64,000 bases of DNA, taken from NCBI GenBank assembly GCA_024449565.1, contig GCA_024449565.1_4810.1; one strand, written 5' to 3'. The notes under the pieces are model-generated. The model saw only the letters and a program-made list of their open reading frames with translations. It ran no database searches and was not told where the DNA came from. Below, piece after piece: positions 1 to 64,000 of the stretch (positions are counted from its first letter, which is position 1; each line of letters starts with the position of its first letter). The translations under genes and the position numbers were made by a program. The stretch is from a phage.

Positions 1-55
1 AAAAAAAATAAAATTAAATTAGATATATAATTTTAAATTAATTTATTTGAATTCC
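1..55. other. AT-rich tract preceding repeat element A (possible DNA-unwinding element)
   Basis: Positions 1-55 are almost entirely A/T; a similar AT-rich tract precedes the second copy of the element near 14900-14960. Confidence 0.35.
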
Positions 56-150
56 TATAAAGTATCGCGGCAACGCGTATCATCCGTATCATCCGTAAGA
101 TTCTTTTGAAAACAACTACTTACTTGATACGGATGATACGTCATTATACG
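56..150. repeat. Iteron-like repeat element A
   Basis: TATAAAGTATCGCGGCAACGCGTATCATCCGTATCATCCGTAAGA (tandem CGTATCATC) followed by inverted copy TACGGATGATACG and CGTCATTATACG; near-identical element at about 14962-15090. Confidence 0.6.
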
Positions 151-184
151 CGTGAAATCCTGCGGCAATCCATTGCCAGGCGAT

Positions 185-322
185 TCAGTGAATATTAAAA
201 AGCACTCCAGCAACTAAAACGCCAATCAGCATTGAGTCATAAACAGCCCATTTCCAAGAAAGCAAAGAGTTGCAATTAATATTTCGCACTTTAACATAAC
301 GTGACTGAATAATCTTTTGCAT
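185..322 (-). CDS. small hydrophobic protein (45 aa, below the ORF-track cutoff)
   Basis: ATG at 322 preceded by AAAGAGGAAG Shine-Dalgarno; translation MQKIIQSRYVKVRNINCNSLLSWKWAVYDSMLIGVLVAGVLFNIH with hydrophobic C-terminus. Confidence 0.35.
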   Translation of the reverse strand: MQKIIQSRYVKVRNINCNSLLSWKWAVYDSMLIGVLVAGVLFNIH

Positions 323-394
323 AACTTCCTCTTTAGTTCATATCAAATTAATAATTGCACAGTTTAAATTGCGCTTATTTACAACTATCTTAAT

Positions 395-1246
395 TCAGAT
401 AATTGGTATTTTCCTGCACTTGCAGTGTATTGCCCATCCAGGAGGACCGATGTCACCCTTTTTGAACTTAAGTTCTCCACCTACTTCCCATAAGCGTTTG
501 TCATCAAGCTTGAATCTCATGCCGTCGACGTGCTCATGTGATATTCGCGGCTCTTTGCCTGCTCCTGAATGCGCCCACTCAAATTCCTCAACGCCATTCT
601 GTCGCATTCTTTCATCACTTAATACGCAATAAAGTTTGCTCGTTTGGTCTTTGGCGATAAGGTCTACGCGTTTTGCAGAGAAGTGTTTTACATTCCTTAA
701 TGCCGCCTGAATGCCGGACGTGCCTTGCTGGGCTGGGTCAGGCGAAGTCAGCGAAAGCATGACTGCTTCGTACACTCTGTTGTGAATATCCTCGCCGACC
801 TTAGTAACTAGAGTCGTGTTAAACGTCTCGCTTGTTCTAAGAGTGTTCTCAACGAATTTGTTATATGTGGCCTTTGGCGCTTCTATGCCTGCGGACTTAA
901 GGCTTGCGAATGTAGCAGAAGTCGCACCCTTTTCAACTGACTTGATGAAATCTGCGGCGATCTTTGACCCGACACGTGCGAATGCCTTTGCCCATTTCAG
1001 TTGAAGTCGCTTCATCAAGGTCTGAAAAGTTGAATCAGCAGAGTCTTGCGCAAAGAACTTTTTCACCTGCTTCTTTTCAAGCCATTCTGCAATTCCTTCT
1101 TGATAATCATCAATCATCGCATAGCAAAGACCTTTCATCTCACGACGATAGGCCATCGCAATAGCGTTGGATGGGATTATCGGACTGCCGCGCCCGATTC
1201 TATCGGGTGAGCGGCGTTCACGTTTTTTCGAAGCTTTAAAAGCCAT
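395..1246 (-). CDS. head morphogenesis protein (Mu F / SPP1 gp7-like)
   Basis: Immediately downstream of portal; C-terminal HCKC motif resembling the NCRC signature of the Mu F family; start trimmed to ATG MAFKASKK at 1246. Confidence 0.65.
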   Translation of the reverse strand: MAFKASKKRERRSPDRIGRGSPIIPSNAIAMAYRREMKGLCYAMIDDYQEGIAEWLEKKQVKKFFAQDSADSTFQTLMKRLQLKWAKAFARVGSKIAADFIKSVEKGATSATFASLKSAGIEAPKATYNKFVENTLRTSETFNTTLVTKVGEDIHNRVYEAVMLSLTSPDPAQQGTSGIQAALRNVKHFSAKRVDLIAKDQTSKLYCVLSDERMRQNGVEEFEWAHSGAGKEPRISHEHVDGMRFKLDDKRLWEVGGELKFKKGDIGPPGWAIHCKCRKIPII

Positions 1247-1247
1247 A

Positions 1248-3623
1248 TCAACCTTGCTTCGGTGAATTAGTAGGATTATTGAGTGCTCCATATGCTTGAG
1301 AGCAATCACCTTTCAACCACTCCTTGAATGAGTTTACATCTAATTCATGGATTGAATCGAATCCGTTCCAACCGTTACCAAATGATGCCTGATAAGCTTC
1401 TTTCGCTTCTTCTGCTGAATCGAATCCAAGCATACACTTGTGCTCATCAAATTCACCAGAATAATTATCATTTTGGTTAACGATGAATACTTTAGGAGAC
1501 TTCATATTTGGGCCAACAAAACAGTCGACTTCATCACCATCAGCACCCTTGGTGCCTTTGATGAATCCGTAGTGGTGCGGCATTTTGACTGCCCATTCAC
1601 CATCAAGGCTGTTACCCCTACGAATGCTGTTGCGAGGATTCTCGATGCCAAGGATCATCCCGTGCAACTTCATCTTAGGCAGCGACGCGGCATCCATCTT
1701 CCCTACGTTGTGGCGTAAGTTGATGACGTGTCCTTTAACGCTTGGAAGGGTAGACGGTTGCACCGACCGTGAATCTTTTTGAGGGTCAAAATCCACATCC
1801 TGACCCTCTTTCAGGTAGTAATCCGCAATACCCTCCAGACCTTCTTTCAACTGCGTTAGGACATCAACCTGATGGCTTGATTCATCATCGGTATCGTCCA
1901 TGTTGATTTCGACAGGCGCTTTGTCAGGGTTTTCCGCCAACTCACCACGCGCGGCACCCTCTGGCATAATACCTGTTTCGCTATAGAACTGGCCGCCCAT
2001 CTTAACGACATCAGCTTTCGCCTGTTCAATAGCGGCCTTACCTTGCAGGACTTCACCAGCAGACTTGCCAAGCAATGCCATATTCTCTGGAGACATCCCT
2101 GGGGTTTCTTCTGCTGCGTCTTCCGGCAGACGGTTGTAGCCGCTGTTTTTGTCGTCTTTGATGCGGTCGCGCTCTTCATCAGGAGAAATGACGCCAGCAT
2201 CAATAAGAGTTTTGCCAGTGTTGGCTCGCTTATCATTGATTTCTGCAAGTTGAGTAGCAGTAAGTGAGCCAACTGGTTCCCATGCAACCTTAACATCGAC
2301 GTCCACCCCTTCTGATTTGAGAAGGATTTTGTAATGGCGGTCGAGAATTTTTGTCAGGTCATGCTGCTGGCACGTTTCCAACTCTTCGTGATAGCTGACC
2401 ATCTCGAATTCACCAGTGGCGTTAAAGCCTTTTGGCGAAGTCCCAAGCAGTTTGGTCGACGGAACTTTTGCGATTGCGGCCACAAGCTGGTACTGGTTCA
2501 TGATGATACTGTCGAAGTCTGACAAGTTGATGTCAAACTGGTCCATCTCTTCTTTTTGGCCAAGCACTTTGACTGCATAGTTGTCGCGGTACTTGATCCA
2601 CATCATCAGACGTTCTGCAAAAGACCGCTCATTGGCAATAGCCTTGTCAACGTCGGTCCGCAGCGTCGTTGTACGCTTGGACATCGCCAGCAATGGCGCT
2701 TCGTTAGCGGTACGTTCAGCGGCATAGATGCGTTCATAAATCTGCTGAGTCAGAGGAATGCCGCCGTAAATATAAGTCGGCTTGAGAATATCAGCTGGCT
2801 CATCATTGCGCAAGATGATGAGGTGACTTCGATGATAACGTTGTCCGCTGATCACCCAGTATTCTGGATCATAGAAGTGCTGTGATGCAGGGTCTGCGGT
2901 ATTTTCAGACGTCAAAAATGGCATCATCCAATAAGGGTCAACCTGAATGATTCCCTTATAAGACCCCTTTGTCACACCATCAATGTTAAAAGGCTTGCTG
3001 TAATATTCTGGGTCATCGCTACGCACATCAAATATGATGACGCGGATACCAAAAATATTTTTGAATCGTTCGGCTTCAACTAAGTGCTCTTTGATATTAA
3101 ATTCTTTATCAATTTGCTTTAGGCGTTCGCTTGCCTGCACTGACAATTCTGACTCAGAACTGGATTTGACTTCCCAACCTTTACGGACCGCATCGCGGCC
3201 TACCATGGAACACGCCTTGTTCACCAGCCAATGCTGTGCGATGATGGCACAAGCTTGATAGCCGATGAATGACTGTGACAAATACCAGTTTTGAAGTTGA
3301 ATAGGTACTGTGTATGGGTTGACCTGCCCTTCTGAACTAATGTTCTTTAAGGCATTGTCCATAACTTTTTTGGATACTGTTGCGGAATCGACTGAACGGC
3401 CTTTTATGATAGCAACACCGTCGCCATTAATATCAGGCTCATATAAAGGGAAGTCATCAACCGTTTTAAAGGTCGGTCGATTGCTTTCAGTCTTTTCCCA
3501 GCGTTGACCGCTGCCGCGCCTTTCAAGGCGTTCAAACGGTGCCAATGGGTCGCCTGGCGGCATCTCCGCTGGTTCGGCTTCTGGTTGCGTCTTCTCCCAG
3601 AGTTTTATGCCAAGAATTTTCAT
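1248..3623 (-). CDS. portal protein with C-terminal inorganic-pyrophosphatase-like domain
   Basis: Large ORF between terminase and Mu F-like gene; ATG at 3623 with AGGTGG SD (track ORF begins at an upstream TTG); C-terminal about 190 aa contain MPHHYGFIKGTKGADGDEVDCFV and AEEAKEAYQASF, matching the family I pyrophosphatase core. Confidence 0.6.
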   Translation of the reverse strand: MKILGIKLWEKTQPEAEPAEMPPGDPLAPFERLERRGSGQRWEKTESNRPTFKTVDDFPLYEPDINGDGVAIIKGRSVDSATVSKKVMDNALKNISSEGQVNPYTVPIQLQNWYLSQSFIGYQACAIIAQHWLVNKACSMVGRDAVRKGWEVKSSSESELSVQASERLKQIDKEFNIKEHLVEAERFKNIFGIRVIIFDVRSDDPEYYSKPFNIDGVTKGSYKGIIQVDPYWMMPFLTSENTADPASQHFYDPEYWVISGQRYHRSHLIILRNDEPADILKPTYIYGGIPLTQQIYERIYAAERTANEAPLLAMSKRTTTLRTDVDKAIANERSFAERLMMWIKYRDNYAVKVLGQKEEMDQFDINLSDFDSIIMNQYQLVAAIAKVPSTKLLGTSPKGFNATGEFEMVSYHEELETCQQHDLTKILDRHYKILLKSEGVDVDVKVAWEPVGSLTATQLAEINDKRANTGKTLIDAGVISPDEERDRIKDDKNSGYNRLPEDAAEETPGMSPENMALLGKSAGEVLQGKAAIEQAKADVVKMGGQFYSETGIMPEGAARGELAENPDKAPVEINMDDTDDESSHQVDVLTQLKEGLEGIADYYLKEGQDVDFDPQKDSRSVQPSTLPSVKGHVINLRHNVGKMDAASLPKMKLHGMILGIENPRNSIRRGNSLDGEWAVKMPHHYGFIKGTKGADGDEVDCFVGPNMKSPKVFIVNQNDNYSGEFDEHKCMLGFDSAEEAKEAYQASFGNGWNGFDSIHELDVNSFKEWLKGDCSQAYGALNNPTNSPKQG

Positions 3624-3728
3624 TGTTAACGCCACCTGACAGTGAAAGGGAATCAATCTATATTATAAATATTCATGTGTTTGTAAGCAAATGATATGTA
3701 TGGTGATCATAAATAGTTCATAAAATAT

Positions 3729-3757
3729 TTTGCTTTTGTATCATTTTGAGTTATATT
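3729..3757 (+). promoter_or_regulatory. sigma70-like promoter TTTGCT-17-TATATT
   Basis: Hexamers with 17-bp spacer about 30 nt upstream of the 3786 ATG. Confidence 0.4.
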
Positions 3758-3785
3758 TTAGTTAACCAAACGAAAGGAGATTGAA

Positions 3786-4202
3786 ATGAGCACAACAATT
3801 GTATTTGTCGTCCTACACAACGGCGAAGTCGTTAACGTATGCGAATATGAAGAACTGGCAAAGGCCACTGCTGCGAGATACGAAGGTGCTACTATTGACC
3901 CGTGGATTTTAGATGCGCGCAGCGTCTTGCAGGCGACTTTAGATGAGTGGTTGTTGGGTCGCAAGGTCTATCCAGTAGACAACATCGACTCAATTCAAGG
4001 CGAAACAGTATACTTTGAAGATGAATGCGTTCGCGGCATCGGCAAATTTATGGGATTGTGCCCATCTTCATCCAAAAATAAATTCTATCGTATTCAAGTT
4101 GAAGAAAACGATATGTTTGATAAAGTCACGCGCTCGATTGTTCCTGGCGGCGGAACTCCAATCTTTATGGCAGAATCAGACATCAAGGGGATTATCAAAT
4201 GA
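3786..4202 (+). CDS. hypothetical protein
   Basis: AAAGGAG SD 7 nt upstream of ATG; plus-strand gene inserted between minus-strand terL and portal. Confidence 0.5.
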   Translation: MSTTIVFVVLHNGEVVNVCEYEELAKATAARYEGATIDPWILDARSVLQATLDEWLLGRKVYPVDNIDSIQGETVYFEDECVRGIGKFMGLCPSSSKNKFYRIQVEENDMFDKVTRSIVPGGGTPIFMAESDIKGIIK

Positions 4203-4438
4203 GAACTTTAACCGAACTCGATGTTTTGAAAGACGTTGCAGCGGCGCTGGGCGTTGAAGTCTCTGAAAAGTCGACACTGGGTGCTCTGCGTCGTGATTTA
4301 CTCGAAGCCGTCGACCGCAACGATTTTGATCGTAAGTGTTTGCAAAAGAAGATTCGACAGGCAGTAAGGGCGGGTAAGCGATTCCGTGCCAGGTCGTTTG
4401 CCGCAAGAAAGCTCGACCTTCAGCACGGAATGCTTTAA
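4199..4438 (+). CDS. hypothetical protein
   Basis: ATGA overlap with upstream gene; basic C-terminus; a 9-bp stem (4381-4389 / 4423-4431) lies in its 3' end. Confidence 0.4.
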   Translation: MRTLTELDVLKDVAAALGVEVSEKSTLGALRRDLLEAVDRNDFDRKCLQKKIRQAVRAGKRFRARSFAARKLDLQHGML

Positions 4439-4441
4439 TTG

Positions 4442-5902
4442 TTAAAGGTTAGAGAAGAAGCCGGATGCTGCAACAATTGGTTTCATCAACGCCATGATTG
4501 CTGCGTCCGCTTTGTTAGGCGATTTGACTCCACGCTTTGCCATATCCTTTTTCGATTCAACTTTAAACTTACCAAGCACAGACGTGTCTTTGCGCGGCGC
4601 TGACATCTCAAAAAGAAATGTCTCAATTTCTTCCGCAGACCAAGCAGGAATCCCAAGTTCTGGAATGCCGTCTGTGTCGATGGAAATCAGCTCATCAGTC
4701 GGGTATACGGCCTGCCCTGTTGCATACTCATATGTCTTCCTGAATCGTTCGGCAATCTCAGTCCATTTTTGCGCTTTTATGTTTGCGAAATGGTCTTTAT
4801 TGAGTATTTCAACGTGTGGTAACTCAAGGAAGACGTCATCAGGATCATCAACAGCACCTTGCGCGTTGAACGCATTAAATTCGATTCTTGGGAATGTTGG
4901 ATTTTCATGGATTGCATACTCATTAAGCTCATCAAATTTTGAACCAGCAAATGCACCAACACCGATGGCGTCATAGGTAATTGATGCGCCGAATGTTAAT
5001 GCATCTTTCCAAACTCCGCTTGCGGACTTAAGCAATTCATCTTCCAGACCTTCCCATGTCTTGATGCCGCGCAATACGTTGCCCGTGACAAATGCTGTGG
5101 CGTTTAAGTCGTCGCCGTCGTCCGCCACGTCGAAGCCTATACGGTTAGACCCTGACAAGCTCCATCCCAGCGTAGGGTGTTTGTGGAGGTTTAGCGCGGC
5201 TTTGACGAATGCACGGTTGATTACAGATTTGTCGCCGCCAGTCTTCGGAACGCCGCCATAAACGTGCTCTGCCTTTTTTGGGTCGCGCTCGTACATGCCT
5301 GCGATAACGTCCAGCATTGTTTGCGACAAGAATGGATTATCTTGCCAGTTTATCTTTTTAACAATGGCATTCTTCGGCGGTCGCATAACAAAGTTCTGGT
5401 AGACAAAATCGGCCTCTTCATCAGGGTTAAAGATGATCCATATTTCTGACCCTTCTTTACGGATTGTTGGCTCAATAATGTCCCACTGTTCTTCAGTAAG
5501 CGCGTGCGCTTCTTCCAGCCAAAGTACGTCAACACCTTCCGTTGATTTGATTTCATCAACATTACGTGCGATACCATAAAATAGAAATTCAGATTTAGTT
5601 CTTTTATGTTCGATAGAGTTCTTTAATAAATTGAACTCATCTTTGAAATCAGAAATTTCTATTTTGTCTTTTAATAGAGTATATACAGATTCAGAAATCT
5701 TGTTCTGGAATTGTCGAACGCAAAGGAATTTTAATTTGAAGTTTGCCGCCAAATAAATAGCAAAACCAGCGGCATCATGCGATTTGGAAGATGCACGACC
5801 GCCGTATATTACTTTGTATCGCGCTTTCGTCTTCCAGACTTCTTTTAAAGCAGGATTCAACTGGTACATGACTTTCCAATTATGTGTTAGTATTTTATTC
5901 AT
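4442..5902 (-). CDS. terL: terminase large subunit
   Basis: Walker A GGRASSKS near N-terminus, ATPase plus nuclease two-domain length (486 aa), position upstream of portal. Confidence 0.9.
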   Translation of the reverse strand: MNKILTHNWKVMYQLNPALKEVWKTKARYKVIYGGRASSKSHDAAGFAIYLAANFKLKFLCVRQFQNKISESVYTLLKDKIEISDFKDEFNLLKNSIEHKRTKSEFLFYGIARNVDEIKSTEGVDVLWLEEAHALTEEQWDIIEPTIRKEGSEIWIIFNPDEEADFVYQNFVMRPPKNAIVKKINWQDNPFLSQTMLDVIAGMYERDPKKAEHVYGGVPKTGGDKSVINRAFVKAALNLHKHPTLGWSLSGSNRIGFDVADDGDDLNATAFVTGNVLRGIKTWEGLEDELLKSASGVWKDALTFGASITYDAIGVGAFAGSKFDELNEYAIHENPTFPRIEFNAFNAQGAVDDPDDVFLELPHVEILNKDHFANIKAQKWTEIAERFRKTYEYATGQAVYPTDELISIDTDGIPELGIPAWSAEEIETFLFEMSAPRKDTSVLGKFKVESKKDMAKRGVKSPNKADAAIMALMKPIVAASGFFSNL

Positions 5903-5910
5903 ATTATAGT

Positions 5911-5939
5911 TTGCTTGTACAATCTATATCAAGTAAAAT
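5911..5939 (+). promoter_or_regulatory. sigma70-like promoter TTGCTT-17-TAAAAT
   Basis: Hexamers with 17-bp spacer; about 40 nt upstream of an intrinsic terminator. Confidence 0.35.
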
Positions 5940-5978
5940 TATGATTCCAGCTTAGTAGTGGATAAAGGGTGATCTTTC

Positions 5979-6006
5979 GGCCAGATTCTTTCTGGCCATT
6001 TTTTTT
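5979..6006 (+). terminator. rho-independent terminator
   Basis: GGCCAG-ATTCTTT-CTGGCC hairpin followed by an 8-T run. Confidence 0.55.
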
Positions 6007-6026
6007 GATTAAAATTCACAAAAAGT

Positions 6027-6054
6027 TTGCCTTTCTGAAATTCTGCATTATAAT
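6027..6054 (+). promoter_or_regulatory. sigma70-like promoter TTGCCT-16-TATAAT
   Basis: Near-consensus hexamers about 27 nt upstream of the 6081 ATG. Confidence 0.5.
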
Positions 6055-6080
6055 CATATTAACTCAAAACCGGAGGTAAT

Positions 6081-6296
6081 ATGAAACTCATCGACCGCGC
6101 CATCAAAGCCATTGATAATCACTCCACAGCGATTGCTTTCGTAATGGGATTTTGTTTCACTGCTGCGTTTGGCGACGTTCACACATTCAAGTCTGTCATC
6201 TTGTGTTGGTCCATTTGGTCACTTATTTCTCTGGTTTTGATTCTTCCGATGACGTGGCTTGTTCTTACTTGTCTTGAATCTCAAGGTGAAGACTGA
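6081..6296 (+). CDS. small membrane protein, two predicted TM helices (holin-like topology)
   Basis: GGAGGT SD; two hydrophobic segments in 71 aa. Confidence 0.45.
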   Translation: MKLIDRAIKAIDNHSTAIAFVMGFCFTAAFGDVHTFKSVILCWSIWSLISLVLILPMTWLVLTCLESQGED

Positions 6297-6517
6297 TGAG
6301 ACTATCAATCAAAGAGCGGGCAAAGCGGCCCAAAAGGAGTGAGCCAAAGGCCAAATACACATGCGTTGGCGGACCGTTCGACGGTCAAGTGGTGTGGCTT
6401 TCAAAATCTAATCCATCGACGGTTGAGTTCAGCCTTCGTGGAATGCGCGGCAGATACCTGCTAAATAGAGAAACAAGTGGCAGCACATTTGTGGAGTGGA
6501 AAGAAAATGGCAAATGA
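6296..6517 (+). CDS. hypothetical protein
   Basis: Start overlaps upstream stop; AGGTGAAG SD. Confidence 0.4.
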   Translation: MRLSIKERAKRPKRSEPKAKYTCVGGPFDGQVVWLSKSNPSTVEFSLRGMRGRYLLNRETSGSTFVEWKENGK

Positions 6518-6740
6518 ATTAACCTTAACGGTGCCAAAAGAAGTGCTAGACAAGGCATATGCAGATTCTGTAAAAGAATTAGCCGTAGTGCTTGGAATTG
6601 AAAGTGAATTCAACGTTCAGCTTCAATTCCTAAAAGATACTCTTCAAATCAAAGAGAATAGAGAGGCTGGCGGCGGTGCGCCTTTAGCTTTGGCAATAAT
6701 CTATGCGGGATTAATTTTGAAGTCTGGAGATGAACTGTGA
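6507..6740 (+). CDS. hypothetical protein
   Basis: Start trimmed to ATG MANELTL with GGAGTGGA SD. Confidence 0.4.
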   Translation: MANELTLTVPKEVLDKAYADSVKELAVVLGIESEFNVQLQFLKDTLQIKENREAGGGAPLALAIIYAGLILKSGDEL

Positions 6741-6936
6741 ATCGTTGGTGCAGTTGGAAGTTGAAACGTCTTGCCTGGGCCAATGCCGCCAATTCTGCTG
6801 GTGTCATCACCGCTGGCGTTGGGTCGGTATGGGATGGCGAAGGCCGTTGGGACTCGCTGTGTGGCACGCGCCTATTCTTTCGCGTAAAATAATTATCGCC
6901 CTTCCCGAAATGGGAAGGGAATTTAAAGAGGTTATC

Positions 6937-7278
6937 ATGAACAACACTTTGTCACAACTGTTAATCTGGACTATCGCTGCTATCATCGGCACCGTTATTA
7001 TGATGTCAAGTGCAAAGGCTGAAACGGATATTTGCGGCAGACTTATTTCTGAAAACGGCGAAATTTATTATGGCAACTCAAAAGGTGATTATATATCGCC
7101 TGAAGTTTGCGCTCAGAAGAAAGCAGAAATGCAAAAGCAGTATCATGAAGATCAATCTATATCTCAAGCCGCGCTGATTGAATTAAGTATATCAGCCATC
7201 ATCTTTCTAATCGTTTTTATGCTCATTATTAAACCAAATAATGGCAGCCACCGTCATATTCCTCTCAAAAGAAATTAA
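6937..7278 (+). CDS. small membrane or secreted protein
   Basis: Start trimmed to ATG MNNTLSQ with AAAGAGG SD; N-terminal hydrophobic signal-like segment and C-terminal TM segment. Confidence 0.45.
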   Translation: MNNTLSQLLIWTIAAIIGTVIMMSSAKAETDICGRLISENGEIYYGNSKGDYISPEVCAQKKAEMQKQYHEDQSISQAALIELSISAIIFLIVFMLIIKPNNGSHRHIPLKRN

Positions 7279-7316
7279 GGTTATAATACGGTTGTCGACA
7301 AAACGAGGACCGTAAA

Positions 7317-9227
7317 ATGCCAAGGCTAATATTCAAAAACAACTTTGAGGTCGCGCTCGCTCAGCCAGCGACGACTTCAGACACCACAATCACAATCCGC
7401 TCAGGGTCGGGCTTTCCGACCTTGGGCGCAAACGAGCGTGTAGTGGCGACAGTCGTCGACGCTGCAACAGGCCTCCAATTCGAAATCATCACTGTAACAG
7501 CCGTGGTTGGAAACGTGCTAACCGTGCAGCGTGCACAGGAAGGGACTGCAGCGCGTGCATGGAGCGTCGGAGATTTTTTATCCATAAGGGTGACGGCTGC
7601 CATATTGACAAGCACAGTAAGGAATTTTGGAGAATTACCTTCTGGAATAAACTTAAATGCCCTTACTGGTTCTTGGTTCGGTCAATACCAGCAGTCTTCT
7701 AATTCTGCGGCTTCGCAAGTTCTGAATTATCCTGTAGCCCAATCAGGCAGCCTTGAGGTTATTTGCTCGGCAAACAACTCTGGTGACCAATCTTGCACGC
7801 AAATATACAGCACGAATCCTGACAACAAGCAGTACAAAAGAACTTATAATTCAGAAACAAGCACATGGTCTACTTGGGCTAAAATATATAACTCTTCCGA
7901 CGTGATTCCAGTCTCCAATGGAGGGACTGGTGTTTCAGACATAGGATCAATAAGAAGAGCAATATTGGTGCAAGGACTTGAATGTAATGATCAAACTGGT
8001 CCCCAATCATACAACAGCTATCGTTCACCAAATTCAGCATACACATGGAAAATAGATAACTCAGGACTTGTGCAAGTCATAAAGACTTCTGATGGTTCTG
8101 CAGTGCCAATACCTATTGAATCAGGAGGGACTGGTGGAATAACTGCTTATAGTGCAAGGGTTAATCTCTCTTTGGATAGGCTGCGCCAAGAAGGTGCTTA
8201 TACAGAACTGAATTCTGCGAACGGAAGATATAGATTTCTTGTAAATGATTCAGGAGATTGGGGAGGTTTTGATGGTTCCACAAACGGCTGGAAGCCATTG
8301 GCAATAGCGCAGGGAGGGACTGGATCAACCACGTTGGAAGGAGCAAGAACGAATCTGAAAATTGACAGGTTCTTGCAAGGTGATATTGATACAAAAATAT
8401 CAACGCCTGATTCGCAATACAACTTTTTCATCACTGACGCTGATTGGGGTCTTTATGATGTAACATCACTAAATAGAGTTGCACTCCCAATTGTCAGCGG
8501 CGGCACAGGCGGAGTAACTGCTGTTGAATCTTGCAAGTCTCTCGCAGCGATGCATTATAAATACCCAGCGCAAACATCATTTGGGCAGCAATACATGGAG
8601 ACTGGGGTTGGATATTACAGCACTGATCAGTCACCAAGTCCAGGTGGAAGCGGTTCTCCATATAACTATGCCGAGATACTTACTATATCTGAATTTGGTA
8701 ATGGAGCTAACTATTCTCAAATCGCATTTTCAGTGTTGACGGAACAACCGCCGCGATACAGACAAAGGTTTGACTCTAATCCAAGGTTGACTAATTGGCG
8801 AGATTTCCTTATTCGCGATTTGAATACCAGCGTAGACAGCAACGGATTCATAAAAATTGCTTCACCAATAGTCAAAATAAGATTTGATGGATCATTTGAG
8901 CTGAACAGCGAGTCAGAAGGCTGCACAGTGTCAAGAGAAGGAAAGGGGCACTATTTGATAAGCGGTTGCCTCGGATTAAATAGTGATGCCGCCTGGGGAG
9001 GCGTTAACGGCGGCTTTGAAATTCCAGTTGATGTGAATAAACAGCCTAGAATTTGGCTTGACTATAAAGTGAATGAAGATGGATCAGTTGACGTATTCAC
9101 ATATCACAGGGTGCACAATGATGCCCCAGTTTTTGCAAGGAATAACCTTGAAGGTTATGCAGACGGAGACCCAATAGACATACCAAAGGATGCATTTATC
9201 TCTGTGAGGGTGCAAATGCCAAAATAA
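7317..9227 (+). CDS. tail fiber protein (GGTG-repeat type)
   Basis: Four repeats of the (S/E/A/V)-GGTG-x-(S/T) motif (SNGGTGVSD, ESGGTGGIT, AQGGTGSTT, VSGGTGGVT) typical of phage tail fibers; GAGGA SD. Confidence 0.7.
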   Translation: MPRLIFKNNFEVALAQPATTSDTTITIRSGSGFPTLGANERVVATVVDAATGLQFEIITVTAVVGNVLTVQRAQEGTAARAWSVGDFLSIRVTAAILTSTVRNFGELPSGINLNALTGSWFGQYQQSSNSAASQVLNYPVAQSGSLEVICSANNSGDQSCTQIYSTNPDNKQYKRTYNSETSTWSTWAKIYNSSDVIPVSNGGTGVSDIGSIRRAILVQGLECNDQTGPQSYNSYRSPNSAYTWKIDNSGLVQVIKTSDGSAVPIPIESGGTGGITAYSARVNLSLDRLRQEGAYTELNSANGRYRFLVNDSGDWGGFDGSTNGWKPLAIAQGGTGSTTLEGARTNLKIDRFLQGDIDTKISTPDSQYNFFITDADWGLYDVTSLNRVALPIVSGGTGGVTAVESCKSLAAMHYKYPAQTSFGQQYMETGVGYYSTDQSPSPGGSGSPYNYAEILTISEFGNGANYSQIAFSVLTEQPPRYRQRFDSNPRLTNWRDFLIRDLNTSVDSNGFIKIASPIVKIRFDGSFELNSESEGCTVSREGKGHYLISGCLGLNSDAAWGGVNGGFEIPVDVNKQPRIWLDYKVNEDGSVDVFTYHRVHNDAPVFARNNLEGYADGDPIDIPKDAFISVRVQMPK

Positions 9228-9235
9228 TTCACTCA

Positions 9236-9260
9236 AGGCGCTGAAAAGCGCCTTTACTTT
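9236..9260 (+). terminator. putative intrinsic terminator
   Basis: AGGCGC-TGAAAA-GCGCCT hairpin followed by a T-rich tract after the tail fiber stop. Confidence 0.4.
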
Positions 9261-9310
9261 ATGCGCTATTAAGTTATACTCATTATACGTTAACAAGTGA
9301 GGTGAATGAA

Positions 9311-9592
9311 ATGAAATTTGAAGACATCGACAAGGCCCAAAAAGCAAAGGCGCTGCCTAAATATGTCATCTGTGGTATTGACCCTGAAGATAACCGCTTG
9401 GTTTTCTTAAAGCAAGTTGATAGCAATGAATCTGGCGACGCAGCTAATTGGTGCACCCCTTTGTTTGAGACAGCAGAAGAAGCCCAGAAGGTATTGTCAG
9501 AAAGCAATTTACCTAAACACTACAGTGTCGTTTCACAAGATGACATGGCAAAATTAGTGTTTAATTTTTATGGATATGGGAGAAGATTCTAA
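9311..9592 (+). CDS. hypothetical protein
   Basis: Start trimmed to ATG at 9311, 6 nt after GAGGTG SD. Confidence 0.45.
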   Translation: MKFEDIDKAQKAKALPKYVICGIDPEDNRLVFLKQVDSNESGDAANWCTPLFETAEEAQKVLSESNLPKHYSVVSQDDMAKLVFNFYGYGRRF

Positions 9593-9801
9593 TGGAAATT
9601 AAATTATTGTCTGATTTCGTAAAAAGTATTGAAGCCAAAGGCATGACAATCAAGGCTAAGAAAGGCGGCCTTGTTTGCATCGATAAGCAACAAAGTGATC
9701 AGAGTATATCTCTTGATGATATCAAGACAATGCAAAAGCTCAATAAGAAAGGTGATTTACACAAGTTCTTAACGGATATTGGAGCGGTGGACAATGGATA
9801 A
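9592..9801 (+). CDS. hypothetical protein
   Basis: Start overlaps upstream stop; GGGAGAAG SD. Confidence 0.45.
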   Translation: MEIKLLSDFVKSIEAKGMTIKAKKGGLVCIDKQQSDQSISLDDIKTMQKLNKKGDLHKFLTDIGAVDNG

Positions 9802-9892
9802 AGAGGCACGGCGCTTTGCATTTTGGGGCACGGTTTGTGTTGTCGCGCTGTTTGGAATTGCTTATGCAATTGTTTACGCTGCAGCGGCATAG
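9794..9892 (+). CDS. small membrane peptide (32 aa, below track cutoff)
   Basis: GGAGCGGTGG SD then ATG; MDKEARRFAFWGTVCVVALFGIAYAIVYAAAA with one TM segment; its stop abuts the next ATG. Confidence 0.3.
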   Translation: MDKEARRFAFWGTVCVVALFGIAYAIVYAAAA

Positions 9893-9894
9893 TT

Positions 9895-10290
9895 ATGATC
9901 ATCGATATTGAAAAGGCACTCAAGCGTGAATTGACGCCAGGTGCGACCCCTGGCGAAGAAGCCTACTACCGACCGAAAGCGCAGCGCACCAATGAGATTC
10001 CGGTTGTTAAGCGGACAGTGAATAAGAACGGTCAGAGGTCGCGACCGCGCTCTATCCGGTCCGGTGAAAGGCTGAAAACGATTCGCCAGTGTCTACAACG
10101 ACTCGAAATCATGGGTTGCCGCGCTTATATCGACCCTGATGGAAAGGTTCTGGTGAGAATTGGCAATAGTACACAACTACAAGACGGATTGCCCTGTGGC
10201 GAATCCAGACCCATAGCAAAGACCGACCGTGTGGCTACTGGCCGCGAGATTGAGGAAAGTTGGTTGGGTGCTTTCTTATTAAAATATTGA
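9895..10290 (+). CDS. hypothetical protein
   Basis: Start trimmed to in-frame ATG MIIDIEK adjacent to upstream stop. Confidence 0.4.
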   Translation: MIIDIEKALKRELTPGATPGEEAYYRPKAQRTNEIPVVKRTVNKNGQRSRPRSIRSGERLKTIRQCLQRLEIMGCRAYIDPDGKVLVRIGNSTQLQDGLPCGESRPIAKTDRVATGREIEESWLGAFLLKY

Positions 10291-10297
10291 GGATTAT

Positions 10298-10546
10298 ATG
10301 AATCAAAATGAATCAGTAGCGTTCTTACAATGGCTGGAAGGTGTTGTGGAGTATTACGCTCCAAAAGACCGTTTCATCTTTCAAGGCAAAAGTTATAAGC
10401 GCAAAGGACAGGCCCAGAAAGCTGCGCGCAAGTACTGGAAAGAAGTTTATTCAGAGTTCTTTCAGCAGATGGGCATCATCGGCTCGACCGTATCCGGCGA
10501 CCCAGCACAGTTGGTATCGATTGATGAATCCAATCGTCACAATTAA
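10298..10546 (+). CDS. hypothetical protein
   Basis: GAGGAT SD 5 nt upstream of ATG. Confidence 0.45.
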   Translation: MNQNESVAFLQWLEGVVEYYAPKDRFIFQGKSYKRKGQAQKAARKYWKEVYSEFFQQMGIIGSTVSGDPAQLVSIDESNRHN

Positions 10547-10621
10547 TAAATCGATTTGAATGCCGCGCTATGCGGCTTTATTATAGTTATTGTTAATCAC
10601 CCAAATATTGAAGGTAATGAT

Positions 10622-11002
10622 ATGTCAAATAAAAATGATTCTGTGAGTCACACATATACTAAAGGCAGCGGCATTGCTTTTGGTTCCAGCATCAAAATTG
10701 ACGCTCCACCTTGCTATTCTGATGGATTGGAAGTTGGCAACCGCGACTTAACATGGGTTTTACGTCGCCAATCCGATTTAGAAGAGAAGCTGGAAAATAT
10801 TGAGCGTTCTCTTGAAAGTCTTCGCGACCAGCTTTTTGGTTGTCCTGAAGATGAGTCAAAACCTGAATCATATGCAGCCAATCGCGGTTTGATTGATAAT
10901 ATGCTTGCTATTACCGCTCGATCAATTGGTAAAACTGTGTCCATTGAATCATTGATCAGCCAGATTGCGGATGGCTTTGGTGATGCCCATAAGAGCGAAT
11001 AG
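10622..11002 (+). CDS. hypothetical protein
   Basis: Start trimmed to ATG MSNKND with GAAGGTAA SD. Confidence 0.45.
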   Translation: MSNKNDSVSHTYTKGSGIAFGSSIKIDAPPCYSDGLEVGNRDLTWVLRRQSDLEEKLENIERSLESLRDQLFGCPEDESKPESYAANRGLIDNMLAITARSIGKTVSIESLISQIADGFGDAHKSE

Positions 11003-11032
11003 TGGGTGGATGTTGCTTTAACCGTGAATCGT

Positions 11033-11059
11033 GGGTCGCTTAGTGCGGCCCTTTATTTT
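11033..11059 (+). terminator. putative intrinsic terminator
   Basis: GGGTCGC-TTAGT-GCGGCCC hairpin followed by TTTATTTT. Confidence 0.45.
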
Positions 11060-11062
11060 GCC

Positions 11063-11134
11063 TGCCGCGCAGGAGTGTACTGCCGCGCAGGAGTGTACTG
11101 CCGCGCAGGAGTGTACTGCCGCGCAGGAGTGTAC
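11063..11134. repeat. perfect tandem repeat, 4 x 18 bp (TGCCGCGCAGGAGTGTAC)
   Basis: Four identical head-to-tail units read directly from the sequence; a partial fifth unit follows. Confidence 0.9.
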
Positions 11135-11755
11135 TGCAAATTTCCTGTGGGTACAAAATAGTACGGTACTGTCTAGGACTTTTTCTTTGAAAAGTTAGTG
11201 GACCAAATGTGTCGTATTTTGATTAGTGTACCGCAAATTCCATCAAGTAGCAAAACGCACCAAAAGACCCATGCCCTAAAAACCACACGAACGCAATAAT
11301 CAATCGCCGTTACAGTTTCCAGCGTTACAATTAGAAAGCGAATGATTCGATGCATAATAATATGAAGCATAATGATTCGAAAGCTAATGGTTGCGCGTAG
11401 GATGATATCGGGAGGGATTATTCGAGATGCGTGTAATTTCGCATGCGTACTATTTTCGGGCGAAGGGTCGGCATATTCTTCGTTTTAGCTCGGAACGAAG
11501 GGAAAGTTTTGCGCCTTTATAAAACAACGACTTACGCGACCCGCCTTAACGGTCCGATATAGGTGTCTATATAAAACAAGGACTTACGCGATGTTCTCCA
11601 TTTAACGTAATACCTGTTATGCGAACTAAGGCGCATCTCGACGAAGATTGTGCGACGACGAAGGGAAGGATAAAGGAGTTTTCGCGTAGGAGCTCATCGA
11701 GATAGGGACGAAGAAAAGCCGCGACTAAGCGCGGCCTATTAGTAACGGAAGGGTA

Positions 11756-12046
11756 TTATAAGGAGACGATTTTAAAGAAAGAGTAACGGCCTTCGCCTTC
11801 GGATACCGCGATATATTCGCCGCCGAACTCCGTAGCAAAATAAACCTTGCCTTCGATAGTAACGCGGAAGGTAGAAATATCTTCCTCTTCGAGTTCCGTA
11901 AATTCGCTAAAATCGATAGGACTATGAAGCTCCTCGATAGTCGCATCTACGTTAAAGAGATAAACGTTTTTAAGTTTTTCGCCAAATACGTTAGAGTTTT
12001 CGGAAGTTTCGACGCGAGCGGAACGGATAGCGGCCAAAGTAATCAT
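11756..12046 (-). CDS. small acidic protein, paralog family member 1
   Basis: AGGAGA SD; 96 aa, acidic; N-terminus MITLAAIRSARVE and NVDATIEE resemble those of the 12682 and 12154 genes. Confidence 0.5.
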   Translation of the reverse strand: MITLAAIRSARVETSENSNVFGEKLKNVYLFNVDATIEELHSPIDFSEFTELEEEDISTFRVTIEGKVYFATEFGGEYIAVSEGEGRYSFFKIVSL

Positions 12047-12153
12047 AATATTCTCCTAGTTAGTCGGGAGGGTAGCGACCTATTCGCTACCTCATCCCCT
12101 CTCGATATAAAACATTATAGTCTTAGTGTACGAAGAAGTAAAGCACTTTTTCG

Positions 12154-12456
12154 TTATTCTGCGATAAAATATTTATAAGCTTTATCGCCTTCTACGTCGA
12201 TATACTCGACGATAATTAACGCTTCGCCGCGCGGCGTAACCGTCTCGATAAGGGTAACGGCTTCGTCGTCGGTCTTCGCGAAGCGGATTGCGCTACGTTC
12301 GGCGTACTTAATATCATCGAAGGAAAGGCCGACGAAAGCGACCGCGCGGACCTTAATAATGGTAGATTCTAGTTCCGCGTTAACGGCAGCGATAAGAGAG
12401 CGAACGGTTAAACGGTCTTCGTCGTAAGTAAGGATAGAAGAGATTAAAGTAGTCAT
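12154..12456 (-). CDS. small acidic protein, paralog family member 2
   Basis: Start trimmed to ATG MTTLISS with GGGAG SD; same N-terminal pattern as neighbours. Confidence 0.45.
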   Translation of the reverse strand: MTTLISSILTYDEDRLTVRSLIAAVNAELESTIIKVRAVAFVGLSFDDIKYAERSAIRFAKTDDEAVTLIETVTPRGEALIIVEYIDVEGDKAYKYFIAE

Positions 12457-12681
12457 AATAAAACTCCCGATGCTAGTAGAAGGAAGGGCCATCACCCGTC
12501 TCGATACAAACAAGTATACGCGAGTGTACGAAGAAGTAAAGAAAAAAGATAAAATAATTTATCTCATTTTTATCGAAAAAGTGCTTTACTTTTTTCTACA
12601 CTATATTATAATGTACTCATATCGGGACGGGATGAGTTAACGAATAGGTCGTTAACGCCCGTCGAGAACTAGGAGTTTAAA

Positions 12682-12966
12682 ATGGCTATTCTTAACGTTT
12701 CTTCCATCCGTAACGCTATCGTCGAGAACTACGGCGTAAAACAAATTTTATCCGAAGTTTACGCCGCGAACGTAGACCAAACTATCGAGGCGGGTGGGGT
12801 AACGGTCGCCGAGGCTTTTAAACTTTACGCGGCGCTACCGGAATCGGACCGCGAAGCCTTCGAAGTAAACGTTAACGGATACTTCTTCGAAGCGGTCGAA
12901 ATCGGTAACATCTTACTCGTTATGGGCGAAGAAGAATTTGATACCTTCTCCCTCGTCGAAGCGTAA
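12682..12966 (+). CDS. small acidic protein, paralog family member 3
   Basis: AGGAG SD; MAILNVSSIRNAIVE and NVDQTIEA shared with the 11756 gene. Confidence 0.5.
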   Translation: MAILNVSSIRNAIVENYGVKQILSEVYAANVDQTIEAGGVTVAEAFKLYAALPESDREAFEVNVNGYFFEAVEIGNILLVMGEEEFDTFSLVEA

Positions 12967-13046
12967 GAGAGGATTTTTAGAGCGTCGTGCGCGGCGCTTT
13001 AATAAAATTCTTTCGCGCCTAGCGCCCTAACAAATAGGAGTTCATT

Positions 13047-13673
13047 ATGGTTAGCTTAAATCGTTTCTCGACTAGCGGCGACGTTATCGCAACTAAGACC
13101 GCCGACCTCGTTGCATTTTATAATGCAAATTCAGGTTCGAAGCCGATTAAAAAATTTGCGGACCGCCGGACCGCCGAGACTCGCGTAATCGCGCTAATCG
13201 AGTCCTTAAACGCGCTCGATGAGCCGTCCAACGAATCGCCAATCCCCGACGCGAAGCCGCGCGAGGAAGTGTCCAGCGATGTAAAAACGCATAAGGCGCG
13301 TGCGGTCGTTAAAAAGGCAGAGCCGACGCAGGAAGAACTCGACGCGATGAGCGATGAAGAGTATGAAGCCTTCGTTAAGAGCGGCTTAAACGATAGTGCA
13401 AATTGCGTAGTGCAAAATGGAACTCCTTCCCATCGCCGTTCGAATAGCGAAGGTATTGCAAAAAGTTGGGACAATAAGGAAGTGGCGCAAAAGCGTCTCA
13501 CCCGTAACGGCGTTATGGTCGAGGGTGTAGGAGAGTTCAAATCGGTCCGCGCAGCTTTCGCCGCGCTGGGATTACCGGATAGCAAGCACATTCGCTTCCG
13601 TATGAAGCTTAAGGAAGCTGGGCGCTTGAACTTCGAGTTCGGCAACAAGTCCTTTACCTTCCAGATTATCTAA
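13047..13673 (+). CDS. hypothetical protein
   Basis: AGGAG SD; 208 aa; contains two in-frame copies of the TAGTGCAAA(A)T motif. Confidence 0.5.
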   Translation: MVSLNRFSTSGDVIATKTADLVAFYNANSGSKPIKKFADRRTAETRVIALIESLNALDEPSNESPIPDAKPREEVSSDVKTHKARAVVKKAEPTQEELDAMSDEEYEAFVKSGLNDSANCVVQNGTPSHRRSNSEGIAKSWDNKEVAQKRLTRNGVMVEGVGEFKSVRAAFAALGLPDSKHIRFRMKLKEAGRLNFEFGNKSFTFQII

Positions 13674-13723
13674 TCGAATGGCGGCCCTTCGGGGTCGCTT
13701 TTCATAGTGCAAATTGGTGGCTT

Positions 13724-13987
13724 ATGAATACGCTTATTCTCATCGCTACGTTGTCCATCGGAAGTGGTCGCACCTTATCCCTTTATGACCATAGTGCAAA
13801 TTGCGCCTATCCTACGCGCGTTGCGGCGATAGTTAATAGTGCAAATAAGATGCTATTCGAGACTTGCTGGAGGGTCGATAACGAGAAAGGTCGGGTAGTC
13901 TTAGGCTATAGTGCAAATCTGCTGGTGGAGTCGTTCGATTGGACGGTTGAAGGTCGTAAATTGTTACGTAAAGTGACTAAAAGATGA
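13724..13987 (+). CDS. hypothetical protein (questionable; ORF spans three motif copies)
   Basis: ORF with GGTGG upstream, but three ATAGTGCAAAT copies fall in-frame inside it, so coding status is uncertain. Confidence 0.3.
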   Translation: MNTLILIATLSIGSGRTLSLYDHSANCAYPTRVAAIVNSANKMLFETCWRVDNEKGRVVLGYSANLLVESFDWTVEGRKLLRKVTKR

Positions 13988-14101
13988 CTTATAATAATAC
14001 ACTTTCTAACGCGTTTATGGTTACAACCTTCCCCGTCGTATTACCGATGGCCCTAGAAGTGGAGAAAATGTGTTCTAGGGCCGTTTTATAGTGCAAATTG
14101 G

Positions 14102-14575
14102 CTAGTGGCGGGAGAATTGCTCTCCTTCTTTGGCCGCCTCTCCAAAATCCTTGTAGAAATCATCCATGGAACGGCCCATTTTACTATTGCCATTTTCATC
14201 AATCATCGTGATGCCGTAGATGATATTCAGTTCACGAATGGCATTAAGTTTGGCTGATGCCGCGACTTCTGGATCACGCACAAGCTTCACTAGATTGTGG
14301 ATGGAACTCTTTACGCTCCACAATTCCTTCAATGGCATCTCTTCCATACGCTTTTTGTAGCGCATCTTGTAGTACGGATTGCGCTGAGTGCACAGGATTC
14401 GCTGGCCAGTGTAGTTATCGGTCGCAACCTCCATGCCAAATACTAGTGCAAAAGCTGCGCGCATGTCATGGCCTTGAATAACAAGGTCAATGAACTCATC
14501 GAATAATGCCTGATTATGCTCTGCAAATCGCGGGTCTTCAAAGTCTTCAGGCATTGCTACATAATCTTGACTCAT
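14102..14575 (-). CDS. hypothetical protein (possible HTH DNA-binding; small-terminase-like is speculative)
   Basis: Start trimmed to ATG MSQDYVA; the start codon lies inside a motif copy; helix-rich N-terminal segment FIDLVIQGHDMRAAFALVFG. Confidence 0.4.
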   Translation of the reverse strand: MSQDYVAMPEDFEDPRFAEHNQALFDEFIDLVIQGHDMRAAFALVFGMEVATDNYTGQRILCTQRNPYYKMRYKKRMEEMPLKELWSVKSSIHNLVKLVRDPEVAASAKLNAIRELNIIYGITMIDENGNSKMGRSMDDFYKDFGEAAKEGEQFSRH

Positions 14576-14802
14576 AGTGCAAATCCCATAGTGCAAATTA
14601 ATAGTGTGAATTATACAATGAATGAACATTATATTCAAGTGCAGATTGATGTTCAAATTGGCTGTAAACGTACATAAATCATAGTGCTAAATGAATAGCG
14701 GACCGTGATGCGTGGTGTACTGTTTGATACGTATAAAAGAAATCCATCCCTTTCGCCGCTTGCTATGCAAATCAATGACTTAGCCGCTGCTGGCTGGTTG
14801 AA

Positions 14803-15090
14803 GCGTATCATGACGTATCATCCGTATTGCCGCAAGTCTTTGTTTTTACTTATATCTTACGGATAATACGTATAAATATAAGTTCAGTATAAGTATGAGG
14901 ATGTAGAAAAAAATTAATTTAAATTAATTCAAAATGGAGTTAATTGTTTTTTTCAAAGTTGTATAAAGTATAGCGGCGACGCGTATCATCCGTATCATCC
15001 GTAAGATGTACCATTGAACCCAGTCGCGGCGCACCATAGAAGTGTGTGGAGTGAACTACGGATAGGTCCAAATCTTACGTCATTATACGT
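14803..15090. repeat. Iteron-like repeat region B (homolog of element A)
   Basis: GCGTATCATGACGTATCATCCGTATTGCCGCAAG, inverted TTACGGATAATACG, then TATAAAGTATAGCGGCGACGCGTATCATCCGTATCATCCGTAAGATG (near-identical to 56-100) and CGTCATTATACG; AT-rich tract at about 14897-14961. Confidence 0.6.
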
Positions 15091-15374
15091 TTAAATTCTA
15101 TGCGTAAGGTTAGCCAGCTAACTATATCTCCTTTTTAATTTCAAGCGGCAATCCCAGAGACGGCGCACCATGTACACAAACACACCACGGTACACGCTCC
15201 AATTCCTAGTGATTTCCTCTCCAATCCCACAACACCACAGTACAATAATCTTCCAAAACCGCACACATATTCAAGACGCAAAATTCACGTCACAATCCTC
15301 ACTACCAACGACACTCTAATAGATTTACACAAATCAATCGATTTATCCGATAATAAAGACTCACATTCCACAGG

Positions 15375-15399
15375 CAAATAAAAAGGGCCAATCGGCCCT
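15375..15399 (-). terminator. rho-independent terminator (minus strand)
   Basis: GGGCC-AATC-GGCCC hairpin with T-run on the minus strand, directly after the stop of the 15417 gene. Confidence 0.55.
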
Positions 15400-15416
15400 C
15401 TTAACATTAATCATAA

Positions 15417-15869
15417 TTAAAATATAAAATTCTTCACTCCAAGCCTTTTAAATTCTTTCCTTAACATCATATTAAACTTCTTCAATTTAGTTTTATTCAT
15501 CCTTAGCGGATTGTAGGTGAACACCTTTTCTATTACTTCCTCACTCATTTTTGAGCGCATATTAGTTGCGTAATAGTTCTTGAACGTATAAATAAGGTAA
15601 TTTGCTTCAAGCTTAAGTTCAATTACTTCCTCCGATTCATCAAGCTCAAGCAATCCTCTTTGCGTAAGAATATCTCTTAATATATCCTGACATTTCTTGC
15701 AATCACCTTTGCCTAAAAGCGAGTCGATGTAATCGCCGCTGACGCGCTCATCACCGAAGTATGTTGCGCGACCACAAAGGCTTTGCACTTCTCCTTCGTC
15801 AAAGTAGTGCGCGCGATGAGCCCACTTCGGTATGGCCCAACCAGCGGCGATAAGCTTATTACCCATCAC
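15417..15869 (-). CDS. hypothetical early protein
   Basis: Last gene of a tightly tiled minus-strand array; followed by terminator. Confidence 0.45.
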   Translation of the reverse strand: MMGNKLIAAGWAIPKWAHRAHYFDEGEVQSLCGRATYFGDERVSGDYIDSLLGKGDCKKCQDILRDILTQRGLLELDESEEVIELKLEANYLIYTFKNYYATNMRSKMSEEVIEKVFTYNPLRMNKTKLKKFNMMLRKEFKRLGVKNFIF

Positions 15870-16465
15870 CCCTCCTTAACGACCCGATAAGCGATGATGT
15901 CTGAACCATAGCCAAGCAACGTTCTGTTCCAACCGATGCAGTCAGAAAAGACATCGTTAGCGACAATGCCGTCTCTGTATTTGACGTCTACCCGTTTCCC
16001 AGGCACCGGATTCTCACCGCCATGCCACGCTGTCCAAGCATCACCATCATTGCTCTTGACAACACGATAAGCAGCAATGTCGCTGCCATTTAACGCTCCT
16101 ATATGGCCCCAGTGAAGATGGTCAGAAAGTCTTGATAAAACTTTATCAGCCCCATCACGCAGCTTGTATTCAACAATCTCGCCAGGCACCGGATTCAAGC
16201 CACCAAACCACACATTCCACGCTTCTTCCTTCGGCGCATCCTCATCCACGCCTATAGTAGCAACGACGTCGTGCAACTGCTTAACAAGCGCCGACGCATC
16301 ACGGACCTGTGAGCGTAATGCAACCAACTCGCGTTGCGCTTCACTGTATTTCGCTTCCAGCGCGGCATAGTCCTCATATTCAACATAGCCGCCTTCATCA
16401 TCCTTTACAACTTCGCAGGTGCAAGCGTGCTGCGTGCAATAATCAACATCGTAACGTTGTATCAT
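15866..16465 (-). CDS. hypothetical protein with two copies of a W-GG-NPVPG ... DIIAYRVV repeat
   Basis: Internal duplication of a roughly 50-aa module; a third copy is in the 17943 gene. Confidence 0.5.
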   Translation of the reverse strand: MIQRYDVDYCTQHACTCEVVKDDEGGYVEYEDYAALEAKYSEAQRELVALRSQVRDASALVKQLHDVVATIGVDEDAPKEEAWNVWFGGLNPVPGEIVEYKLRDGADKVLSRLSDHLHWGHIGALNGSDIAAYRVVKSNDGDAWTAWHGGENPVPGKRVDVKYRDGIVANDVFSDCIGWNRTLLGYGSDIIAYRVVKEG

Positions 16466-16956
16466 TTTAACTTCTCCAAAATTCCAATAGCGATTTGCGT
16501 CTGTTTCTCAAGCGCAAGACGCAGTATGTCAATTTGCAAGTCACGATGGGCCAGTTCAGCGGCGATGTCAGACTTGCTGTAAAGTCCTTCATGAGTCATG
16601 GCATAGATGTGGCGTGTATAATAGCCGCCCTCGTCGAGTTGCTCGATGTCACGTTGCCCGACTGCGTATTGGTCATCGGTCGATGGCGCTTGGTCCTGAA
16701 TTTTAATTGCCGTCACTTCCTTTAATGAATCGCGTGATGCTGGCCTGTTCTCTTCGAACATCTTTCCATCACCAATTTGCTTGCACCAAAGCGAATCGCC
16801 GATTGCGTATCCCCACTGGCCGCAACAATCGTTCCATGCAGGCTTCCCCTCATACGCCCAGATGGTTCCGTTAGAGTCACGTGCAACGAATTTTGCACGA
16901 GCGTCTATTTCGTATTCTTTGCCTTCAAAATTGATGCGTTGCGTTTTGTTAGTCAT
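16462..16956 (-). CDS. hypothetical early protein
   Basis: Tiled minus-strand ORF, ATGA overlap with neighbour. Confidence 0.45.
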   Translation of the reverse strand: MTNKTQRINFEGKEYEIDARAKFVARDSNGTIWAYEGKPAWNDCCGQWGYAIGDSLWCKQIGDGKMFEENRPASRDSLKEVTAIKIQDQAPSTDDQYAVGQRDIEQLDEGGYYTRHIYAMTHEGLYSKSDIAAELAHRDLQIDILRLALEKQTQIAIGILEKLK

Positions 16957-17285
16957 GATGCATCCTTAGTTGGATAGAATTTAGGGTTTTTCTTATAGAA
17001 CGCCTTGAGCCATGCCTTTGCTTCGGCAATGCTGCTGAACTCTTCCTTGGAGAGTCCGGTGCGGTCCTCGCCTGCGACCTTGAAATGGATGCGCACCTTG
17101 AGCCGAAGGTTGGTTGCTCTCGCGTAGTGGCCTTCATAGCCGTCATGATTAAGACTTACTATCGCGGCGAGCATCTCGCAGTCTTCTTTATCGGGATTGC
17201 CGCTGTAACAAATCGGCCAGCCGCGACGTTGGAATGACCTGTATTGGCCTGTCGGCTCAGGGTCCACGTACCATTTCAATTTCAT
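16953..17285 (-). CDS. hypothetical early protein
   Basis: Tiled minus-strand ORF with 4-nt overlap. Confidence 0.45.
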   Translation of the reverse strand: MKLKWYVDPEPTGQYRSFQRRGWPICYSGNPDKEDCEMLAAIVSLNHDGYEGHYARATNLRLKVRIHFKVAGEDRTGLSKEEFSSIAEAKAWLKAFYKKNPKFYPTKDAS

Positions 17286-17605
17286 TCAAATTTCTCCGTC
17301 TCTTTAATGCACTGTAATACCTCTTCGATGCCCACTTCAACTTGCACATCGCTTTGACGCATCTCATCGATGAATTCATCTTCACAGCGTATCGGGTTAT
17401 GCATCGTTGATATTTCAAACACCTCAACGTGACTGACCAGCGGCAAAAGGTGCTTCCTTACTAATTTGATTAAAACGTCGTGCGAGTCCTTGTCTTTTAT
17501 TTCTGATTCAATATTATTTTCTTCACAGAAAAGTGACACTGTGTCACCATCCATGAATCCGAACTTAGATGCAAGCGATTGCGCGCGCAAGTTAAGAGTT
17601 TTCAT
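17282..17605 (-). CDS. hypothetical early protein
   Basis: Tiled minus-strand ORF with 4-nt overlap. Confidence 0.45.
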   Translation of the reverse strand: MKTLNLRAQSLASKFGFMDGDTVSLFCEENNIESEIKDKDSHDVLIKLVRKHLLPLVSHVEVFEISTMHNPIRCEDEFIDEMRQSDVQVEVGIEEVLQCIKETEKFE

Positions 17606-17943
17606 TTGACCTTCTCCAATTGGAATCTTGTTTCTGGAAAGCCTGCGACAAACATGTCACGGCCCTCGACATCACGCTTCACGAACCAACGCATTCCGCT
17701 TACTACCGTGAAGACAATTTGCCTTCCATCAATAATAAGTCCTTTTGCTTCATAAAGCAAATAGGTCTGACCGACTTTGAAGCTGGACAGCTCTTTGCTT
17801 GCGCTGGTGCACTTGAGCCGCCACTGGGTGAGATTGGATTCGCTCGCCTCGATGTCAACAACCTTACCGCGCAGCGGCGATGTGCGCTGAAGTTCGGCCA
17901 TTTGTTCATCAAATGTCAGCTCACGGCCTTCTTGCTCTTCCAT
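17602..17943 (-). CDS. hypothetical early protein
   Basis: Tiled minus-strand ORF; FKVGQTY motif shared with the 19138 gene. Confidence 0.45.
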   Translation of the reverse strand: MEEQEGRELTFDEQMAELQRTSPLRGKVVDIEASESNLTQWRLKCTSASKELSSFKVGQTYLLYEAKGLIIDGRQIVFTVVSGMRWFVKRDVEGRDMFVAGFPETRFQLEKVK

Positions 17944-18443
17944 TATTCCTCCACGACGCGATAAGCAATGATGTCATACCCCGATTCTTTATGACTCCAA
18001 CGGCATTTTTCGGATTCTGAAGGAAAAATCGTCTTTGTGCCTTGCCTTATTGCCACGCGGACTAATTTACCAGGCACAGGATTGCAGCCGCCAGCCCATT
18101 CAATCCAGCCGTCACTCGCCATCGGTTTATCCTTCAAGCACTCATGCTTCTCACCGATGTGGGCGACAGGTTGACGGCTTCCGTGATAGAATGCAAGCGC
18201 AACATCATGGCTTGGGTGAGTATTAGAAAGGCAAATGTCATCACACCAAAGCTCCATGGTGCGCGACTTAAGGGTCATGATATTGATATACCACTCGATG
18301 GTGTAGTGGTCATTAAGGTTGCCAACGATATAGAAGTTGCGACAAAACACCTTATCGCTATCTGACTTCTCGCGACGATAGCTTTTGATTGCGCCTGCCT
18401 TTACGGCCATTTCCAGTACTGCTTCGAGTTGTTCGATTTTCAT
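17943..18443 (-). CDS. hypothetical protein with one W-GG-NPVPG ... DIIAYRVV module
   Basis: C-terminal WAGGCNPVPGKLVRV ... YDIIAYRVVEE matches the repeat in the 15866 gene. Confidence 0.5.
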   Translation of the reverse strand: MKIEQLEAVLEMAVKAGAIKSYRREKSDSDKVFCRNFYIVGNLNDHYTIEWYINIMTLKSRTMELWCDDICLSNTHPSHDVALAFYHGSRQPVAHIGEKHECLKDKPMASDGWIEWAGGCNPVPGKLVRVAIRQGTKTIFPSESEKCRWSHKESGYDIIAYRVVEE

Positions 18444-18676
18444 TTCTTTACTCCGAGTTCAATTTGATAGCCGATTAACAATTCATTTTCGCCGATGGTA
18501 AATGCATCGACTGGCTGCGACATCACCGCTTTTAAATATACCTTCTTGCGCCGCTTTGCCTTGTACAAACAACGGTCGCCGCTGCGGTTGTAAATATTAA
18601 GCCAGGTGCGTTTACTAATCTTATGAGGCACATGCGGCTTGATGAATAATAAACGGGCTTTAAGATTTGATGTCAT
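18440..18676 (-). CDS. hypothetical early protein
   Basis: Tiled minus-strand ORF. Confidence 0.4.
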   Translation of the reverse strand: MTSNLKARLLFIKPHVPHKISKRTWLNIYNRSGDRCLYKAKRRKKVYLKAVMSQPVDAFTIGENELLIGYQIELGVKK

Positions 18677-18968
18677 AATATTTCCCTCCAGCCATATTCT
18701 CTTTAATTTCTTTTAATGCTGCACGACCTTTCTTTGTCATCACGACTGATGAATATCGGGTGGGGTCTTTCTCTCCTGGCACTTTCCAGTCAACAAGGCC
18801 CAGCCGGAATAAGACAGGAATTGATGGCGCGTTAACGTCGTGAAACAGTGAAGGCCGTTTCTCATAAGCCTTCTTGCAGTCGCCGCGCAACATGTATGAT
18901 GTGCTGTCTTCCATGCGATATAAGGTCTGAATCTGGGCTAGGCTTAATCTCATTGCTGTCTTCTCCAA
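18660..18968 (-). CDS. hypothetical early protein
   Basis: Tiled minus-strand ORF. Confidence 0.4.
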   Translation of the reverse strand: MEKTAMRLSLAQIQTLYRMEDSTSYMLRGDCKKAYEKRPSLFHDVNAPSIPVLFRLGLVDWKVPGEKDPTRYSSVVMTKKGRAALKEIKENMAGGKYYDIKS

Positions 18969-19135
18969 ACTGCGTGTAATGTTTTCTGGTCGAACTTGGA
19001 CAACGTTTCACGCTCCGAAGCCTTAAGGAATCGCGTGCCAAAGAACAGCATGCCTTGCGGCGTTTTAACGAGAGACACGCCTTTGTTACGGTAAAAGCTT
19101 ACCATTGCTGAAGCGTTATGGACTTCGGTACTCAT
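18950..19135 (-). CDS. hypothetical early protein
   Basis: Tiled minus-strand ORF. Confidence 0.35.
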   Translation of the reverse strand: MSTEVHNASAMVSFYRNKGVSLVKTPQGMLFFGTRFLKASERETLSKFDQKTLHAVWRRQQ

Positions 19136-19137
19136 AA

Positions 19138-19440
19138 TTAAATCCCCTTAAAAACAAAGCCGCTGATAACAGATTGATAGTAGGTCACGCCGCGCACCTC
19201 TACAACCTTGCAGCGATGGGCCTGGCCCTTATATTCTATCCACCAGACTTCCATATCAGGCAAGTTGTTGCGACGCGTCAACCAGCCGTGAAACAGCTTG
19301 TATGTTTCGCCGACCTTAAAAGGTTTCAGCGTACCGTAAGAATCAACCTTGAATGCGCAGACAACATCTTTGCTGTCTTTGTGTACAGCGTCATGAAATA
19401 ATCCGCTTCTGCCAAACCTTTCGTCGTAACTCATAATCAT
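19138..19440 (-). CDS. hypothetical early protein
   Basis: AAGGAGA SD; FKVGETY motif shared with the 17602 gene. Confidence 0.45.
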   Translation of the reverse strand: MIMSYDERFGRSGLFHDAVHKDSKDVVCAFKVDSYGTLKPFKVGETYKLFHGWLTRRNNLPDMEVWWIEYKGQAHRCKVVEVRGVTYYQSVISGFVFKGI

Positions 19441-19479
19441 TCTCCTTTGCTTGATGAACTAAGTATAATACAGGCAAAT

Positions 19480-19508
19480 AAAAAGGCAAGCATTTAGCTC
19501 ACCTTTTT
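19480..19508 (-). terminator. terminator-promoter unit (minus strand)
   Basis: Hairpin AGGUGAGC-UAAAU-GCUUGCCU (two G-U pairs) plus T-run on minus strand; TTGCCT then 16 nt then TATACT follows; 30-bp identical copy at 20733. Confidence 0.5.
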
Positions 19509-19511
19509 GAA

Positions 19512-19772
19512 TTAAATATTCTTCGCCTCTTCGTGAAGTCCGACCGACCTTAGTTTGCGCCGCAAGTAAGCTTTCTTTTCGCTCTCCCGCCCTTTCGGAG
19601 TAACGCGCCAGCGTAATGTGTTCTCCAGATTCTTGCGTCGGTTGTGCTCGTCGAGTAGCTCTACCAGTGCCTTTGCGTCGTCGAGTGTTAACACCACGGG
19701 CCGCGACCCATTAACGGCTTGTCGAAGCTTCCGCGCGGCAACGGCCAACTTGGTCATCGGACCCTTGTTCAC
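19512..19772 (-). CDS. hypothetical early protein
   Basis: Tiled minus-strand ORF followed by terminator. Confidence 0.45.
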   Translation of the reverse strand: MNKGPMTKLAVAARKLRQAVNGSRPVVLTLDDAKALVELLDEHNRRKNLENTLRWRVTPKGRESEKKAYLRRKLRSVGLHEEAKNI

Positions 19773-20152
19773 GGCAACTCCTTATTCATAGGCGTGATAG
19801 ACAACACCTTCACTTCAGTGATGTCACGGTTGTATTGGCGCTTGATTTGTAGAATCTGAGATTGGATGCGCGCAATAAAGTGCGACGTGATTCCTTCCTT
19901 AACGTTAATCAAGGCCGCAAGCTGAATTGAGTCGATGTCGCTTCTCAATGTTGTTGGACAGTAAATCGTACTTGGTGCGCCGTAAGCCCGTTGCACTTCA
20001 TAAGCAGAAGCTTTGAATGACACAAGAAACATTCTTTCTTCAAGTTGGCTTTCGCTTCTTGGATTCTTATCGCAACCAGACATGTGTTTCACAAACTCTT
20101 CATGCGGAAGGTGCATGACGTCGTGGCAATAAGGGCAGCGTTTCATTCTCAT
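19769..20152 (-). CDS. hypothetical protein with N-terminal Cys/His cluster (zinc-finger-like)
   Basis: CPYCH ... H ... C pattern in first 30 aa. Confidence 0.4.
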   Translation of the reverse strand: MRMKRCPYCHDVMHLPHEEFVKHMSGCDKNPRSESQLEERMFLVSFKASAYEVQRAYGAPSTIYCPTTLRSDIDSIQLAALINVKEGITSHFIARIQSQILQIKRQYNRDITEVKVLSITPMNKELP

Positions 20153-20385
20153 TTTGCATACTCCATAGCATATTGCTGCAGCTTAAATGCAGCCTTGTTC
20201 AATTGTTTGTGCCTTGCGTACAAGCGCTCACGTTCTTCTTCAGGGCAATCGGCACGAAGAATAGTCATGGCAATACTTGACATCGCATTAAGGGTGCGCT
20301 GAAAAGCCGACACCATGCGCAGCTCATTACGCTTGTTGAAAGACAACTTACCCAGCGCGACATTCATAATTGCACCTCGACACAC
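20149..20385 (-). CDS. hypothetical early protein
   Basis: Tiled minus-strand ORF. Confidence 0.4.
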   Translation of the reverse strand: MCRGAIMNVALGKLSFNKRNELRMVSAFQRTLNAMSSIAMTILRADCPEEERERLYARHKQLNKAAFKLQQYAMEYAK

Positions 20386-20681
20386 GATTCACTAGCCTTG
20401 AAGCTCCATCCTTCCAGACCGACTTCGCCGCAACAGCGCACCTTTGCCCATCCAGTCATGAGCCATTGGTGATACTTTTCGAAGTAGGTCGGCTTTTCTG
20501 AATAACAATGTATGAGGCCGTCATTGTCAATGGCCACGTAACGCGTCCAAGGCGCAACGGGTACAACTACGTCGCCGTGGTCCTCTGGCCAAGGCTTGAT
20601 GTGTACAGCTGTGTTCAAGTCTACGTTTAACACGCTTCCTAACCGCTCGTCTTGTTCCTGGTCGATGCCTAAGTAAATCAT
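20364..20681 (-). CDS. hypothetical early protein
   Basis: Start trimmed to ATG MIYLGID with GAGGTGA SD (track ORF begins at a TTG inside the terminator). Confidence 0.4.
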   Translation of the reverse strand: MIYLGIDQEQDERLGSVLNVDLNTAVHIKPWPEDHGDVVVPVAPWTRYVAIDNDGLIHCYSEKPTYFEKYHQWLMTGWAKVRCCGEVGLEGWSFKASESCVEVQL

Positions 20682-20731
20682 AATCACCTCACTTGTTCGT
20701 CTTGATGAAAAGAGTATAATTATTGATAAAA

Positions 20732-20760
20732 GAAAAGGCAAGCATTTAGCTCACCTTTTT
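20732..20760 (-). terminator. terminator-promoter unit (minus strand), copy 2
   Basis: Same hairpin as at 19480; on minus strand TTGCCT then 17 nt then TATACT follows. Confidence 0.5.
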
Positions 20761-20765
20761 GATAT

Positions 20766-21098
20766 TCATTTTACATAGTGGAGTAGGTCAATCTCTATCT
20801 GTTCACGTGTCCTTGTTATCTTTGTATCACCCGTCCGGTGAGAGAATCGATAGATGGTCAACTCTCCGTCATTTCCTCTGTCAAACTTCATGCTGGCTAG
20901 TCTACAAGCATATATTGCATTAAGCCTTTCGCCATAAGACAGAAGATTGAAGGTCAATACTGTGTTGCCCATTCTTGCATTTTCTTTTATGCACTTCTTT
21001 AAGAAGTAATAAGAATCAGCAAATGCATTGGCCTTCTTCCACACTTCCTTTATCAATCCACGCTCATGCGCGGCGAGTATTTGATCACGGGTCATCAC
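20766..21098 (-). CDS. hypothetical early protein
   Basis: Tiled minus-strand ORF followed by terminator. Confidence 0.45.
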   Translation of the reverse strand: MMTRDQILAAHERGLIKEVWKKANAFADSYYFLKKCIKENARMGNTVLTFNLLSYGERLNAIYACRLASMKFDRGNDGELTIYRFSHRTGDTKITRTREQIEIDLLHYVK

Positions 21099-21331
21099 TG
21101 CACCTCTGTTATTCCGGTGATACGAACGATTACGGTGTCATCTAAATTGAACTGCTGCCGCGCGACGCGCTTGATGTCGTCCTTAAGGTCCGCAATCAAC
21201 TCCCTTGTTAACACTGTACGCTCTGAAACGTCATATTGAACGTCAAAGGTATACTCGCCATAAAATACCGCGCCATTGGGAAGTTGCACGACATAGAATG
21301 CCATATACATGGCGTTAATATAATCTTCCAT
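21095..21331 (-). CDS. hypothetical early protein
   Basis: Start trimmed to ATG MEDYINA, TAATG overlap with upstream stop. Confidence 0.35.
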   Translation of the reverse strand: MEDYINAMYMAFYVVQLPNGAVFYGEYTFDVQYDVSERTVLTRELIADLKDDIKRVARQQFNLDDTVIVRITGITEVQ

Positions 21332-21678
21332 TACACATTCTCCACGGGTCGACGGATGAGTTTGCGTAATCCTTCGGGCCAGACCTTCTTGATGACGGCT
21401 TTTGCTGGGCTGGATGAAAGCTTCTTCAGCTTCAATAGGACACACCCTTCATCATCGTTCGGTTGCACCTGGATAACGACTCGCGCTTGTCGGTCGATGA
21501 CCATGACATCCCCAACGCGGATGTCTTTCACCAACACGCCCATCTCTTTCGTACCGGATATGCCAATCACGTGGTCGCAACGGACTCGCGACGGTATCAA
21601 CGTACCGCCTTCAGCCATCTCACGCACGCGCTTCTTAATCTCTGCGCCATACAACGTTTCATCTTTAACATGAGCCAT
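21331..21678 (-). CDS. hypothetical early protein
   Basis: Tiled minus-strand ORF. Confidence 0.4.
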   Translation of the reverse strand: MAHVKDETLYGAEIKKRVREMAEGGTLIPSRVRCDHVIGISGTKEMGVLVKDIRVGDVMVIDRQARVVIQVQPNDDEGCVLLKLKKLSSSPAKAVIKKVWPEGLRKLIRRPVENV

Positions 21679-22159
21679 GGTCGAGTACCTTATAAAGAGT
21701 GCAAGAAGGACTGCTGAATTCCCTTAATGCATAAGCCACGTTCAAGCTGCCAGGTTCTTTCTTTGCGTTTGTCACTTCCATGCATTGGCAGCCGTTTATG
21801 CTGTATCGTCTTACTACAACAGCATTGAAAATCTGACTGCCGTAATAGACGCAGACGATAACATCACCGACTTCTATTTTATCAGCCGGAACAGGCTTAA
21901 GGCGCGGCTTTTTATCAACATAAGTCTTGATAGGAACTTGTACGCAACGAGATTGATGGTAAATAGGTCTTGTTGCACCCTTGACGTTGCGCTTCAGCAA
22001 TTCATCAATGGCATAGTCAACATCATCACTTTCAAACTCCTTCATGATGAAGTCTCTTACCCTTACACGAAGGTTAACATCTGCTTCTGCACGTCTCAAT
22101 GCGTGTAAAATTTCTTCAGCTTCTTCTTTGTTCAACATTAAAGGGCGATGTATGATCAT
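21665..22159 (-). CDS. hypothetical early protein
   Basis: Tiled minus-strand ORF. Confidence 0.45.
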   Translation of the reverse strand: MIIHRPLMLNKEEAEEILHALRRAEADVNLRVRVRDFIMKEFESDDVDYAIDELLKRNVKGATRPIYHQSRCVQVPIKTYVDKKPRLKPVPADKIEVGDVIVCVYYGSQIFNAVVVRRYSINGCQCMEVTNAKKEPGSLNVAYALREFSSPSCTLYKVLDHGSC

Positions 22160-22161
22160 AA

Positions 22162-22425
22162 TTAACCTCTGATTTGTGACACAAAACGTTTATAATGTTC
22201 TTTGGCCAGGACGCGTGCGCGCTCTTTCGTATGGCCGCTGGCTTCAAGTACGCGGCGAAGCTGCTTGATTGCGTCTGCCTTGCTGATTTTATTATTGCTA
22301 AATTGATATTTATTCATTTCTTCATCTTCTCTCAATTCTGATTCAAAATCCAAACAATCTTCTTCGCCACTTCTCGTTTCGAGAAATAATTTGCACTTGC
22401 CTTTTATCATAAGTTTGTTATTCAT
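22162..22425 (-). CDS. hypothetical early protein
   Basis: Tiled minus-strand ORF. Confidence 0.4.
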   Translation of the reverse strand: MNNKLMIKGKCKLFLETRSGEEDCLDFESELREDEEMNKYQFSNNKISKADAIKQLRRVLEASGHTKERARVLAKEHYKRFVSQIRG

Positions 22426-22643
22426 GCTTCACAAGCCGCCTTAATTTGACGTGGAGTAACGATGACCACTTCACCAACCAGTGACTTGTCATCTTCTTTT
22501 ACCGTATCGATTCGAACGCGATAGTGATTGCGACCGCGCGAATCAGTAAGGTGTTGATCCAGCTCAAGGATGGTTCCTGCACGCATGTGATGTCCTGATA
22601 TCCAACGGATACGGTCGCCAGCCTTAAGGGTTTTCTTGCTCAT
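22422..22643 (-). CDS. hypothetical early protein
   Basis: Start trimmed to ATG MSKKTLK to remove overlap with the 22651 gene. Confidence 0.35.
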   Translation of the reverse strand: MSKKTLKAGDRIRWISGHHMRAGTILELDQHLTDSRGRNHYRVRIDTVKEDDKSLVGEVVIVTPRQIKAACEA

Positions 22644-22650
22644 CTTCAAC

Positions 22651-22929
22651 TCACTTATAATATTTAAACATAGCCGCGCAAAAGTCTTGCATGGCATTCT
22701 TAATTTGCTTCTTAAACAACGGGTCATGCATCGTTTCAACATTCGTCTTAATCCGAACGTGACCGATAACATCAAACGCAGTCGCTGGCATCGGCTCATA
22801 GATTTCATGATCGTTCAAGATTATATCTAGCTTTGACTCAGAAATCACGGGATAATTCTTGCCAGCAGTAAATTGGTCATCAATAGGTGATGTGCACTTG
22901 ACAAAGAATACTTTGTATGTAGTAATCAT
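22651..22929 (-). CDS. hypothetical early protein
   Basis: Tiled minus-strand ORF. Confidence 0.4.
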   Translation of the reverse strand: MITTYKVFFVKCTSPIDDQFTAGKNYPVISESKLDIILNDHEIYEPMPATAFDVIGHVRIKTNVETMHDPLFKKQIKNAMQDFCAAMFKYYK

Positions 22930-23135
22930 AGAGAATCCTTCGGGCCGCAGTAGCGCCCGTCCAGGTAGCGGTCATATTGGATTAAAGCGAATGTTTTCAG
23001 CGAAAGGTTACGGCGCTTAAACAGATGACCAGTTGCTGGATTCTGCTCGTGCGCCGTTGGATAAAGGCGTGACAGGTAGTGGATGAGGACTTGCAAAGCC
23101 CTACGTTGATTTGTTATTCTCCCCTGTGTATTCAT
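22926..23135 (-). CDS. hypothetical early protein
   Basis: Tiled minus-strand ORF. Confidence 0.35.
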   Translation of the reverse strand: MNTQGRITNQRRALQVLIHYLSRLYPTAHEQNPATGHLFKRRNLSLKTFALIQYDRYLDGRYCGPKDSL

Positions 23136-23325
23136 GGCTGAATCTACCCTCTGTCAATATCCGGTCATGGATGACTATACCAGTACAGCGCAGGCGGTTG
23201 GCATTGCTTCGCGCCTTTGCTGCTTGATGAGGATTGAACAAGCCAAACAAACTAGCCTTAAAAGCAAACTGGTAATATTTGATTAAGGTACTAAGTGCTA
23301 ACTCAATCCTGTCTAAATTAATCAT
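23101..23325 (-). CDS. hypothetical early protein
   Basis: Tiled minus-strand ORF. Confidence 0.35.
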   Translation of the reverse strand: MINLDRIELALSTLIKYYQFAFKASLFGLFNPHQAAKARSNANRLRCTGIVIHDRILTEGRFSHEYTGENNKST

Positions 23326-23364
23326 AATATCACCTCGTCAGAAAAGCAAATATTTTGATGATAA

Positions 23365-24012
23365 TTATCCTGTGGCCTGCATATTGCGTACATACTTCTG
23401 CTCTAATGAATAGATGAAGTCGGCGACAGTCAATCCCTTCGTGTGCCATTCATACATGGTGAAGCCTGTATTCAGGAAATAGCCGCGCACTTTATCCATT
23501 GCTTCAGCTTCCTCCATTGAAGCCATCAGCGCGGCGACGTTGTCATAAGAAGGCACAAATCCCTTCTTGCGTAGCGCATTGCGCAAATCTTTAGTTCTGA
23601 ATCCAATCTTGCAAGGGTCATCACGACCAGTAGATGATGCAACCTTTGGTAGCGCAAGGAACTCTTTAAGGAACATTGCAATGTTCAAGTCGCCTGCGTC
23701 ATCAAGCTTCTGGATTCGGTTGCGACCGCGACCCTTGAATTCACTTGCGCGAGGGTGAGTGCCAAAACAGTGCGCACCTTCCAGTTTAGGGTCGATGATC
23801 ATTACATCTTTACCAATGCGCAGCTCTACGTAGTAAAGATAAGACTCATCGACAAGCTTTGTACGCTTGCAAGTGATTGAGTCCTTATCATAACCAAAGC
23901 CACGCAACACGGTTGAAATCATCCGGTTCATTTCTTCGCCGTGAACATCACTTTCTTTGTTCAGTTCACCAAGATGTTGAAAGAATTTAGCGATGTTGAT
24001 TGCTTTATTCAT
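23365..24012 (-). CDS. hypothetical protein
   Basis: 215-aa ORF adjacent to the VirE-like gene. Confidence 0.45.
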   Translation of the reverse strand: MNKAINIAKFFQHLGELNKESDVHGEEMNRMISTVLRGFGYDKDSITCKRTKLVDESYLYYVELRIGKDVMIIDPKLEGAHCFGTHPRASEFKGRGRNRIQKLDDAGDLNIAMFLKEFLALPKVASSTGRDDPCKIGFRTKDLRNALRKKGFVPSYDNVAALMASMEEAEAMDKVRGYFLNTGFTMYEWHTKGLTVADFIYSLEQKYVRNMQATG

Positions 24013-25682
24013 CAGAATTCATCCTTATCTCTTCCCAAAGAACGTTTACGTTCAATAACCTTCTTCAAGAACTCAATATCTTCAGGGTCAGACTCATCGC
24101 GGATAAGATACGCTAAGATGGTCATCAAGTCAGAAATGTATTCCCCTGCTTCATTCTTAATCAGCGGCGTAAAGTAACCGCGCTGGTTGCGATAGGTCGC
24201 AGGTTCAAAGCCAAGCTTTGACATGTGCGGCGCAAGGGTACGAGAGAAAGGCGACTTGCCGCACTTCGCTCTGAATCCCATAGCGATAGCACCACTGGTA
24301 ATGTGCCAGCGTCCGCTGTGATGTCGGTCATAAGGCGCGGTGATGACGACTTCAACAAGGTCGTTGTCAACCATCTCATCACGGATAACGCCTCGCGCAC
24401 GTTCCATTTCATTCTTGCTGAACTCAGTAAGCATGCGAGATGTTTCACCAACAAACGCGTTATAGCCTGCTTCGCCGTGCTTCTCCATCCACGCAGCACA
24501 CTCAGCCATCAACTGCCAAACGTCTTCTTTCAAAGTAGAAAGGTCAGCTTGGAAGTCTTTCGACCAGTTCGGTTGCCCGTCCTTATCAGCGAGTTGGCCA
24601 ACAAAGATAGGATACACACGACGGTTGCCTGTGTCATCACGTTGCATGCCTGCGTATTCGTTGCCGTCCATGATAGCAATCCACTGGCGTGGTTTCACCT
24701 GCGTATCTTCAAATTTGAAGTCCAGGTCGTCTTCCGTCTTAGTCAGGAATGCTTTCATGTTTTCGATGTCGGCCTTTTTAAAGCCTGTCATCTCGCCGAC
24801 GTTCGCGATAATTGAGCGACCCGTAATAGCTCGCAAGAACGGGTTGAAGTTCTGCGCGGCTAAGTTCAACGGAATCGGTGTTGCGTGGCGGTCGTTCATA
24901 ATAGCTTCGCAAAGCAGCTTGCTAAAATAACTCTTGCCTGCGTTCTGGCCGCCGATGAGCGCGATGGAGATTGGCGCTTGACAGCCAGGGTTGGTCAGGC
25001 GGTTGTAGAGCGATAGCCAAAAATACACACCGATTTGTCGGTTTAACTCTGTATCGAACGGTCGGAATAGCTCGATAAGGTATTTCTCGATGCGCGCAGT
25101 ACCGTCCCATTCAGGCAGCTTCTTGTAGAAGAAGTCCATCAGGTCGTCACGCTGATAACGCATGGCCCATTCCTTATAGGATTGAGCGACCTGACGTGAG
25201 TTTGGGTTGGACAGTCCTGCTGCGTCGACAGCGGCAACTATCTCTGTGACTTCTAAGGTACGGTCAGTGAATGTTTCGCCGCGATGGTCGACTAAGCGCC
25301 CACGAAAAGTATCTTTGTGAGGGAATGGAACAACGCCACTTCCCTTATCAAACAACGCGTCGAAAACCGCATAACGGTTCATGTCACTTGTCCGGTCTGC
25401 CTGTAGAACGAAGTCATCTTTGGTCGGCTTGTAGTGAGGGAACTTGATTACCTGAAGTGAGGCGAGCAAGCGTGCTCTTTCAACCAAGTCTTCTTCACCG
25501 TAGCATTCCATGCGCTCTGAATCTTTTTCAACGGCTTTATGTTGAAGGCTGATTTTAGCTCTGGTGCCTTGCTGCTCTGCTGCCTGCATTTCTTCCGAAA
25601 CGCCTGCATCTTGAATTTCGTCAAAGATTGCACCAAATTCATCACCTGTATCCTCTGGAAGATTGTCATTATTAATTGACAT
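24012..25682 (-). CDS. VirE-like / P4-type primase-associated P-loop ATPase (putative replicative helicase)
   Basis: Walker A IGGQNAGKSYFSKLL; 556 aa; adjacent to primase-polymerase-like gene. Confidence 0.55.
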   Translation of the reverse strand: MSINNDNLPEDTGDEFGAIFDEIQDAGVSEEMQAAEQQGTRAKISLQHKAVEKDSERMECYGEEDLVERARLLASLQVIKFPHYKPTKDDFVLQADRTSDMNRYAVFDALFDKGSGVVPFPHKDTFRGRLVDHRGETFTDRTLEVTEIVAAVDAAGLSNPNSRQVAQSYKEWAMRYQRDDLMDFFYKKLPEWDGTARIEKYLIELFRPFDTELNRQIGVYFWLSLYNRLTNPGCQAPISIALIGGQNAGKSYFSKLLCEAIMNDRHATPIPLNLAAQNFNPFLRAITGRSIIANVGEMTGFKKADIENMKAFLTKTEDDLDFKFEDTQVKPRQWIAIMDGNEYAGMQRDDTGNRRVYPIFVGQLADKDGQPNWSKDFQADLSTLKEDVWQLMAECAAWMEKHGEAGYNAFVGETSRMLTEFSKNEMERARGVIRDEMVDNDLVEVVITAPYDRHHSGRWHITSGAIAMGFRAKCGKSPFSRTLAPHMSKLGFEPATYRNQRGYFTPLIKNEAGEYISDLMTILAYLIRDESDPEDIEFLKKVIERKRSLGRDKDEF

Positions 25683-25818
25683 TTAATCCTCCTGATACGG
25701 CTTTGTTATATTGTTGCATGGATATATCCTTTCAGGGTGCGGTAAATAAACGCCAGAAATCTGGCGTTGTATATTAATATAGTAAAACTCAATTTAAAGC
25801 AATATAACTGGTGAACTA

Positions 25819-26109
25819 TCAGCAAGGAAATTGGTCAGCGTATGCCTTTCTCAATTTGTTTACTGATTGAACAGCATGAAGGTATTGGCAATCGGTGAAG
25901 ATGCGGCGCAAATGATCCATAGAAGACAGGTCATCGTTAGTAACCACCAGAATCTCTTCCGAAGGGCAGCCAGCTTCTTTGACAATCTCATTAAGATTTT
26001 CGCCACTAATTTCTTCAACACGTTTCACCTCATCGATACCGTAAACATCAACGGCAACTTCGATGTCGTCATCGCTGATATTTTCACCATAAAGAATTAC
26101 AATATTCAT
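25819..26109 (-). CDS. hypothetical protein
   Basis: 96-aa ORF; start overlaps the stop of a small downstream peptide gene (ATGA). Confidence 0.4.
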   Translation of the reverse strand: MNIVILYGENISDDDIEVAVDVYGIDEVKRVEEISGENLNEIVKEAGCPSEEILVVTNDDLSSMDHLRRIFTDCQYLHAVQSVNKLRKAYADQFPC

Positions 26110-26210
26110 TTACTCACCCCTGCCAAATAATATGCCATATCCAATACATATAATAGCCCCAGGATGATAACAAGGGAAATGATTAATGTGTATTTCTTTA
26201 CGGCTTTCAT
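26106..26210 (-). CDS. small hydrophobic peptide (34 aa, below track cutoff)
   Basis: MKAVKKYTLIISLVIILGLLYVLDMAYYLAGVSK; stop overlaps the next start codon. Confidence 0.3.
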   Translation of the reverse strand: MKAVKKYTLIISLVIILGLLYVLDMAYYLAGVSK

Positions 26211-26228
26211 AAGTATCTATACCTAAAT

Positions 26229-26492
26229 TTACTGTTGAGGATCACCAATGGAGTCTGTCGCATCCCATTCAACGCGTGCTGTGCGTTCTGCTGGTGGGCA
26301 ACCTTCGCCAGCTTGAAGCTCAACAACACCTTCATGAGAGCAGCACTGGCACTCTACAAGGTCGCCATCTTCCCAGGCACCTTCCTCCGCGTTGCGATGC
26401 TGCCGCACCTTGATAACATCGCTTGCACAGTTAGGACAAGTCGAGAGATTGCTGGTAACGTTCCAGGTGAACTCGTTACGGAAAGCACCCAT
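26229..26492 (-). CDS. Cys-rich small protein (zinc-ribbon-like)
   Basis: Start trimmed to ATG MGAFRNE; CPNC ... CQCC pairs. Confidence 0.4.
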   Translation of the reverse strand: MGAFRNEFTWNVTSNLSTCPNCASDVIKVRQHRNAEEGAWEDGDLVECQCCSHEGVVELQAGEGCPPAERTARVEWDATDSIGDPQQ

Positions 26493-26493
26493 G

Positions 26494-26784
26494 CTACACC
26501 TCTTGATCTCTTTGCTGTTGAATCGCGGCTGAAGCTTCGTCAAAATTGACTGGCTCAACGGTGAACGTTGCACTGACCGTAAGGTTTTTAATAGTCAGCA
26601 GCGTATTGAATCGTTCGGCCTGAAGATTCATAGCGACATGCGTGGATACGTTAAGGATTGCCCCAACAACTTCCTCCACTGCGTAGCCTGCAAACAAAGG
26701 AAGAATCTGGTTGACAAGCTTAAGCTCGTTTTCAACACGAAGATTTTGTGCTTCTTCAACGGTCATCATTTTTGGTTCGTTCAT
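26494..26784 (-). CDS. hypothetical protein
   Basis: Tiled minus-strand ORF. Confidence 0.4.
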   Translation of the reverse strand: MNEPKMMTVEEAQNLRVENELKLVNQILPLFAGYAVEEVVGAILNVSTHVAMNLQAERFNTLLTIKNLTVSATFTVEPVNFDEASAAIQQQRDQEV

Positions 26785-26786
26785 TT

Positions 26787-26933
26787 TTATTCCTTAACAA
26801 ATTCAGAGTAGTGTTGGGCCGCAGCCGCTTGATGGTGAGCCATGACTCCTTGAAGGGTCGGAAGCTCTGCTGGTTTAGGTTCTAACGACTTTAACAGACA
26901 TTCAACCTCGATGTTCAATTCTTCGCTTTGCAT
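26787..26933 (-). CDS. small protein (48 aa, below track cutoff)
   Basis: ATG at 26933 preceded by GAGGTGA SD; stop abuts the start of the 26494 gene. Confidence 0.4.
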   Translation of the reverse strand: MQSEELNIEVECLLKSLEPKPAELPTLQGVMAHHQAAAAQHYSEFVKE

Positions 26934-26991
26934 GAATCACCTCTGCTTCAGTTCATAAAATGATTATAGTTGCTATGAAAATAAAAGCAAA

Positions 26992-28074
26992 CTATTTTAT
27001 GCCACCTGCACGACGATTTATCATGTCAAGTTGATTCTCAATATAAGGCATGACGATTGCTTCAACAAAAGCAGTCCAACCTTTCTTGCCTTCCCCTTTC
27101 CGGTGACAGTCGTGGGCGCAACCGAACACAAACTCATGTTCTGCACCAGGAATAGGGCCGCGAAAGTAAGCGCCATACGGGTCGCCGTTGGTGTGTTCTT
27201 CACCCCAAGGACAGATTATGCGGCACTTGCCTGACATGTTCTCGATGACGTCGCCATCAGACCCTTCACCCATTTTGTTGCGCGATAGAATCTGCTGGGC
27301 TATTTTATACCAAACAGCATCATACTTGTATTCATCGACGTCAATTTGAATCTCACGCTTTTGCGGCATGACGACGTGAAAGCCAAATGCCTGACAAATG
27401 TCTTCGATGGTGTAGCGCAATGAGTAGTCTGCATGGACAAGTCGGCAGCGGAACGGGTCGCCGTTCTCATCGACATATTTATAGGGGCCGTCGTGAGTCA
27501 CACGCTTGTTGTTGATGCACCCAGGAACACGGCCCACGCGCGTTACGTCTTTAATCGTGTTGTCGCCGCCCTTCTTGAGTACCATGTTAACGAAAGACCC
27601 AAGGAACGCTTTGAACTGAATAAGATGGTCAATCGGTTCTTTAAAGAAGTACCAAAGCTGGTGGTTGTTCGGTGAAGTCTCGACGATGACAGTCGGCTTC
27701 AGTCGCTCAAAAAAGAATTCCAAATCTAAATCGCCTTTGGACCCTTTACCGTGACCGATGTCGTCGACCATCATCGCCATGCCATGGCCAAAGGCCGACT
27801 CTGTACGCCAGTATCGCATCTCACCCGTCTTTGGGTTGGGAGACTTACGCATTGAACTTATGCAGGCGTAACCGTTCTGATGTTGCATCAGCGGCTTTCC
27901 CAACTTCCAAGGCTTAGGCCAGAAGCTACTGTTAATCTTCTTGCCGCGCTCGTCAGTCTGCACCGTTGCTTCAGGCGCAAACACCGTCATGACGCGCTCA
28001 TCTTCTGGAATGCCTCTTTGGAGTTCTGTTAAAAACTCTTCGATTATTTTTGCTTCTTCTCTTAAACTAGCCAT
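26992..28074 (-). CDS. primase-polymerase-like protein with C-terminal Cys/His cluster
   Basis: 360 aa; acidic MMVDDIGHG segment and CRIICPWGEEH ... FGCAHDCH cluster; sits beside the VirE-like ATPase. Confidence 0.45.
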   Translation of the reverse strand: MASLREEAKIIEEFLTELQRGIPEDERVMTVFAPEATVQTDERGKKINSSFWPKPWKLGKPLMQHQNGYACISSMRKSPNPKTGEMRYWRTESAFGHGMAMMVDDIGHGKGSKGDLDLEFFFERLKPTVIVETSPNNHQLWYFFKEPIDHLIQFKAFLGSFVNMVLKKGGDNTIKDVTRVGRVPGCINNKRVTHDGPYKYVDENGDPFRCRLVHADYSLRYTIEDICQAFGFHVVMPQKREIQIDVDEYKYDAVWYKIAQQILSRNKMGEGSDGDVIENMSGKCRIICPWGEEHTNGDPYGAYFRGPIPGAEHEFVFGCAHDCHRKGEGKKGWTAFVEAIVMPYIENQLDMINRRAGGIK

Positions 28075-28105
28075 CTTTCTTTCCTTCGGTGATCAATACC
28101 TGCAG

Positions 28106-28131
28106 TATAATATTGAGTGATACAAAGTCAA
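28106..28131 (-). promoter_or_regulatory. sigma70-like promoter TTGACT-16-TATACT (minus strand)
   Basis: Read on the minus strand upstream of the 28074 start; divergent from the plus-strand promoter at 28168. Confidence 0.45.
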
Positions 28132-28167
28132 CAATATTTACCATTTAGTTCACAATTTCGATTTACT

Positions 28168-28196
28168 TTGCTTTATACTATATCTGCAATTATACT
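28168..28196 (+). promoter_or_regulatory. sigma70-like promoter TTGCTT-17-TATACT
   Basis: Hexamers with 17-bp spacer upstream of the 28235 gene. Confidence 0.45.
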
Positions 28197-28234
28197 ATCA
28201 GAAAATATTTCCGCACTAACAAAGGTCGCCTGAA

Positions 28235-28561
28235 ATGAACGAAAAAGAGACGAAGCAACGCGAACGTGCAACACACGTCGGAATCGTTGAGTCCTTCCTT
28301 AATACAAGATTGAATTCAAGCCTAACAATCATGCGATTCCTGGGTCAACCAGACAGAATCAAATTTATTTTTGCCGCAAATCCGGTATCGCTGTACATCC
28401 CTGTTGAATCCATGGCGTACTTAGTGCGCGACGAGAAAGGATGGAAGATACCAAACACAACTGTTTTCTTCAGTCATGTTGATGGTGAGATGTTTGAACG
28501 AAAAGAAGATTGCCATTTTATTCCAGTATATCTGGACCTTGACAGCGTAGTGGAGTTATAA
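28235..28561 (+). CDS. hypothetical protein
   Basis: First gene of the plus-strand replication operon. Confidence 0.45.
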   Translation: MNEKETKQRERATHVGIVESFLNTRLNSSLTIMRFLGQPDRIKFIFAANPVSLYIPVESMAYLVRDEKGWKIPNTTVFFSHVDGEMFERKEDCHFIPVYLDLDSVVEL

Positions 28562-29745
28562 TGAACATTCCAGAATTTAATGATGAGCCAGTGATTCAGT
28601 TTAACGCGCAACAAATCGATGCCATCGAGAAGGCCGTTGCATGGTACAAGCGGTTGCAGGACGGTAAAACGACGAAGCGTGTGTTTTTCATTGCTGGCTA
28701 TGCAGGGACTGGTAAAACCTCTATTGCTCGCGAGATTGTGCGTCGCTGTGTCGGTGAGTACGGCGCTATCTATATTGCGCCGACCGGAAAGGCTGCAAGC
28801 CGATTAAAGCAAAAAGGCTGTCGTGGCGCTAAGACCCTTCACCAGTTCATCTATAACGTGCGCGGCGTAAATGACGACAATGAGCCAATCTTTTCGAGAA
28901 AGTCAAAGCTGGATGAAAGGCCGCACCTTGTTGTACTCGATGAAGCGTCGATGGTTGGCGAGTGGGACACAGAGCGCCTTCTTGATCACCGCATCCCTGT
29001 CCTGGCATTAGGCGACATTGGACAAGTCCCTCCGGTAAAAGCCGCTGCCTACTTTACTGAAGATGCCGTTGACGTGCTGTTAACAGAAATCATGCGGCAA
29101 GGGAAAGAGTCCAATATAATCCGCGCCTCCTTCTTCGTGCGCCAAGGCAACCGCCTTCCTCCGCGTGAATACGATGACGTCAAAGTATTGGCAGAATCGC
29201 CGCGCGTTACTGCATTGAAGAAATTCATGGGCGAAGATGATCAAATTATTTGCTCCTATAATAGCACCAAAGATAAATGGAATTCGTTATTACGGCAAGT
29301 GAGCGGACGTATAACGCCAATGCCAGGAATCGGCGAGAAGGTTATTTGCACCTTCAACCAACACGGTCCAGGATTCTGTAATGGCGAGCAGGGGATTGTT
29401 ATTAGCTATGAGCCAGTGCCGGACTTTGAAAGGGATGAAGACGAGTCGAATGAAATGATGTATGTCAACTTGCGCTCATTGACTGATGGTAAAGATATAA
29501 AGGTAAAGATTAATCCTCTTTCCTTCTCTACTGATCAGGAAGTGCGCAAAGAAGCGCAACGTGCTGTTGGAGGCATGGACTATGGATATGTCATCACGGT
29601 GCACAAATCGCAAGGCAGCGAGTGGGACAATGTGTGCGTGCTGGAAGAAATCTTGCGCGGCGTTCCGTACTCCAAGATGATGTACACCGCAATCACCCGT
29701 GCCAAGAAGAATCTGACCGTGTACCGTGATTTGAAAGCGCGTTAA
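28561..29745 (+). CDS. dda: Dda/RecD-like superfamily 1 DNA helicase
   Basis: Walker A GYAGTGKT, Walker B VVLDEASMV, C-terminal VHKSQGSEWDNV and AITRAKKNLTV motifs. Confidence 0.8.
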   Translation: MNIPEFNDEPVIQFNAQQIDAIEKAVAWYKRLQDGKTTKRVFFIAGYAGTGKTSIAREIVRRCVGEYGAIYIAPTGKAASRLKQKGCRGAKTLHQFIYNVRGVNDDNEPIFSRKSKLDERPHLVVLDEASMVGEWDTERLLDHRIPVLALGDIGQVPPVKAAAYFTEDAVDVLLTEIMRQGKESNIIRASFFVRQGNRLPPREYDDVKVLAESPRVTALKKFMGEDDQIICSYNSTKDKWNSLLRQVSGRITPMPGIGEKVICTFNQHGPGFCNGEQGIVISYEPVPDFERDEDESNEMMYVNLRSLTDGKDIKVKINPLSFSTDQEVRKEAQRAVGGMDYGYVITVHKSQGSEWDNVCVLEEILRGVPYSKMMYTAITRAKKNLTVYRDLKAR

Positions 29746-29903
29746 TGTTGACGTAAATTTACGAAAAATAAAACTGAAAATCAGTTTAATTAAAGTGGCA
29801 TTGCCGCCATAGTTTTTAGTTGCTACTGGCGGCGACTGAAGGCATAATTAAGTTATCCCAAACGGGGAATATAAAATAAACTAATTTATTTAAGGACTGT
29901 CAA

Positions 29904-30743
29904 ATGGCCGAAGCAATCAAAGTATTATCTAAAGAAGAAAAACAAGCCGCTGCAGCAGAACGTCGTCGCGTAGCTGAAGAAAAACGTTTGGCTAAAAAGA
30001 AAGAAGCCGAAGAAAAGCGCCAGAAGCGCGAACAGGAAAAACAAGCCAAGCGTGAAGAAGCCGCGCTGAAACGCAAGCAGGCTGCTGACGAGAAGGCTCA
30101 GAAGCGTGCTGAAGAAGCAGCTAAGAAAGCTAAAGAGCGTGCAGAAAAGGCCGCTGCTAAGAAAGCAGAGCGTGAAGCCGCTAAAGCAGCAAAAGAAATC
30201 GAAAAGGCAAAGGCTAAAGAAGAAGCCAAGCGCCTGAAAGCCGAGCAGGCTGCGGCCAAGAAAGCAGAGCGTGATCAAGCCCGTGCTGCAGCGAAGGCCG
30301 AAAAAGAGAAGGCCAAAGAAGAAGCTAAAGCGAAACGCAAGGCAGAGCGTGAAGCTGCTAAGATTGCGGCGAAAGAAGCTGCAGAACAGCAGAAAGAACA
30401 GCGTAAGAAAGAAGCTGAAGAACGTCGCAAAGCCATCGCAGAACGTAAGGCTGCTAAAAAGGCAAACGGTCAGCGTCGTGCAAAAGCCACTCACTTCATC
30501 TACACTGGCAATGGCCTGAGCCAGCCGCAAGAGCATTCCACCCGTGGACGCGTTCTGGCGGCGATCAAAGAAGGCGAAGTTGGCGTGGCACAGTCTATCG
30601 ATGAGCTGGGCGAAAAAGTTAAAGATCAACTGTTTGGCGCTTCCGTTCGCTCCTACCTGAGCAAGCTGGAAGAGATGGGACACATCGAGTTTGTCGATGT
30701 TGAATCCAACGACGATGCTGAAGACGGTGATCAAGCGGAATAA
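29904..30743 (+). CDS. Lys/Ala/Glu-rich low-complexity protein with structured C-terminal domain
   Basis: About 190 aa of KAE-rich sequence then an 85-aa C-terminal domain; preferred-codon usage unlike neighbours; own terminator. Confidence 0.55.
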   Translation: MAEAIKVLSKEEKQAAAAERRRVAEEKRLAKKKEAEEKRQKREQEKQAKREEAALKRKQAADEKAQKRAEEAAKKAKERAEKAAAKKAEREAAKAAKEIEKAKAKEEAKRLKAEQAAAKKAERDQARAAAKAEKEKAKEEAKAKRKAEREAAKIAAKEAAEQQKEQRKKEAEERRKAIAERKAAKKANGQRRAKATHFIYTGNGLSQPQEHSTRGRVLAAIKEGEVGVAQSIDELGEKVKDQLFGASVRSYLSKLEEMGHIEFVDVESNDDAEDGDQAE

Positions 30744-30771
30744 CCTGTAGGACGGTTATATAGCGGTAATT

Positions 30772-30798
30772 GACCCACACTTGATGTGGGTCTTTTTT
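30772..30798 (+). terminator. rho-independent terminator
   Basis: GACCCACAC-TTGA-TGTGGGTC hairpin followed by TTTTTT. Confidence 0.7.
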
Positions 30799-30824
30799 CG
30801 TCTGTACTAAATAGAAATGACTTG

Positions 30825-30853
30825 TTGCTGTAAATTAATTTAGCTATTATACT
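30825..30853 (+). promoter_or_regulatory. sigma70-like promoter TTGCTG-17-TATACT
   Basis: Hexamers upstream of the 30878 gene. Confidence 0.4.
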
Positions 30854-30877
30854 TCTCATATCACCCACAAAGGAAAA

Positions 30878-31873
30878 ATGAACATGAAACAACCTGTAAT
30901 GATTATCGGCGGCGGCTTGGCAGGACTTATTACCGCGTGTCACTTCCCGAACTCCATTGTGTACGAAGCAGGGGAACGAGCGCCACAGCACAAGGCGCTG
31001 CTACGCTTTCGCGGCGAAGAAGTAAGCCGTATTACCGGAATCCCTTTTAAGGCCGTGACAGTTGACAAGGCTGTGTATTTTCGCGGTAACTACTATAACG
31101 ACCATTGCCCAATCAACCTTGCCAATATGTATTCGATGAAGGTCACCAATCAGTTTGGTAGCCGTTCAATCATGAAGCTTAAAACTGCAACGCGTTATAT
31201 TGCGCCGGACGACTTCTATGATCAGCTTGTCGATAAACTGGGTGATCGCATATTCTTCAATACTCCGGTTGACACGCTTTGCGGCTATAGCGAGACGCCA
31301 ATCATCAATACATCGCCGCTGCCAGTCATGATGAAGCTGGCAGGAATTGATCAAAATATTGACTTTTCATTCGATAAAGCAAACATTCGCGTTTACCGCT
31401 TTAAGATTAAACGTAAGTGTGAACTGTATCAAACCATTTACTTTCCTGATTGCTCCGTCAGAACTTACCGTGCATCAATCACTGGCGACACATTGATCAT
31501 TGAAACAATTCCTTTGGTTAGCGTAAGTGAAGCCGCAGTTGAAGCCGCTGGCGGCATTACTCGTTACCGTGACATTAAGTTGCGTGCAGAAGTTGACGAA
31601 GTGTTGACGGCCTTTGGTCTTTCATGGAGTGACATTTCTCTCGAAGAAGTTGAAAAGGTCGACCAGAAGTATGGCAAGATTGTCGACATTCCGAAAGACT
31701 TGCGACACGCTCTACTCCTACAGCTGACCATGGATTTGAACGTATTCAGTGTCGGTCGATTCGCTACTTGGCGAAACATTTTGCTTGATGACGTTGCTCA
31801 TGACCTTGTTGAAGTTGAAAAACTCATCAAAGCAAATAACTATCAAAAATTTGCTTATATTGCTAATAAATAA
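30878..31873 (+). CDS. FAD/NAD(P)-binding Rossmann-fold oxidoreductase
   Basis: N-terminal dinucleotide-binding motif VMIIGGGLAGL; 331 aa. Confidence 0.45.
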   Translation: MNMKQPVMIIGGGLAGLITACHFPNSIVYEAGERAPQHKALLRFRGEEVSRITGIPFKAVTVDKAVYFRGNYYNDHCPINLANMYSMKVTNQFGSRSIMKLKTATRYIAPDDFYDQLVDKLGDRIFFNTPVDTLCGYSETPIINTSPLPVMMKLAGIDQNIDFSFDKANIRVYRFKIKRKCELYQTIYFPDCSVRTYRASITGDTLIIETIPLVSVSEAAVEAAGGITRYRDIKLRAEVDEVLTAFGLSWSDISLEEVEKVDQKYGKIVDIPKDLRHALLLQLTMDLNVFSVGRFATWRNILLDDVAHDLVEVEKLIKANNYQKFAYIANK

Positions 31874-31874
31874 T

Positions 31875-31919
31875 TTGCTTTCTGCTTCAATGGGCGTATA
31901 CTTTAATCATTGAAGCAGA
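31875..31919 (+). promoter_or_regulatory. promoter TTTGCT-16-TATACT inside a 12-bp inverted repeat (operator-like)
   Basis: TCTGCTTCAATG (31881-31892) and CATTGAAGCAGA (31908-31919) flank the -10; no T-run, so not a typical terminator. Confidence 0.4.
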
Positions 31920-31939
31920 ACTCATAAGAGGAAACGAAA

Positions 31940-32386
31940 ATGAAACGCATCACTGGAATCGCGCTTGCCGCAACTGCTATTCTCGGAACCATGTATATGG
32001 AAGCGACTGAAGCTGCCATCCGTACTTCCGATTCAATCGCTGTTTACGATTGCGAAGCGATGGACGGCAAGACCGCAGCGACGACTGGCGCAACAATTAC
32101 CACTTACATCGGTGTGAACGAGCAGGAAGGTCTGAATATTCAGATTCAGGGATTCACCGGAAAAGGCGCCAACCGGACTCCGTGGATGCAGCGTTTCACT
32201 TTCGTTCAGCCTCGTTCGACTGGCGACTTTATTAACCTGATTGGTGAAAACCGTTCTGGTGCAGAAATCTTTACCTCAATGAGTTCTAATAATGAACCAA
32301 AGAAAAGTTTTCAGTTGCTTTATAACGCACAATTCGTTTATCATTGCACCTTCTCTGGTGATCAGCAACTAGTGAATTACCGTTAA
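31940..32386 (+). CDS. secreted or periplasmic protein
   Basis: N-terminal signal-peptide-like segment MKRITGIALAATAILGT; AGAGGA SD. Confidence 0.45.
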   Translation: MKRITGIALAATAILGTMYMEATEAAIRTSDSIAVYDCEAMDGKTAATTGATITTYIGVNEQEGLNIQIQGFTGKGANRTPWMQRFTFVQPRSTGDFINLIGENRSGAEIFTSMSSNNEPKKSFQLLYNAQFVYHCTFSGDQQLVNYR

Positions 32387-32399
32387 TAGGATAATTAAA

Positions 32400-33209
32400 A
32401 TGAAAGTTGAATTAATTCGATACACCCAAGATGCACTTGACCTTTTGCTGGAAACAAAGAACACGCGCATGACTGGTAAGCCAGTCTCTGAGATGACAGA
32501 ATCAGAGAAGCAAGAGCACTGGCGCTACATGCTTGATACAATCAAGTCTCCTTTTGACTTTGTGGACTATATCTTTGATATCACAGCTGTATCAAAGAAC
32601 ATGACCCATCAGATGGTACGCACACGCACAGGCGCATATCAAGAACGCACCAGCCGCGCTCAGGAGTCGTCTGCATTTGATGCGATTCGTCCGAAGGCAT
32701 TCGAGCACCCTTCTGACTGCAATGATGAAAATGCATTTGATGATGTGCACATAAGAAATCACTCATTGGCAGAGAAGTGGGATGATGCGATGGCCACGAT
32801 TGACGCTCTATACCAAGAGCTTCGCGCGGCTGGCGCAGAGATTCAAGATGCACGTGCCGTGTTGCCTTCTAATATGCAAACGCATATCATGGCAAAGTTC
32901 AACTTGCGCACTCTACAACAAATGGCCTCTAACCGCTTGTGCACGCGTACTCAAGGCGAGTATCAAGAAGTATTCCGTGCAATGGTTGCGGAAGTCCTTA
33001 AGGTGCACCCGTGGGCCAATCCTTTACTACAGCCGCAGTGCATCGGTATGGGTAAGTGTGCATTTCCTCGTCACGGTAAGGCCCATTGCCCATGGTATCG
33101 TGATTGGATGGATACGACTGCACAGCAAGAAGAATTGCGCATTCAGTTTTGGGATGCCGCGCCAATCACCAACAATCCAGTTGCTAAAGATGGAGTATCA
33201 AAAGGATGA
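32400..33209 (+). CDS. ThyX-like flavin-dependent thymidylate synthase homolog with non-canonical motif
   Basis: SPFDFVDYIFDI ... THQMVRTRTGAYQERTSR aligns with the ThyX core, but the RHR-X7-S signature reads RTR-X7-TS. Confidence 0.5.
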   Translation: MKVELIRYTQDALDLLLETKNTRMTGKPVSEMTESEKQEHWRYMLDTIKSPFDFVDYIFDITAVSKNMTHQMVRTRTGAYQERTSRAQESSAFDAIRPKAFEHPSDCNDENAFDDVHIRNHSLAEKWDDAMATIDALYQELRAAGAEIQDARAVLPSNMQTHIMAKFNLRTLQQMASNRLCTRTQGEYQEVFRAMVAEVLKVHPWANPLLQPQCIGMGKCAFPRHGKAHCPWYRDWMDTTAQQEELRIQFWDAAPITNNPVAKDGVSKG

Positions 33210-34078
33210 GCATTAAAAACAGCGAAATCTTAAATGTATTCGACCTTGACGGAACGCTGTTTGATGACCGTTGGCGCTTAGACCGCATTAAGGTGGCAGG
33301 TCCGTTGTCAGACTATGATGATTATCACAGCGGTATTGGTTATGATCAGTTCTATCCTCACATTGCATCAGCAGTAGAGTCGGCATCTCTTCGCGGTGAG
33401 GCGGTTGAATATTGGACTGCAAGGCCAGAAAAATACAGACAAGTGACTTTTGAACGTCTGGACAATGTTTTTCCTTTTGATGAATTTACAATCAAGATGA
33501 GAGACTATGGCGACAAACGTCCATCAACTATTATGAAATCTGCATGGCTATCGCACGCATTGCGGCACGGCGATTATCGAATCATCAACGTATTCGACGA
33601 CCGACAAGACGTACTCGCGCGGATGCAAGATGAAGCATTGTATTATAATTCCGTTGCTCAAAATAAAATCGCTTTTACATTTAATCTTTGCAAGGCAGGT
33701 GAAGTGGTGCAACAATTAGCAATTGATCCAAGCGCAACAGGGCAAGAAGAGACTAAGGCTGTGGAAGTTGAACAATCTCCGGCAACTGCCGCCGATATTC
33801 TTGATGCAATGGCAGCAACCTTCCGTGAGCGCAACGCTGTCTATGGCGATAACGCTGTGATGGTAGGTCAGGTTATGCAAGTGCTTTTCCCTAATGGCGT
33901 GACGTTGAAAACGCCGGAAGACTACCACATGTGGCATCTGTTCGAGCTTAAGATTGTCAAGCTTACACGCTTCGCAATCAGCGGCCTGAAGCACGAAGAC
34001 TCTATACACGATGATGGTGTTTACAGCGCCATGTGTGAACGTCTTGTTAACACCCATAATATTAATTTCAATAAATAG
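33206..34078 (+). CDS. HAD-superfamily phosphatase with C-terminal domain of unknown function
   Basis: HAD motif I VFDLDGTLFDD near N-terminus; ATGA overlap with the ThyX-like gene. Confidence 0.55.
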   Translation: MSIKNSEILNVFDLDGTLFDDRWRLDRIKVAGPLSDYDDYHSGIGYDQFYPHIASAVESASLRGEAVEYWTARPEKYRQVTFERLDNVFPFDEFTIKMRDYGDKRPSTIMKSAWLSHALRHGDYRIINVFDDRQDVLARMQDEALYYNSVAQNKIAFTFNLCKAGEVVQQLAIDPSATGQEETKAVEVEQSPATAADILDAMAATFRERNAVYGDNAVMVGQVMQVLFPNGVTLKTPEDYHMWHLFELKIVKLTRFAISGLKHEDSIHDDGVYSAMCERLVNTHNINFNK

Positions 34079-34125
34079 TTTACTTGTGCGTTTCGATGAG
34101 TTATATTTATCTCATCGAAACGAAG
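34079..34125 (+). promoter_or_regulatory. promoter TTTACT-17-TATATT with perfect 12-bp inverted-repeat operator
   Basis: CGTTTCGATGAG (34089-34100) and CTCATCGAAACG (34111-34122) flank the -10; related element at 41010-41055. Confidence 0.5.
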
Positions 34126-34143
34126 TCCAAAAAGGATAAATAA

Positions 34144-34827
34144 ATGAAAAAAGTAATTGTTGTAACTGGCTGCAATTCCGGTCTTGGTAAGTCCATTTTT
34201 GACACCCTTGGCGCTTACGGTCATGAAGTTGTCGGTATTGATTTGGAGAACGGCTATGACATCCGTAACGCGAAACAGATGAAAGAGCTTCTCTCTCAAT
34301 ACGACGTAGAAGGCTTGATCAACTGCGCTGGCGTCAACTCCAACAACTGGTTCGAAGATGTTAACTACGAAGAGTTCAATCGCGTTATGCACACCAACGC
34401 CTTCTCTTTCGTCAACACGACTCAGGCCGCGCTGAAAAGTCTTATTGACAACAAAGGTTTTGTGATCAACATCGTTTCCAACGCTGCGCATATTCCTATG
34501 ACGTCCAGCTTGTGTTATAATGCTTCCAAGGCTGCTGCGCTCATGATTAGCAAGCAGATGGCTCACGAGCTTACGCCTAAATACGGGATCACGGTATTCT
34601 CTATTAGTCCTAACAAGCTACGTGGTACTGGCATGTCCAAACAGATTGAAGATGCTGTTTGCGCGACTCGCGGCTGGACTCCTGAATACGCTGCTGAATA
34701 CCAGAAAAAGGCACTGATGAATGGATTGGAGACTGAGCCGCAAGTAATTGCTGACTTCATTCGCCATATCTTAATTACGGGCGCATGGCGCTTTATGTCT
34801 GGTACTGATATTCCATTTGGGAAATAA
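34144..34827 (+). CDS. short-chain dehydrogenase/reductase (classical SDR)
   Basis: TGCNSGLG cofactor motif, NCAG, and YNASK catalytic Tyr/Lys. Confidence 0.7.
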   Translation: MKKVIVVTGCNSGLGKSIFDTLGAYGHEVVGIDLENGYDIRNAKQMKELLSQYDVEGLINCAGVNSNNWFEDVNYEEFNRVMHTNAFSFVNTTQAALKSLIDNKGFVINIVSNAAHIPMTSSLCYNASKAAALMISKQMAHELTPKYGITVFSISPNKLRGTGMSKQIEDAVCATRGWTPEYAAEYQKKALMNGLETEPQVIADFIRHILITGAWRFMSGTDIPFGK

Positions 34828-34830
34828 ATC

Positions 34831-35001
34831 ATGACTATCAAAGTTGTTGTAGAAGTGATTGGCGACGTAGCAGAAGTGAAGATTGATCAAGAAGGTGTTG
34901 GATTTGAAGTAATAAGAATCGAAAACGCAAAGATTAACCACGAGCGCGTCGGTTCCATTGAGACTTATTCCATCGAAGGCAACACAGTAATTAATCAATA
35001 A
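34831..35001 (+). CDS. small protein (56 aa, below track cutoff)
   Basis: ATG 3 nt after the SDR stop; MTIKVVVEVIGDVAEVKIDQEG ... Confidence 0.3.
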   Translation: MTIKVVVEVIGDVAEVKIDQEGVGFEVIRIENAKINHERVGSIETYSIEGNTVINQ

Positions 35002-35021
35002 TATTTAATTAAGGAAACAAA

Positions 35022-35573
35022 ATGCCACATTTTAAAATTGAACAAATCGCCCTGTCAATCCCAGATGCTCAACGCGCTCAGGACTTCCTGGCTAAAATAG
35101 GCCTGACAGAATGGTTCCATGATCACGTTGTTGCTACTGGTCGCGTATTTGAAGCTGATTACTTTAAAGGTCAGCGCGGCGATTGCACCAATGAAGCTAA
35201 CTTGCGCTTCAACTATCAGGCTGGCAACGGTACTGATGGCGGCGCTGGTAAGCCTCTTGAGCTTGAAATCCTTGACTATACAAAAGGTTGCAACTGGATT
35301 CGCGAAAACATCGAATACATCGATGCGCACGACAATCAGGTTAGCCATCTTGGTATGCACGTGACTGCCGCTGAACTTGCTGAATGGCGCAAGTTCTTTA
35401 AAGAAGAAGGCATTCAGGTTGCGCAGGAAGTTGTGACCGACTCTCACACCAACCCAAACATTGCTGGTCAGCGTCGTTACAACTATGTAATCTTTGATAC
35501 GCGTGAAATCATCGGCGTTGATTTGAAGTTTATCGTGCGGTTGAATCAAGACGGTACTCCGTACACTGCATAA
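35022..35573 (+). CDS. VOC-family (glyoxalase/dioxygenase-like) protein
   Basis: Two beta-alpha-beta-beta-beta-like modules (KIEQIALSIPDAQRAQDFLAKIGL and HLGMHVTAAELAEWRKFF); AAGGAAA SD. Confidence 0.5.
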   Translation: MPHFKIEQIALSIPDAQRAQDFLAKIGLTEWFHDHVVATGRVFEADYFKGQRGDCTNEANLRFNYQAGNGTDGGAGKPLELEILDYTKGCNWIRENIEYIDAHDNQVSHLGMHVTAAELAEWRKFFKEEGIQVAQEVVTDSHTNPNIAGQRRYNYVIFDTREIIGVDLKFIVRLNQDGTPYTA

Positions 35574-35589
35574 CGAATCTTGAATCTGT

Positions 35590-35615
35590 GGCCGTCCTAA
35601 TGGGCGGCCTTTTTG
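35590..35615 (+). terminator. putative intrinsic terminator
   Basis: GGCCGTCC-TAAT-GGGCGGCC hairpin followed by TTTTT. Confidence 0.5.
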
Positions 35616-35627
35616 TAGGAGGCCAAT

Positions 35628-36170
35628 GTGTTATTTCTCCCTTATGACTTCGAAACAACAGGATTAACCGTGCACCCGAAAGCGCCGCTTGGAATGCAGC
35701 CGCGCCCTATTGAATTTGCAGGGTTGTTGACGGACGGCAAAGAGATTCTTGAAACGTTCGAGTTCATAATTAATCCTGAAATTGTGATTGAAGAAATCAT
35801 CACAAAGATTACCGGATTGACAAATGAAGACCTTGAGTGCAATCCACCATTCATCAATTTTGTCCCGCAGCTAAAAGAAATCTTCAAGAAGACGGATGCC
35901 ACTATCGCGCACAACCATGCGTTCGATAAAAACATTCTTGATTATGCACTACAGCGCGAAGGACTTACGCTTGATGATGTTAATTTTCCAGAAATAAACA
36001 TTTGTACAGTTGAGCAAACCTTGCCTATTTTTGGCCGAAGAGTTAAGCTTCAAGAGCTGTATGAATTATATTTCGGAAAATATGAACAGAAACACCGTGC
36101 ATTAGACGACGTAATATTACTGCACAAAGTCTGCCAACAAATTGGCGTATATGACATCTGGAGTAAATAA
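35628..36170 (+). CDS. DnaQ-like 3'-5' exonuclease (DEDDh)
   Basis: Exo I DFETTG, Exo II AHNHAFD, Exo III HRALDD; GGAGG SD; GTG start. Confidence 0.75.
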   Translation: MLFLPYDFETTGLTVHPKAPLGMQPRPIEFAGLLTDGKEILETFEFIINPEIVIEEIITKITGLTNEDLECNPPFINFVPQLKEIFKKTDATIAHNHAFDKNILDYALQREGLTLDDVNFPEINICTVEQTLPIFGRRVKLQELYELYFGKYEQKHRALDDVILLHKVCQQIGVYDIWSK

Positions 36171-39067
36171 TGTTTCCACAATTGAGAGTTCGCAGCGGTT
36201 ACACGTTCAAAGAAGTTTATGGACGGCATCCTGAAATTATAGCACGGCTCAAAGAGTTGGGCTGCGAAGTCGCGGCATTAGTTGATAACAACACATGGGG
36301 TCACGTTCGCTGGGAAAAGGAATGCCAGAAAAATGATATTAAGCCTATGTTTGGAATGGAGATTCCAATCATCGACCCTGATGCGGACCCGAAAAAGGGA
36401 TTCAAACCGAAGGCTTGGATATTGGCCCTTGACTTAAAATCTTTTTACAACGCTACAACACTTGCAACGCAGCGCGGTGGACTTACCCGTGCAGAGTTCG
36501 GTGCGCTTGATGGCGTCGTTAAATTCTGTGGCGGTGCCGTGGAGTTGCTGCGGCCAGAGGACTACGACTATATAGACGTCAACCCATCATCGTTCCTTTT
36601 GGCAAAGCGCCAGGCATTGGCTCATCGTAGCAGTGGAAGGCCGCTGGTTTTAACCGGATACAACCACATGCCTTCACCTGAGCACGTTGACTTTGCTTAT
36701 GCGTGGGAAGTGCGCGACACGGTCAAGCCGCACTGCATCGTTGACGCGGAAGACTTGCGAAAACAGCTTAAAGGCATCTTGACTGAAGATGAACTTGATC
36801 AGGCAACGGCCAATGCTGTTGACATAGCAAACGGCATAGTCGGACTTGACCTGAAATTACGCAAGGCACCGATTATTCACCTTGCTGGTGACATGGTAAA
36901 GCTTGCTCGCGAGGGTATGGAGTACCGTCTAAAAGCAGGTCACATCAAAGAATGGACTCAGGAATACGAGGACCGCTTCAACGAAGAAATTCACCAGATT
37001 CAGCTGAAAGATTTCGACTCATACTTTCTGGTGGTAGCGGACCTTGTACGATTCGCAAAAACAAAAATGCTCGTCGGTCCTGCGCGCGGCTCATCGGCTG
37101 GTTCACTTGTTTGCTATTGCCTCGGCATCACGGAAGTGGACCCAATCCCGTATAAGCTGCTGTTTGCCCGATTCATCGACGTAAGCCGCGCCGACCTTCC
37201 TGACATCGACATCGACTTTGAAGATACCAAACGCTATATGGTGTTTGATTATCTTAAAGAGAAATATGGCGAAATGAACGTTGCAAAGCTTGGCAACATC
37301 AACACGCTTAAGGCCAACTCAGTAATGGCTCAGGTTGGTAAGAAGTTCAACATTGGATATCACGAAACAGCCAACATCAAAAACGCATTGCTTGAATACT
37401 CATCCGGTGACGCCCGTTATGGTCACGGTCTGGAGGATACCTTTGCAACAACGACCACGGGCCAAGAGTTCGTGGCGAAATATCCTGACGCCGCGCGATG
37501 CATGGGTGACCTTGAGATTCACCCTTCCCACACTGGCGTTCACGCAGCGGGAATCATTGTGTGTAATGACCCAATCTCTGATTACTGTACTGTAACTGCA
37601 GAAGGGATTGCGCAAATCGATAAGCCTGACAGCGAATACCTCAACCTTTTGAAGCTTGATGCGCTGGGCCTTCGTACTCTCGGTATTATTTCTGATACAG
37701 GCGTTATTGATGCTGAAACGCTCTACGGAATCAAGCTTGATGATCAAAGCGTCCTTGACATTCTTAACGAAAACAAGATGTCAGGCATCTTCCAGTTTGA
37801 AGGTGATGCTGTACGCTCAGTAACAAACTTTGTTCATGTCGATAACTTTAACAAAATCGACAACCTGACAGCTTTGGGTCGACCTGGCCCGTTGTCATCC
37901 GGTATGGCCCAGAAATACATTGAACGCGCGGCAGGGCGTGCGCCGATTGAATACGACGTGCCGCAGCTTGAGCCGTACTTAAAAGAGACTTACGGCGTGT
38001 TTCTTTACCAAGAGCAAATCATGGCCGTGGTTAAAGAGATTGGTTCATTTGACTGGGCGAAAACGTCCGCTGTGCGTAAGGCGATGTCAGGCCGTAAGGG
38101 TGAAGAATACTTTAACAAGCTTGGCGAGGACTTTGTTGCAGGCGCAATCAATAACGGCGTACCGGAAGCGGATGCAAGAAAGCTTTGGCAAGCAATGGCT
38201 ACGTTCGGGTCATGGGGCTTTAACAAGTCGCACTCCGTGTCATACGCGGTCGTGACCTACTGGACATTGTGGCTTAAGCGACACTACCCGTTGGAATTTG
38301 CCGCTGCCTGCTTACGCGCTGCTAAGGACGAAGACCAGACGATTGCGATATTACGTGAACTTGCGAAGGAAGGCGTGGATTACGTTCCAATCGACCCTGA
38401 TCACTCTTCGATGAACTGGACCATCGCGAACGGAAAGCTAATCGGCGGCATTATGAACGCGAAAGGGTACGGAATGGTGAAGGCGATGAAGTACATCGAA
38501 GCGCGTGAAGCCGGAACCTTAACGCAGAAGCAAAAGGACGCATTGGCCAATGCTGAAGTAAAATATGGCGACCTTACAGAGATGCACACAAAGTTCGGCT
38601 GGGCGTATAATGACCCGTATCTGATTGGCGTGACGTCCGGCGCTTCAATACGCCAGATGAAGGAAGTCGGTGATGACGAGCGCGCAATAGTAATCGGCAA
38701 GTTGACAAAGAAAGTGCTTGCGGACGAGAACGAAGCAACACGCATCCGTAAACGACTTGAGCGCGGCATCTATACAAAGCAAGGCAAGCTTAAAAAGGGT
38801 CTTCAAGCTGATGGCCGCTACGCAGAGTTTGACCAGTACGGGAACAAGCTTGAGACTCAGTTCATCGACCTTATGTGCAAAGACGACTCGACCGACTCGC
38901 CAATGCGCTTCAGGATTCGTCCAGAGAAGTTCCAGAAGTACGGGAAGTACATCGCTGAAAACGTCGGGAACGGCGCATTCTTCCTGATGAAAGGTCGTAA
39001 GCTTGAAGGCATTGACATGTTCATCGTTGACGTGATCAAACAGGTGTATCCAGATGGCAACAAATAA
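36170..39067 (+). CDS. dnaE: DNA polymerase III alpha-type (DnaE family) replicative polymerase
   Basis: N-terminal PHP-like region; GPARGSSAGSLVCYCLGITEVDP ... DIDIDF matches the DnaE catalytic core. Confidence 0.9.
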   Translation: MFPQLRVRSGYTFKEVYGRHPEIIARLKELGCEVAALVDNNTWGHVRWEKECQKNDIKPMFGMEIPIIDPDADPKKGFKPKAWILALDLKSFYNATTLATQRGGLTRAEFGALDGVVKFCGGAVELLRPEDYDYIDVNPSSFLLAKRQALAHRSSGRPLVLTGYNHMPSPEHVDFAYAWEVRDTVKPHCIVDAEDLRKQLKGILTEDELDQATANAVDIANGIVGLDLKLRKAPIIHLAGDMVKLAREGMEYRLKAGHIKEWTQEYEDRFNEEIHQIQLKDFDSYFLVVADLVRFAKTKMLVGPARGSSAGSLVCYCLGITEVDPIPYKLLFARFIDVSRADLPDIDIDFEDTKRYMVFDYLKEKYGEMNVAKLGNINTLKANSVMAQVGKKFNIGYHETANIKNALLEYSSGDARYGHGLEDTFATTTTGQEFVAKYPDAARCMGDLEIHPSHTGVHAAGIIVCNDPISDYCTVTAEGIAQIDKPDSEYLNLLKLDALGLRTLGIISDTGVIDAETLYGIKLDDQSVLDILNENKMSGIFQFEGDAVRSVTNFVHVDNFNKIDNLTALGRPGPLSSGMAQKYIERAAGRAPIEYDVPQLEPYLKETYGVFLYQEQIMAVVKEIGSFDWAKTSAVRKAMSGRKGEEYFNKLGEDFVAGAINNGVPEADARKLWQAMATFGSWGFNKSHSVSYAVVTYWTLWLKRHYPLEFAAACLRAAKDEDQTIAILRELAKEGVDYVPIDPDHSSMNWTIANGKLIGGIMNAKGYGMVKAMKYIEAREAGTLTQKQKDALANAEVKYGDLTEMHTKFGWAYNDPYLIGVTSGASIRQMKEVGDDERAIVIGKLTKKVLADENEATRIRKRLERGIYTKQGKLKKGLQADGRYAEFDQYGNKLETQFIDLMCKDDSTDSPMRFRIRPEKFQKYGKYIAENVGNGAFFLMKGRKLEGIDMFIVDVIKQVYPDGNK

Positions 39068-39476
39068 CCGTGAGCAGAAATACATATTCGTGCCTTTGAA
39101 GAAGCATTCAGAATCGGTATTGAAGCTTCAACGAATCGAGTCGATGACTGGTGATGGCGTGCCGGACGTAATCGGCACCAACCGGAAAGGGCGCGGCTTT
39201 TGGCTTGAAATGAAGTTCTTTGAATCGTGGCCTGCAAGGGCCACCACTGCACCTTTTAGAAATGCATTTGAGAAAGGCCAATGCAGCTTTCTTTCTTCGT
39301 GGAATGATTGGAAATACCCATCATTTGTTCTGCTTAAGGTTGATTCTGAGAAGATGTTTTATTTAGTCCACCCTTCTATTGAATTAAAGCGTTATAATAT
39401 TGCAGACGTTCAACGTGAGATAATCGTGAAGGGAACTATTCATCACATCATCAAGTATTTAGAGGAATTGTCATGA
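39054..39476 (+). CDS. VRR-NUC / PD-(D/E)xK-like nuclease
   Basis: GVPDVIG ... FWLEMKF resembles the PD ... E-x-K motif; upstream partner of the SNF2 helicase. Confidence 0.5.
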   Translation: MATNNREQKYIFVPLKKHSESVLKLQRIESMTGDGVPDVIGTNRKGRGFWLEMKFFESWPARATTAPFRNAFEKGQCSFLSSWNDWKYPSFVLLKVDSEKMFYLVHPSIELKRYNIADVQREIIVKGTIHHIIKYLEELS

Positions 39477-40996
39477 AAACACAAGGGATGCGCCACCAAT
39501 TATTGGCGCTTGATAAAGCAGGTCGCAGAAAATACTTTGCTTATTTTATGGAGCAGGGTCTTGGCAAAACCTGGACTGCTTTGGCAGAGTTTGAAAAACA
39601 CTTCGCCGCTGGCGCATTTGATGCCATGGTTATCATCGCTCCTAACGGTGTACACTCAAACTGGATTCGCCGTGAAGCACCAGAGCACCTTTCCATCAAA
39701 TGGATTGGTCATTACTGGCGCGGCAATGACAAGATGAAAACTAAAAAGGGCAAAGCAATTTGGGAGAAGATGTTTGCTGATCACTATCCTGAAGGTGAAG
39801 TGCCTGCGCGCATCTTCTCATTCAACATTGACACGGTGAATACGCCAGTCGGTTATCAACACATCGAATCGGTCCTGAAGAAGTATCGCTGTTTGATGAT
39901 CATTGATGAATCGACGCGTATCAAAAATAACACAGCCAAACGCTCCATCAAGGTTGTAGAATTGGGACGGCTGGCAAAGGCCCGTCGAATCCTTTCTGGC
40001 ACGCCGCTGCCACGCTCGCCTGCTGATATTTACATGCAGTATCACTTCCTTGAAGCTGGCTTGCTTGGCACCAAATCGTTCCGTGCATTCAACTCTGAAT
40101 TCACAGTACTGCTTGAAGCGCACGACCCAGAGATGCAGGCCATTCTCAAGAAAATCGGCGGCAACGGTTATGGCATTCCGCAAGTGCCGCGCAAAGACCA
40201 GTTTGGTCGACCGATGTACAAAAACCTTGACAAGCTTATCCGGCTGATGGAGCCGCACTATTTCCGCGCGACAAAAGCGGAATACTTGCCGGACCTTCCA
40301 GAGAAGGTGTACAAGTTTATCGACTTCGAGTTGTCGCCTAAGCAGCGCGATGTCTACGATGAACTCAAGAATGAGTACAACTATCTGATGGAGTACAAAG
40401 GGGAAGAAGAAAACGTTAAGTTTGAGATGATCGCATCTCGCACTAAGATGAAGCAGGTGACATCAGGCTTTGTTAAGGTATATGATGAGATGGTCTACAT
40501 GGAAGACAACCCACGATTCACAGCCTTTAAGGATTATGTGGAAGGGGTGCTGGAAGACGACCCAGAGCGCAAATTCATTGTTTGGGCCATCTTTAAGGAA
40601 GAGATGAACCAGATTAAGGACTGGCTTGAGTCTGAAGGCGTGGTCACTGGTGTGTATAACGGTGAGACATCAAAAGAGCAGCGTGAGTTCTTGATTGATG
40701 ATTTCCAGAAGAACACAGTCGAGAACGGTGGGACGCAAGTGTTGGTTTGTCACGCTGCAGCGGCAGGCATCGGGATCACGCTTACCGCCGCCGACTTGGC
40801 AATCTATTATTCTTGCAACTATGACAACGAGTTGCGCAAACAATCCGAAGACCGAAATCACCGCATCGGCACCAAATCAAGCGTGTTGTATGTTGATTTT
40901 ATTGGGGTTGATACCATCGACGAAGAAATTCAGCGTTCATTAAGTATGAAGTCTATGCTTGCTGATCACATCCTCGACGGCAAAAAGATGAATTAA
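39473..40996 (+). CDS. SNF2-family helicase/ATPase
   Basis: Motif I QGLGKT, motif II IIDESTRIKN, C-terminal motif VI QSEDRNHRIGT. Confidence 0.75.
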   Translation: MKTQGMRHQLLALDKAGRRKYFAYFMEQGLGKTWTALAEFEKHFAAGAFDAMVIIAPNGVHSNWIRREAPEHLSIKWIGHYWRGNDKMKTKKGKAIWEKMFADHYPEGEVPARIFSFNIDTVNTPVGYQHIESVLKKYRCLMIIDESTRIKNNTAKRSIKVVELGRLAKARRILSGTPLPRSPADIYMQYHFLEAGLLGTKSFRAFNSEFTVLLEAHDPEMQAILKKIGGNGYGIPQVPRKDQFGRPMYKNLDKLIRLMEPHYFRATKAEYLPDLPEKVYKFIDFELSPKQRDVYDELKNEYNYLMEYKGEEENVKFEMIASRTKMKQVTSGFVKVYDEMVYMEDNPRFTAFKDYVEGVLEDDPERKFIVWAIFKEEMNQIKDWLESEGVVTGVYNGETSKEQREFLIDDFQKNTVENGGTQVLVCHAAAAGIGITLTAADLAIYYSCNYDNELRKQSEDRNHRIGTKSSVLYVDFIGVDTIDEEIQRSLSMKSMLADHILDGKKMN

Positions 40997-41009
40997 TATC
41001 AAAAATAAT

Positions 41010-41055
41010 TTGACTTGTCACGGAAGATGAGTCATAATTACTTCATCGAAACGAA
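41010..41055 (+). promoter_or_regulatory. promoter TTGACT-17-CATAAT with operator-like element
   Basis: Shares GATGAGT ... TCATCGAAACGAA with the 34079 element. Confidence 0.45.
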
Positions 41056-41070
41056 ACAGAGGAATACAAA

Positions 41071-41334
41071 ATGGTACGCATCCTTGAACGTTACAAAAAT
41101 GAATCTACTGGCGCAATCGCTTTCAAACGTCTTTTGGTCAAAGAAATTGACGGTATGTTCCGCGTTGTTAAAGAGTTTGATTATGGCAACGGTGCTGGGG
41201 TGAATACCGTTATTATGCCTGGTATCAAGGCATATAAAACATTAAAAGGCGCTGAGAAGGCTTTGGCGGCTTGGAAGTCTGAACGTTATCAAATGACCCG
41301 TGTTGAAGGTCTAATGCAAGAAGGTAAAATATGA
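41071..41334 (+). CDS. hypothetical protein
   Basis: 87-aa ORF after promoter; AGAGGAA SD. Confidence 0.45.
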   Translation: MVRILERYKNESTGAIAFKRLLVKEIDGMFRVVKEFDYGNGAGVNTVIMPGIKAYKTLKGAEKALAAWKSERYQMTRVEGLMQEGKI

Positions 41335-41582
41335 GCAACAAAGTATTGTTAATTGGTCCGCCAGCTTGCGGCAAAACGACTAGCGCAAAGAATATTGCTG
41401 AAGTCATGGGATTGAATAACATTTACGACATAGGAAAGGGTGGAGAAGACAATTTTAAGTCCGCACTCAAAGATGACAAGGAAGGTCTTTATGTCACTGT
41501 GAAATTACCGCGCGGCATTCGCCGTGAACAATTTGATATTGTAATTGAAGTCAACAGAGGATTTATCGATGTCAGATATTAA
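41331..41582 (+). CDS. small P-loop NTPase-like protein
   Basis: Walker A GPPACGKTT near N-terminus; only 83 aa. Confidence 0.35.
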   Translation: MSNKVLLIGPPACGKTTSAKNIAEVMGLNNIYDIGKGGEDNFKSALKDDKEGLYVTVKLPRGIRREQFDIVIEVNRGFIDVRY

Positions 41583-42126
41583 TTGGGAAGATGATTTGCC
41601 GCAGGTTGCTCCTGAGAGCATTCAAGAGCGCCTTGCGCGCTTAGTATCGGAATTGGCAGAACGCCAAGAAGCTTTGACAGAGCTTGAAGATGAAGCTGAT
41701 ATGCAAAAGCAGCGCATCAGTGAAATCAAAACTGTTCTGCTTCCTGGTGTTATGGATGAGCTTGGCGTGTCCGAAATCAAGCTTGAAGACAAGACCAAAA
41801 TCAAGGTCGAGTCAAAAGTGAATGCTTCAATCAAGAAAGAAAACGAATTAAAAGTTTTCGATTGGCTTGTCAACAACGGTTACGGCGGCCTGATCAAGTC
41901 CAGCGTCACGGCTGAGTTCGGTCGCGAAGAAATCGAACAGGCGCAAGAGATTGTTGCCGCACTGCGTGAAGATGGTGTTGAAGCCACATTGAAACAAGGC
42001 GTTCATTCTGCTACACTGAAGTCGTTTGTAAAAGAACAGCTGGAAGCAGGCAATCCAGTTAGTGAAGATATTAGCGTTTTTGAATACAAAGAAGCTAAAA
42101 TAACCTTGCCTAAAAGCAAAAAGTAA
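41569..42126 (+). CDS. hypothetical coiled-coil protein
   Basis: Start trimmed to ATG MSDINWEDD with AGAGGA SD. Confidence 0.4.
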   Translation: MSDINWEDDLPQVAPESIQERLARLVSELAERQEALTELEDEADMQKQRISEIKTVLLPGVMDELGVSEIKLEDKTKIKVESKVNASIKKENELKVFDWLVNNGYGGLIKSSVTAEFGREEIEQAQEIVAALREDGVEATLKQGVHSATLKSFVKEQLEAGNPVSEDISVFEYKEAKITLPKSKK

Positions 42127-42185
42127 TTTAACCTTTATCTTGAAATCAGGTTGCCACGAAACTTGATACTATAGGAAAATATCAA

Positions 42186-43046
42186 ATGTCTAAGAAAGAA
42201 ACTACCGAAGTTGCAGCGAAAAACACCCAGATGTCCGCTATGGCTGATTTTGTCGACATGACCGATTTTGGCGCTGGTTTTGAAGGTGCCGATGCCGATG
42301 CGTATGCCATTCCTTTTATCGTCGTACTGCAAAAGATGTCTCCGATGGTCGACGAAGATGATCCAAAACACGTGCCTGGCGCAAAAGCTGGTATGCTGTA
42401 CAACACCGTTACTGGTGAGTTGTATGACGGCAAGAAAGGCGTGCAGATCATCCCTTGTGCATTCAAACGCACCTTCATCCTTTGGGGCGGTCGCGAGTCC
42501 GACGATAAAGGCTTTAAAGGTGAATTCACCAAAGAGCACGTTGATGCAGAAGTCGCGGCAGGCCGCGCTGTTGAAATCAACGGTAAGGTGTTTGTTCCAG
42601 ACGAAAACGGCAAAGTGCACGAGAAAAAATCTCCTTACTATGCAGATACACGTAACCACTTCGTCATTCTGTTGAATGAAGAAACGGGTGAATTTGGCAG
42701 CGCCATGTTGTCTTTGACTTCTTCAATGATCAAGCCGTCTCGAATGCTGATGACCGCGCTACAGCAGAAGAAAGTTCAGACTCCGCAAGGTCTGAAAACG
42801 CCGCCGACCTTTATGAACATCGTTCGCATGGGTGCTGCATCCCAGTCCAAAGACGGCAACACCTGGTCCGTTCTGAAGTTTGAGCTGGAAGGTCTGGTGC
42901 AGGACAAAGGTCTGTACGAAGTCGCCAAAGCATTCCACAACGACGTGGTTGGCGGCAACGTTAACATTGACCGCAGCAAGCAGGAAGAAGCAAGCGGTGC
43001 CGCTGGTCCTGTCAATGAAACTCCGACCGACGCAGAAGAGTTTTAA
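42186..43046 (+). CDS. putative ssDNA-binding protein (acidic C-terminal tail ending in Phe)
   Basis: C-terminus ...NETPTDAEEF resembles the acidic F-terminated tails of T7 gp2.5, T4 gp32 and bacterial SSB; weak evidence. Confidence 0.3.
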   Translation: MSKKETTEVAAKNTQMSAMADFVDMTDFGAGFEGADADAYAIPFIVVLQKMSPMVDEDDPKHVPGAKAGMLYNTVTGELYDGKKGVQIIPCAFKRTFILWGGRESDDKGFKGEFTKEHVDAEVAAGRAVEINGKVFVPDENGKVHEKKSPYYADTRNHFVILLNEETGEFGSAMLSLTSSMIKPSRMLMTALQQKKVQTPQGLKTPPTFMNIVRMGAASQSKDGNTWSVLKFELEGLVQDKGLYEVAKAFHNDVVGGNVNIDRSKQEEASGAAGPVNETPTDAEEF

Positions 43047-43103
43047 TCGACAATCAAATCAACAAGGCTGCCGATTGGCGGCCTTTTATTTATCTGGTGC
43101 ATC

Positions 43104-43622
43104 ATGATAGAAAGAATTGTACCGCTCCTGAAGATTCTGGCCCTTGTCGGCGCGTTTGCCGCTGGATCATACGTTGAAGACCTTAAGCAAACCAACGCAT
43201 CACTGGCCAAGGATAATCAATATCTGACATCGCTTAATGAGCGTAAGGACAAGATAAATGCACTCGAAGAGCAAATTGCAACTTTACAGGTTGAATCGGC
43301 ATCGGCATATGAGAAGGGTCGCCAGGAAGCGCAACTGGTTGCTGATGACACTATTGCTCGTTACAAGTCTGGGAATATCAAGCTGCGCGAGCAACTCAGC
43401 TGCTCCCGTGAGTTACTCAGGAGTGTGCCCGACTCTGCGACCACTGGACGCCTCTCTATCCCAGAAGGAAACTGTGGACTATCAGAAGAAGATGTCAGAT
43501 TTCTTGTTCAGTTCGCCGCAGAAACAAATCGATTAAAAGAGAAAGTTAATAGCTTGATTGATACTTATAATCAGGCTAAAATAAAAATCGATCAATTCAA
43601 TGCATCAAAGGAAAATAAATGA
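43104..43622 (+). CDS. Rz-like inner-membrane spanin (i-spanin)
   Basis: N-terminal TM segment IVPLLKILALVGAFAAGSYV then coiled-coil periplasmic domain; contains an embedded +1-frame lipoprotein ORF. Confidence 0.5.
   Translation: MIERIVPLLKILALVGAFAAGSYVEDLKQTNASLAKDNQYLTSLNERKDKINALEEQIATLQVESASAYEKGRQEAQLVADDTIARYKSGNIKLREQLSCSRELLRSVPDSATTGRLSIPEGNCGLSEEDVRFLVQFAAETNRLKEKVNSLIDTYNQAKIKIDQFNASKENK
43309..43536 (+). CDS. Rz1-like outer-membrane lipoprotein spanin (o-spanin), embedded
   Basis: +1 frame inside the i-spanin gene: basic n-region, hydrophobic core, lipobox-like ISSC, Pro-containing mature peptide; start uncertain (43258, 43309 or 43345). Confidence 0.4.
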   Translation: MRRVARKRNWLLMTLLLVTSLGISSCASNSAAPVSYSGVCPTLRPLDASLSQKETVDYQKKMSDFLFSSPQKQID

Positions 43623-44242
43623 AACAGATTTATGCAAACATTCGCCATTGGGCTTCTGACCGTAACATCATCCAAGGTTGCGACCTTAAGGACCAATACC
43701 CGAAGCTTATCAGCGAGTTTGGGGAGTTAACCGACCACGTTGATCAACTCCATGACCTTGTGTTCTTCGACCCTGAAATTGGCTATACAGAGCAGGCCAT
43801 CTGTGACTTGCAGGCCGCAATTAAGGACGACATTGGCGATTGCCTTGTTGTGTTGACCATCCTGGCAGCGCAAAACGGTACTGAAATCGAAAACATTAAT
43901 GGCGGCGGTTGCGCTGATAAAGGTGCTCACCCTCATTCATTTATCCTTCGCCTGGCAAAGACCCTTGGACGACTTGGTGATGCTATTGCCAAGAATCAGA
44001 CCATGGATATTGACGTCACCATCATGGCCGCAGTCGATTACCTTTCCGGCGTAGCTCATGATTATGGCCTTCGCTTATCCGACTGTGCGCAAGCGGCCTA
44101 CGAAGACATCAAGGACCGCAAAGGTGTCATGTACAACGGAACGTTCATCAAATCTACTGATCCAGCTTATGAGCACTCCTGCAAAATGGTAAAGAAGCTG
44201 GAACTTGAAGACCGTGTGATCAGAGAAGTTACAGGACAATAA
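43619..44242 (+). CDS. MazG-like nucleoside triphosphate pyrophosphohydrolase
   Basis: EFGEL ... DIGDCLVVLTILAAQNG resembles the MazG E-x-x-E and helix motifs. Confidence 0.5.
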   Translation: MKQIYANIRHWASDRNIIQGCDLKDQYPKLISEFGELTDHVDQLHDLVFFDPEIGYTEQAICDLQAAIKDDIGDCLVVLTILAAQNGTEIENINGGGCADKGAHPHSFILRLAKTLGRLGDAIAKNQTMDIDVTIMAAVDYLSGVAHDYGLRLSDCAQAAYEDIKDRKGVMYNGTFIKSTDPAYEHSCKMVKKLELEDRVIREVTGQ

Positions 44243-44244
44243 TT

Positions 44245-45207
44245 ATGACAGCATTAAAACCAATGAAGGGTTGCCAACGTAAGCAGATTATCGAGCGCGG
44301 CGAAGATGTGCCGCTGCCTTGCGGACTTTCATTCAAGGTCGATGGCATACGCGCAATGGCGTATGACAACTTGCCAATGGGCACATCCGGCATGGCGCTG
44401 AGAAACGTTCAAATCAAAAAAGAGTTCCTCTTTTTGGGTGAACTAATTCACGGACTTGATGGAGAGCTAATCGACGGCAATCCAAATGACAAGAACGTCA
44501 TGCAACAGGCCTATACTGCATGCATGAATACTGATGCAATCACTAACTTTACATGGTGGGTGTTTGATGACTTCAGCGACCCTGATTTGCCTTTTGAAAA
44601 GCGTTATGCAAACTATCGAGCTAGAGTTGCTGAAGTTAATCAACATCTCATCAACCATGGTCGACGCCCATTCCTTCGCGCTCTCGAATATCGCAACATC
44701 GAAAATATGGAGCAGTACGCGGCAATGCAAATCGAAGCAGACCAGCTTGGCTATGAAGGCTTGTATGGCAAGTCTTGGACGGGCAAATACAAGCATGGCC
44801 GCGCAACGCCAAAGTCACGTGATGTGTGGAAGGACAAGCCGTGGACAGATGAAGAAGGGTTGATCATAGACTTCGTTGAGATGATGGAGAACAACAACGA
44901 AGCATTCATTGACGAATTGGGTCGCACCAAGCGTTCAAAAGAGGCTGAAGGCTTAGTTGCAAAAGGATACCTTGGATCATTTGTAGTTGTCAATCCAAAA
45001 TATGTTGATGAGAAAGGTGAAATGATTCCTTTCCGCGTCTCCGCTGGTTCAATGCCTATGGCAGAGAGAAAAATGCTTTGGGAGAATCGCGAGAATTATC
45101 GAAACAAGTATTTGACATATAAATTCTTTAACTTTGGCATAGTTGACGTGCCGCGCTCTGCCTTGTATAAGTGCTTCCGTGATATTACCGATATGGAGTA
45201 TTTTTAA
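44245..45207 (+). CDS. ATP-dependent DNA ligase
   Basis: Motif I KVDGIR (adenylation Lys), later EGLIID and EGLVAKG motifs; 320 aa. Confidence 0.75.
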   Translation: MTALKPMKGCQRKQIIERGEDVPLPCGLSFKVDGIRAMAYDNLPMGTSGMALRNVQIKKEFLFLGELIHGLDGELIDGNPNDKNVMQQAYTACMNTDAITNFTWWVFDDFSDPDLPFEKRYANYRARVAEVNQHLINHGRRPFLRALEYRNIENMEQYAAMQIEADQLGYEGLYGKSWTGKYKHGRATPKSRDVWKDKPWTDEEGLIIDFVEMMENNNEAFIDELGRTKRSKEAEGLVAKGYLGSFVVVNPKYVDEKGEMIPFRVSAGSMPMAERKMLWENRENYRNKYLTYKFFNFGIVDVPRSALYKCFRDITDMEYF

Positions 45208-45281
45208 CACACTGGATAAATAATTGTTGCGTATAATCTATCGCGCCGTTTTCTAGAATTTAATATACAGTGTATACATAA

Positions 45282-45309
45282 AGCCGGAAATTTCCGGCTT
45301 TTCTTTTAT
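45282..45309 (+). terminator. rho-independent terminator
   Basis: AGCCGGA-AATT-TCCGGCT hairpin followed by a T-run. Confidence 0.65.
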
Positions 45310-45338
45310 TTACTTTCGGCGTATTTACTTTCAAAACC

Positions 45339-45367
45339 TTGAGCCTATACTATTAATATTCATAATC
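45339..45367 (+). promoter_or_regulatory. sigma70-like promoter TTGAGC-17-ATAATC
   Basis: Hexamers upstream of the 45383 gene. Confidence 0.35.
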
Positions 45368-45382
45368 AAAAGGTGAATTATA

Positions 45383-45925
45383 ATGAAAGCGAACAAATTA
45401 AAGATTGTTTTGATCATCATCATGGCTATGCTGACAGTTATATTCTTCACCAAGACTGCATCGGCTGAAAATATGTTTACGCCGCCGAATGGAAGTGCAA
45501 AAGTTTTGACAAGATATTTCAACAATGGGCAGTCATTTGAGTTTTGCTGGAATAAATACGACGTAATAAAAGAAAGATTTGACAAAGAAAAGATGTGCGT
45601 AATGAATGATCGCGGTCGGCAGGTCGTGTCGTTTGTGTTCGGAATGTCAATGGCAAAAGTTGATGCCCCTGAAATCGTTGTCAGGTATAATACATTGGAC
45701 AGCGGCCTTGTCGACAAGACATACCCTGTTGCAGTAGACAGCAGGACAGGCGGCGCACTAATACTCACTCCAGAAGATAAATCAGATGTCGTTAACATGC
45801 TCATCAACAGCAAAGACGTAATCGTGTTTTATCACATTGAAGGCGTATCAGACTACCAAATGGCCTACTATCCACTGCCCTTGAGAGATGCTTCAGGTAA
45901 TGTTAAGACACAGGAAGTGCGTTGA
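45383..45925 (+). CDS. secreted protein
   Basis: Signal peptide MKANKLKIVLIIIMAMLTVIFFTKTASA; AAAAGGTGA SD. Confidence 0.5.
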   Translation: MKANKLKIVLIIIMAMLTVIFFTKTASAENMFTPPNGSAKVLTRYFNNGQSFEFCWNKYDVIKERFDKEKMCVMNDRGRQVVSFVFGMSMAKVDAPEIVVRYNTLDSGLVDKTYPVAVDSRTGGALILTPEDKSDVVNMLINSKDVIVFYHIEGVSDYQMAYYPLPLRDASGNVKTQEVR

Positions 45926-46152
45926 CATGGGTGGTAGTTATGCAGAAAGATTTGGAAGAAAACAAAAGGCTGAAAAAGGCTTTGACGTCTCAAATCTTAT
46001 CCCTGTTGGTAAAGCTTATTGGGGAGTCAATTAGCAACAAGGTGGCACGGGCCGCGATTGTGGGTGCAATTGGTATGGCGGGGTATTATTTCGACTTACC
46101 AGACATTGATACAAGTTCCGCTCCGCCCGTCCAAGTTGAAGCCGTAAAATAA
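45922..46152 (+). CDS. hypothetical small protein
   Basis: ATGA overlap with upstream gene; one weakly hydrophobic segment. Confidence 0.4.
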   Translation: MTWVVVMQKDLEENKRLKKALTSQILSLLVKLIGESISNKVARAAIVGAIGMAGYYFDLPDIDTSSAPPVQVEAVK

Positions 46153-46154
46153 AC

Positions 46155-46177
46155 AAAGGCCCATATGGGCCTTTTTC
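46155..46177. terminator. bidirectional intrinsic terminator
   Basis: A-run, GGCCC-ATAT-GGGCC hairpin, T-run between convergent genes. Confidence 0.65.
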
Positions 46178-46822
46178 TTACATAACTGCTAGTGCATCTT
46201 TGTAACGCTTTCTTCGCAACTCACCGTGGTTTGCTGCGTTCGGCGCGGCCCCGTTAATCCGCTTAACGGTTGAATCAAAATTTCCTGCATCCGCAAGAGG
46301 AATACAGCCGCTATTCTTAAAGAACCATGCCGCGCTGTCAGCAATGTATTTTGGTTCAGTCAGAATATCAGGATTGTTCAATGCATCATAGCCTGATTGA
46401 CGCGTATATTCCGCATAGTTGGCCTTTCCAGTCAGCTGAATGGCACCACGGCCACGGTACTTCCAACCGTCGCCAGATGCTACTGAACCGTTGCCCATGC
46501 GGTTTGCATATGTATTATTGGCGATTTCCACAGGTTTACGGGCAATCGACAGTGCCAATGAGTTCGGGGCACTTCCAGAGCGACCGTTGACGCTGTAACG
46601 ACTAGGCCATGTATTGGCAAGACCTTGAGCGGAATAATTCAGATTTTCCACAAAGGTCTTCAGACTGCCTGTTTCCACTCCTACGTTTGCAAGCAGCGCC
46701 GCGACGGCATTCTTGCTTTTGATTCCGTAGTGCTCACAAGCCTGCTTGAAGGGGTCGACCCATTTTTCAGCAACATCCATGCTGCATCCGGTCCCTTTAG
46801 ATATTACGTTTGCATTAATCAT
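46178..46822 (-). CDS. endolysin, glycoside hydrolase family 19-like
   Basis: GRGAIQLTGKANY signature and upstream GVETGS segment. Confidence 0.7.
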   Translation of the reverse strand: MINANVISKGTGCSMDVAEKWVDPFKQACEHYGIKSKNAVAALLANVGVETGSLKTFVENLNYSAQGLANTWPSRYSVNGRSGSAPNSLALSIARKPVEIANNTYANRMGNGSVASGDGWKYRGRGAIQLTGKANYAEYTRQSGYDALNNPDILTEPKYIADSAAWFFKNSGCIPLADAGNFDSTVKRINGAAPNAANHGELRRKRYKDALAVM

Positions 46823-46830
46823 AAATCACC

Positions 46831-48615
46831 TTATGCGCTTCTGTACCAGCCGTTCAAGACGACATATCGCGGCAGAGTTGAAACAGCCGTCGGCACGGAC
46901 TGTCCTGCATCGCCAGTGTTACCGACCACATCGTGAGTGTGAGCGGGAAGTGTATAGCTGTGGCTGTGATTTCCGGAAAATTGAATATTCAAGCCATGGG
47001 TGTGTGAACCAGAAGATTGAATATTGTGGACATGGTTGCCGTTAGTTGAAGTGTTGAATTTGTAGTTATCATAATCCGTCTTTCTGCTTCCAATGTTGTT
47101 GTTTGTTCCATCATAAACTCCGTATCGAGCTTGGTCGGCAAACGCCTCGCCCCATCCGCTGTCGTGATGGTGGTTACCAGCTGCATCCATACCGTGAGAG
47201 TGAGCACCGTTTTGGCTTGTATCACCTATGTGGTTATGGTTGCCTGCGTCTCCAGTGGTATTTGACCATGGACCACTTTGTCGCGTGGTAATGTTCACGC
47301 TGTGATTGTGGAGTGGAAGCATTGCAGCGGTAAGGGTAACAGAGTCTGCACCGCCTGTATCAAGACCGTTTCGCGCCGTGCCAGACGTGCGAATCACCAT
47401 GTTATCAGGCAACCTTGTCCATACCTGACCGTAAGCGCCCAGTTTAGTATTTGGGTTAGTCCCGTTGGTAAGGAATCGAGTCTCACCAACTTCGAATACG
47501 TCGCCCATGGTAATCAACTTCGCGGCAAGCGCGTCAAGTTGCCTTTTGGTAACAAATTGCTGCGGCTCCGTAGCATCAACGCCGATTTGCGCCGCGCCGA
47601 ATGCCTGAAGAAGACGCCAAACAGTGCCGTCATAGATGATGGTGAATGGCAACAGGCCTACGATAGCGCCAGCTGGCAACTCGCTGCCGTCGAATCCAAG
47701 AACGGCAACTTTGTTTACACCAATGGTCACGGTGACAGGTCCGGTAGTCGTCACATCATTGACGATTGTCAGGCGACTACCTGCTGACGGAGGCCATGAA
47801 TACCCTGCTGGAACGGTAAGGATTATGTCTTGCGCTCCTTTACCTGATGCAAGATTCGGCGTTCCAATTTGCACGTCTTGAACAGTGGCATTTTGAATCC
47901 AAGCACTCCAAGCACCAGAAGTATAAGAGCGAGTAAACAAATAGCCATTCATTGATGTATATTGCTGCAAGGCAAAGGTTTGCGCATCGACCTGCCAAGC
48001 GCAGACCTGCAGCCGACCTGCAACCTTCGTTGCGCCAACTGCATTCGGGATGTTAGAGCACAGAGCGGCGACGGAATCGGATTGAATCACGATAGTTGTG
48101 GAAGTCGTGATATTATCGAAGTCCACAAAACTTGAAATCAATCCACGAACAAAGTACGGGTTTTGCGCATCGCCGCCAGCAGGCATCGGAATGTATTTTC
48201 GCGCTTCGCTGGGCAGCGTTAATTCCTGCCAAGATTCCGTTTCTCCGTTGGCTGGCACGGCGCTTGTGTTGCCGTCGACCACGCTTTGAAAGATGCGCCA
48301 CTCAGGCGCTGAAGGCGTTCCAGAGTTGCTTACTACGATGGCGTTTTTCGGGTATCCATCCGGCTTCAAGTCAGAAGAGAAATATTGTTGAGCGCCATGA
48401 TCTTGAATAAACATAAGGTTGTCTGTAATCAAATTCAGCAACCAGTTCATGGATTCGCGCTCAACAGCTTTCGCGGCGACGTTTCCAGCCTCCAGGGCAA
48501 GCGCATAGTCAGGGGTGTAGCCGCGCTGGAAGTTCACATAACCACTTGGGCTTGCATCCGGCACCACGGATACATCACCGCTTTGCGCGAAAGGTCTGTT
48601 AATAAGTGTTGGCAT
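46831..48615 (-). CDS. tail fiber protein with C-terminal HxH repeats
   Basis: Start trimmed to ATG MPTLINR with AGAGGA SD; NHNH, AHSHG, NHHHD, HVHN, HTHG, HSHS, HTHD runs near C-terminus. Confidence 0.65.
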   Translation of the reverse strand: MPTLINRPFAQSGDVSVVPDASPSGYVNFQRGYTPDYALALEAGNVAAKAVERESMNWLLNLITDNLMFIQDHGAQQYFSSDLKPDGYPKNAIVVSNSGTPSAPEWRIFQSVVDGNTSAVPANGETESWQELTLPSEARKYIPMPAGGDAQNPYFVRGLISSFVDFDNITTSTTIVIQSDSVAALCSNIPNAVGATKVAGRLQVCAWQVDAQTFALQQYTSMNGYLFTRSYTSGAWSAWIQNATVQDVQIGTPNLASGKGAQDIILTVPAGYSWPPSAGSRLTIVNDVTTTGPVTVTIGVNKVAVLGFDGSELPAGAIVGLLPFTIIYDGTVWRLLQAFGAAQIGVDATEPQQFVTKRQLDALAAKLITMGDVFEVGETRFLTNGTNPNTKLGAYGQVWTRLPDNMVIRTSGTARNGLDTGGADSVTLTAAMLPLHNHSVNITTRQSGPWSNTTGDAGNHNHIGDTSQNGAHSHGMDAAGNHHHDSGWGEAFADQARYGVYDGTNNNIGSRKTDYDNYKFNTSTNGNHVHNIQSSGSHTHGLNIQFSGNHSHSYTLPAHTHDVVGNTGDAGQSVPTAVSTLPRYVVLNGWYRSA

Positions 48616-48625
48616 TGCCGTTCCT

Positions 48626-51364
48626 CTACACGATGTATTTAATTTTTGATAAAAGGGTTGATGCCCAATCACCAGTTAAGTCAGTTATGTTCATGCTTGA
48701 AACATAACCGCCAGCAGCACTTCTTGGAAAGTTTACTGTCGCTACAACATCCCCATTCGAAGCTATCAATTGAACTCCAGTCGCCAGTGACCCTGGGTTT
48801 TTGATGTATATAGAAGTTGCAGTTTTCTTTGCAAAGTCTTCGCTTGTTGAAATCGCAAGCGCATTCATCGTATTACCAGAAACAAGCATCAAGCTTAAAA
48901 TATCAAGTTCAAGAGTCGTACCAACTTCGGTCGGCAAGTCTTTCCCTGATATCAAGCCAATGCTTATTCCACCTGTCGAACCATCCCAAGTCGTTCCTGC
49001 AACAATCTCAGCGGCAAGGTCAACTTCGATACGTTGCAAATCACCTGCGCCTATGCTGTAGAATTTAGGGATATAGCCGCCCATACCATCCGGTACGGTT
49101 ACGAAAAGTTTTTGACCGTTTACCGTGTTGTTTTTAACTATTGCGATAAATGACAAAGGACCAGTCAGGCTGCCAGTGTATTTAGTAGCAAGTACAGCGC
49201 GTGCATAACCGGACGCTGGCACAGTTCCTATTGTAGCGGAAAGCTTGAATGATGGGAACTGGTTGGGCGCACCGCTGATTGGCGTCGCCGTTACCGTGTT
49301 ATCTCCGTCCTTGACGATATTGCCAAAAGATGTGCCGTCATTGGGCTGTGTGTATCGCCAGTAGTTTGTGATCGCGGCACGTGGGATTTCACGACCAAAG
49401 TCATCTCTTGATGCTTTTGAGATTGAATAGTCGTTGACAAGTGCGCCGTCGATAACTTGGTTCACACCTTTCAGAGATTCAAGCTGTCGTATTACGCCTT
49501 TAAAGTTGTTCAGCGGCCACTCGTTTATGCCGCCAACTCTGATGATGCCGTCAGTGTTAATCCATGCGACACCTTCCGTTTCGAATCCTACTCGCGTGTC
49601 TGTTATGTTGCTGACAGTCAAATCAATATCAGATAAGTCTGCGACTTCTTGGTAAAGCTGCCAACGTATTCCGGCATTTGCTGGCAAGAATCCTTCATTC
49701 CTGTCGCCAACTAGCGTCTTAAAGTTGTCGGATAAGTTGTTGGCGAAATAAGGCCCGATGACATATTCCATGTAATAGTCAGCGGTCGGCGGCGGCGGTA
49801 CGCCGTCCAATCGGCTAACGTTCCATGAGCGTCTGATGCCGTCAGTCTCTGCAATCAATGTTGCGTTTCCTGGGTACGGGTAGCCGCCGATTGAACCAGA
49901 GTATGCAAGCGATGAACCAGGCTGCATGAATGATTCACCTACCACGCCATCCCTTGTTGTCAACGGACCGTTTGCGCAAGATATGTTGTTGAGCGTTCCT
50001 GCCGTAACAGACAGGATTGCCGTTCCATCTGCAGGAGGATTTTGAGTCCCATAGAAATAAGGCTCAGGCCCATTAGGATTTTGAACAGGGTCGCAAACAC
50101 AAATGGAGTATCCAAAAAGAAGCGCATCAGACCCTTCAGGCAATTCGCGAGTCTGGGTTGATCCAGCGGCAGTTGCTTTCAACTCAATTGAAAAGCTTGT
50201 TTTCACCCCAGCCGTCGCGTTTGCAGTTTGCTCTACAATCCAGATTCTGTACCAATCGCCGCCGATTGCCTTGATGCCACCACGATTTGATTCCCTTCTC
50301 ACACCGTCGAACTTGCCTGTGATGAAATAACTCAAAGAAGAGTCAAGGTTGAACTGCCCAGTCACTGGGTCGAAAAGTTTTCCATTACTCGATGCATCAC
50401 TGTTCTCTGTTACGGAAACAGAAGCCACGTTTTCAGAAAGCACTTTTATGTAGAAGCTATAGCAAACGTTGACACCAGCCTGAGAAGGAAGCGCAATAGA
50501 TTGGGCGCTTGGATTATTGGCCAAAGAATACACAGGCTCGCCGCTGGAAGCGGTCTTGATGACCCGTACTGCGTTGGCGAAATTCTCTATGGCCTCTCCT
50601 GGGTAGTCACCGCACAGTTGTCCGTAATAGTCAGGGCCGCCATATTGTCGTGTATCGCCGCCGACAATACCAGCGCCGGAACCATTGCCCCATGAATACC
50701 AGTCTGGGTGCGCCATCCGTGACACGGTGCCTGACACTCCGCTGATGGTAAGTCCTGCGTTGTTGCCATGGCTTAAAAGTATCTGCTTATAATCGTGCTG
50801 AATCTCAGTTGACCCTTGCCAGTCGTACAGAAGGAATGAGCCATTGGTTGATTCAGACGAAGACACCGCGCCTTGAGTATTGTCGGTCACATATGCGTAG
50901 CGTGATGAAGAATAATCCCAAGCCTCTCCACGGTTGAAAATCCACTTAAGCATGCGGTTGATACTTTCGATGCGGCCATCACTTGTAAGCGTCAGATAAC
51001 GAAGCTTAAGAAGTATGCGTGCTTCTTCGATATTCTTTACAACCTTCCCGCCAGCACCAAAGAAGTTGCCGCCGATGTTGTCCGCACCTTCAAAGTTGTC
51101 GCGCGTCGGTCCAAACGCCCAGTTGTGCTCATAATTGCTTAAGTCCACAAAGTCTCTTGGTATGCAAAGAATGTCGCACCAAATATAAATGCCCATTGCA
51201 TCACAAGTATCAATGTTGAATATGTTCTTGTACCAGTCAATCCAAAACTGATCTTGATATCGCTCGTACCAGTCACTTTTCTTTTGCACCAAAGATGTGA
51301 TGTTTGGCGCATTGTTCTGCATCCACTTAAGGTTTTGCAACAGGTTTGTGTCAAACTTTTGCAT
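48626..51364 (-). CDS. large baseplate/tail protein (912 aa)
   Basis: Position between baseplate J-like gene and tail fiber; Gly/Ser/Thr-rich C-terminal half. Confidence 0.45.
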   Translation of the reverse strand: MQKFDTNLLQNLKWMQNNAPNITSLVQKKSDWYERYQDQFWIDWYKNIFNIDTCDAMGIYIWCDILCIPRDFVDLSNYEHNWAFGPTRDNFEGADNIGGNFFGAGGKVVKNIEEARILLKLRYLTLTSDGRIESINRMLKWIFNRGEAWDYSSSRYAYVTDNTQGAVSSSESTNGSFLLYDWQGSTEIQHDYKQILLSHGNNAGLTISGVSGTVSRMAHPDWYSWGNGSGAGIVGGDTRQYGGPDYYGQLCGDYPGEAIENFANAVRVIKTASSGEPVYSLANNPSAQSIALPSQAGVNVCYSFYIKVLSENVASVSVTENSDASSNGKLFDPVTGQFNLDSSLSYFITGKFDGVRRESNRGGIKAIGGDWYRIWIVEQTANATAGVKTSFSIELKATAAGSTQTRELPEGSDALLFGYSICVCDPVQNPNGPEPYFYGTQNPPADGTAILSVTAGTLNNISCANGPLTTRDGVVGESFMQPGSSLAYSGSIGGYPYPGNATLIAETDGIRRSWNVSRLDGVPPPPTADYYMEYVIGPYFANNLSDNFKTLVGDRNEGFLPANAGIRWQLYQEVADLSDIDLTVSNITDTRVGFETEGVAWINTDGIIRVGGINEWPLNNFKGVIRQLESLKGVNQVIDGALVNDYSISKASRDDFGREIPRAAITNYWRYTQPNDGTSFGNIVKDGDNTVTATPISGAPNQFPSFKLSATIGTVPASGYARAVLATKYTGSLTGPLSFIAIVKNNTVNGQKLFVTVPDGMGGYIPKFYSIGAGDLQRIEVDLAAEIVAGTTWDGSTGGISIGLISGKDLPTEVGTTLELDILSLMLVSGNTMNALAISTSEDFAKKTATSIYIKNPGSLATGVQLIASNGDVVATVNFPRSAAGGYVSSMNITDLTGDWASTLLSKIKYIV

Positions 51365-51370
51365 AGTTCC

Positions 51371-52642
51371 TCACACAAATTTAACGTTGATGAAGCCGCG
51401 CATAGTATTCGCCTTATCCCAAGGGTTGGCAATCCACTCGCTGCCGTAATCGGATGGATAATTTGGCGCTGCCTGTCCGCTTTTTACTGCTGCAATTTTG
51501 CAATCTTTGATATAAAGTCCTGGATATTCGCAGGATACTGCTGAAGCAATTTCAAAAGAAGATTGAGATTGACCCACTGCATATCCTTGCTCGCCGTTAA
51601 AATTGCCATTGCCGTAATTCAGTACAGCGGCAATAATAGACTCTGCATCAGCGGTCGCCGTTCCTCTTGAAACGGTTATGTCAACATACAAGTCATATAT
51701 CACTGCAGTATTAAATTTGACAAAATAAGACAGTTGCGATTCTTCGTCGACAACTTCTATTCCATCAGGCGAGTTGACTGGATCACCTTGATTAGCAGCG
51801 CCAAAGTCCCAAGGTTGACCGCCCATCTTCGCCTTGAATATCGTCTCCGCAAACACTTGCTTGTCAAATGTTCCGCTTGCGCACACCCAAACACCGTTAG
51901 GCGTTGAGAAGGTGATGCCGCGCACCGTTCCAGGCGCTCCTGTGTCGTTCTCAACGACCATCACAGATTCTACACCGTCGACCGACATGGCGCGAGCGCG
52001 AATGGCACCAAGCGATGCAATGCCCTGCTGGTAAAGACGCTTAACACGAGCGGCCTTTAATGCTCCGTCGCTCATGTATTGTGTTCCTGGCACGGTCGTT
52101 GTTGCCGACGTTGAATAAGTTCTTGACCATCCGATGACATCATAACCTTGCACCACTGTAAACTCTTCATCAGGCGCAACAGTGAATGATCCATAATCTT
52201 TTGACGCAAGAGTCATATTGCTTGTCTTGCCAGTCGAAGTGATTTGAACGTCTTCCAGAACATACCAGTATGTACCATTTGAATCAGTAAGAAGACTTCC
52301 AGCAGGAATTTCCAGCAGCGGCGTTCCCTCTGCAGTCACACCTTTCAACATCGTGCTTACGTTCTTTGTGCGCTCGATACCAAGAAGCGCCGCGATTGCA
52401 TCAAGATATACTCCATATGAGTAGTTAGGGTTGATGAGACTTCCCAATTCGGCATTGTTCTTCATCACTGAAGTTCTTGCCAACGTTTCTGTTGCGATTA
52501 GAGTGCCTTGCGGCGTCGAAGCATCAACATCAAGCCCGACCCCTAAAGACTCAATCCATTCACCTTGAACATCAGCCAATAAATCTGCCGTGTCAATGGT
52601 GATCACACCAGTGCTTACTATGTAAGAATATTGTGCACTCAT
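51371..52642 (-). CDS. baseplate J-like protein
   Basis: 423 aa; position and size fit the gpJ/gp47 family; recognised by gene order and general sequence character. Confidence 0.55.
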   Translation of the reverse strand: MSAQYSYIVSTGVITIDTADLLADVQGEWIESLGVGLDVDASTPQGTLIATETLARTSVMKNNAELGSLINPNYSYGVYLDAIAALLGIERTKNVSTMLKGVTAEGTPLLEIPAGSLLTDSNGTYWYVLEDVQITSTGKTSNMTLASKDYGSFTVAPDEEFTVVQGYDVIGWSRTYSTSATTTVPGTQYMSDGALKAARVKRLYQQGIASLGAIRARAMSVDGVESVMVVENDTGAPGTVRGITFSTPNGVWVCASGTFDKQVFAETIFKAKMGGQPWDFGAANQGDPVNSPDGIEVVDEESQLSYFVKFNTAVIYDLYVDITVSRGTATADAESIIAAVLNYGNGNFNGEQGYAVGQSQSSFEIASAVSCEYPGLYIKDCKIAAVKSGQAAPNYPSDYGSEWIANPWDKANTMRGFINVKFV

Positions 52643-53367
52643 TCTATCATATTCCCAGTTCTGTTTCCAGGCCCGTTACCGATATGCCCGTGAGTGGATA
52701 CATCAATGCCGCCGACCGTTGTGCCAGTCGGAAGCGTTGCCGTCGTTCCTTCTTTGCCTTCTATCCCACCATTGAATGTTGCCTTTCCATTTACTATCAA
52801 TTGTTGATCGATAGTGGTTATCGGGGTCTTGACGTTTACTCCAGCAGACGCAGTTATGTTTATTGAGTCATCGCTTAGTGCAATTCTCACAGCGCCGCTG
52901 AGGGATTGAATTACCATTGACCCTGCATCCTCTCCGCTTATGGTGTATTTTCGGAATACATCCGGTATGAACAGTCCATCAGCGAAAGTTTTTACACGGC
53001 CATTGGTAGGCGCGGTCGGCTTCAATTCTTCAAGGAATGTCGACAACTCGCGGTCGCCAGCGAATATCCAGCCCAAGTCGCCTTCCTTCAAAGGGAAGTT
53101 GATCACGAATCCGCCGCCGCCGATTGCCAGTACCGGAATTGACACCAAAGGTTGACGCTCCACTGGCTTATCATCAAGACTTACGAAATGAATAACAGGT
53201 TTTATGACTGCTAAATTTTTCTTGCGGTCATAAGATATTACTTGCGCAGGAATCATACCATCAGTGGTATACTTGCCACGGTCCAGCATTCCCTGAAGCG
53301 CGGCAAACATACTTGATTTGTCAGTTTGGTTGGGGCTTGTAAGTTGGGTTAACTTTTCTGCCATCAT
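52639..53367 (-). CDS. baseplate protein (spike/gpV-like, tentative)
   Basis: Start trimmed to ATG MMAEKL with AAGGAG SD; Gly-rich C-terminus; position upstream of J-like gene. Confidence 0.4.
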   Translation of the reverse strand: MMAEKLTQLTSPNQTDKSSMFAALQGMLDRGKYTTDGMIPAQVISYDRKKNLAVIKPVIHFVSLDDKPVERQPLVSIPVLAIGGGGFVINFPLKEGDLGWIFAGDRELSTFLEELKPTAPTNGRVKTFADGLFIPDVFRKYTISGEDAGSMVIQSLSGAVRIALSDDSINITASAGVNVKTPITTIDQQLIVNGKATFNGGIEGKEGTTATLPTGTTVGGIDVSTHGHIGNGPGNRTGNMIE

Positions 53368-53414
53368 AGACTCCTTATATCTGATCAACAAATTATAATC
53401 TATAAGGAGTCTAT
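53366..53414 (-). promoter_or_regulatory. 14-bp perfect inverted repeat sequestering the RBS and start codon
   Basis: ATAGACTCCTTATA (53366-53379) and TATAAGGAGTCTAT (53401-53414), 21-nt loop; the 3' arm on the mRNA contains the AAGGAG SD and the first two bases of the ATG. Confidence 0.5.
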
Positions 53415-53424
53415 AAGCAATATT

Positions 53425-53946
53425 TTAGCGATTTGACTTTGATTCTTTAATGGCAGCTTCGTTTGAGTAGGCTTCATTAAGTGATTTTGCTATTAAACCA
53501 TCAAACATGGCAAATGCATCACGCAGTGAATAGTATTCTTCCAACTCCTTTAAAGATGCAAGGCCGTTATTTATTAGACTTGCAACCATTGGCTCAAGAT
53601 AATTAGGCTCTACTGTCGGTGCATCCGCCAAGAATCTATTTGGAATTTTGGTGCTTTTCCAATCGCTAAGGAATCCAAAGTTGTGCTTTTTAACGGCTTC
53701 CATCAATACTTTCAACACAAGATTAGGCGGCAAGTGATTAGGAATACTTTTCACTTCCTCACTAATTACTTTTTCAGAATTAAGCCTTACTTTGGACCCG
53801 TCGTATTTGATTACATAACATTCACTCAATAATTCAAGTGGGGTTAATATACTTATGTCATCGACCATTTCAAATGCATCTATTGCGCTGAATTGATGAA
53901 TTTCATAAGTTACGCCAAACAAGTCGATTATTTTATTCTTTCTCAT
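53425..53946 (-). CDS. hypothetical tail/baseplate protein
   Basis: Tiled ORF within the tail module. Confidence 0.45.
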   Translation of the reverse strand: MRKNKIIDLFGVTYEIHQFSAIDAFEMVDDISILTPLELLSECYVIKYDGSKVRLNSEKVISEEVKSIPNHLPPNLVLKVLMEAVKKHNFGFLSDWKSTKIPNRFLADAPTVEPNYLEPMVASLINNGLASLKELEEYYSLRDAFAMFDGLIAKSLNEAYSNEAAIKESKSNR

Positions 53947-53948
53947 AT

Positions 53949-54821
53949 TTATGCCGATGGTGCAACGCCGCCCGTCACCGTAAATATATCATCACGACTC
54001 GCTAAATCATATTCAAGTTGCATGATGACAAATGTGGTGTCGTTCAAGCTTGGGTTTAAGACTGATTTGAATTTAACACCTTGTGCAAGCTTCAAATCTG
54101 CGTTATACATACAAGTGAAGTCTGCACCCCACTCGTTCCACATCGGTATTCCGACAAATTCCTCAATGACTGTAATCTGGTCTGGATTTAGAATTTTGTC
54201 TTTATCCTTAACAATTAACGTATCGTCATCAATGTATGCCGCGATTGAGTTGCGTTGATAGTTCTGGATCTCAAGCAGCAGCGCAGCAGCAACATATGTT
54301 GTTCTTCCTGGGTTCACAAGTCGCTGATTGTTAATCGACGTGTCACAAATAACAGTATCGATGCCCATTTGTTTTGCAGACCATTCCACAAACTCTTTGA
54401 AAGTCGGGTTGGATGGCGCGGCTTGAGTTATGAACTTCGTTCTGTTTATTTGGTTGGTGTAACAAGTGATTCTGATGACAATATTCGGCGGCGGTGCTGT
54501 GATCTCAACTGTCGTCACCTGTCCCTTGTATACCAAGTTGCTGCTGATTACGCTCCCTTCTCTGTATCCAGCTTCAATAGTCACGTTAACATAGTTCGCC
54601 GCCAACTGACCTTGATCACGCAGACGTTTGTTGAATGCCGTGAAGTTGGAAAGCAGGTACTCTCTCAAGTACCCTGTCAATCCTGCGACTTCAATCGTGG
54701 CCTTATTCTGAACGGAAAGTGCTGCCTTTTTGATTCGGCATCTAAGCATCAATCCTTCATCAAGCACTTGGCTTGTGCCATCCGGCATAGATAAGGTGAC
54801 TTTAAGGATTCTCTTTTTCAA
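53949..54821 (-). CDS. tail/baseplate protein (hub-like, tentative)
   Basis: 290-aa ORF immediately downstream of the tape measure gene. Confidence 0.4.
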   Translation of the reverse strand: MKKRILKVTLSMPDGTSQVLDEGLMLRCRIKKAALSVQNKATIEVAGLTGYLREYLLSNFTAFNKRLRDQGQLAANYVNVTIEAGYREGSVISSNLVYKGQVTTVEITAPPPNIVIRITCYTNQINRTKFITQAAPSNPTFKEFVEWSAKQMGIDTVICDTSINNQRLVNPGRTTYVAAALLLEIQNYQRNSIAAYIDDDTLIVKDKDKILNPDQITVIEEFVGIPMWNEWGADFTCMYNADLKLAQGVKFKSVLNPSLNDTTFVIMQLEYDLASRDDIFTVTGGVAPSA

Positions 54822-54825
54822 ATTA

Positions 54826-57006
54826 TCACCACTTCAAAGGTGTAGCAGTAAGGTTGTTTATGTCATTGATATCATCTTGTTCAAGCACTCGTTTCGTTTC
54901 GAATGCCGTGCTGCGTGGGTCTTGAGCGCCGTTGACGTTGATGACAACGTTTTTCTGACCCATAGTAATATCACGCCCACCAGGTCGACTATTCGCGGAA
55001 AGGTCGCCGCCGTATTTCTGGAATGCCTCAAGTTGGAATGCAGCAAGACGAGCATTCTTCATCGCTTCGGCTTGAATGTTCGGTCTTACACCTGGAGTTG
55101 AAGCCAGTTGCATGTTTTTAATATAATCCCTTTGCGTTCCAAGTTTAAGGTAAGTTTGAGCAAAGTCAATATCGCCTTTGTTAACTTGCCCTTGCATCAA
55201 CTGCTCAACTGGCACGTTTAGGTATCCTGCAACGGCTTCTTGCAACTGTCTGTATTGCACCGTTTGGCGGGATTGGCCTTGTACTGGTGCATAACGGCCC
55301 TTTGGTGCTTCCGCTCCGCTACCGCTAAGTACTGGAGTAACTGGTGCACCTTGCGGCGCTCCTGTGGCGTATTCTCCATTCGCCTGTCGGTCGAGAGCGG
55401 CCATTACCTTGCCAGGGTATGCACGGGTGTTCTTTCCCCATCCGCTTCGGTCATATCCACCGTGATACATAGTCAGCGCAAGATTCCAATCGCCATTGGC
55501 AGCTGTTAAATATTCCTTGAGAAGTTGAGCGCCGCCCATAATGTTTTGTCTTGGGTCGTTACCGTCTGTGATACCAAGTCCCTTGAAGTTGGAAGGCATT
55601 ATTTGCATCAATCCGGTCGCGCCTGCTCCGCTCACAGCGTTAGGGTTGAATCCAGATTCGACTTCTGTGACGGCCTTCATCATCGCAACAGGGATTCCAT
55701 AACGCTTGGAAGCTTCCTCATAGATTGAGTCATATGCAGTCGGATTTCCTGACCCCAAGTTGTTGCCTACGGTCGCACCAGTGCTTAGTGCTGGTGTGCC
55801 AGGCATTGCGGATTGGCCTGCGCTTCGTCCTATCTCACCAGCCCATGCAGCCCACGCTTGTCGCTCATCAATAACACCAGCAAAGGTTGAAACGGCGCTT
55901 GAAAACAGGTTGATGTCGCGAGTGAAAAGTGCTTGCGCAGAGCGTTGTTCAGCCGCGTTTTGCTCCTGGTTCCTCTGGCGCTTCACATCGCCGTCAGCCA
56001 TCTGAGTTATCCATCTATCAACGGCACGCTCGTGACGCTCGTTAACAGCCGCCTGTTTATCGAACGGGTGTTTCAAATCAGCGATGAAATTGTCGACAAA
56101 TTCAGACCATCCATCAGACATCCTTTGGAACATCATCTGGAATCCTTCGACTGTATCGGCAGTCTTGCTGACAAGCGTCGAGAATGCTGGCATCACGTTC
56201 TCGCCGATTACCAGTTCAATGCGTCGCCAGTCTTCTTGAATTTGGCCCATGCTGTTTCGTATCGTTTCAAGCGCAGCCTGCTGTCTTTGCAGCTTCGCCG
56301 TTTCTTCGTCGCTTATACGGGTGCTTTCTTTGACTGATTGATTTCGCTCACGAAGCGCACGGACTTCATCGGCGGTAAAACCTGCCAGAGCACCAATAGC
56401 ACGAGCGGTTTGCTCATTCACACTTCTCAGCTTTGTGCCAATTTCATCAAGCAGCTGGTTTGTGTCTTTGATGCCGCCGTTACTGTTGAAAGGACTGGTC
56501 CCCATCTTGTTCAGCAGCAAGTTATCCTTGTTCATCACATCTGGGTTGGTGTATGCGTTGAATGCGAGATTAGAAGCCTTGCTGATTAAATCCCTTGACC
56601 CTTGCGCACCAAGAACTCCGCCTGAACTTTCATTCAATTGTCGCTGTAATTGCTCTACGCCAATTGGTGAAAGACCTGCTTCAAATCCAAGCTTCCTTTG
56701 CGCTTCGTATTCTTTTCGAACATCAACGATAGATTTGACTACGACAGCCAATCCTGCGACAACAGGGACGAGCGCGGCAAAGCGATAAGTAAGCCGCGCA
56801 AGGATTCCGTCAATAGACCCCAGTTCAGCTGTGAGAGGCTTCAACTCACCAAACACATCCTTGAATGCTCCAGTGAAGTCTTTGCCAGCGGACTTTGCCT
56901 TTTTGTTTGTCTGATCAACCTTATCTTGCAATTGCTCAAGACGATTGATGGACTCTTTCAAGTCCACCGTATATTGAAGAACAAATTTTTCTAATGAGTC
57001 AGACAC
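54826..57006 (-). CDS. tail tape measure protein with lytic transglycosylase (SLT) domain
   Basis: Coiled-coil-rich N-terminal two-thirds; C-terminal EVESGFNPNAVSGAGATGLMQIM SLT motif; GTG start with AAGGGG SD. Confidence 0.65.
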   Translation of the reverse strand: MSDSLEKFVLQYTVDLKESINRLEQLQDKVDQTNKKAKSAGKDFTGAFKDVFGELKPLTAELGSIDGILARLTYRFAALVPVVAGLAVVVKSIVDVRKEYEAQRKLGFEAGLSPIGVEQLQRQLNESSGGVLGAQGSRDLISKASNLAFNAYTNPDVMNKDNLLLNKMGTSPFNSNGGIKDTNQLLDEIGTKLRSVNEQTARAIGALAGFTADEVRALRERNQSVKESTRISDEETAKLQRQQAALETIRNSMGQIQEDWRRIELVIGENVMPAFSTLVSKTADTVEGFQMMFQRMSDGWSEFVDNFIADLKHPFDKQAAVNERHERAVDRWITQMADGDVKRQRNQEQNAAEQRSAQALFTRDINLFSSAVSTFAGVIDERQAWAAWAGEIGRSAGQSAMPGTPALSTGATVGNNLGSGNPTAYDSIYEEASKRYGIPVAMMKAVTEVESGFNPNAVSGAGATGLMQIMPSNFKGLGITDGNDPRQNIMGGAQLLKEYLTAANGDWNLALTMYHGGYDRSGWGKNTRAYPGKVMAALDRQANGEYATGAPQGAPVTPVLSGSGAEAPKGRYAPVQGQSRQTVQYRQLQEAVAGYLNVPVEQLMQGQVNKGDIDFAQTYLKLGTQRDYIKNMQLASTPGVRPNIQAEAMKNARLAAFQLEAFQKYGGDLSANSRPGGRDITMGQKNVVINVNGAQDPRSTAFETKRVLEQDDINDINNLTATPLKW

Positions 57007-57009
57007 AGT

Positions 57010-57426
57010 TTACCCCTTGTTTGGAGTCTCGCCGCTGAGGAATGGCGCGATTAATCGCATCGATTCGCCAATAAATGCTGCAGCCATTTCGCCGCCAACC
57101 TGTTCCCAGTATCCTTCACGTTCAGCGTGAGTCTCTGGGTTGATTCCGTTTTCCATCAACACCGCTTCGAAAACCAATTTTAAGTTTTCCCAGTCGCCAA
57201 GATGGTTGTCAATAAGTGCGCCAGTGCTCAGAGGAATTTCTTGCCCGACATCAAGTTCAACCTTCGCAAAGCTTAATACTTCCATTGTGTATTCTGAACG
57301 AAAGGCGGGGTCTTTTGACATCGCAAATTCGATGAATCGGCGCTGTATGTTCCAACCTTCCATCGCAGTCATTTTGCTGATTTTAATTTCTACTTTGCGA
57401 CCAGTTTGTTTATTGGTGATCTTCAT
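57010..57426 (-). CDS. tail assembly chaperone (tentative)
   Basis: Small gene immediately upstream of tape measure; AGGAATAT SD. Confidence 0.4.
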   Translation of the reverse strand: MKITNKQTGRKVEIKISKMTAMEGWNIQRRFIEFAMSKDPAFRSEYTMEVLSFAKVELDVGQEIPLSTGALIDNHLGDWENLKLVFEAVLMENGINPETHAEREGYWEQVGGEMAAAFIGESMRLIAPFLSGETPNKG

Positions 57427-57427
57427 T

Positions 57428-57988
57428 TTATATTCCTACTGTTGATTTTATTTTATTATATAACGAACTCACAGTTGTAGTCAAACTGACTGGCTCTTTA
57501 ATAGCCACGCCATTTGACGATTCATCTGCGGACTGTTTAGGGTCAAAGCTTCCTTGAATACTAAATGACGTCTGTTCAAATGTTATTACAATTGAGACTC
57601 CATTCAGGTTTTCTTCTGACTGAGTTATTTCGACATCAGACATCGACATTTTGCTTGCAATTATGCTTCGAGAAGTTATTGAAAATGTAACTTCATCATT
57701 GTCGAATGTATTAATTATGTTTTCAATAGTCGATTGGTCATTGCAAATTACGTTTAGCGCCATGTGCGCTGGCATTATTACTTTTGCCGCCTGTAGATTG
57801 CTTACTGAGGATATGCTTGATACTTCCACCACCTGCATTGCCGTTCCAGCAAGTGGAAATTGAGTGGTTTCTGCTGGTGATGTTATTTCTGCAGATACTG
57901 GAGAAAGCTTTGTCCATACAGGAATCCCTGTTGACTCATTCGTTATGGTCAAAGATTGACCAGAGAGCAGAATCGAAACAAAGTCCAT
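57428..57988 (-). CDS. hypothetical tail protein
   Basis: Tiled ORF within the tail module. Confidence 0.4.
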   Translation of the reverse strand: MDFVSILLSGQSLTITNESTGIPVWTKLSPVSAEITSPAETTQFPLAGTAMQVVEVSSISSVSNLQAAKVIMPAHMALNVICNDQSTIENIINTFDNDEVTFSITSRSIIASKMSMSDVEITQSEENLNGVSIVITFEQTSFSIQGSFDPKQSADESSNGVAIKEPVSLTTTVSSLYNKIKSTVGI

Positions 57989-58521
57989 CAGAACATCCCC
58001 TTGATGCCATTCATCACCTTTGTTGCAACGCCAGTGACGCTGGCAGTGGTTTCTTTTATATAAGCTATGCCGCGCTCGATGACAGTTGAGTCGGCTGCTT
58101 GCGCTGTTTGAATAGACACATCCTGCTGTGTTAATATTTCGTGGAATACCAGTTGTATGGGTTGTGAAGTTATATTGTCAGCATCTTGGCTGAAATTGTT
58201 ATTTTGCAGCACCATACGTTCAAATATTAGCCCACGAGAATTTATTGTGTATATCGTGGACCTGTTTTGCAACATCTTTGCGATTGCGTCGGACGCGCTT
58301 TTTGTCTGTGCTATTACAGTCACAGTCAATATTCTAGGCATTTTGACTCTGCCATCGACGATATAGCTTCCGTCTTCCCTTTGGTTTTTGAATATCTTTG
58401 CTTGGAGTCTTATTTTAACGTTAACAATCGCCCAACCAAGCGTTGACACTTCCCCAAGGTTGAAGCTTCTTATTGTGAAGCTTCTGTTGGAAAGACTATA
58501 TGACAATAAATCGATAGCCAT
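57988..58521 (-). CDS. hypothetical tail protein
   Basis: Tiled ORF within the tail module. Confidence 0.4.
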   Translation of the reverse strand: MAIDLLSYSLSNRSFTIRSFNLGEVSTLGWAIVNVKIRLQAKIFKNQREDGSYIVDGRVKMPRILTVTVIAQTKSASDAIAKMLQNRSTIYTINSRGLIFERMVLQNNNFSQDADNITSQPIQLVFHEILTQQDVSIQTAQAADSTVIERGIAYIKETTASVTGVATKVMNGIKGMF

Positions 58522-59018
58522 TAAATTGACCCCAATATGCTCTGCACCACGCCTTTTGCAATTTGCGATGTGCTCTGTGCGCCGCCGTAGCTGGCAAACA
58601 CGAATGTGTATCTGTTTGTCTTACGACGACCGGACTGCTCAATGGAGTCGCCAAGCGGACCGCTGATGATGGTCCCGTTCGAAAACGCCACTCTGCCGCC
58701 ATCAGGATATGTAATAAGCATTGATGTGACATCCTGGATAGGAAGCCACTTGAATCCGCCTTTACGAGCGGAAAGCAAAAGCTTTAGGTTTATGTCGTCT
58801 TCAGTGTTTGGGATCACTGCAATGGATACGCGAACGACGGCGGCCTTGTCATAAATACAAATGCCGCCGTCATAAGTAAGTTGATAGCCTACTGATTCAA
58901 CTTCCTCAATAATTAGCGAATCCTGGTCATCAGACAAAGAACTGATATTCAGCCCAACAGGAAAAGATTGGAGAGCGACAATTCTAATGCTTGTGCCAAA
59001 TCCACTAATATTGACCAT
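58521..59018 (-). CDS. tail tube-like paralog
   Basis: N-terminus MVNISGFGTSIRIVA nearly matches MINVSGFGASIRLVA of the 59969 tube gene; similar length. Confidence 0.6.
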   Translation of the reverse strand: MVNISGFGTSIRIVALQSFPVGLNISSLSDDQDSLIIEEVESVGYQLTYDGGICIYDKAAVVRVSIAVIPNTEDDINLKLLLSARKGGFKWLPIQDVTSMLITYPDGGRVAFSNGTIISGPLGDSIEQSGRRKTNRYTFVFASYGGAQSTSQIAKGVVQSILGSI

Positions 59019-59020
59019 GT

Positions 59021-59287
59021 TTACTCCGCAGATGCAGATTTAACTGCTGCAAGAATTTCATCCTTATAAGAAAGACCTTTGATGTCAATCTCATGTTCCT
59101 TTGCATAAGCCTTCAATTCAGAGACGCTCATTGAATCAAAATCAACTTTCGATTCTACTGCCTTCTCTTCAACCTGTTCTTTCTTCTCCGCAACAGGGTT
59201 TGAAGTCTTTTTGAATAATTCCGATGCGTCTTCAAATTTTTCTCCAAATTTCATGACGCCATTAGCAAAATGAATTACTTGTGCCAT
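59021..59287 (-). CDS. hypothetical protein
   Basis: 88-aa ORF between the two tube paralogs; Lys/Glu-rich with short helical C-terminus. Confidence 0.4.
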   Translation of the reverse strand: MAQVIHFANGVMKFGEKFEDASELFKKTSNPVAEKKEQVEEKAVESKVDFDSMSVSELKAYAKEHEIDIKGLSYKDEILAAVKSASAE

Positions 59288-59643
59288 TATTGATTACTCA
59301 CCTTTATACGTTCGCCATAAATAGTCACCACTTCAGCGGTGAATCCAAGAATACCGTTTTGGATGGTGACAGTCAATGAGTCGATTCCGGCAACGTCTGC
59401 TTTCTTCAGAATAGCATCTGCAATCGACTTTCTCGCACCGTCTTCATCAACGGGCGATTTGAAAACAGTGCCCAAATAATCGACTCCGTTTTCAACATCG
59501 TACAAGTCTTCACCAAGTCGCATTTGATGCGCCGCCTTGATAACTTGTACCATGGCCTTTTCTCCTGACAGAATATTCAAATTTCTTCCATCAGGCAGAA
59601 ACAGGTCATTGTTATCATTAACTTCAATCGTTAGAGTTGTCAA
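59287..59643 (-). CDS. hypothetical tail protein
   Basis: Tiled ORF within the tail module. Confidence 0.4.
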   Translation of the reverse strand: MTTLTIEVNDNNDLFLPDGRNLNILSGEKAMVQVIKAAHQMRLGEDLYDVENGVDYLGTVFKSPVDEDGARKSIADAILKKADVAGIDSLTVTIQNGILGFTAEVVTIYGERIKVSNQ

Positions 59644-59969
59644 ATTGCAAACTCCGCTTCAGCAGTTTTCTGGAATTCAGCCAACTCAGATTCTGACATG
59701 TAATATAAATTACAGCCGCCAGAGTTAAAATGCTCATAATCGGGTACGCTGTCAAAAATAAAGTTGCCGTACCCAATCATGAGATATTTATAAGGCACCA
59801 TTGGTATACCACCAAAACAACGTACCCCCTGAATCAACAATTCGCCATTGCGGTAAACATCTGCGCACATGTGCTCAATTGCGGCGAATATGTGCAGCTG
59901 CCAATAAGCACCGTCAACGTTAAAGCTGATATTCTGGTTAGGTACACTGTCAAGTGGTATTTGATACAT
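59640..59969 (-). CDS. hypothetical tail protein
   Basis: Tiled ORF with 4-nt overlap. Confidence 0.4.
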   Translation of the reverse strand: MYQIPLDSVPNQNISFNVDGAYWQLHIFAAIEHMCADVYRNGELLIQGVRCFGGIPMVPYKYLMIGYGNFIFDSVPDYEHFNSGGCNLYYMSESELAEFQKTAEAEFAI

Positions 59970-60436
59970 TATAAAATCTCTTGGTTGCTCACGCCAGTTT
60001 TGACTACGTTCTCAAACTTAAAGCGATATTGACGTGTTTTTACACGACCCTGAGACTGGATGCCAGGAATCACTGAACCAGTCGTCAAAGTTCCCTTGTT
60101 CAGTGTGATGACCATGCCAGAAGGGTAGGTCAGAATAAGGGTGATCACGTCTTTCGCAGAGTTCTTGCGCTTGCCTACACGGTTAGCCGCTGCCAGAACA
60201 TCTAAGTTTACATCGCTTTCAGAAGTAGGGATGATGTTGACGCCTACTTCAAGAGGGTTGGCACGGTTCCAGACTACCAAGTCACCGTTCAATCCCATTG
60301 CCGCTTCAGAGATTTGAAGATCAGGCGCGTCAATCGGATCAGCATCATCTGCGAAATCAGAAAGAGTTACACCATTTGGAAAAGTGTTTGATGCCACTAA
60401 ACGAATCGAAGCGCCAAAACCGGAAACGTTAATCAT
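59969..60436 (-). CDS. tail tube protein
   Basis: 155-aa gene immediately downstream of sheath. Confidence 0.65.
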   Translation of the reverse strand: MINVSGFGASIRLVASNTFPNGVTLSDFADDADPIDAPDLQISEAAMGLNGDLVVWNRANPLEVGVNIIPTSESDVNLDVLAAANRVGKRKNSAKDVITLILTYPSGMVITLNKGTLTTGSVIPGIQSQGRVKTRQYRFKFENVVKTGVSNQEIL

Positions 60437-60483
60437 TACAGATTCCTCTCAGAGAGATGGCCGCCAGTTACGGCGGCAATTAT

Positions 60484-62022
60484 TTAGATAAGAACGTCAC
60501 GACCTTCAACGCGACGCACAGCATCATCTTTAGAGTAGATTAGCGTGTATGTTGCATAGTATTCGGTGCGCCCATCGGAGGTGGTTTCAGTATCAAAGTC
60601 TACAGTCAGCCAGTAACCGATAGTTTCAACCTGCCGCCAAGCAGTGTTGTCACCGGAAGTTTGCGTGATGTATTGTTTCTGAATCTCAGTCAGCGCCTTG
60701 CCAACAGAGATGGTGCCGTTAACCTTTGCATTGTCAACAGCAACTTGAATCATGGCTTGTACAGTCGCTTTACCTTCTTCGTTTGCAGGCACGCGACCAA
60801 GATTCAAGAACATGCTGAACAGCTGAGAAGTGATAGCAGATTTAAGCCACATCTCGTTGGCATAAGTATTCATGTCAACTGCTGCGGTAGACCCGCCCAT
60901 CAATACGCCGCGCTGGAAGAATGCCAAGGTTTGTCCGGCCTGCTGAGTTGCACCGATGTAGTTAGCACGGTTTTGATCAGCAGTATCTGCGCGAGAGTCA
61001 GTTGAAACAGTCACATTGCGAGTATCAAACTGATAATACATGTAGTTTTGAGTTGCATTCACAGTATTATAGTTTGTTGCCGCGAGGATTTCAGCAGGTG
61101 CTTGGTCGATGTAATCGTTTGCAAGGTTAGTTGCACGAATCATCATGCCAACGCCTGAGTACCCTTTCAGAGCGGTATAGTATGACCCGATATTAGCGAA
61201 CGAAGTCGAGAATAAATACATGTACATATTATTCTGCGAATGAGTCCACGCTGCCACAGCGGTAATCTCTTCCAGAGTTCGGTCTGCTCCAGCGAAAAGG
61301 AATGAGCCGAAGTTGTTGGAGATTTCCACAGATGCTGCGATTGCTTCTACCGGACTTGAAACGCCCTGGCCTGCAACGGTTACGGTGCCAGTGGTGGTCC
61401 AACCCAATGCTTGAGACGGGTCTGTCGGTTGGCCTGTGACGTTGATAGACAGATTGCCTGCACCAGCAGTCGACGGCGCTGCTTCCAGCGTGAACTGCTG
61501 AGTATTAGCGTTCCAATACACTTCTGCATCAGCAAGTGCAGGCACCGACGTACCGCCTTCTGCTGCAAATTTAGTATTGATTGCCGTTTCCAGAAGTTCA
61601 GCCACATTCGCCAGACTTGTTGCCGCTGAAAGGTTAATTGCGTCAGTCAGGTAGTCTGTGCCATCATAAGTAATGCTTAAGATAGCGCCAGTGAATGCTT
61701 GAAAAGTAGCAAGCACTTTAGGCTCAGTATCACCGATTACCATTGCTGGAATCGCAGTTGAAACAATTCGCGAGAAGCTGATTGAATCAGGCGAGTTAAT
61801 TTGCTTGCTGATGAATCCAAAATATGATGCTGCGCGCTTATATTCTTCGGAAGAATAACCGAAATATGATCCAACAGCATCAGCCGTTGAAAATTCTGCT
61901 ACAATGCCTGGCGGCAGAACTGTATTAGAAGTCATGACGCGAAGCGACAGTTTGCGAACTGCAACAGCCGCGCCTGCTCCGACCCCTGATACAATTTTAA
62001 TATAACGAGATTGACTGATCAC
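60484..62022 (-). CDS. tail sheath protein
   Basis: 512 aa; position upstream of tube; GTG start with AAGAGGA SD. Confidence 0.75.
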   Translation of the reverse strand: MISQSRYIKIVSGVGAGAAVAVRKLSLRVMTSNTVLPPGIVAEFSTADAVGSYFGYSSEEYKRAASYFGFISKQINSPDSISFSRIVSTAIPAMVIGDTEPKVLATFQAFTGAILSITYDGTDYLTDAINLSAATSLANVAELLETAINTKFAAEGGTSVPALADAEVYWNANTQQFTLEAAPSTAGAGNLSINVTGQPTDPSQALGWTTTGTVTVAGQGVSSPVEAIAASVEISNNFGSFLFAGADRTLEEITAVAAWTHSQNNMYMYLFSTSFANIGSYYTALKGYSGVGMMIRATNLANDYIDQAPAEILAATNYNTVNATQNYMYYQFDTRNVTVSTDSRADTADQNRANYIGATQQAGQTLAFFQRGVLMGGSTAAVDMNTYANEMWLKSAITSQLFSMFLNLGRVPANEEGKATVQAMIQVAVDNAKVNGTISVGKALTEIQKQYITQTSGDNTAWRQVETIGYWLTVDFDTETTSDGRTEYYATYTLIYSKDDAVRRVEGRDVLI

Positions 62023-62034
62023 GTCGGTGTCCTC

Positions 62035-62520
62035 TTATTTAATGACTTGGCTGCTGACAGATTGCCACATGAGGCTAGTGTGAATCAAAGGCTTGTCGAA
62101 TCCCTTCACACGTACAGTATATCTGGCGTTTGGTTGCCACGGTCCGTTTTTAATTGATTCGACAATCTTTGCTTCCATCGCAAGCCCAATTTGACCCAAT
62201 GCCTGTCTAGCGTCTATTTTACCGGAAAAAATCTTTTTAGCAATTTTATTCTCTATTTCACTGCGCTCACTAACGAATAATTCATAGGCATATCTCATGA
62301 ATGGTCTGGGTGGCACTTCTACCCTGACTGGGCCTTGTCCAAAGTTCAAAACGGCTATGTGACCAAACTCGTTAAGCCGCGCGACTTCTGACACCAGTAT
62401 GCCTTCTCCACCAGTTTCTGAAGGGTATCTGGTAGAATCAAACCATCCTGCCTCAACAGTAAGACCCTTCATAGATTGAAGTGCCTTAATCTGTTTTTCT
62501 ATCATTTTTGATTTTGTCAT
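62035..62520 (-). CDS. hypothetical neck/tail completion protein
   Basis: Start trimmed to ATG MTKSKM; upstream of sheath. Confidence 0.4.
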   Translation of the reverse strand: MTKSKMIEKQIKALQSMKGLTVEAGWFDSTRYPSETGGEGILVSEVARLNEFGHIAVLNFGQGPVRVEVPPRPFMRYAYELFVSERSEIENKIAKKIFSGKIDARQALGQIGLAMEAKIVESIKNGPWQPNARYTVRVKGFDKPLIHTSLMWQSVSSQVIK

Positions 62521-62521
62521 A

Positions 62522-63103
62522 TTACACCGGAACGTCACCCAAATCATTATTAACAGCTCTTGCCACTGCAGGAGTATCAATTGAAATTGCGTTTCTGTGA
62601 AGTATTACCAAATCAAAAGAAGGGAATGATTCAAACTGCGACATGTCATCATAAAACTTTTCATTATTATTCATGTCGATTCGATATACTGATGCTTGAT
62701 GCTTTTTGAACCAATCTCTCAGATTGGCTTTATGAGTTATGAATCTTGCTAAATAAGTCAAAACATCATTAGCTGTAGGCTTTTCTGGATTGCCAGGGAC
62801 TTCTGGAAATAAGCCGCTAATTTGAAAACGTGTTGCGTATATTTGATCTTCAATATCTTTAAATTTGCCATTGACGAATTGAGATTCATCATTGACAAAT
62901 TCATTCTTTCTCATCGACCAACCGAATGGAACTGAGAATAAAAGGTTAAACCAAATCTGATCACCAGTCGGAATGCCCTGTTGAGTCGGTTGATACTTTT
63001 TCTGGACCGGAACAGCAGAAAGGTCTGCACGACTATACGCCGCCAGACCTTCTTCAATTCGCGTCGCCAGCATGTCAATCAGGTCGACATCTGTCATATA
63101 CAC
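62522..63103 (-). CDS. hypothetical virion protein
   Basis: Tiled ORF upstream of sheath. Confidence 0.4.
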   Translation of the reverse strand: MYMTDVDLIDMLATRIEEGLAAYSRADLSAVPVQKKYQPTQQGIPTGDQIWFNLLFSVPFGWSMRKNEFVNDESQFVNGKFKDIEDQIYATRFQISGLFPEVPGNPEKPTANDVLTYLARFITHKANLRDWFKKHQASVYRIDMNNNEKFYDDMSQFESFPSFDLVILHRNAISIDTPAVARAVNNDLGDVPV

Positions 63104-63104
63104 C

Positions 63105-63491
63105 TCAAGTAGACACTGGAAAGCTTTGTTTTACTTCCACGGCAAGGCAAGACGTCCAACCATCTTGGTCAAACCATGTCGTTTCATCTTCCATCTTGTA
63201 CGTTTTGCCACCAAACACAAAATAGTCGCCGGAAGCGTCGCGGTCAAGGTCAACAATGTCTTTGTCCACCCAGATTTTGACATAGTTCTTTTGAAGCTCT
63301 AATCCAAGCTCAACGTATTGGTTTCGAAGAACAGCCTGCACCGAAGCAAGTAGGGTGATTGGTTCTTCATATGTAGTGACATAGTTGCGCATCTTATCAA
63401 GGGTGCGCCCCTTGTACATGTAATATTGAATCGGTTGGCGACCGATGACCTTTGTCGCAACTCGATATAAGTTTACGCCAGGAATCCTCAC
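63105..63491 (-). CDS. hypothetical virion protein
   Basis: Tiled ORF. Confidence 0.4.
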   Translation of the reverse strand: MRIPGVNLYRVATKVIGRQPIQYYMYKGRTLDKMRNYVTTYEEPITLLASVQAVLRNQYVELGLELQKNYVKIWVDKDIVDLDRDASGDYFVFGGKTYKMEDETTWFDQDGWTSCLAVEVKQSFPVST

Positions 63492-63943
63492 CAGAATACC
63501 CCACCAATTTTACGAAAGCCTTCGCGCTCTGGAAGCCCACCGAATGACAAGCCGCCAACGGCCAGTGCTTGCAGAAGCGCCCAAAGCGCCATGCCATAAG
63601 GAGTGCTTGAAAGCCAGTATTCCCAACCATCACTCGCAGGCGGCGCTACCTTATTCACGGTGATGTCACCGATTGTTGCACCAGTCACGAAGCCGCCTTG
63701 TTCAACTCCGTCACCAGAAGACACAGACACCTGTTGGTCTGCGGCTATGCATAAAAGATGAGCCGTCATATATTCCAATGCCAGCTCCAATTTACTGCCA
63801 TTTAAAACACGACAAGGACTGTCTTGTGATTCAATAAATTCACATGCCATGTCATAGAATACTTGAAGCGTTGTGTCAGGGAATTTGACCTGATCAGCAA
63901 ACTGTGGAAATTTTATTCTGAACTTTTCGTAATCTAATGACAT
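63488..63943 (-). CDS. hypothetical virion protein
   Basis: Start trimmed to ATG MSLDYEKF with AAGGTG SD. Confidence 0.4.
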   Translation of the reverse strand: MSLDYEKFRIKFPQFADQVKFPDTTLQVFYDMACEFIESQDSPCRVLNGSKLELALEYMTAHLLCIAADQQVSVSSGDGVEQGGFVTGATIGDITVNKVAPPASDGWEYWLSSTPYGMALWALLQALAVGGLSFGGLPEREGFRKIGGVFW

Positions 63944-63957
63944 GGCATTCACCTTAT

Positions 63958-64000
63958 TTAAACGCGGAACAAATCATCTTCTTGTTCGCCGCTCAATTTA
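63958..64000 (-). CDS. C-terminal fragment of a gene continuing beyond the window
   Basis: Open frame reading ...KLSGEQEDDLFRV then stop at 63958-63960; start lies outside the window. Confidence 0.3.
   Translation of the reverse strand, partial: KLSGEQEDDLFRV

What the first reader, a model, noticed from the sequence alone, without database searches (positions are those of the whole stretch)
19480..20760. Identical 30-bp terminator element reused twice, each fused to a promoter
AAAAGGCAAGCATTTAGCTCACCTTTTTGA occurs at 19480 and 20733. On the minus strand each forms a hairpin plus T-run directly after a gene, then provides a TTGCCT -35 followed 16-17 nt later by TATACT. A related unit sits at 15375-15399. 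These compact terminator-promoter cassettes would partition the early region into separately tuned transcription units.
Basis: seen in the sequence. Interest (0 to 1): 0.45.

Follow-up and report, generated by a model that had tools for sequence, protein, structure and literature searches.

The report
Duplicated terminator-promoter unit in a coliphage
Two copies of one short hairpin in a Wifcevirus coliphage each look like a leaky stop signal for transcription, with a host-type promoter built into the hairpin's second arm; this is a known kind of phage regulatory cassette, seen here in a phage genus where it had not been described.

Summary
An exact 30-mer lies at 19481-19510 and 20733-20762, where none is expected by chance. 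The window is a Wifcevirus, a 68-kb E. coli myovirus. On the transcribed minus strand each copy folds into a 7-bp core hairpin with two G.U pairs, lengthened by A.U pairs and followed by a U-run. The hairpins start 3 and 5 nt after a stop codon.

The 3' arm of the stem contains TTGCCT, followed 16 or 17 nt later by TATACT. This belongs to a promoter-like family, TTGCYT-N16/17-TATAMT, found 8 times in the window against 0.07 expected. All eight sites are intergenic and face a gene.

Across 22 genomes (44 copies), the stem, -35, -10, spacer length and a TTCATCAAG box never vary. Loop and spacer bases do vary, as do 35% of flanking coding columns.

GenBank records of phages WFC and WFH already annotate both hairpins as predicted terminators. 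The promoter half and the duplication are not annotated there, and were not discussed in the papers I found.

The closest known parallel is the PeSL (promoter-early stem-loop) cassette of T4-type phages. One stray 943-nt contig carries a single chimeric unit that lacks the four genes lying between the two copies. No function has been measured.

Verdict: an ordinary regulatory feature and a new member of a known kind.

The parts
20766..21098 (-). Gene g9 (110 aa, no known family). Its TGA stop (20768-20766) lies 5 nt before the site 2 hairpin.
   Evidence: ORF list; sequence; no Pfam or PHROG match.
20733..20759 (-). Site 2 hairpin AAAAGGTGAGC-TAAAT-GCTTGCCTTTT. The core stem is 20755-20749 / 20743-20737, the loop 20748-20744, and the U-run continues to about 20726.
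   Evidence: 11 pairs, T-rich tail; -14.2 kcal/mol, z -4.0. Invariant in 22 genomes.
20713..20741 (-). Site 2 sigma-70-type promoter: -35 TTGCCT (20741-20736, inside the 3' arm of the stem), 17-nt spacer, -10 TATACT (20718-20713).
   Evidence: Hexamers and spacer length are invariant in 22 genomes while spacer bases vary.
20701..20709 (-). TTCATCAAG box 3 nt after the -10, shared by both sites. The inferred transcription start is the A at about 20706.
   Evidence: 22/22 invariant. The start-site position is inferred from the usual 7-nt distance after the -10.
19512..20681 (-). Four-gene cassette between the two units: g10 20364-20681, g11 20149-20385, g12 19769-20152, g13 19512-19772. All are ORFans; g10 matches phrog_1972, of unknown function.
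   Evidence: Gene-order maps. The cassette is absent from contig L048.
19480..19508 (-). Site 1 hairpin with the same stem and loop as site 2. The core stem is 19503-19497 / 19491-19485, the loop 19496-19492, and the U-run TTTTTATTT is 19484-19476. It starts 3 nt after the TAA stop of g13 (19514-19512).
   Evidence: -14.7 kcal/mol, z -3.95. The stem is invariant in 22 genomes; loop variants are TAAGT (3) and TATAT (2).
19462..19489 (-). Site 1 sigma-70-type promoter: -35 TTGCCT (19489-19484, in the 3' arm of the stem), 16-nt spacer, -10 TATACT (19467-19462).
   Evidence: The second TTGCCT inside the spacer (19478-19473) varies among genomes (TTGTCT, TTGACT, TTACCT, CTGTCT), so it is not the functional hexamer.
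19450..19458 (-). TTCATCAAG box of site 1. The inferred transcription start is at about 19455. It is followed by the SD AAGGAG and the start of g14 (ATG 19440, or the better-spaced ATG 19434).
19138..19440 (-). g14 (100 aa, ORFan), the first gene driven by the site 1 promoter. In other genomes a different gene occupies this position (g14b, g49 or g15).
15350..15400 (-). Looser third unit at the end of the minus-strand cluster: hairpin GAGGGCCGATTGGCCCTT (15400-15383), T-run, then TTGCCT (15377-15372), 16 nt, TATTAT (15355-15350).
   Evidence: Present in 12 of 22 genomes, with a variable -35. Annotated as a terminator in WFH.

Best explanation
Each copy is a two-in-one regulatory unit of about 85 nt that fills the gap between two small genes of the host-RNA-polymerase-dependent gene cluster of a Wifcevirus. 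The cluster is on the minus strand and runs from about 28130 down to about 15400.

Mechanism, as inferred:
1. Transcripts arriving from upstream form the hairpin GGUGAGC-UAAAU-GCUUGCC, lengthened by A.U pairs and followed by a U-run. Part of the polymerases terminate there.
2. The stem is only moderately stable, and it starts 3-5 nt after a stop codon, within reach of a terminating ribosome. It therefore probably attenuates rather than blocks.
3. The same DNA then serves as a promoter. TTGCCT in the 3' arm of the stem is the -35 hexamer, and TATACT 16 or 17 nt later is the -10. Transcription restarts about 7 nt further on, within the conserved TTCATCAAG box, and the new mRNA has its own Shine-Dalgarno sequence.
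4. The result is three consecutive transcription units: genes upstream of site 2; g10-g13; g14 onward. Each has an output partly uncoupled from the flow arriving from upstream.

The two copies are paralogues of one ancestral unit, held by purifying selection rather than by ongoing copying between the sites. As direct repeats they can also recombine, and one contig appears to have lost the g10-g13 cassette in this way.

Shown: the sequence, the fold, the positions, the motif enrichment and the conservation pattern. Inferred: termination, initiation, leakiness and timing.
For: - Exact duplicate, with none expected by chance.
- Strand-specific fold: -14.7/-14.2 kcal/mol on the minus strand against -9.7/-11.8 with internal mismatches on the plus strand.
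- The terminator scan picks up site 2. WFC and WFH GenBank records annotate both hairpins as 'putative transcriptional terminator, -10.10', predicted with ARNold.
- TTGCYT-N16/17-TATAMT occurs 8 times in the window against 0.07 expected. All eight are intergenic and point at a gene start. With A or C allowed at hexamer position 4 the count is 9 against 0.13.
- In 22 genomes x 2 sites, the 22 stem bases, TTGCCT, TATACT, the spacer length (17 and 16) and TTCATCAAG are invariant. By contrast, 31 of 88 upstream coding columns vary at each site, and spacer bases, the 3 nt after the -10 and the SD-to-ATG distance also vary.
- Loop changes at site 1 (TAAGT, TATAT) leave the fold energy unchanged and are not mirrored at site 2.
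- The core stem is -8.7 kcal/mol, against -11.8 to -12.1 for three other terminator-like hairpins of the window.
- Phage 14-1 (Pbunavirus), described as a distant relative of Wifcevirus, has 26 sigma-70-like promoters and 14 terminators mapped by ONT-cappable-seq (PMC10914365).
- Contig L048 matches site 2 up to TATACTC and site 1 from AGTTCATCAAG onward, with the cassette missing.
Against: - No RNA-end data exist for any Wifcevirus, so neither termination nor initiation is demonstrated.
- The stem never varies, so there is no compensatory change to prove that pairing, rather than sequence, is what is selected.
- TTGCCT matches the -35 consensus at only 4 of 6 positions.
- Because the -35 lies inside the stem, its conservation cannot be separated from that of the hairpin.
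- All genomes compared belong to one genus and are not independent samples.
- The recombinant is a single 943-nt contig in a Xanthomonas pisi draft assembly. It is presumably phage DNA contamination, and it could be a laboratory chimera.
Confidence: 0.72

Rival explanations
1. The hairpins are terminators only. The TTGCCT/TATACT pair is an incidental match in AT-rich intergenic DNA, and the downstream genes are expressed by read-through.
For: The general promoter scan finds 28 sites against 22 expected in this region, so loose consensus matches are common. TTGCCT is only a 4/6 match to the -35 consensus.
Against: The specific family TTGCYT-N16/17-TATAMT is enriched 8 against 0.07 and is found only upstream of genes. 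TATACT and the spacer length are invariant in 44 copies, while neighbouring bases and the SD-ATG distance vary.
Confidence: 0.1
2. The hairpin is chiefly a sequence-specific RNA site for a phage or host factor, such as an antiterminator of the lambda N/boxB type or an RNase processing or stabilising site. That would explain why the same stem and loop are used twice and never change.
For: Stem and loop are identical at two sites although the spacers between -35 and -10 have diverged. There are no compensatory changes.
Against: - The loop varies freely at site 1 in 5 of 22 genomes.
- A different terminator hairpin of the same region (site 3) is almost as invariant in its stem. It shows one stem change in 12 genomes, so invariance is what this shallow phylogeny gives.
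- The same stem with other loops, followed by a T-run, occurs in unrelated bacteria, which suggests a generic terminator shape.
- No Rfam family matches.
Confidence: 0.08
3. The units exist mainly as recombination linkers, that is, boundaries of a mobile gene cassette. Regulation is secondary.
For: Contig L048 lacks exactly the DNA between the two units and carries one chimeric unit. Different genes abut the units in different genomes: the site 1 unit has four different downstream neighbours, and there are insertions directly upstream of both hairpins and downstream of the site 2 promoter.
Against: - All 29 deposited Wifcevirus records keep both copies, and none has the chimeric junction.
- Gene content also varies at many junctions that have no such unit.
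- This reading does not explain the invariant hexamers and spacing.
Confidence: 0.07
4. The repeat is a DNA-level operator, an inverted repeat bound by a repressor that shuts off the two promoters.
For: The inverted repeat overlaps the -35 hexamer, a classic operator position.
Against: The DNA palindrome is imperfect at exactly the two positions that give G.U pairs in the minus-strand RNA and A.C mismatches in the other strand. The repeat is followed by a U-run and sits right after a stop codon, features that have no role in an operator.
Confidence: 0.03

Closest known systems
PeSL (promoter-early stem-loop) cassettes of T4-type phages RB49, phi1, T4/PST and KVP40/nt-1 (Arbiol et al. 2010, PMC2839356; Comeau et al. 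2014, PMC4122927)
   Same: - A composite intergenic unit running from the stop codon of one small ORFan to the SD/ATG of the next.
- A sigma-70-like promoter plus a stem-loop that acts as terminator or attenuator.
- The stem-loop may overlap the -35, stems contain G-T pairs, and the region upstream is AT-rich.
- Located in a region of variable gene content.
- Recombination between two units removes the genes in between. The crossover mapped between -10 and SD in PeSL mini-circles; here it lies between TATACT and TTCATCAAG in L048.
   Different: - Only two full copies per genome, plus one loose relative, against dozens in RB49/phi1.
- The stem is AGGTGAGC/GCTTGCCT, not the GGGG...CCCC type.
- The phage belongs to an unrelated family: the taxonomy line of one relative's record (phage kaset) places Wifcevirus in Lindbergviridae.
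- Promoter and terminator activity and mini-circles were measured for PeSLs but not here.
Rho-independent (intrinsic) terminators of E. coli and its phages
   Same: A stem of 7 core pairs with 4 G-C pairs, a 5-nt loop, an A-tract before and a U-tract after, placed just after a stop codon. ARNold predicts both sites in WFC and WFH.
   Different: Two G.U pairs make the core weaker (-8.7 kcal/mol) than other terminator-like hairpins of the same phage. The 3' arm doubles as a -35 hexamer.
Morons of lambdoid phages (a gene flanked by its own promoter and terminator)
   Same: A terminator and a promoter bracket an accessory gene block, so that it is transcriptionally insulated.
   Different: According to the PeSL authors, moron flanks are not conserved repeats and are not thought to mediate the exchange. 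Here the two flanks are the same sequence.
Lambda nutL/nutR boxB hairpins
   Same: A near-identical short RNA hairpin is used at two places in the early transcripts (from general knowledge).
   Different: boxB is not followed by a U-run and does not contain a promoter element. It lies downstream of its promoter, whereas here the hairpin lies upstream of the promoter it overlaps. No N-like factor was identified.

Membership tests
Intrinsic (Rho-independent) terminator | G+C-containing stem-loop on the transcribed strand, immediately followed by a U-rich tract | tested here: met
   Seven core pairs (4 G-C, 2 G.U, 1 A-U) plus 4-5 A.U pairs and a 5-nt loop, followed by TTTTTATTT or TTTTCTTTTAT.
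Intrinsic (Rho-independent) terminator | Position at the 3' end of a gene or operon, on its strand | tested here: met
   The hairpins start 3 and 5 nt after the stops of g13 and g9.
Intrinsic (Rho-independent) terminator | Selection on pairing (stem conserved, loop free, or compensatory changes) | tested here: inconclusive
   There are 0 changes in 22 stem bases x 44 copies and 2 variable loop positions at site 1. No compensatory change exists in this shallow genus.
Intrinsic (Rho-independent) terminator | RNA 3' ends in the U-tract, in vivo or in vitro | not testable with these tools
   No Wifcevirus transcript-end mapping appeared among the papers returned, judged by title and abstract.
Sigma-70-type promoter | -35 and -10 hexamers close to consensus with a 16-18 nt spacer | tested here: met
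   TTGCCT (4/6) and TATACT (5/6), with spacers of 16 and 17 nt.
Sigma-70-type promoter | Placed upstream of a gene, and part of a recurrent motif in the genome | tested here: met
   Eight sites against 0.07 expected, all intergenic and correctly oriented.
Sigma-70-type promoter | Hexamers and spacing conserved more than the spacer sequence | tested here: met
   hexamers and spacer length are invariant in 44/44 copies, while spacer bases vary.
Sigma-70-type promoter | Primary 5' ends or reporter activity | not testable with these tools
   The only data are from a distant relative: 26 sigma-70-like promoters were mapped in Pbunavirus 14-1.
PeSL cassette (T4-type phages) | Composite unit of sigma-70-like promoter plus stem-loop between the stop codon and the next SD/ATG | tested here: met
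   compared with the definition quoted.
PeSL cassette (T4-type phages) | Many similar copies concentrated in hyperplastic regions of ORFans | tested here: not met
   There are only two copies per genome in all 29 records. The region is rich in ORFans and mosaic, but the copy number is far lower than in RB49/phi1.
PeSL cassette (T4-type phages) | Indels between close relatives bounded by the units, through recombination between units | tested here: met
   L048 has a chimeric unit and lacks the cassette. Insertions abut the units in WFC/Bas100, RCIP0319, EC150/CWP003 and Bas101. This rests on one contig for the deletion, and indels are also frequent elsewhere.
PeSL cassette (T4-type phages) | Host phage is a T4-like myovirus | tested here: not met
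   The window is a Wifcevirus.
PeSL cassette (T4-type phages) | Circular excision products (mini-circles) | not testable with these tools
   This needs inverse PCR or long-read sequencing of infected cells.

The most novel reading that the evidence does not exclude
The two units could be the ends of an excisable module. Recombination between them would cut out and re-insert the g10-g13 cassette, as proposed for PeSL mini-circles. Separately or in addition, the invariant hairpin could be read by a phage-encoded factor that switches the two attenuators off together, timing expression of the genes behind them. Either reading would extend promoter/stem-loop-mediated module shuffling, or nut-like control, to a phage family where neither is known.
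Probability: 0.12. Interest if true: 0.55.

Novelty: new member of a known kind. Interest (0 to 1): 0.3.

Why it matters
The BASEL paper states that the biology of Wifcevirus phages is little known. I found no mapped promoter or transcript end for the genus.

This analysis gives:
- a testable promoter consensus (TTGCYT-N16/17-TATAMT);
- three predicted transcription units in the ORFan-rich region;
- two compact 85-nt parts that combine insulation and re-initiation, which could be useful for engineering these phages.

It also suggests that the PeSL principle is not confined to T4-like phages. In that principle a conserved terminator/promoter linker both regulates accessory gene blocks and allows their exchange. 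The evidence for exchange here is one contig.

A practical point: several GenBank records start a CDS at the ATG inside the hairpin loop, which is probably wrong.

Tried and rejected
- Covariation test: not possible. The flanking proteins g13 and g9 have no relatives outside the genus in IMG/VR, and g13 has none in the phage records. g14 has 37-40% relatives in 45-kb coliphages, but I did not examine them because the unit itself does not occur in those records.
- Rfam: no family reaches threshold anywhere in the window.
- Host origin: no match to the 76-nt unit in 5,426 complete E. coli genomes.
- Function of the regulated genes: no Pfam match above threshold for g9-g14 or for the inserted genes of RCIP0319, EC150, Bas100 and Bas101. 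In particular there is no homing endonuclease that could explain the insertions. Only phrog_1972 (unknown function) matches, for g10.
- Mini-ORF or N-terminal extension: the loop ATG is preceded by AAGGTGA and is in frame with the downstream gene in 17 of 22 genomes at site 1. I rejected this for three reasons. The peptide changes non-conservatively (A to V, D or T). Five genomes break the frame. The ATG lies upstream of the predicted start of the promoter's own transcript.
- Ongoing gene conversion between the copies: rejected, because the site 1 loop variants are not copied to site 2.
- Second TTGCCT of site 1 as the -35: rejected, because it is variable and only 4 nt from the -10.
- Antisense promoter TTGTTC-16-TATAAT at 20693-20720: the spacer bases that form its -10 differ in all 21 other genomes.
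- Search for a second genome with the chimeric junction: none in IMG/VR or in the phage records.
Full report
**1. What the window is**

The region 18500-21800 matches 29 phage records at 85-92% identity. All are Wifcevirus or unclassified close relatives (TH35, WFC, WFH, FEC19, vB_Eco4M-7, Bas98-101 and others). These are virulent E. coli/Shigella myoviruses of 66-72 kb. The taxonomy line of one record (phage kaset) places the genus in Lindbergviridae. The BASEL paper describes Pbunavirus as a distant relative.

The finding lies in a run of small minus-strand genes from about 28074 down to 15417. The run also contains the primase/P-loop ATPase gene. By comparison with phage WFC, the 3784-bp terminal repeat maps to window positions of about 11150-14935, so this cluster runs toward the right genome end.

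**2. The observation**

The 30-mer occurs exactly twice, at 19481-19510 and 20733-20762. No further match appears within 3 mismatches, and none is expected by chance. With flanks the repeat is 35 nt at 94% identity.

On the minus strand both copies fold as AAAAGGUGAGC-UAAAU-GCUUGCCUUUU:
- Energies are -14.7 and -14.2 kcal/mol, z about -4, and 0 of 200 shuffles fold as well.
- Two of the pairs are G.U.
- On the plus strand these positions become A.C mismatches and the fold weakens to -9.7 and -11.8 kcal/mol with an internal loop.

The structure is therefore specific to the strand that is transcribed. This argues for an RNA-level role and against a DNA operator.

The hairpins begin 3 nt after the TAA of ORF 19512-19772 and 5 nt after the TGA of ORF 20766-21098. 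They are followed by TTTTTATTT and TTTTCTTTTAT.

**3. Already annotated in part**

The GenBank records of WFC and WFH mark both hairpins as 'putative transcriptional terminator, -10.10'. The paper describing those phages used ARNold and discusses neither the hairpins nor any promoter. Among the papers returned for the genus name and for vB_Eco4M-7, I saw none, by title and abstract, that maps Wifcevirus transcripts. The BASEL paper says the biology of these phages is little known.

**4. The promoter half**

TTGCCT lies in the 3' arm of the stem and is followed after 16 nt (site 1) or 17 nt (site 2) by TATACT. A loose consensus scan is not informative here, giving 28 sites against 22 expected.

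The specific pattern TTGCYT-N16/17-TATAMT is informative. It occurs 8 times in the window against 0.07 expected. Allowing A or C at the fourth position gives 9 against 0.13. All eight sites lie in intergenic DNA and point at the next gene. They are at 3690(-), 6027(+), 19489(-), 20741(-), 26990(-), 28168(+), 31875(+) and 53420(-). The ninth, TTGACT-16-TATACT at 28131(-), heads the minus-strand cluster.

The phage thus has a recognisable family of host-type promoters, and the two sites are members of it. In the distantly related phage 14-1, 26 sigma-70-like promoters and 14 terminators were mapped experimentally, and several of those promoters are active in E. coli (PMC10914365). That makes dependence on host polymerase plausible for this lineage.

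**5. Conservation**

I collected both sites from 22 genomes: the window, 19 GenBank phages and two IMG/VR contigs.

Invariant in all 44 copies:
- the 22 stem bases;
- TTGCCT and TATACT;
- the spacer length (17 nt at site 2, 16 nt at site 1);
- a TTCATCAAG box 3 nt after the -10.

Variable:
- 31 of 88 columns of the upstream coding sequence at each site;
- spacer bases;
- the 3 nt after the -10;
- the SD-to-ATG distance.

The only changes inside the hairpin are in the loop of site 1: TAAGT in 3 genomes and TATAT in 2. These do not alter the fold energy.

This is the pattern expected of a hairpin plus a promoter, with stem, hexamers and spacing fixed and loop and spacer sequence free. It is not proof, for two reasons. 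No compensatory change exists. And a different terminator hairpin in the same region (site 3) is nearly as invariant in its stem, so this shallow phylogeny gives invariance cheaply.

The site 1 loop variants are not mirrored at site 2. The identity of the two copies is therefore held by selection or recent common origin, not by continuing conversion.

**6. Strength**

The core stem folds at -8.7 kcal/mol. Three other terminator-like hairpins of the window, near 15390, 25750 and 5995, fold at -11.8 to -12.1.

This weaker stem, together with its closeness to the stop codon, points to partial termination. The ribosome argument is inference from general knowledge: a terminating ribosome would cover the 5' arm. 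The role of the built-in promoter would then be to reset expression for the next block.

The predicted units are: genes upstream of site 2; g10-g13 (20681-19512); and g14 onward to the hairpin at 15400-15383.

**7. The third unit**

At 15400-15350 there is a different hairpin, a T-run, and then TTGCCT-16-TATTAT. It shares the 16 nt CTTTTTATTTGCCTGT with site 1. It is present in only 12 of the 22 genomes, and its -35 varies (TTGCTT, TTGTCC, TTGCCC). It is a looser relative in which the -35 is not part of the stem.

**8. Recombination**

The gene maps show a mosaic region. Several differences abut the units:
- A 64-aa gene is inserted between g9 and the site 2 hairpin in WFC and Bas100.
- Three genes are inserted between g13 and the site 1 hairpin in RCIP0319.
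- An extra gene lies directly after the site 2 promoter in EC150 and CWP003.
- Four different genes follow the site 1 promoter in different genomes.

Indels are also common at junctions without such units, so the units are not required for exchange.

A scan of genome assemblies with a loop-degenerate pattern found a 943-nt contig filed under Xanthomonas pisi DSM 18956, which is presumably phage contamination. Bases 1-556 match the site 2 region at 97.7% (TH32), and bases 560-943 match a g14b-type gene at 93.8% (AV128). The contig contains g9, one unit and that g14b-type gene. The unit is site 2 sequence up to TATACTC and site 1 sequence from AGTTCATCAAG onward, and g10-g13 are absent.

The shared strings at the junction are 7 and 9 nt, too short for an assembler to mis-join. 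No other record has this junction, so it remains a single observation.

**9. Comparison with known systems**

The closest parallel is the PeSL cassette of T4-type phages. PeSLs are sigma-70-like promoters combined with a stem-loop terminator/attenuator. The stem-loop may overlap the -35, and stems contain G-T pairs. They sit between ORFans in hyperplastic regions. They recombine with each other, with crossovers mapped between the -10 and the SD (PMC2839356; PMC4122927).

The Wifcevirus units work like PeSLs on every sequence-level criterion. They differ in copy number (two rather than dozens), in stem sequence and in phage lineage. I therefore call them functional analogues, not members of that family.

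The same stem with other loops, followed by a T-run, turns up in unrelated bacteria. This fits a generic terminator shape rather than a phage-specific protein site.

**10. Verdict**

The feature is a normal kind of phage regulatory architecture. The terminator half is already annotated in two relatives. The promoter half, the duplication and the possible role in cassette loss are not in those annotations or in the papers I read. I score interest as modest.

Noticed in passing
window 13393-14690 (+ strand): The 10-mer ATAGTGCAAA occurs 8 times exactly, plus 3 one-mismatch copies, all in the same orientation and within 1.3 kb. This lies inside the stretch that corresponds to the terminal repeat of phage WFC. 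It could be an array of protein-binding sites.
   Followed up: partly
window 11062-11151: An 18-bp tandem repeat, CTGCCGCGCAGGAGTGTA x3.7 (D1), sits at the inner edge of the region that matches the 3784-bp terminal repeat of WFC.
   Followed up: partly
window 36-159 and 14942-15098: A 66-nt repeat at 85% identity plus a 23-nt repeat, spaced about 14.9 kb apart (D3 and D11). The second copy begins at the position equivalent to base 1 of the WFC genome. Function unknown.
   Followed up: no
window 34095-34124, 41026-41055, 3745-3774 (+ strand): A 30-nt motif, GATGAGTTATATTTATCTCATCGAAACGAA, recurs at 87% and 73% identity. Each copy ends about 15-20 nt before a + strand start codon. It is a candidate phage-specific promoter or 5' leader for another gene class.
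   Followed up: no
window 19494-19492 and 20746-20744 (ATG in the hairpin loop); loci L010, L012, L018 position 5023: The loop ATG is preceded by AAGGTGA. At site 1 its frame runs into the downstream gene in 17 of 22 genomes. GenBank CDSs of AV128, kaset and Bas101 start there, which is probably an over-extended start.
   Followed up: yes
locus L048 (NZ_JPLE01000312.1, 943 nt): A contig filed under Xanthomonas pisi DSM 18956 is Wifcevirus DNA, 97.7% identical to TH32 over bases 1-556. This is most likely contamination of that assembly. It carries the cassette-less chimeric unit.
   Followed up: partly
loci L030, L031, L033, L035-L037, L039, L040, L042-L047, L049, L050: The stem AAAGGTGAGC/GCTTGCCTTT with unrelated loops and a following T-run occurs in metagenome contigs and in Flavobacteriia, Clostridia, Campylobacter and other assemblies. 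There are 8 non-phage hits in 596 Gb, where about 1 is expected for 20 fixed bases. The expectation is my own estimate.
   Followed up: partly
window 20693-20720 (+ strand): A promoter-like TTGTTC-16-TATAAT lies antisense to the site 2 promoter and faces the weaker + strand version of the hairpin. The bases forming its -10 differ in the other 21 genomes.
   Followed up: yes
window 5990-6054 (+ strand): Another terminator-like hairpin, GGCCAGATTCTTTCTGGCC plus T8, is followed about 22 nt later by TTGCCT-16-TATAAT. This is a non-overlapping version of the same terminator-then-promoter layout.
   Followed up: no

What the first reader, a model, noticed from the sequence alone, without database searches (positions are those of the whole stretch)
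30878..35573. Enzyme cluster inside the replication operon: FAD oxidoreductase, ThyX-like, HAD phosphatase, SDR, VOC
Five enzymes plus a secreted protein are encoded back-to-back with their own promoter/operator elements, directly upstream of the exonuclease and DnaE polymerase. This does not match any phage nucleotide-modification pathway I can name from memory. A flavin-dependent ThyX-like enzyme beside a phosphatase and redox enzymes suggests a pathway making a modified pyrimidine nucleotide, or a small-molecule pathway.
Basis: partly seen in the sequence, partly recalled or inferred. Interest (0 to 1): 0.8.

Follow-up and report, generated by a model that had tools for sequence, protein, structure and literature searches.

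The report
Candidate phage thymine-hypermodification gene module
A conserved set of phage enzymes next to the DNA polymerase, built around an odd thymidylate-synthase-like flavoenzyme and a sugar-mutase-like flavoprotein, is the best candidate for making the sugar-decorated thymine recently found in related phages, and for explaining why these coliphages resist restriction enzymes.

Summary
The window is a Wifcevirus (E. coli myovirus, about 95% identical to Bas99/FEC19). Positions 30878-35573 encode, on the + strand and between two strong terminators:
- a UGM-like FAD protein
- a signal-peptide protein
- a ThyX-family protein
- a HAD phosphatase fused to DUF6378
- a classical SDR
- a 56-aa ORF
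- an MMCE-like VOC protein

The exonuclease and DnaE genes follow directly.

This is not a loose collection of auxiliary genes. The order UGM-like, ThyX-like, HAD/DUF6378, [SDR, VOC], exonuclease, DnaE recurs in 43 of 43 non-redundant viral loci, down to 30-40% identity and across several phage lineages. SDR and VOC are gained or lost together. The signal-peptide protein occurs only in Wifcevirus.

The ThyX subfamily keeps its dUMP and FAD contacts but always lacks His53, His59, His79 and Tyr91, and it misses NCBI's thyX cut-off.

The sister genus Pbunavirus carries the three-enzyme core. A 2025 preprint reports sugar-like thymidine hypermodifications there (362 and 390 Da, about 25% of T) with no genes assigned. 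Wifcevirus resists restriction "without any known protection mechanism".

My best reading, at about 0.55 confidence, is that this is the biosynthetic module for a sugar-derived C5 substituent on thymine. The chemistry, and how TG specificity arises, remain inferred.

The parts
30772..30792 (+). Intrinsic terminator closing the upstream unit (after the Lys/Ala/Glu-rich 279-aa gene). It is the left boundary of the cluster.
   Evidence: 8-bp stem with 5 GC pairs, followed by TTTTTT. Annotated as a terminator in phage Mansfield.
30878..31873 (+). UGM-like FAD-binding flavoprotein (331 aa, phrog_4828). Relatives annotate the start at 30884. First core member of the module.
31880..31920 (.). 13-nt perfect inverted repeat in the gap before the signal-peptide gene. 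Its loop holds a -10-like TATACT.
31940..32386 (+). 148-aa protein with an N-terminal signal-like segment. It is a Wifcevirus-specific insertion and not part of the conserved module.
   Evidence: No Pfam or PHROG hit. tblastn finds it only in the six Wifcevirus loci of 87.
32400..33209 (+). Non-canonical ThyX-family flavoenzyme (269 aa). Second core member.
   Evidence: Pfam Thy1 scores 104 bits. NCBIfam thyX equivalog scores 80.3, below the 87.9 cut-off. The motif reads RTRTGAYQERTSRA rather than RHR..S..SxRY. Subfamily signature: H53 to I, H59 to F, H79 to T/N/S, Y91 to A/V/I, while R78, R80, R90, R147, R174, Q75, N163 and R165 are kept. A four-Cys set occurs in 21 of 39 members.
33206..34078 (+). 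HAD phosphatase (PNKP-phosphatase type; DLDGT and DD motifs) fused to a C-terminal helical DUF6378 domain. Third core member. Its start overlaps the ThyX stop.
   Evidence: Pfam HAD_PNKP scores 33.5 bits against a 27.6 cut-off. phrog_4889. 14 of 18 homologous C-terminal domains match DUF6378, and Cronobacter phage Ss1 has DUF3310 instead. The two domains are fused in 49 loci and are separate adjacent ORFs in 21.
34089..34122 (.). 15-nt inverted repeat (93% complementary) in the gap before the SDR gene. It spans a -10-like TATATT.
34144..34827 (+). Classical short-chain dehydrogenase/reductase (227 aa). TGxxxGxG, NCAG, Ser and YxxxK motifs are intact. Accessory member, paired with VOC.
   Evidence: Pfam adh_short 1e-31. 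Best PDB hits are FabG at about 1e-12. Every NCBIfam hit falls below its cut-off. Present together with VOC in 30 of 43 non-redundant loci.
34831..35001 (+). 56-aa ORF, weakly similar to the small ORF58 that sits between ThyX and HAD in Pbunavirus F8.
   Evidence: BLASTP: 39% identity over 28 aa, E 1e-4 for the single comparison.
35022..35573 (+). VOC-fold protein of methylmalonyl-CoA-epimerase type (183 aa). Accessory member, paired with SDR.
   Evidence: Pfam Glyoxalase_4 scores 18.6 bits, below the 27 cut-off. The family profile finds no PDB sequence match. AF2 pLDDT 93.6. Foldseek finds 3gm5 (putative MMCE) at 2.3e-7, then S. coelicolor MMCE and HPPD. The phage-only family has 669 clusters.
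35590..35609 (+). Strong intrinsic terminator. Right boundary of the cluster.
   Evidence: 8-bp stem with 7 GC pairs, then a T-run. Annotated as a terminator in Mansfield.
35628..39067 (+). DnaQ-like 3'-5' exonuclease (35628-36170) and DnaE-type polymerase (36170-39067). These are the invariable downstream neighbours of the module.
   Evidence: Pfam RNase_T 1e-21. Synteny in 43 of 43 loci.
43619..44242 (+). MazG-like nucleotide pyrophosphohydrolase. A possible pool-editing accessory, not specific to the module.
   Evidence: Annotated as such in Bas99 and Mansfield. Also present in Pbunavirus, but widespread in unrelated phages.

Best explanation
The cluster is a conserved phage module that puts a sugar-derived substituent on C5 of uracil/thymine in the phage's own DNA, protecting it from restriction.

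Composition. The core is three proteins: a non-canonical ThyX, a UGM-like flavoprotein, and a HAD phosphatase with a DUF6378 domain. Most lineages, including this Wifcevirus, add an epimerase-like VOC protein and an SDR ketoreductase as a tailoring pair.

Proposed route (all steps are inferred, none is shown):
1. The ThyX-like enzyme binds dUMP and activates C5 as ThyX does.
2. It has lost the His that stacks on folate/NADPH, so it takes its carbon unit or its reducing equivalents through the partner flavoprotein rather than from methylene-tetrahydrofolate. The partner's closest fold, UGM, works through a covalent FAD-N5-sugar iminium.
3. This gives a 5-(polyhydroxyalkyl) or 5-(glycosyl-oxymethyl) deoxyuridine nucleotide.
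4. The HAD phosphatase removes a phosphate carried in by a phosphorylated sugar donor.
5. VOC and SDR epimerise and reduce a keto form of the side chain.

The product reaches DNA through the adjacent DnaE/exonuclease replicase or through a still unidentified DNA-level step.

What is shown: the gene content, the synteny, the co-occurrence, the folds and the residue signature. What comes from the literature: the modification in Pbunavirus and the RM resistance of Wifcevirus.
For: 1. Co-conservation.
- UGM-like relatives occur in 512 IMG/VR stretches.
- Among 43 non-redundant loci that reach the polymerase, ThyX is present in 43 and HAD/DUF6378 in 42 by tblastn. The remaining locus, Cronobacter phage Ss1, has a HAD-DUF3310 ORF.
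- The gene order is identical in 42. The one apparent exception reflects overlapping ORF boundaries.
- SDR and VOC are both present in 30 loci, both absent in 12, and split in 1.
- The loci include 48 from lineages that lack the PB1-type helicase genes.
- HAD and DUF6378 are fused in 49 loci and are separate neighbours in 21.

2. In GenBank phages, the UGM-like protein and the close ThyX subfamily have almost the same host-genus counts. Pseudomonas 292 and 292, Escherichia 27 and 27, Serratia 9 and 9, Xanthomonas 6 and 6, Rhizobium 8 and 10. Other phage ThyX proteins are at most 30% identical.

3. The ThyX subfamily keeps its dUMP and FAD contacts but replaces H53, H59, H79 and Y91 in all 39 members. 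It scores below the NCBIfam thyX equivalog cut-off.

4. Pbunavirus F8 and 14-1 carry the three-gene core. Their virion DNA contains novel thymidine derivatives of 362 and 390 Da, described as an 'erythrose/threose sugar alcohol' and a 'circularized aldopentose'. These replace about a quarter of T at TG, and no biosynthetic genes were assigned (PMC12191111).

5. [quoted passage not shown] The window holds 14 EcoRI, 8 EcoRV and 8 EcoKI sites, so site avoidance is not the reason.

6. Elimination. The complete Bas99 annotation lists no other metabolic enzyme apart from a MazG-like protein and a ligase.

7. Precedent. Phage SP-15 carries 5-(4',5'-dihydroxypentyl)uracil. According to the titles of Walker & Mandel 1978 (refs 42-43 of PMC5977210), it is labelled from ribose and made as a nucleoside triphosphate. 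SP-15 encodes two Thy1-family proteins. The divergent one (gp130) is translationally coupled to a FabG-like SDR (gp129), with a HAD protein (gp135) nearby.

8. My own arithmetic: 5-(2,3,4,5-tetrahydroxypentyl)-2'-deoxyuridine is C14H22N2O9, 362.3 Da, the F8 mass.
Against: - No experiment ties any of these genes to a modification.
- Wifcevirus DNA composition is unknown.
- TG-motif specificity in Pbunavirus implies a sequence-reading step on DNA, and no module protein has a recognisable DNA-binding or base-flipping domain.
- F8 and 14-1 make different adducts with the same gene set at this locus (78-98% protein identity).
- SDR and VOC are absent from the only phages where the adduct was measured.
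- The ThyX-like protein retains every dUMP- and FAD-binding residue, so it may still be a working dTMP synthase.
- Wifcevirus also resists enzymes such as EcoRV, whose site has no TG. A Pbunavirus-like TG modification alone would not explain that phenotype.
- SP-15 proteins show no pairwise similarity to the window proteins.
Confidence: 0.55

Rival explanations
1. Ordinary nucleotide-supply module. The ThyX makes dTMP for very fast replication. The UGM-like protein is simply a flavin or NAD(P)H oxidoreductase that keeps ThyX reduced. The HAD/DUF6378 protein is a nucleotidase that balances pools. SDR and VOC are unrelated or folate/pterin-related helpers.
For: - The genes sit inside the replication operon next to the polymerase.
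- Many phages encode ThyX.
- All dUMP- and FAD-binding residues are kept.
- The Pfam Thy1 score is strong.
- Wifcevirus is reported to replicate unusually fast (PMC11990801).
- Three quarters of the T in Pbunavirus DNA is canonical.
Against: - The histidines H53, H59 and H79 and Tyr91 are lost in every member. From my own knowledge of T. maritima ThyX, H53 stacks on folate/NADPH.
- The protein scores below the thyX equivalog cut-off.
- Canonical ThyX needs no partner flavoprotein, yet co-occurrence with the UGM-like family is near perfect.
- An MMCE-like VOC protein and an SDR have no role in dTMP synthesis but are inherited as a pair inside the module.
- This reading leaves the Pbunavirus hypermodification with no candidate genes.
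Confidence: 0.22
2. A sugar-nucleotide or small-molecule pathway unrelated to DNA. For example, it could make a furanose sugar or other metabolite to remodel host LPS or O-antigen or to manipulate host metabolism, with ThyX merely adjacent.
For: - The best structural match of the first protein is UDP-galactopyranose mutase.
- An SDR with an epimerase-like protein recalls the logic of deoxysugar pathways.
- Wifcevirus depends on O-antigen, and a signal-peptide protein lies in the cluster.
Against: - No glycosyltransferase or nucleotidyltransferase is annotated anywhere in the genome.
- The module is conserved across hosts with unrelated envelopes (Pseudomonas, Rhizobium, Xanthomonas, Cronobacter).
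- It is always welded to ThyX and the replicase.
- The signal-peptide protein is restricted to Wifcevirus.
Confidence: 0.08
3. No functional coupling. The genes are independent auxiliary genes kept together only by vertical inheritance of a replication-gene block.
For: - The whole exonuclease-DnaE block is shared by these lineages, so synteny could partly be inherited.
- Other genes are inserted between members in some loci: small ORFs, homing endonucleases, a Pyr_excise glycosylase.
Against: - Order and presence persist down to 30-40% protein identity, while flanking genes (Dda, the KAE-rich protein) are lost.
- SDR and VOC show all-or-none behaviour (30 both, 12 neither, 1 split).
- HAD and DUF6378 are found both fused and split.
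- In the Rhizobium jumbo phage, which is not PB1-like, UGM-like, ThyX and HAD again lie within 7 kb.
Confidence: 0.08

Closest known systems
Flavin-dependent thymidylate synthase ThyX (Pfam Thy1, TIGR02170)
   Same: Same fold family (Thy1 at 104 bits). The arginines, Gln and Glu that hold dUMP and the Asn and Arg that hold FAD are conserved. It probably works like ThyX in activating C5 of dUMP next to a reduced flavin.
   Different: Below the NCBIfam equivalog cut-off. The RHR motif reads RTR/RNR. H53, H59 and Y91 are replaced in every member. Half the members carry an extra four-Cys site. It is always accompanied by a UGM-like flavoprotein, which canonical ThyX does not need.
UDP-galactopyranose mutase (Glf/UGM)
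5-hmdU-based thymidine hypermodification pathways (phages M6, ViI, SP10, PhiW-14, PaMx11; PMC8989533)
   Same: The biological outcome is the same: partial, sequence-selective replacement of T by a bulky C5-substituted base that blocks nucleases. A thymidylate-synthase-family enzyme starts the pathway. A flavoprotein can take part, as with the PaMx11 gp47 lyase.
   Different: Those pathways use a ThyA-type dUMP hydroxymethylase, a P-loop 5-hmU DNA kinase and aGPT-Pplase transferases, and they add amino acids or polyamines. No such gene is annotated in the Wifcevirus genome. The Pbunavirus study also says known modification genes are missing. Here the starter is ThyX-type and the adduct looks sugar-derived.
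Pbunavirus F8 / 14-1 hypermodified thymidine (Yee et al. 2025 preprint, PMC12191111)
   Same: Sister genus with the same UGM-like, ThyX-like, HAD/DUF6378, exonuclease, DnaE arrangement. This module is the most plausible genetic basis for those adducts.
   Different: Pbunavirus lacks SDR, VOC and the signal-peptide gene. Its DNA is cut at EcoRI sites, whereas BASEL reports Wifcevirus insensitive to every RM system it tested except EcoP1_I. The Wifcevirus product or its motif is therefore probably different.
5-(4',5'-dihydroxypentyl)uracil of Bacillus phage SP-15 (PMC5977210)
   Same: A C5-pentyl polyol chain on uracil. By the titles of refs 42-43, it derives from ribose and is made at the nucleotide level. 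SP-15 has a divergent Thy1-family protein coupled to a FabG-like SDR, plus a HAD protein. A tetrahydroxypentyl analogue has the F8 mass (my arithmetic).
   Different: No detectable pairwise similarity to the window proteins. No UGM-like gene was seen in the SP-15 regions I read. The SP-15 pathway is itself unsolved.
Methylmalonyl-CoA epimerase-type VOC enzymes and FabG-type SDRs
   Same: The folds and the SDR catalytic motifs match. Together they could epimerise next to a carbonyl and then reduce it.
   Different: The VOC protein is below Pfam threshold and its family profile finds no PDB sequence match. The SDR is below every NCBIfam subfamily cut-off. Substrates are unknown.

Membership tests
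ThyX (flavin-dependent thymidylate synthase) | Pfam Thy1 domain above the gathering threshold | tested here: met
   104.3 bits against a 24.8 cut-off.
ThyX (flavin-dependent thymidylate synthase) | NCBIfam TIGR02170 thyX equivalog cut-off | tested here: not met
   80.3 bits against an 87.9 cut-off.
ThyX (flavin-dependent thymidylate synthase) | ThyX signature motif RHRxxSxxxxSxR(Y) | tested here: not met
   The window has RTRTGAYQERTSRA. His79 is T/N/S and Tyr91 is A/V/I in all 39 subfamily members.
ThyX (flavin-dependent thymidylate synthase) | dUMP-binding residues (R78, R80, R90, R147, R174, Q75) and FAD-binding residues (N163, R165), in T. maritima numbering | tested here: met
   All are conserved in the alignment.
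ThyX (flavin-dependent thymidylate synthase) | His53, which stacks on folate/NADPH over the flavin (role recalled from T. maritima structural work) | tested here: not met
   Invariant Ile in all 39 members.
ThyX (flavin-dependent thymidylate synthase) | Catalyses dUMP + CH2-H4folate + NADPH to dTMP | not testable with these tools
   Needs an enzyme assay or thyA complementation.
UDP-galactopyranose mutase | UGM three-domain flavoprotein fold | tested here: met
UDP-galactopyranose mutase | Sequence-family membership (Pfam GLF / NAD_binding_8) | tested here: not met
   No Pfam or NCBIfam hit at E of 0.1 or below. The family profile finds only the GxGxxG segment in PDB sequences.
UDP-galactopyranose mutase | Conserved UDP- and galactose-binding Arg, Tyr and Trp residues, and mutase activity | not testable with these tools
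   No residue-level structural alignment was available. Many invariant Arg and Lys residues exist, but their placement is unknown.
HAD phosphatase (PNKP-phosphatase type) | Pfam HAD_PNKP above threshold, plus the DxDxT nucleophile motif and the DD motif | tested here: met
   33.5 bits against 27.6. DLDGT at residues 13-17 and FDDRQD are read from the translation.
DUF6378 | Pfam PF19905 match in the C-terminal domain | tested here: inconclusive
   The window domain itself has no hit at E of 1 or below. 14 of 18 aligned homologues match, best 1.3e-5.
Classical SDR | adh_short domain, TGxxxGxG, NxAG, Ser and YxxxK | tested here: met
   Pfam 1e-31. TGCNSGLG, NCAG, IVSNAA and YNASK are read from the translation.
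FabG (3-oxoacyl-ACP reductase), as annotated in relatives | NCBIfam FabG subfamily or equivalog cut-offs | tested here: not met
   75 bits against cut-offs of 222-296.
VOC superfamily, methylmalonyl-CoA epimerase type | Paired beta-alpha-beta-beta-beta modules forming a single-chain VOC fold | tested here: met
   AF2 pLDDT 93.6. Foldseek finds 3gm5 at 2.3e-7, then MMCE and HPPD.
VOC superfamily, methylmalonyl-CoA epimerase type | Sequence-family threshold (Pfam Glyoxalase_4) | tested here: not met
   18.6 bits against a 27 cut-off. The family profile finds no PDB sequence match.
Known thymidine hypermodification system (5-HMUDK + aGPT-Pplase) | ThyA-type dUMP hydroxymethylase, P-loop 5-hmU DNA kinase and aGPT-Pplase genes | tested here: inconclusive
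   None is annotated in the complete Bas99 or Mansfield genomes, and the Pbunavirus study reports none. I ran no dedicated HMM search of the roughly 50 small hypothetical ORFs.
Phage DNA hypermodification module (functional class) | Non-canonical nucleoside in virion DNA that depends on these genes | not testable with these tools
   Shown only for the related Pbunavirus, without gene assignment. Never measured for Wifcevirus.

The most novel reading that the evidence does not exclude
The ThyX-like and UGM-like flavoenzymes together catalyse a new reaction: flavin-N5-iminium-mediated C-C alkylation of C5 of dUMP with a sugar, for example a pentose delivered as PRPP or ribose-5-phosphate, in place of the one-carbon unit from folate. 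The product would be a 5-(polyhydroxypentyl)deoxyuridine nucleotide. HAD dephosphorylates it and VOC and SDR tailor it. This would be the long-missing route to the SP-15-type 'pentyl-uracil' bases and to the Pbunavirus adducts, and it would define a large phage-only family of sugar-to-nucleobase alkylating enzymes with about 1000 clusters at 50% identity.
Probability: 0.15. Interest if true: 0.93.

Novelty: new variant of a known kind. Interest (0 to 1): 0.8.

Why it matters
Pbunaviruses are among the most used therapeutic Pseudomonas phages, and Wifceviruses are now part of the BASEL reference collection. Pbunavirus DNA carries an adduct with no assigned genes, and Wifcevirus shows a restriction resistance with no known mechanism.

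Naming a compact, testable gene set turns both puzzles into knockout and reconstitution experiments. The set is three core genes plus two tailoring genes.

If the module is responsible, several things follow:
- It adds a thymine-hypermodification route that uses a ThyX-type rather than a ThyA-type starter and needs no hmU kinase or aGPT-Pplase.
- It is found in more than 500 viral contigs and about 1000 protein clusters.
- It gives a genomic marker for predicting modified DNA. Such DNA affects sequencing, cloning, defence-system sensitivity (END nucleases, type IV enzymes) and phage engineering.
- It may reveal new flavoenzyme chemistry relevant to the unsolved SP-15 base.

Tried and rejected
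- Sequence-only identification of the FAD protein, the VOC protein and the HAD fusion against PDB gave nothing useful. Only structure prediction and fold search resolved them.
- Site avoidance does not explain RM resistance. EcoRI, EcoRV and EcoKI sites are present at 14, 8 and 8 copies.
- The sigma-70 promoter scan was not above the shuffled expectation, so I do not claim internal promoters.
- Comparing F8 (362 Da) with 14-1 (390 Da) showed identical gene content at this locus and only point divergence. It gave no gene-level explanation for the different adducts.
- I looked for informative domain fusions in long ORFs of the 87 loci. All were spurious upstream starts or variable linkers.
- I looked for further enzymes recurrently inserted in the module. 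Only sporadic ones appeared: Pyr_excise, a second HAD, DUF4406 and a methyltransferase.
- Direct similarity between the window proteins and SP-15 gp9, gp129, gp130, gp131 and gp135 was absent. Only a family-level parallel remains.
- MazG-like as a module-specific partner is rejected, because it is widespread in unrelated phages.
- Literature searches for Wifcevirus DNA modification, for ThyX together with UGM in phages, and for later gene assignment of the Pbunavirus adduct found nothing.
- The two 1978 SP-15 papers are not held in the library, so I cite only their titles, as listed in PMC5977210.

Full report
**What the window is.** The region 30878-35573 is 92-95.5% identical to 29 genomes of the genus Wifcevirus, which are E. 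coli/Shigella myoviruses of 66-72 kb. The best match is ManiWeber_Bas99. The ORFs I list below coincide with the annotated CDSs of Bas99 and Mansfield.

**The genes.** All lie on the + strand.
- 31940-32386, 148 aa. It has a signal-like N-terminus and no family hit.
- 32400-33209, 269 aa. Pfam Thy1, 9e-30.
- 33206-34078, 290 aa. HAD_PNKP phosphatase with intact DLDGT and DD motifs, plus a C-terminal helical domain whose homologues match DUF6378.
- 34144-34827, 227 aa. A classical SDR with all catalytic motifs. Its nearest solved relatives are FabG at about 1e-12, and it falls below every NCBIfam subfamily cut-off.
- 34831-35001, 56 aa.
- 35022-35573, 183 aa. It has only a sub-threshold Glyoxalase_4 hit, and its family profile finds no PDB sequence match. 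Its model (pLDDT 93.6) matches methylmalonyl-CoA epimerases and HPPD domains.

Strong intrinsic terminators lie at 30772-30792 and 35590-35609. The DnaQ-like exonuclease and DnaE follow. Two near-perfect inverted repeats occupy the intergenic gaps. Sigma-70-like promoters are not enriched.

**Co-conservation.**
- tblastn finds the UGM-like protein in 362 GenBank phages. These are Pbunavirus, Wifcevirus and PB1-like phages of Serratia, Pantoea, Xanthomonas and Luteibacter, and also the 42-kb Cronobacter podophage Ss1 and 200-kb Rhizobium jumbo phages.
- The close ThyX subfamily (more than 35% identity) has nearly the same host distribution. All other phage ThyX proteins are at most 30% identical.
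- A scan of IMG/VR confirmed 512 relatives, and I fetched 80 loci.
- I collapsed the loci at 90% UGM-like identity. Among the 43 clusters that extend to the polymerase, ThyX is present in 43 and HAD/DUF6378 in 42. The missing one, Ss1, has a HAD-DUF3310 ORF.
- The order UGM-like, ThyX, HAD, DUF6378, SDR, VOC, exonuclease, DnaE is kept in 42. The single exception reflects overlapping ORF boundaries.
- SDR and VOC are both present in 30 clusters, both absent in 12 (including Pbunavirus), and split in one.
- HAD and DUF6378 are fused in 49 loci and are adjacent separate genes in 21.
- 48 of the 87 loci come from lineages that lack the PB1-type Dda helicase and Lys/Ala/Glu-rich protein.
- The 148-aa signal-peptide gene is confined to Wifcevirus.
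- The UGM-like family is large and sharply bounded. It has 1136 representatives at 50% identity, 1002 of them below 1e-10, all single-domain of about 290-340 aa. The top hits from the separate 90%-identity search came from contigs of at most about 73 kb.
- The VOC family has 669 clusters, again from phage-sized contigs.

**The ThyX is not canonical.**
- Aligned with T. maritima ThyX (tool alignment) and with canonical phage and archaeal-virus ThyX proteins, all 39 non-redundant module ThyX proteins keep R78, R80, R90, R147, R174 and Q75, which bind dUMP, and N163 and R165, which bind FAD.
- All 39 replace H53 with Ile, H59 with Phe, H79 with Thr/Asn/Ser, and Y91 with Ala/Val/Ile.
- From my own knowledge of T. 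maritima ThyX structures, H53 stacks on the folate or NADPH ring over the flavin. Its invariant loss points to a changed carbon or electron donor rather than a changed nucleotide substrate. That last step is inference.
- The protein scores 80.3 bits against the NCBIfam thyX equivalog cut-off of 87.9.
- Half the subfamily has four co-varying cysteines, C181, C214, C220 and C230.

**Evidence from the literature.**
[quoted passage not shown] The exception is EcoP1_I (PMC11990801).
- The window contains 14 EcoRI, 8 EcoRV and 8 EcoKI sites, so site avoidance is not the explanation.
- A 2025 preprint (PMC12191111) reports LC-MS of Pbunavirus F8 and 14-1 virion DNA. [quoted passage not shown]
- These derivatives replace about a quarter of T. 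Enzymes with TG in their sites fail to cut, while EcoRI, HindIII, XbaI, DraI and BsaI cut.
- That paper names no biosynthetic genes. It stresses that Pbunavirus lacks the known ones.
- Later papers in the library add nothing on this point.
- F8 and 14-1 carry the UGM-like, ThyX-like, HAD/DUF6378, exonuclease, DnaE arrangement.
- The complete Bas99 annotation contains no other metabolic enzyme except a MazG-like pyrophosphatase and a ligase. The rest is structural genes, replication genes and about 50 small hypothetical ORFs.
- By elimination, then, if the modification is phage-encoded, this module is where the chemistry is.

**How it may work.** Everything in this section is inferred.
- ThyX carries a methylene as an FAD-N5 iminium to C5 of dUMP and then reduces the exocyclic methylene (summarised in PMC8989533).
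- From my own knowledge, UGM forms a covalent FAD-N5 to C1 sugar iminium.
- A ThyX that has lost its folate-stacking histidine and is always paired with a UGM-like flavoprotein fits a reaction in which the group installed on C5 comes from a sugar.
- My arithmetic: reductive alkylation of dU with an aldopentose gives 5-(2,3,4,5-tetrahydroxypentyl)-dU, C14H22N2O9, 362.3 Da. That is the F8 mass.
- A keto-hexulose analogue, C15H22N2O10 at 390.3 Da, fits 14-1.
- The same masses also fit O-linked 5-hmdU ethers or glycosides: 258 + 122 - 18 = 362, and 258 + 150 - 18 = 390. The masses cannot tell the two linkages apart.
- A phosphorylated donor such as PRPP, ribose-5-P or erythrose-4-P would give the HAD phosphatase a role.
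- An MMCE-like VOC (proton abstraction next to a carbonyl) with an SDR ketoreductase is a plausible epimerise-then-reduce tailoring pair.

**A family-level precedent.** Phage SP-15 carries 5-(4',5'-dihydroxypentyl)uracil. By the titles of Walker & Mandel 1978, it is labelled from ribose and formed as a nucleoside triphosphate (refs 42-43 in PMC5977210; the papers themselves are not held). SP-15 encodes two Thy1-family proteins. The divergent one, gp130, is translationally coupled to a FabG-like SDR, gp129, with a HAD protein, gp135, nearby. There is no pairwise sequence similarity to the window proteins, so this is an analogy and not homology.

**What does not fit.**
- TG specificity requires a step that reads DNA sequence, and none of the module proteins has a recognisable DNA-binding or base-flipping domain. 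The PNKP-type HAD domain is at least of a kind that acts on DNA ends, and DUF6378 is uncharacterised.
- F8 and 14-1 differ in product but not in gene content at this locus.
- SDR and VOC are absent where the adduct was measured.
- BASEL reports Wifcevirus insensitive to every RM system it tested except EcoP1_I. That panel included EcoRV, whose site has no TG. F8 DNA is cut at EcoRI sites. The Wifcevirus product, its motif or an additional anti-restriction function must therefore differ.
- The ThyX-like enzyme could still make dTMP.

For these reasons I put 0.55 on the general model and only about 0.15 on the specific sugar-alkylation chemistry.

**Rivals.**
- An ordinary dTMP-supply module (0.22). 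The invariant loss of the histidines, the obligatory partner flavoprotein and the VOC/SDR pair all count against it.
- A DNA-unrelated sugar or small-molecule pathway (0.08). No transferase is annotated, and the module is conserved across hosts with unrelated envelopes.
- Mere inherited synteny (0.08). The all-or-none SDR/VOC pattern, the fused and split HAD-DUF6378 forms, and the recurrence in an unrelated Rhizobium jumbo phage count against it.

**Verdict.** The finding is a new variant of a known kind: a phage thymine-hypermodification pathway with an unprecedented enzyme set. It is directly testable in available model phages (Bas98-101, F8, 14-1).

Noticed in passing
window 32400-33209 (residues C181, C214, C220, C230 of the ThyX-like protein): Four cysteines co-vary perfectly, present in 21 of 39 subfamily members and absent together in the rest. 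This suggests a Zn or Fe-S site near the active-site Arg179. Mycobacteriophage Nova's ThyX-like protein has a similar Cx5C...C tail.
   Followed up: partly
window 31880-31920 and 34089-34122: Two intergenic inverted repeats (13 nt at 100%, 15 nt at 93%). Each encloses a -10-like hexamer (TATACT, TATATT) just upstream of the signal-peptide gene and the SDR gene. They could be operators or RNA hairpins.
   Followed up: partly
window 31940-32386: A 148-aa protein with a signal-like N-terminus is inserted between the UGM-like and ThyX genes only in Wifcevirus. It has no family match and may be a moron.
   Followed up: partly
window 41331-41582: An 83-aa ORF with a P-loop (GPPACGKTT) and weak PHROG similarity to thymidylate kinase and clamp-loader families. 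Gene models here differ between this window, Bas99 and Mansfield. It might be a small nucleotide kinase.
   Followed up: no
window 13047-13673: A 208-aa protein of unknown function (phrog_4730). In 24 loci of non-PB1 lineages its homologue lies 0.4-5 kb upstream of the UGM-like gene, although here it is 18 kb away.
   Followed up: partly
loci L067, L023, L084, L052 and others (IMG/VR contigs), between the ThyX and exonuclease genes: Occasional extra genes sit inside the module in other lineages. They include a Pyr_excise-type DNA glycosylase (10 loci), a second HAD_PNKP with a Zn-ribbon insert (8 loci), DUF4406, a SAM methyltransferase, and unannotated proteins of 278 and 381 aa.
   Followed up: partly
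whole window: Skewed site counts: GATC 97 against 246 expected, XbaI 1 against 18, BsaI 1 against 26, but HindIII 52 against 18. TA is depleted (0.69) and GC enriched (1.30).
   Followed up: no
L094:11026-12911 and L091:5512-9289 (Bacillus phage SP-15): In the dihydroxypentyl-uracil phage SP-15, a FabG-like SDR (gp129) overlaps the start of the divergent Thy1-family gp130. The other ThyX (gp9) sits beside a dNK kinase, with a cupin sugar-phosphate isomerase and an FMN-binding protein a few genes downstream.
   Followed up: partly
window 29904-30743: A 279-aa Lys/Ala/Glu-rich protein (phrog_4765) lies immediately upstream of the module. It has a possible winged-helix C-terminus, is conserved in PB1-like lineages only, and may be a DNA-coating or histone-like protein.
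   Followed up: no
window 43619-44242: A MazG-like pyrophosphohydrolase is shared with Pbunavirus. It could edit the dNTP pool in favour of a modified nucleotide, but the family is widespread in unrelated phages.
   Followed up: partly
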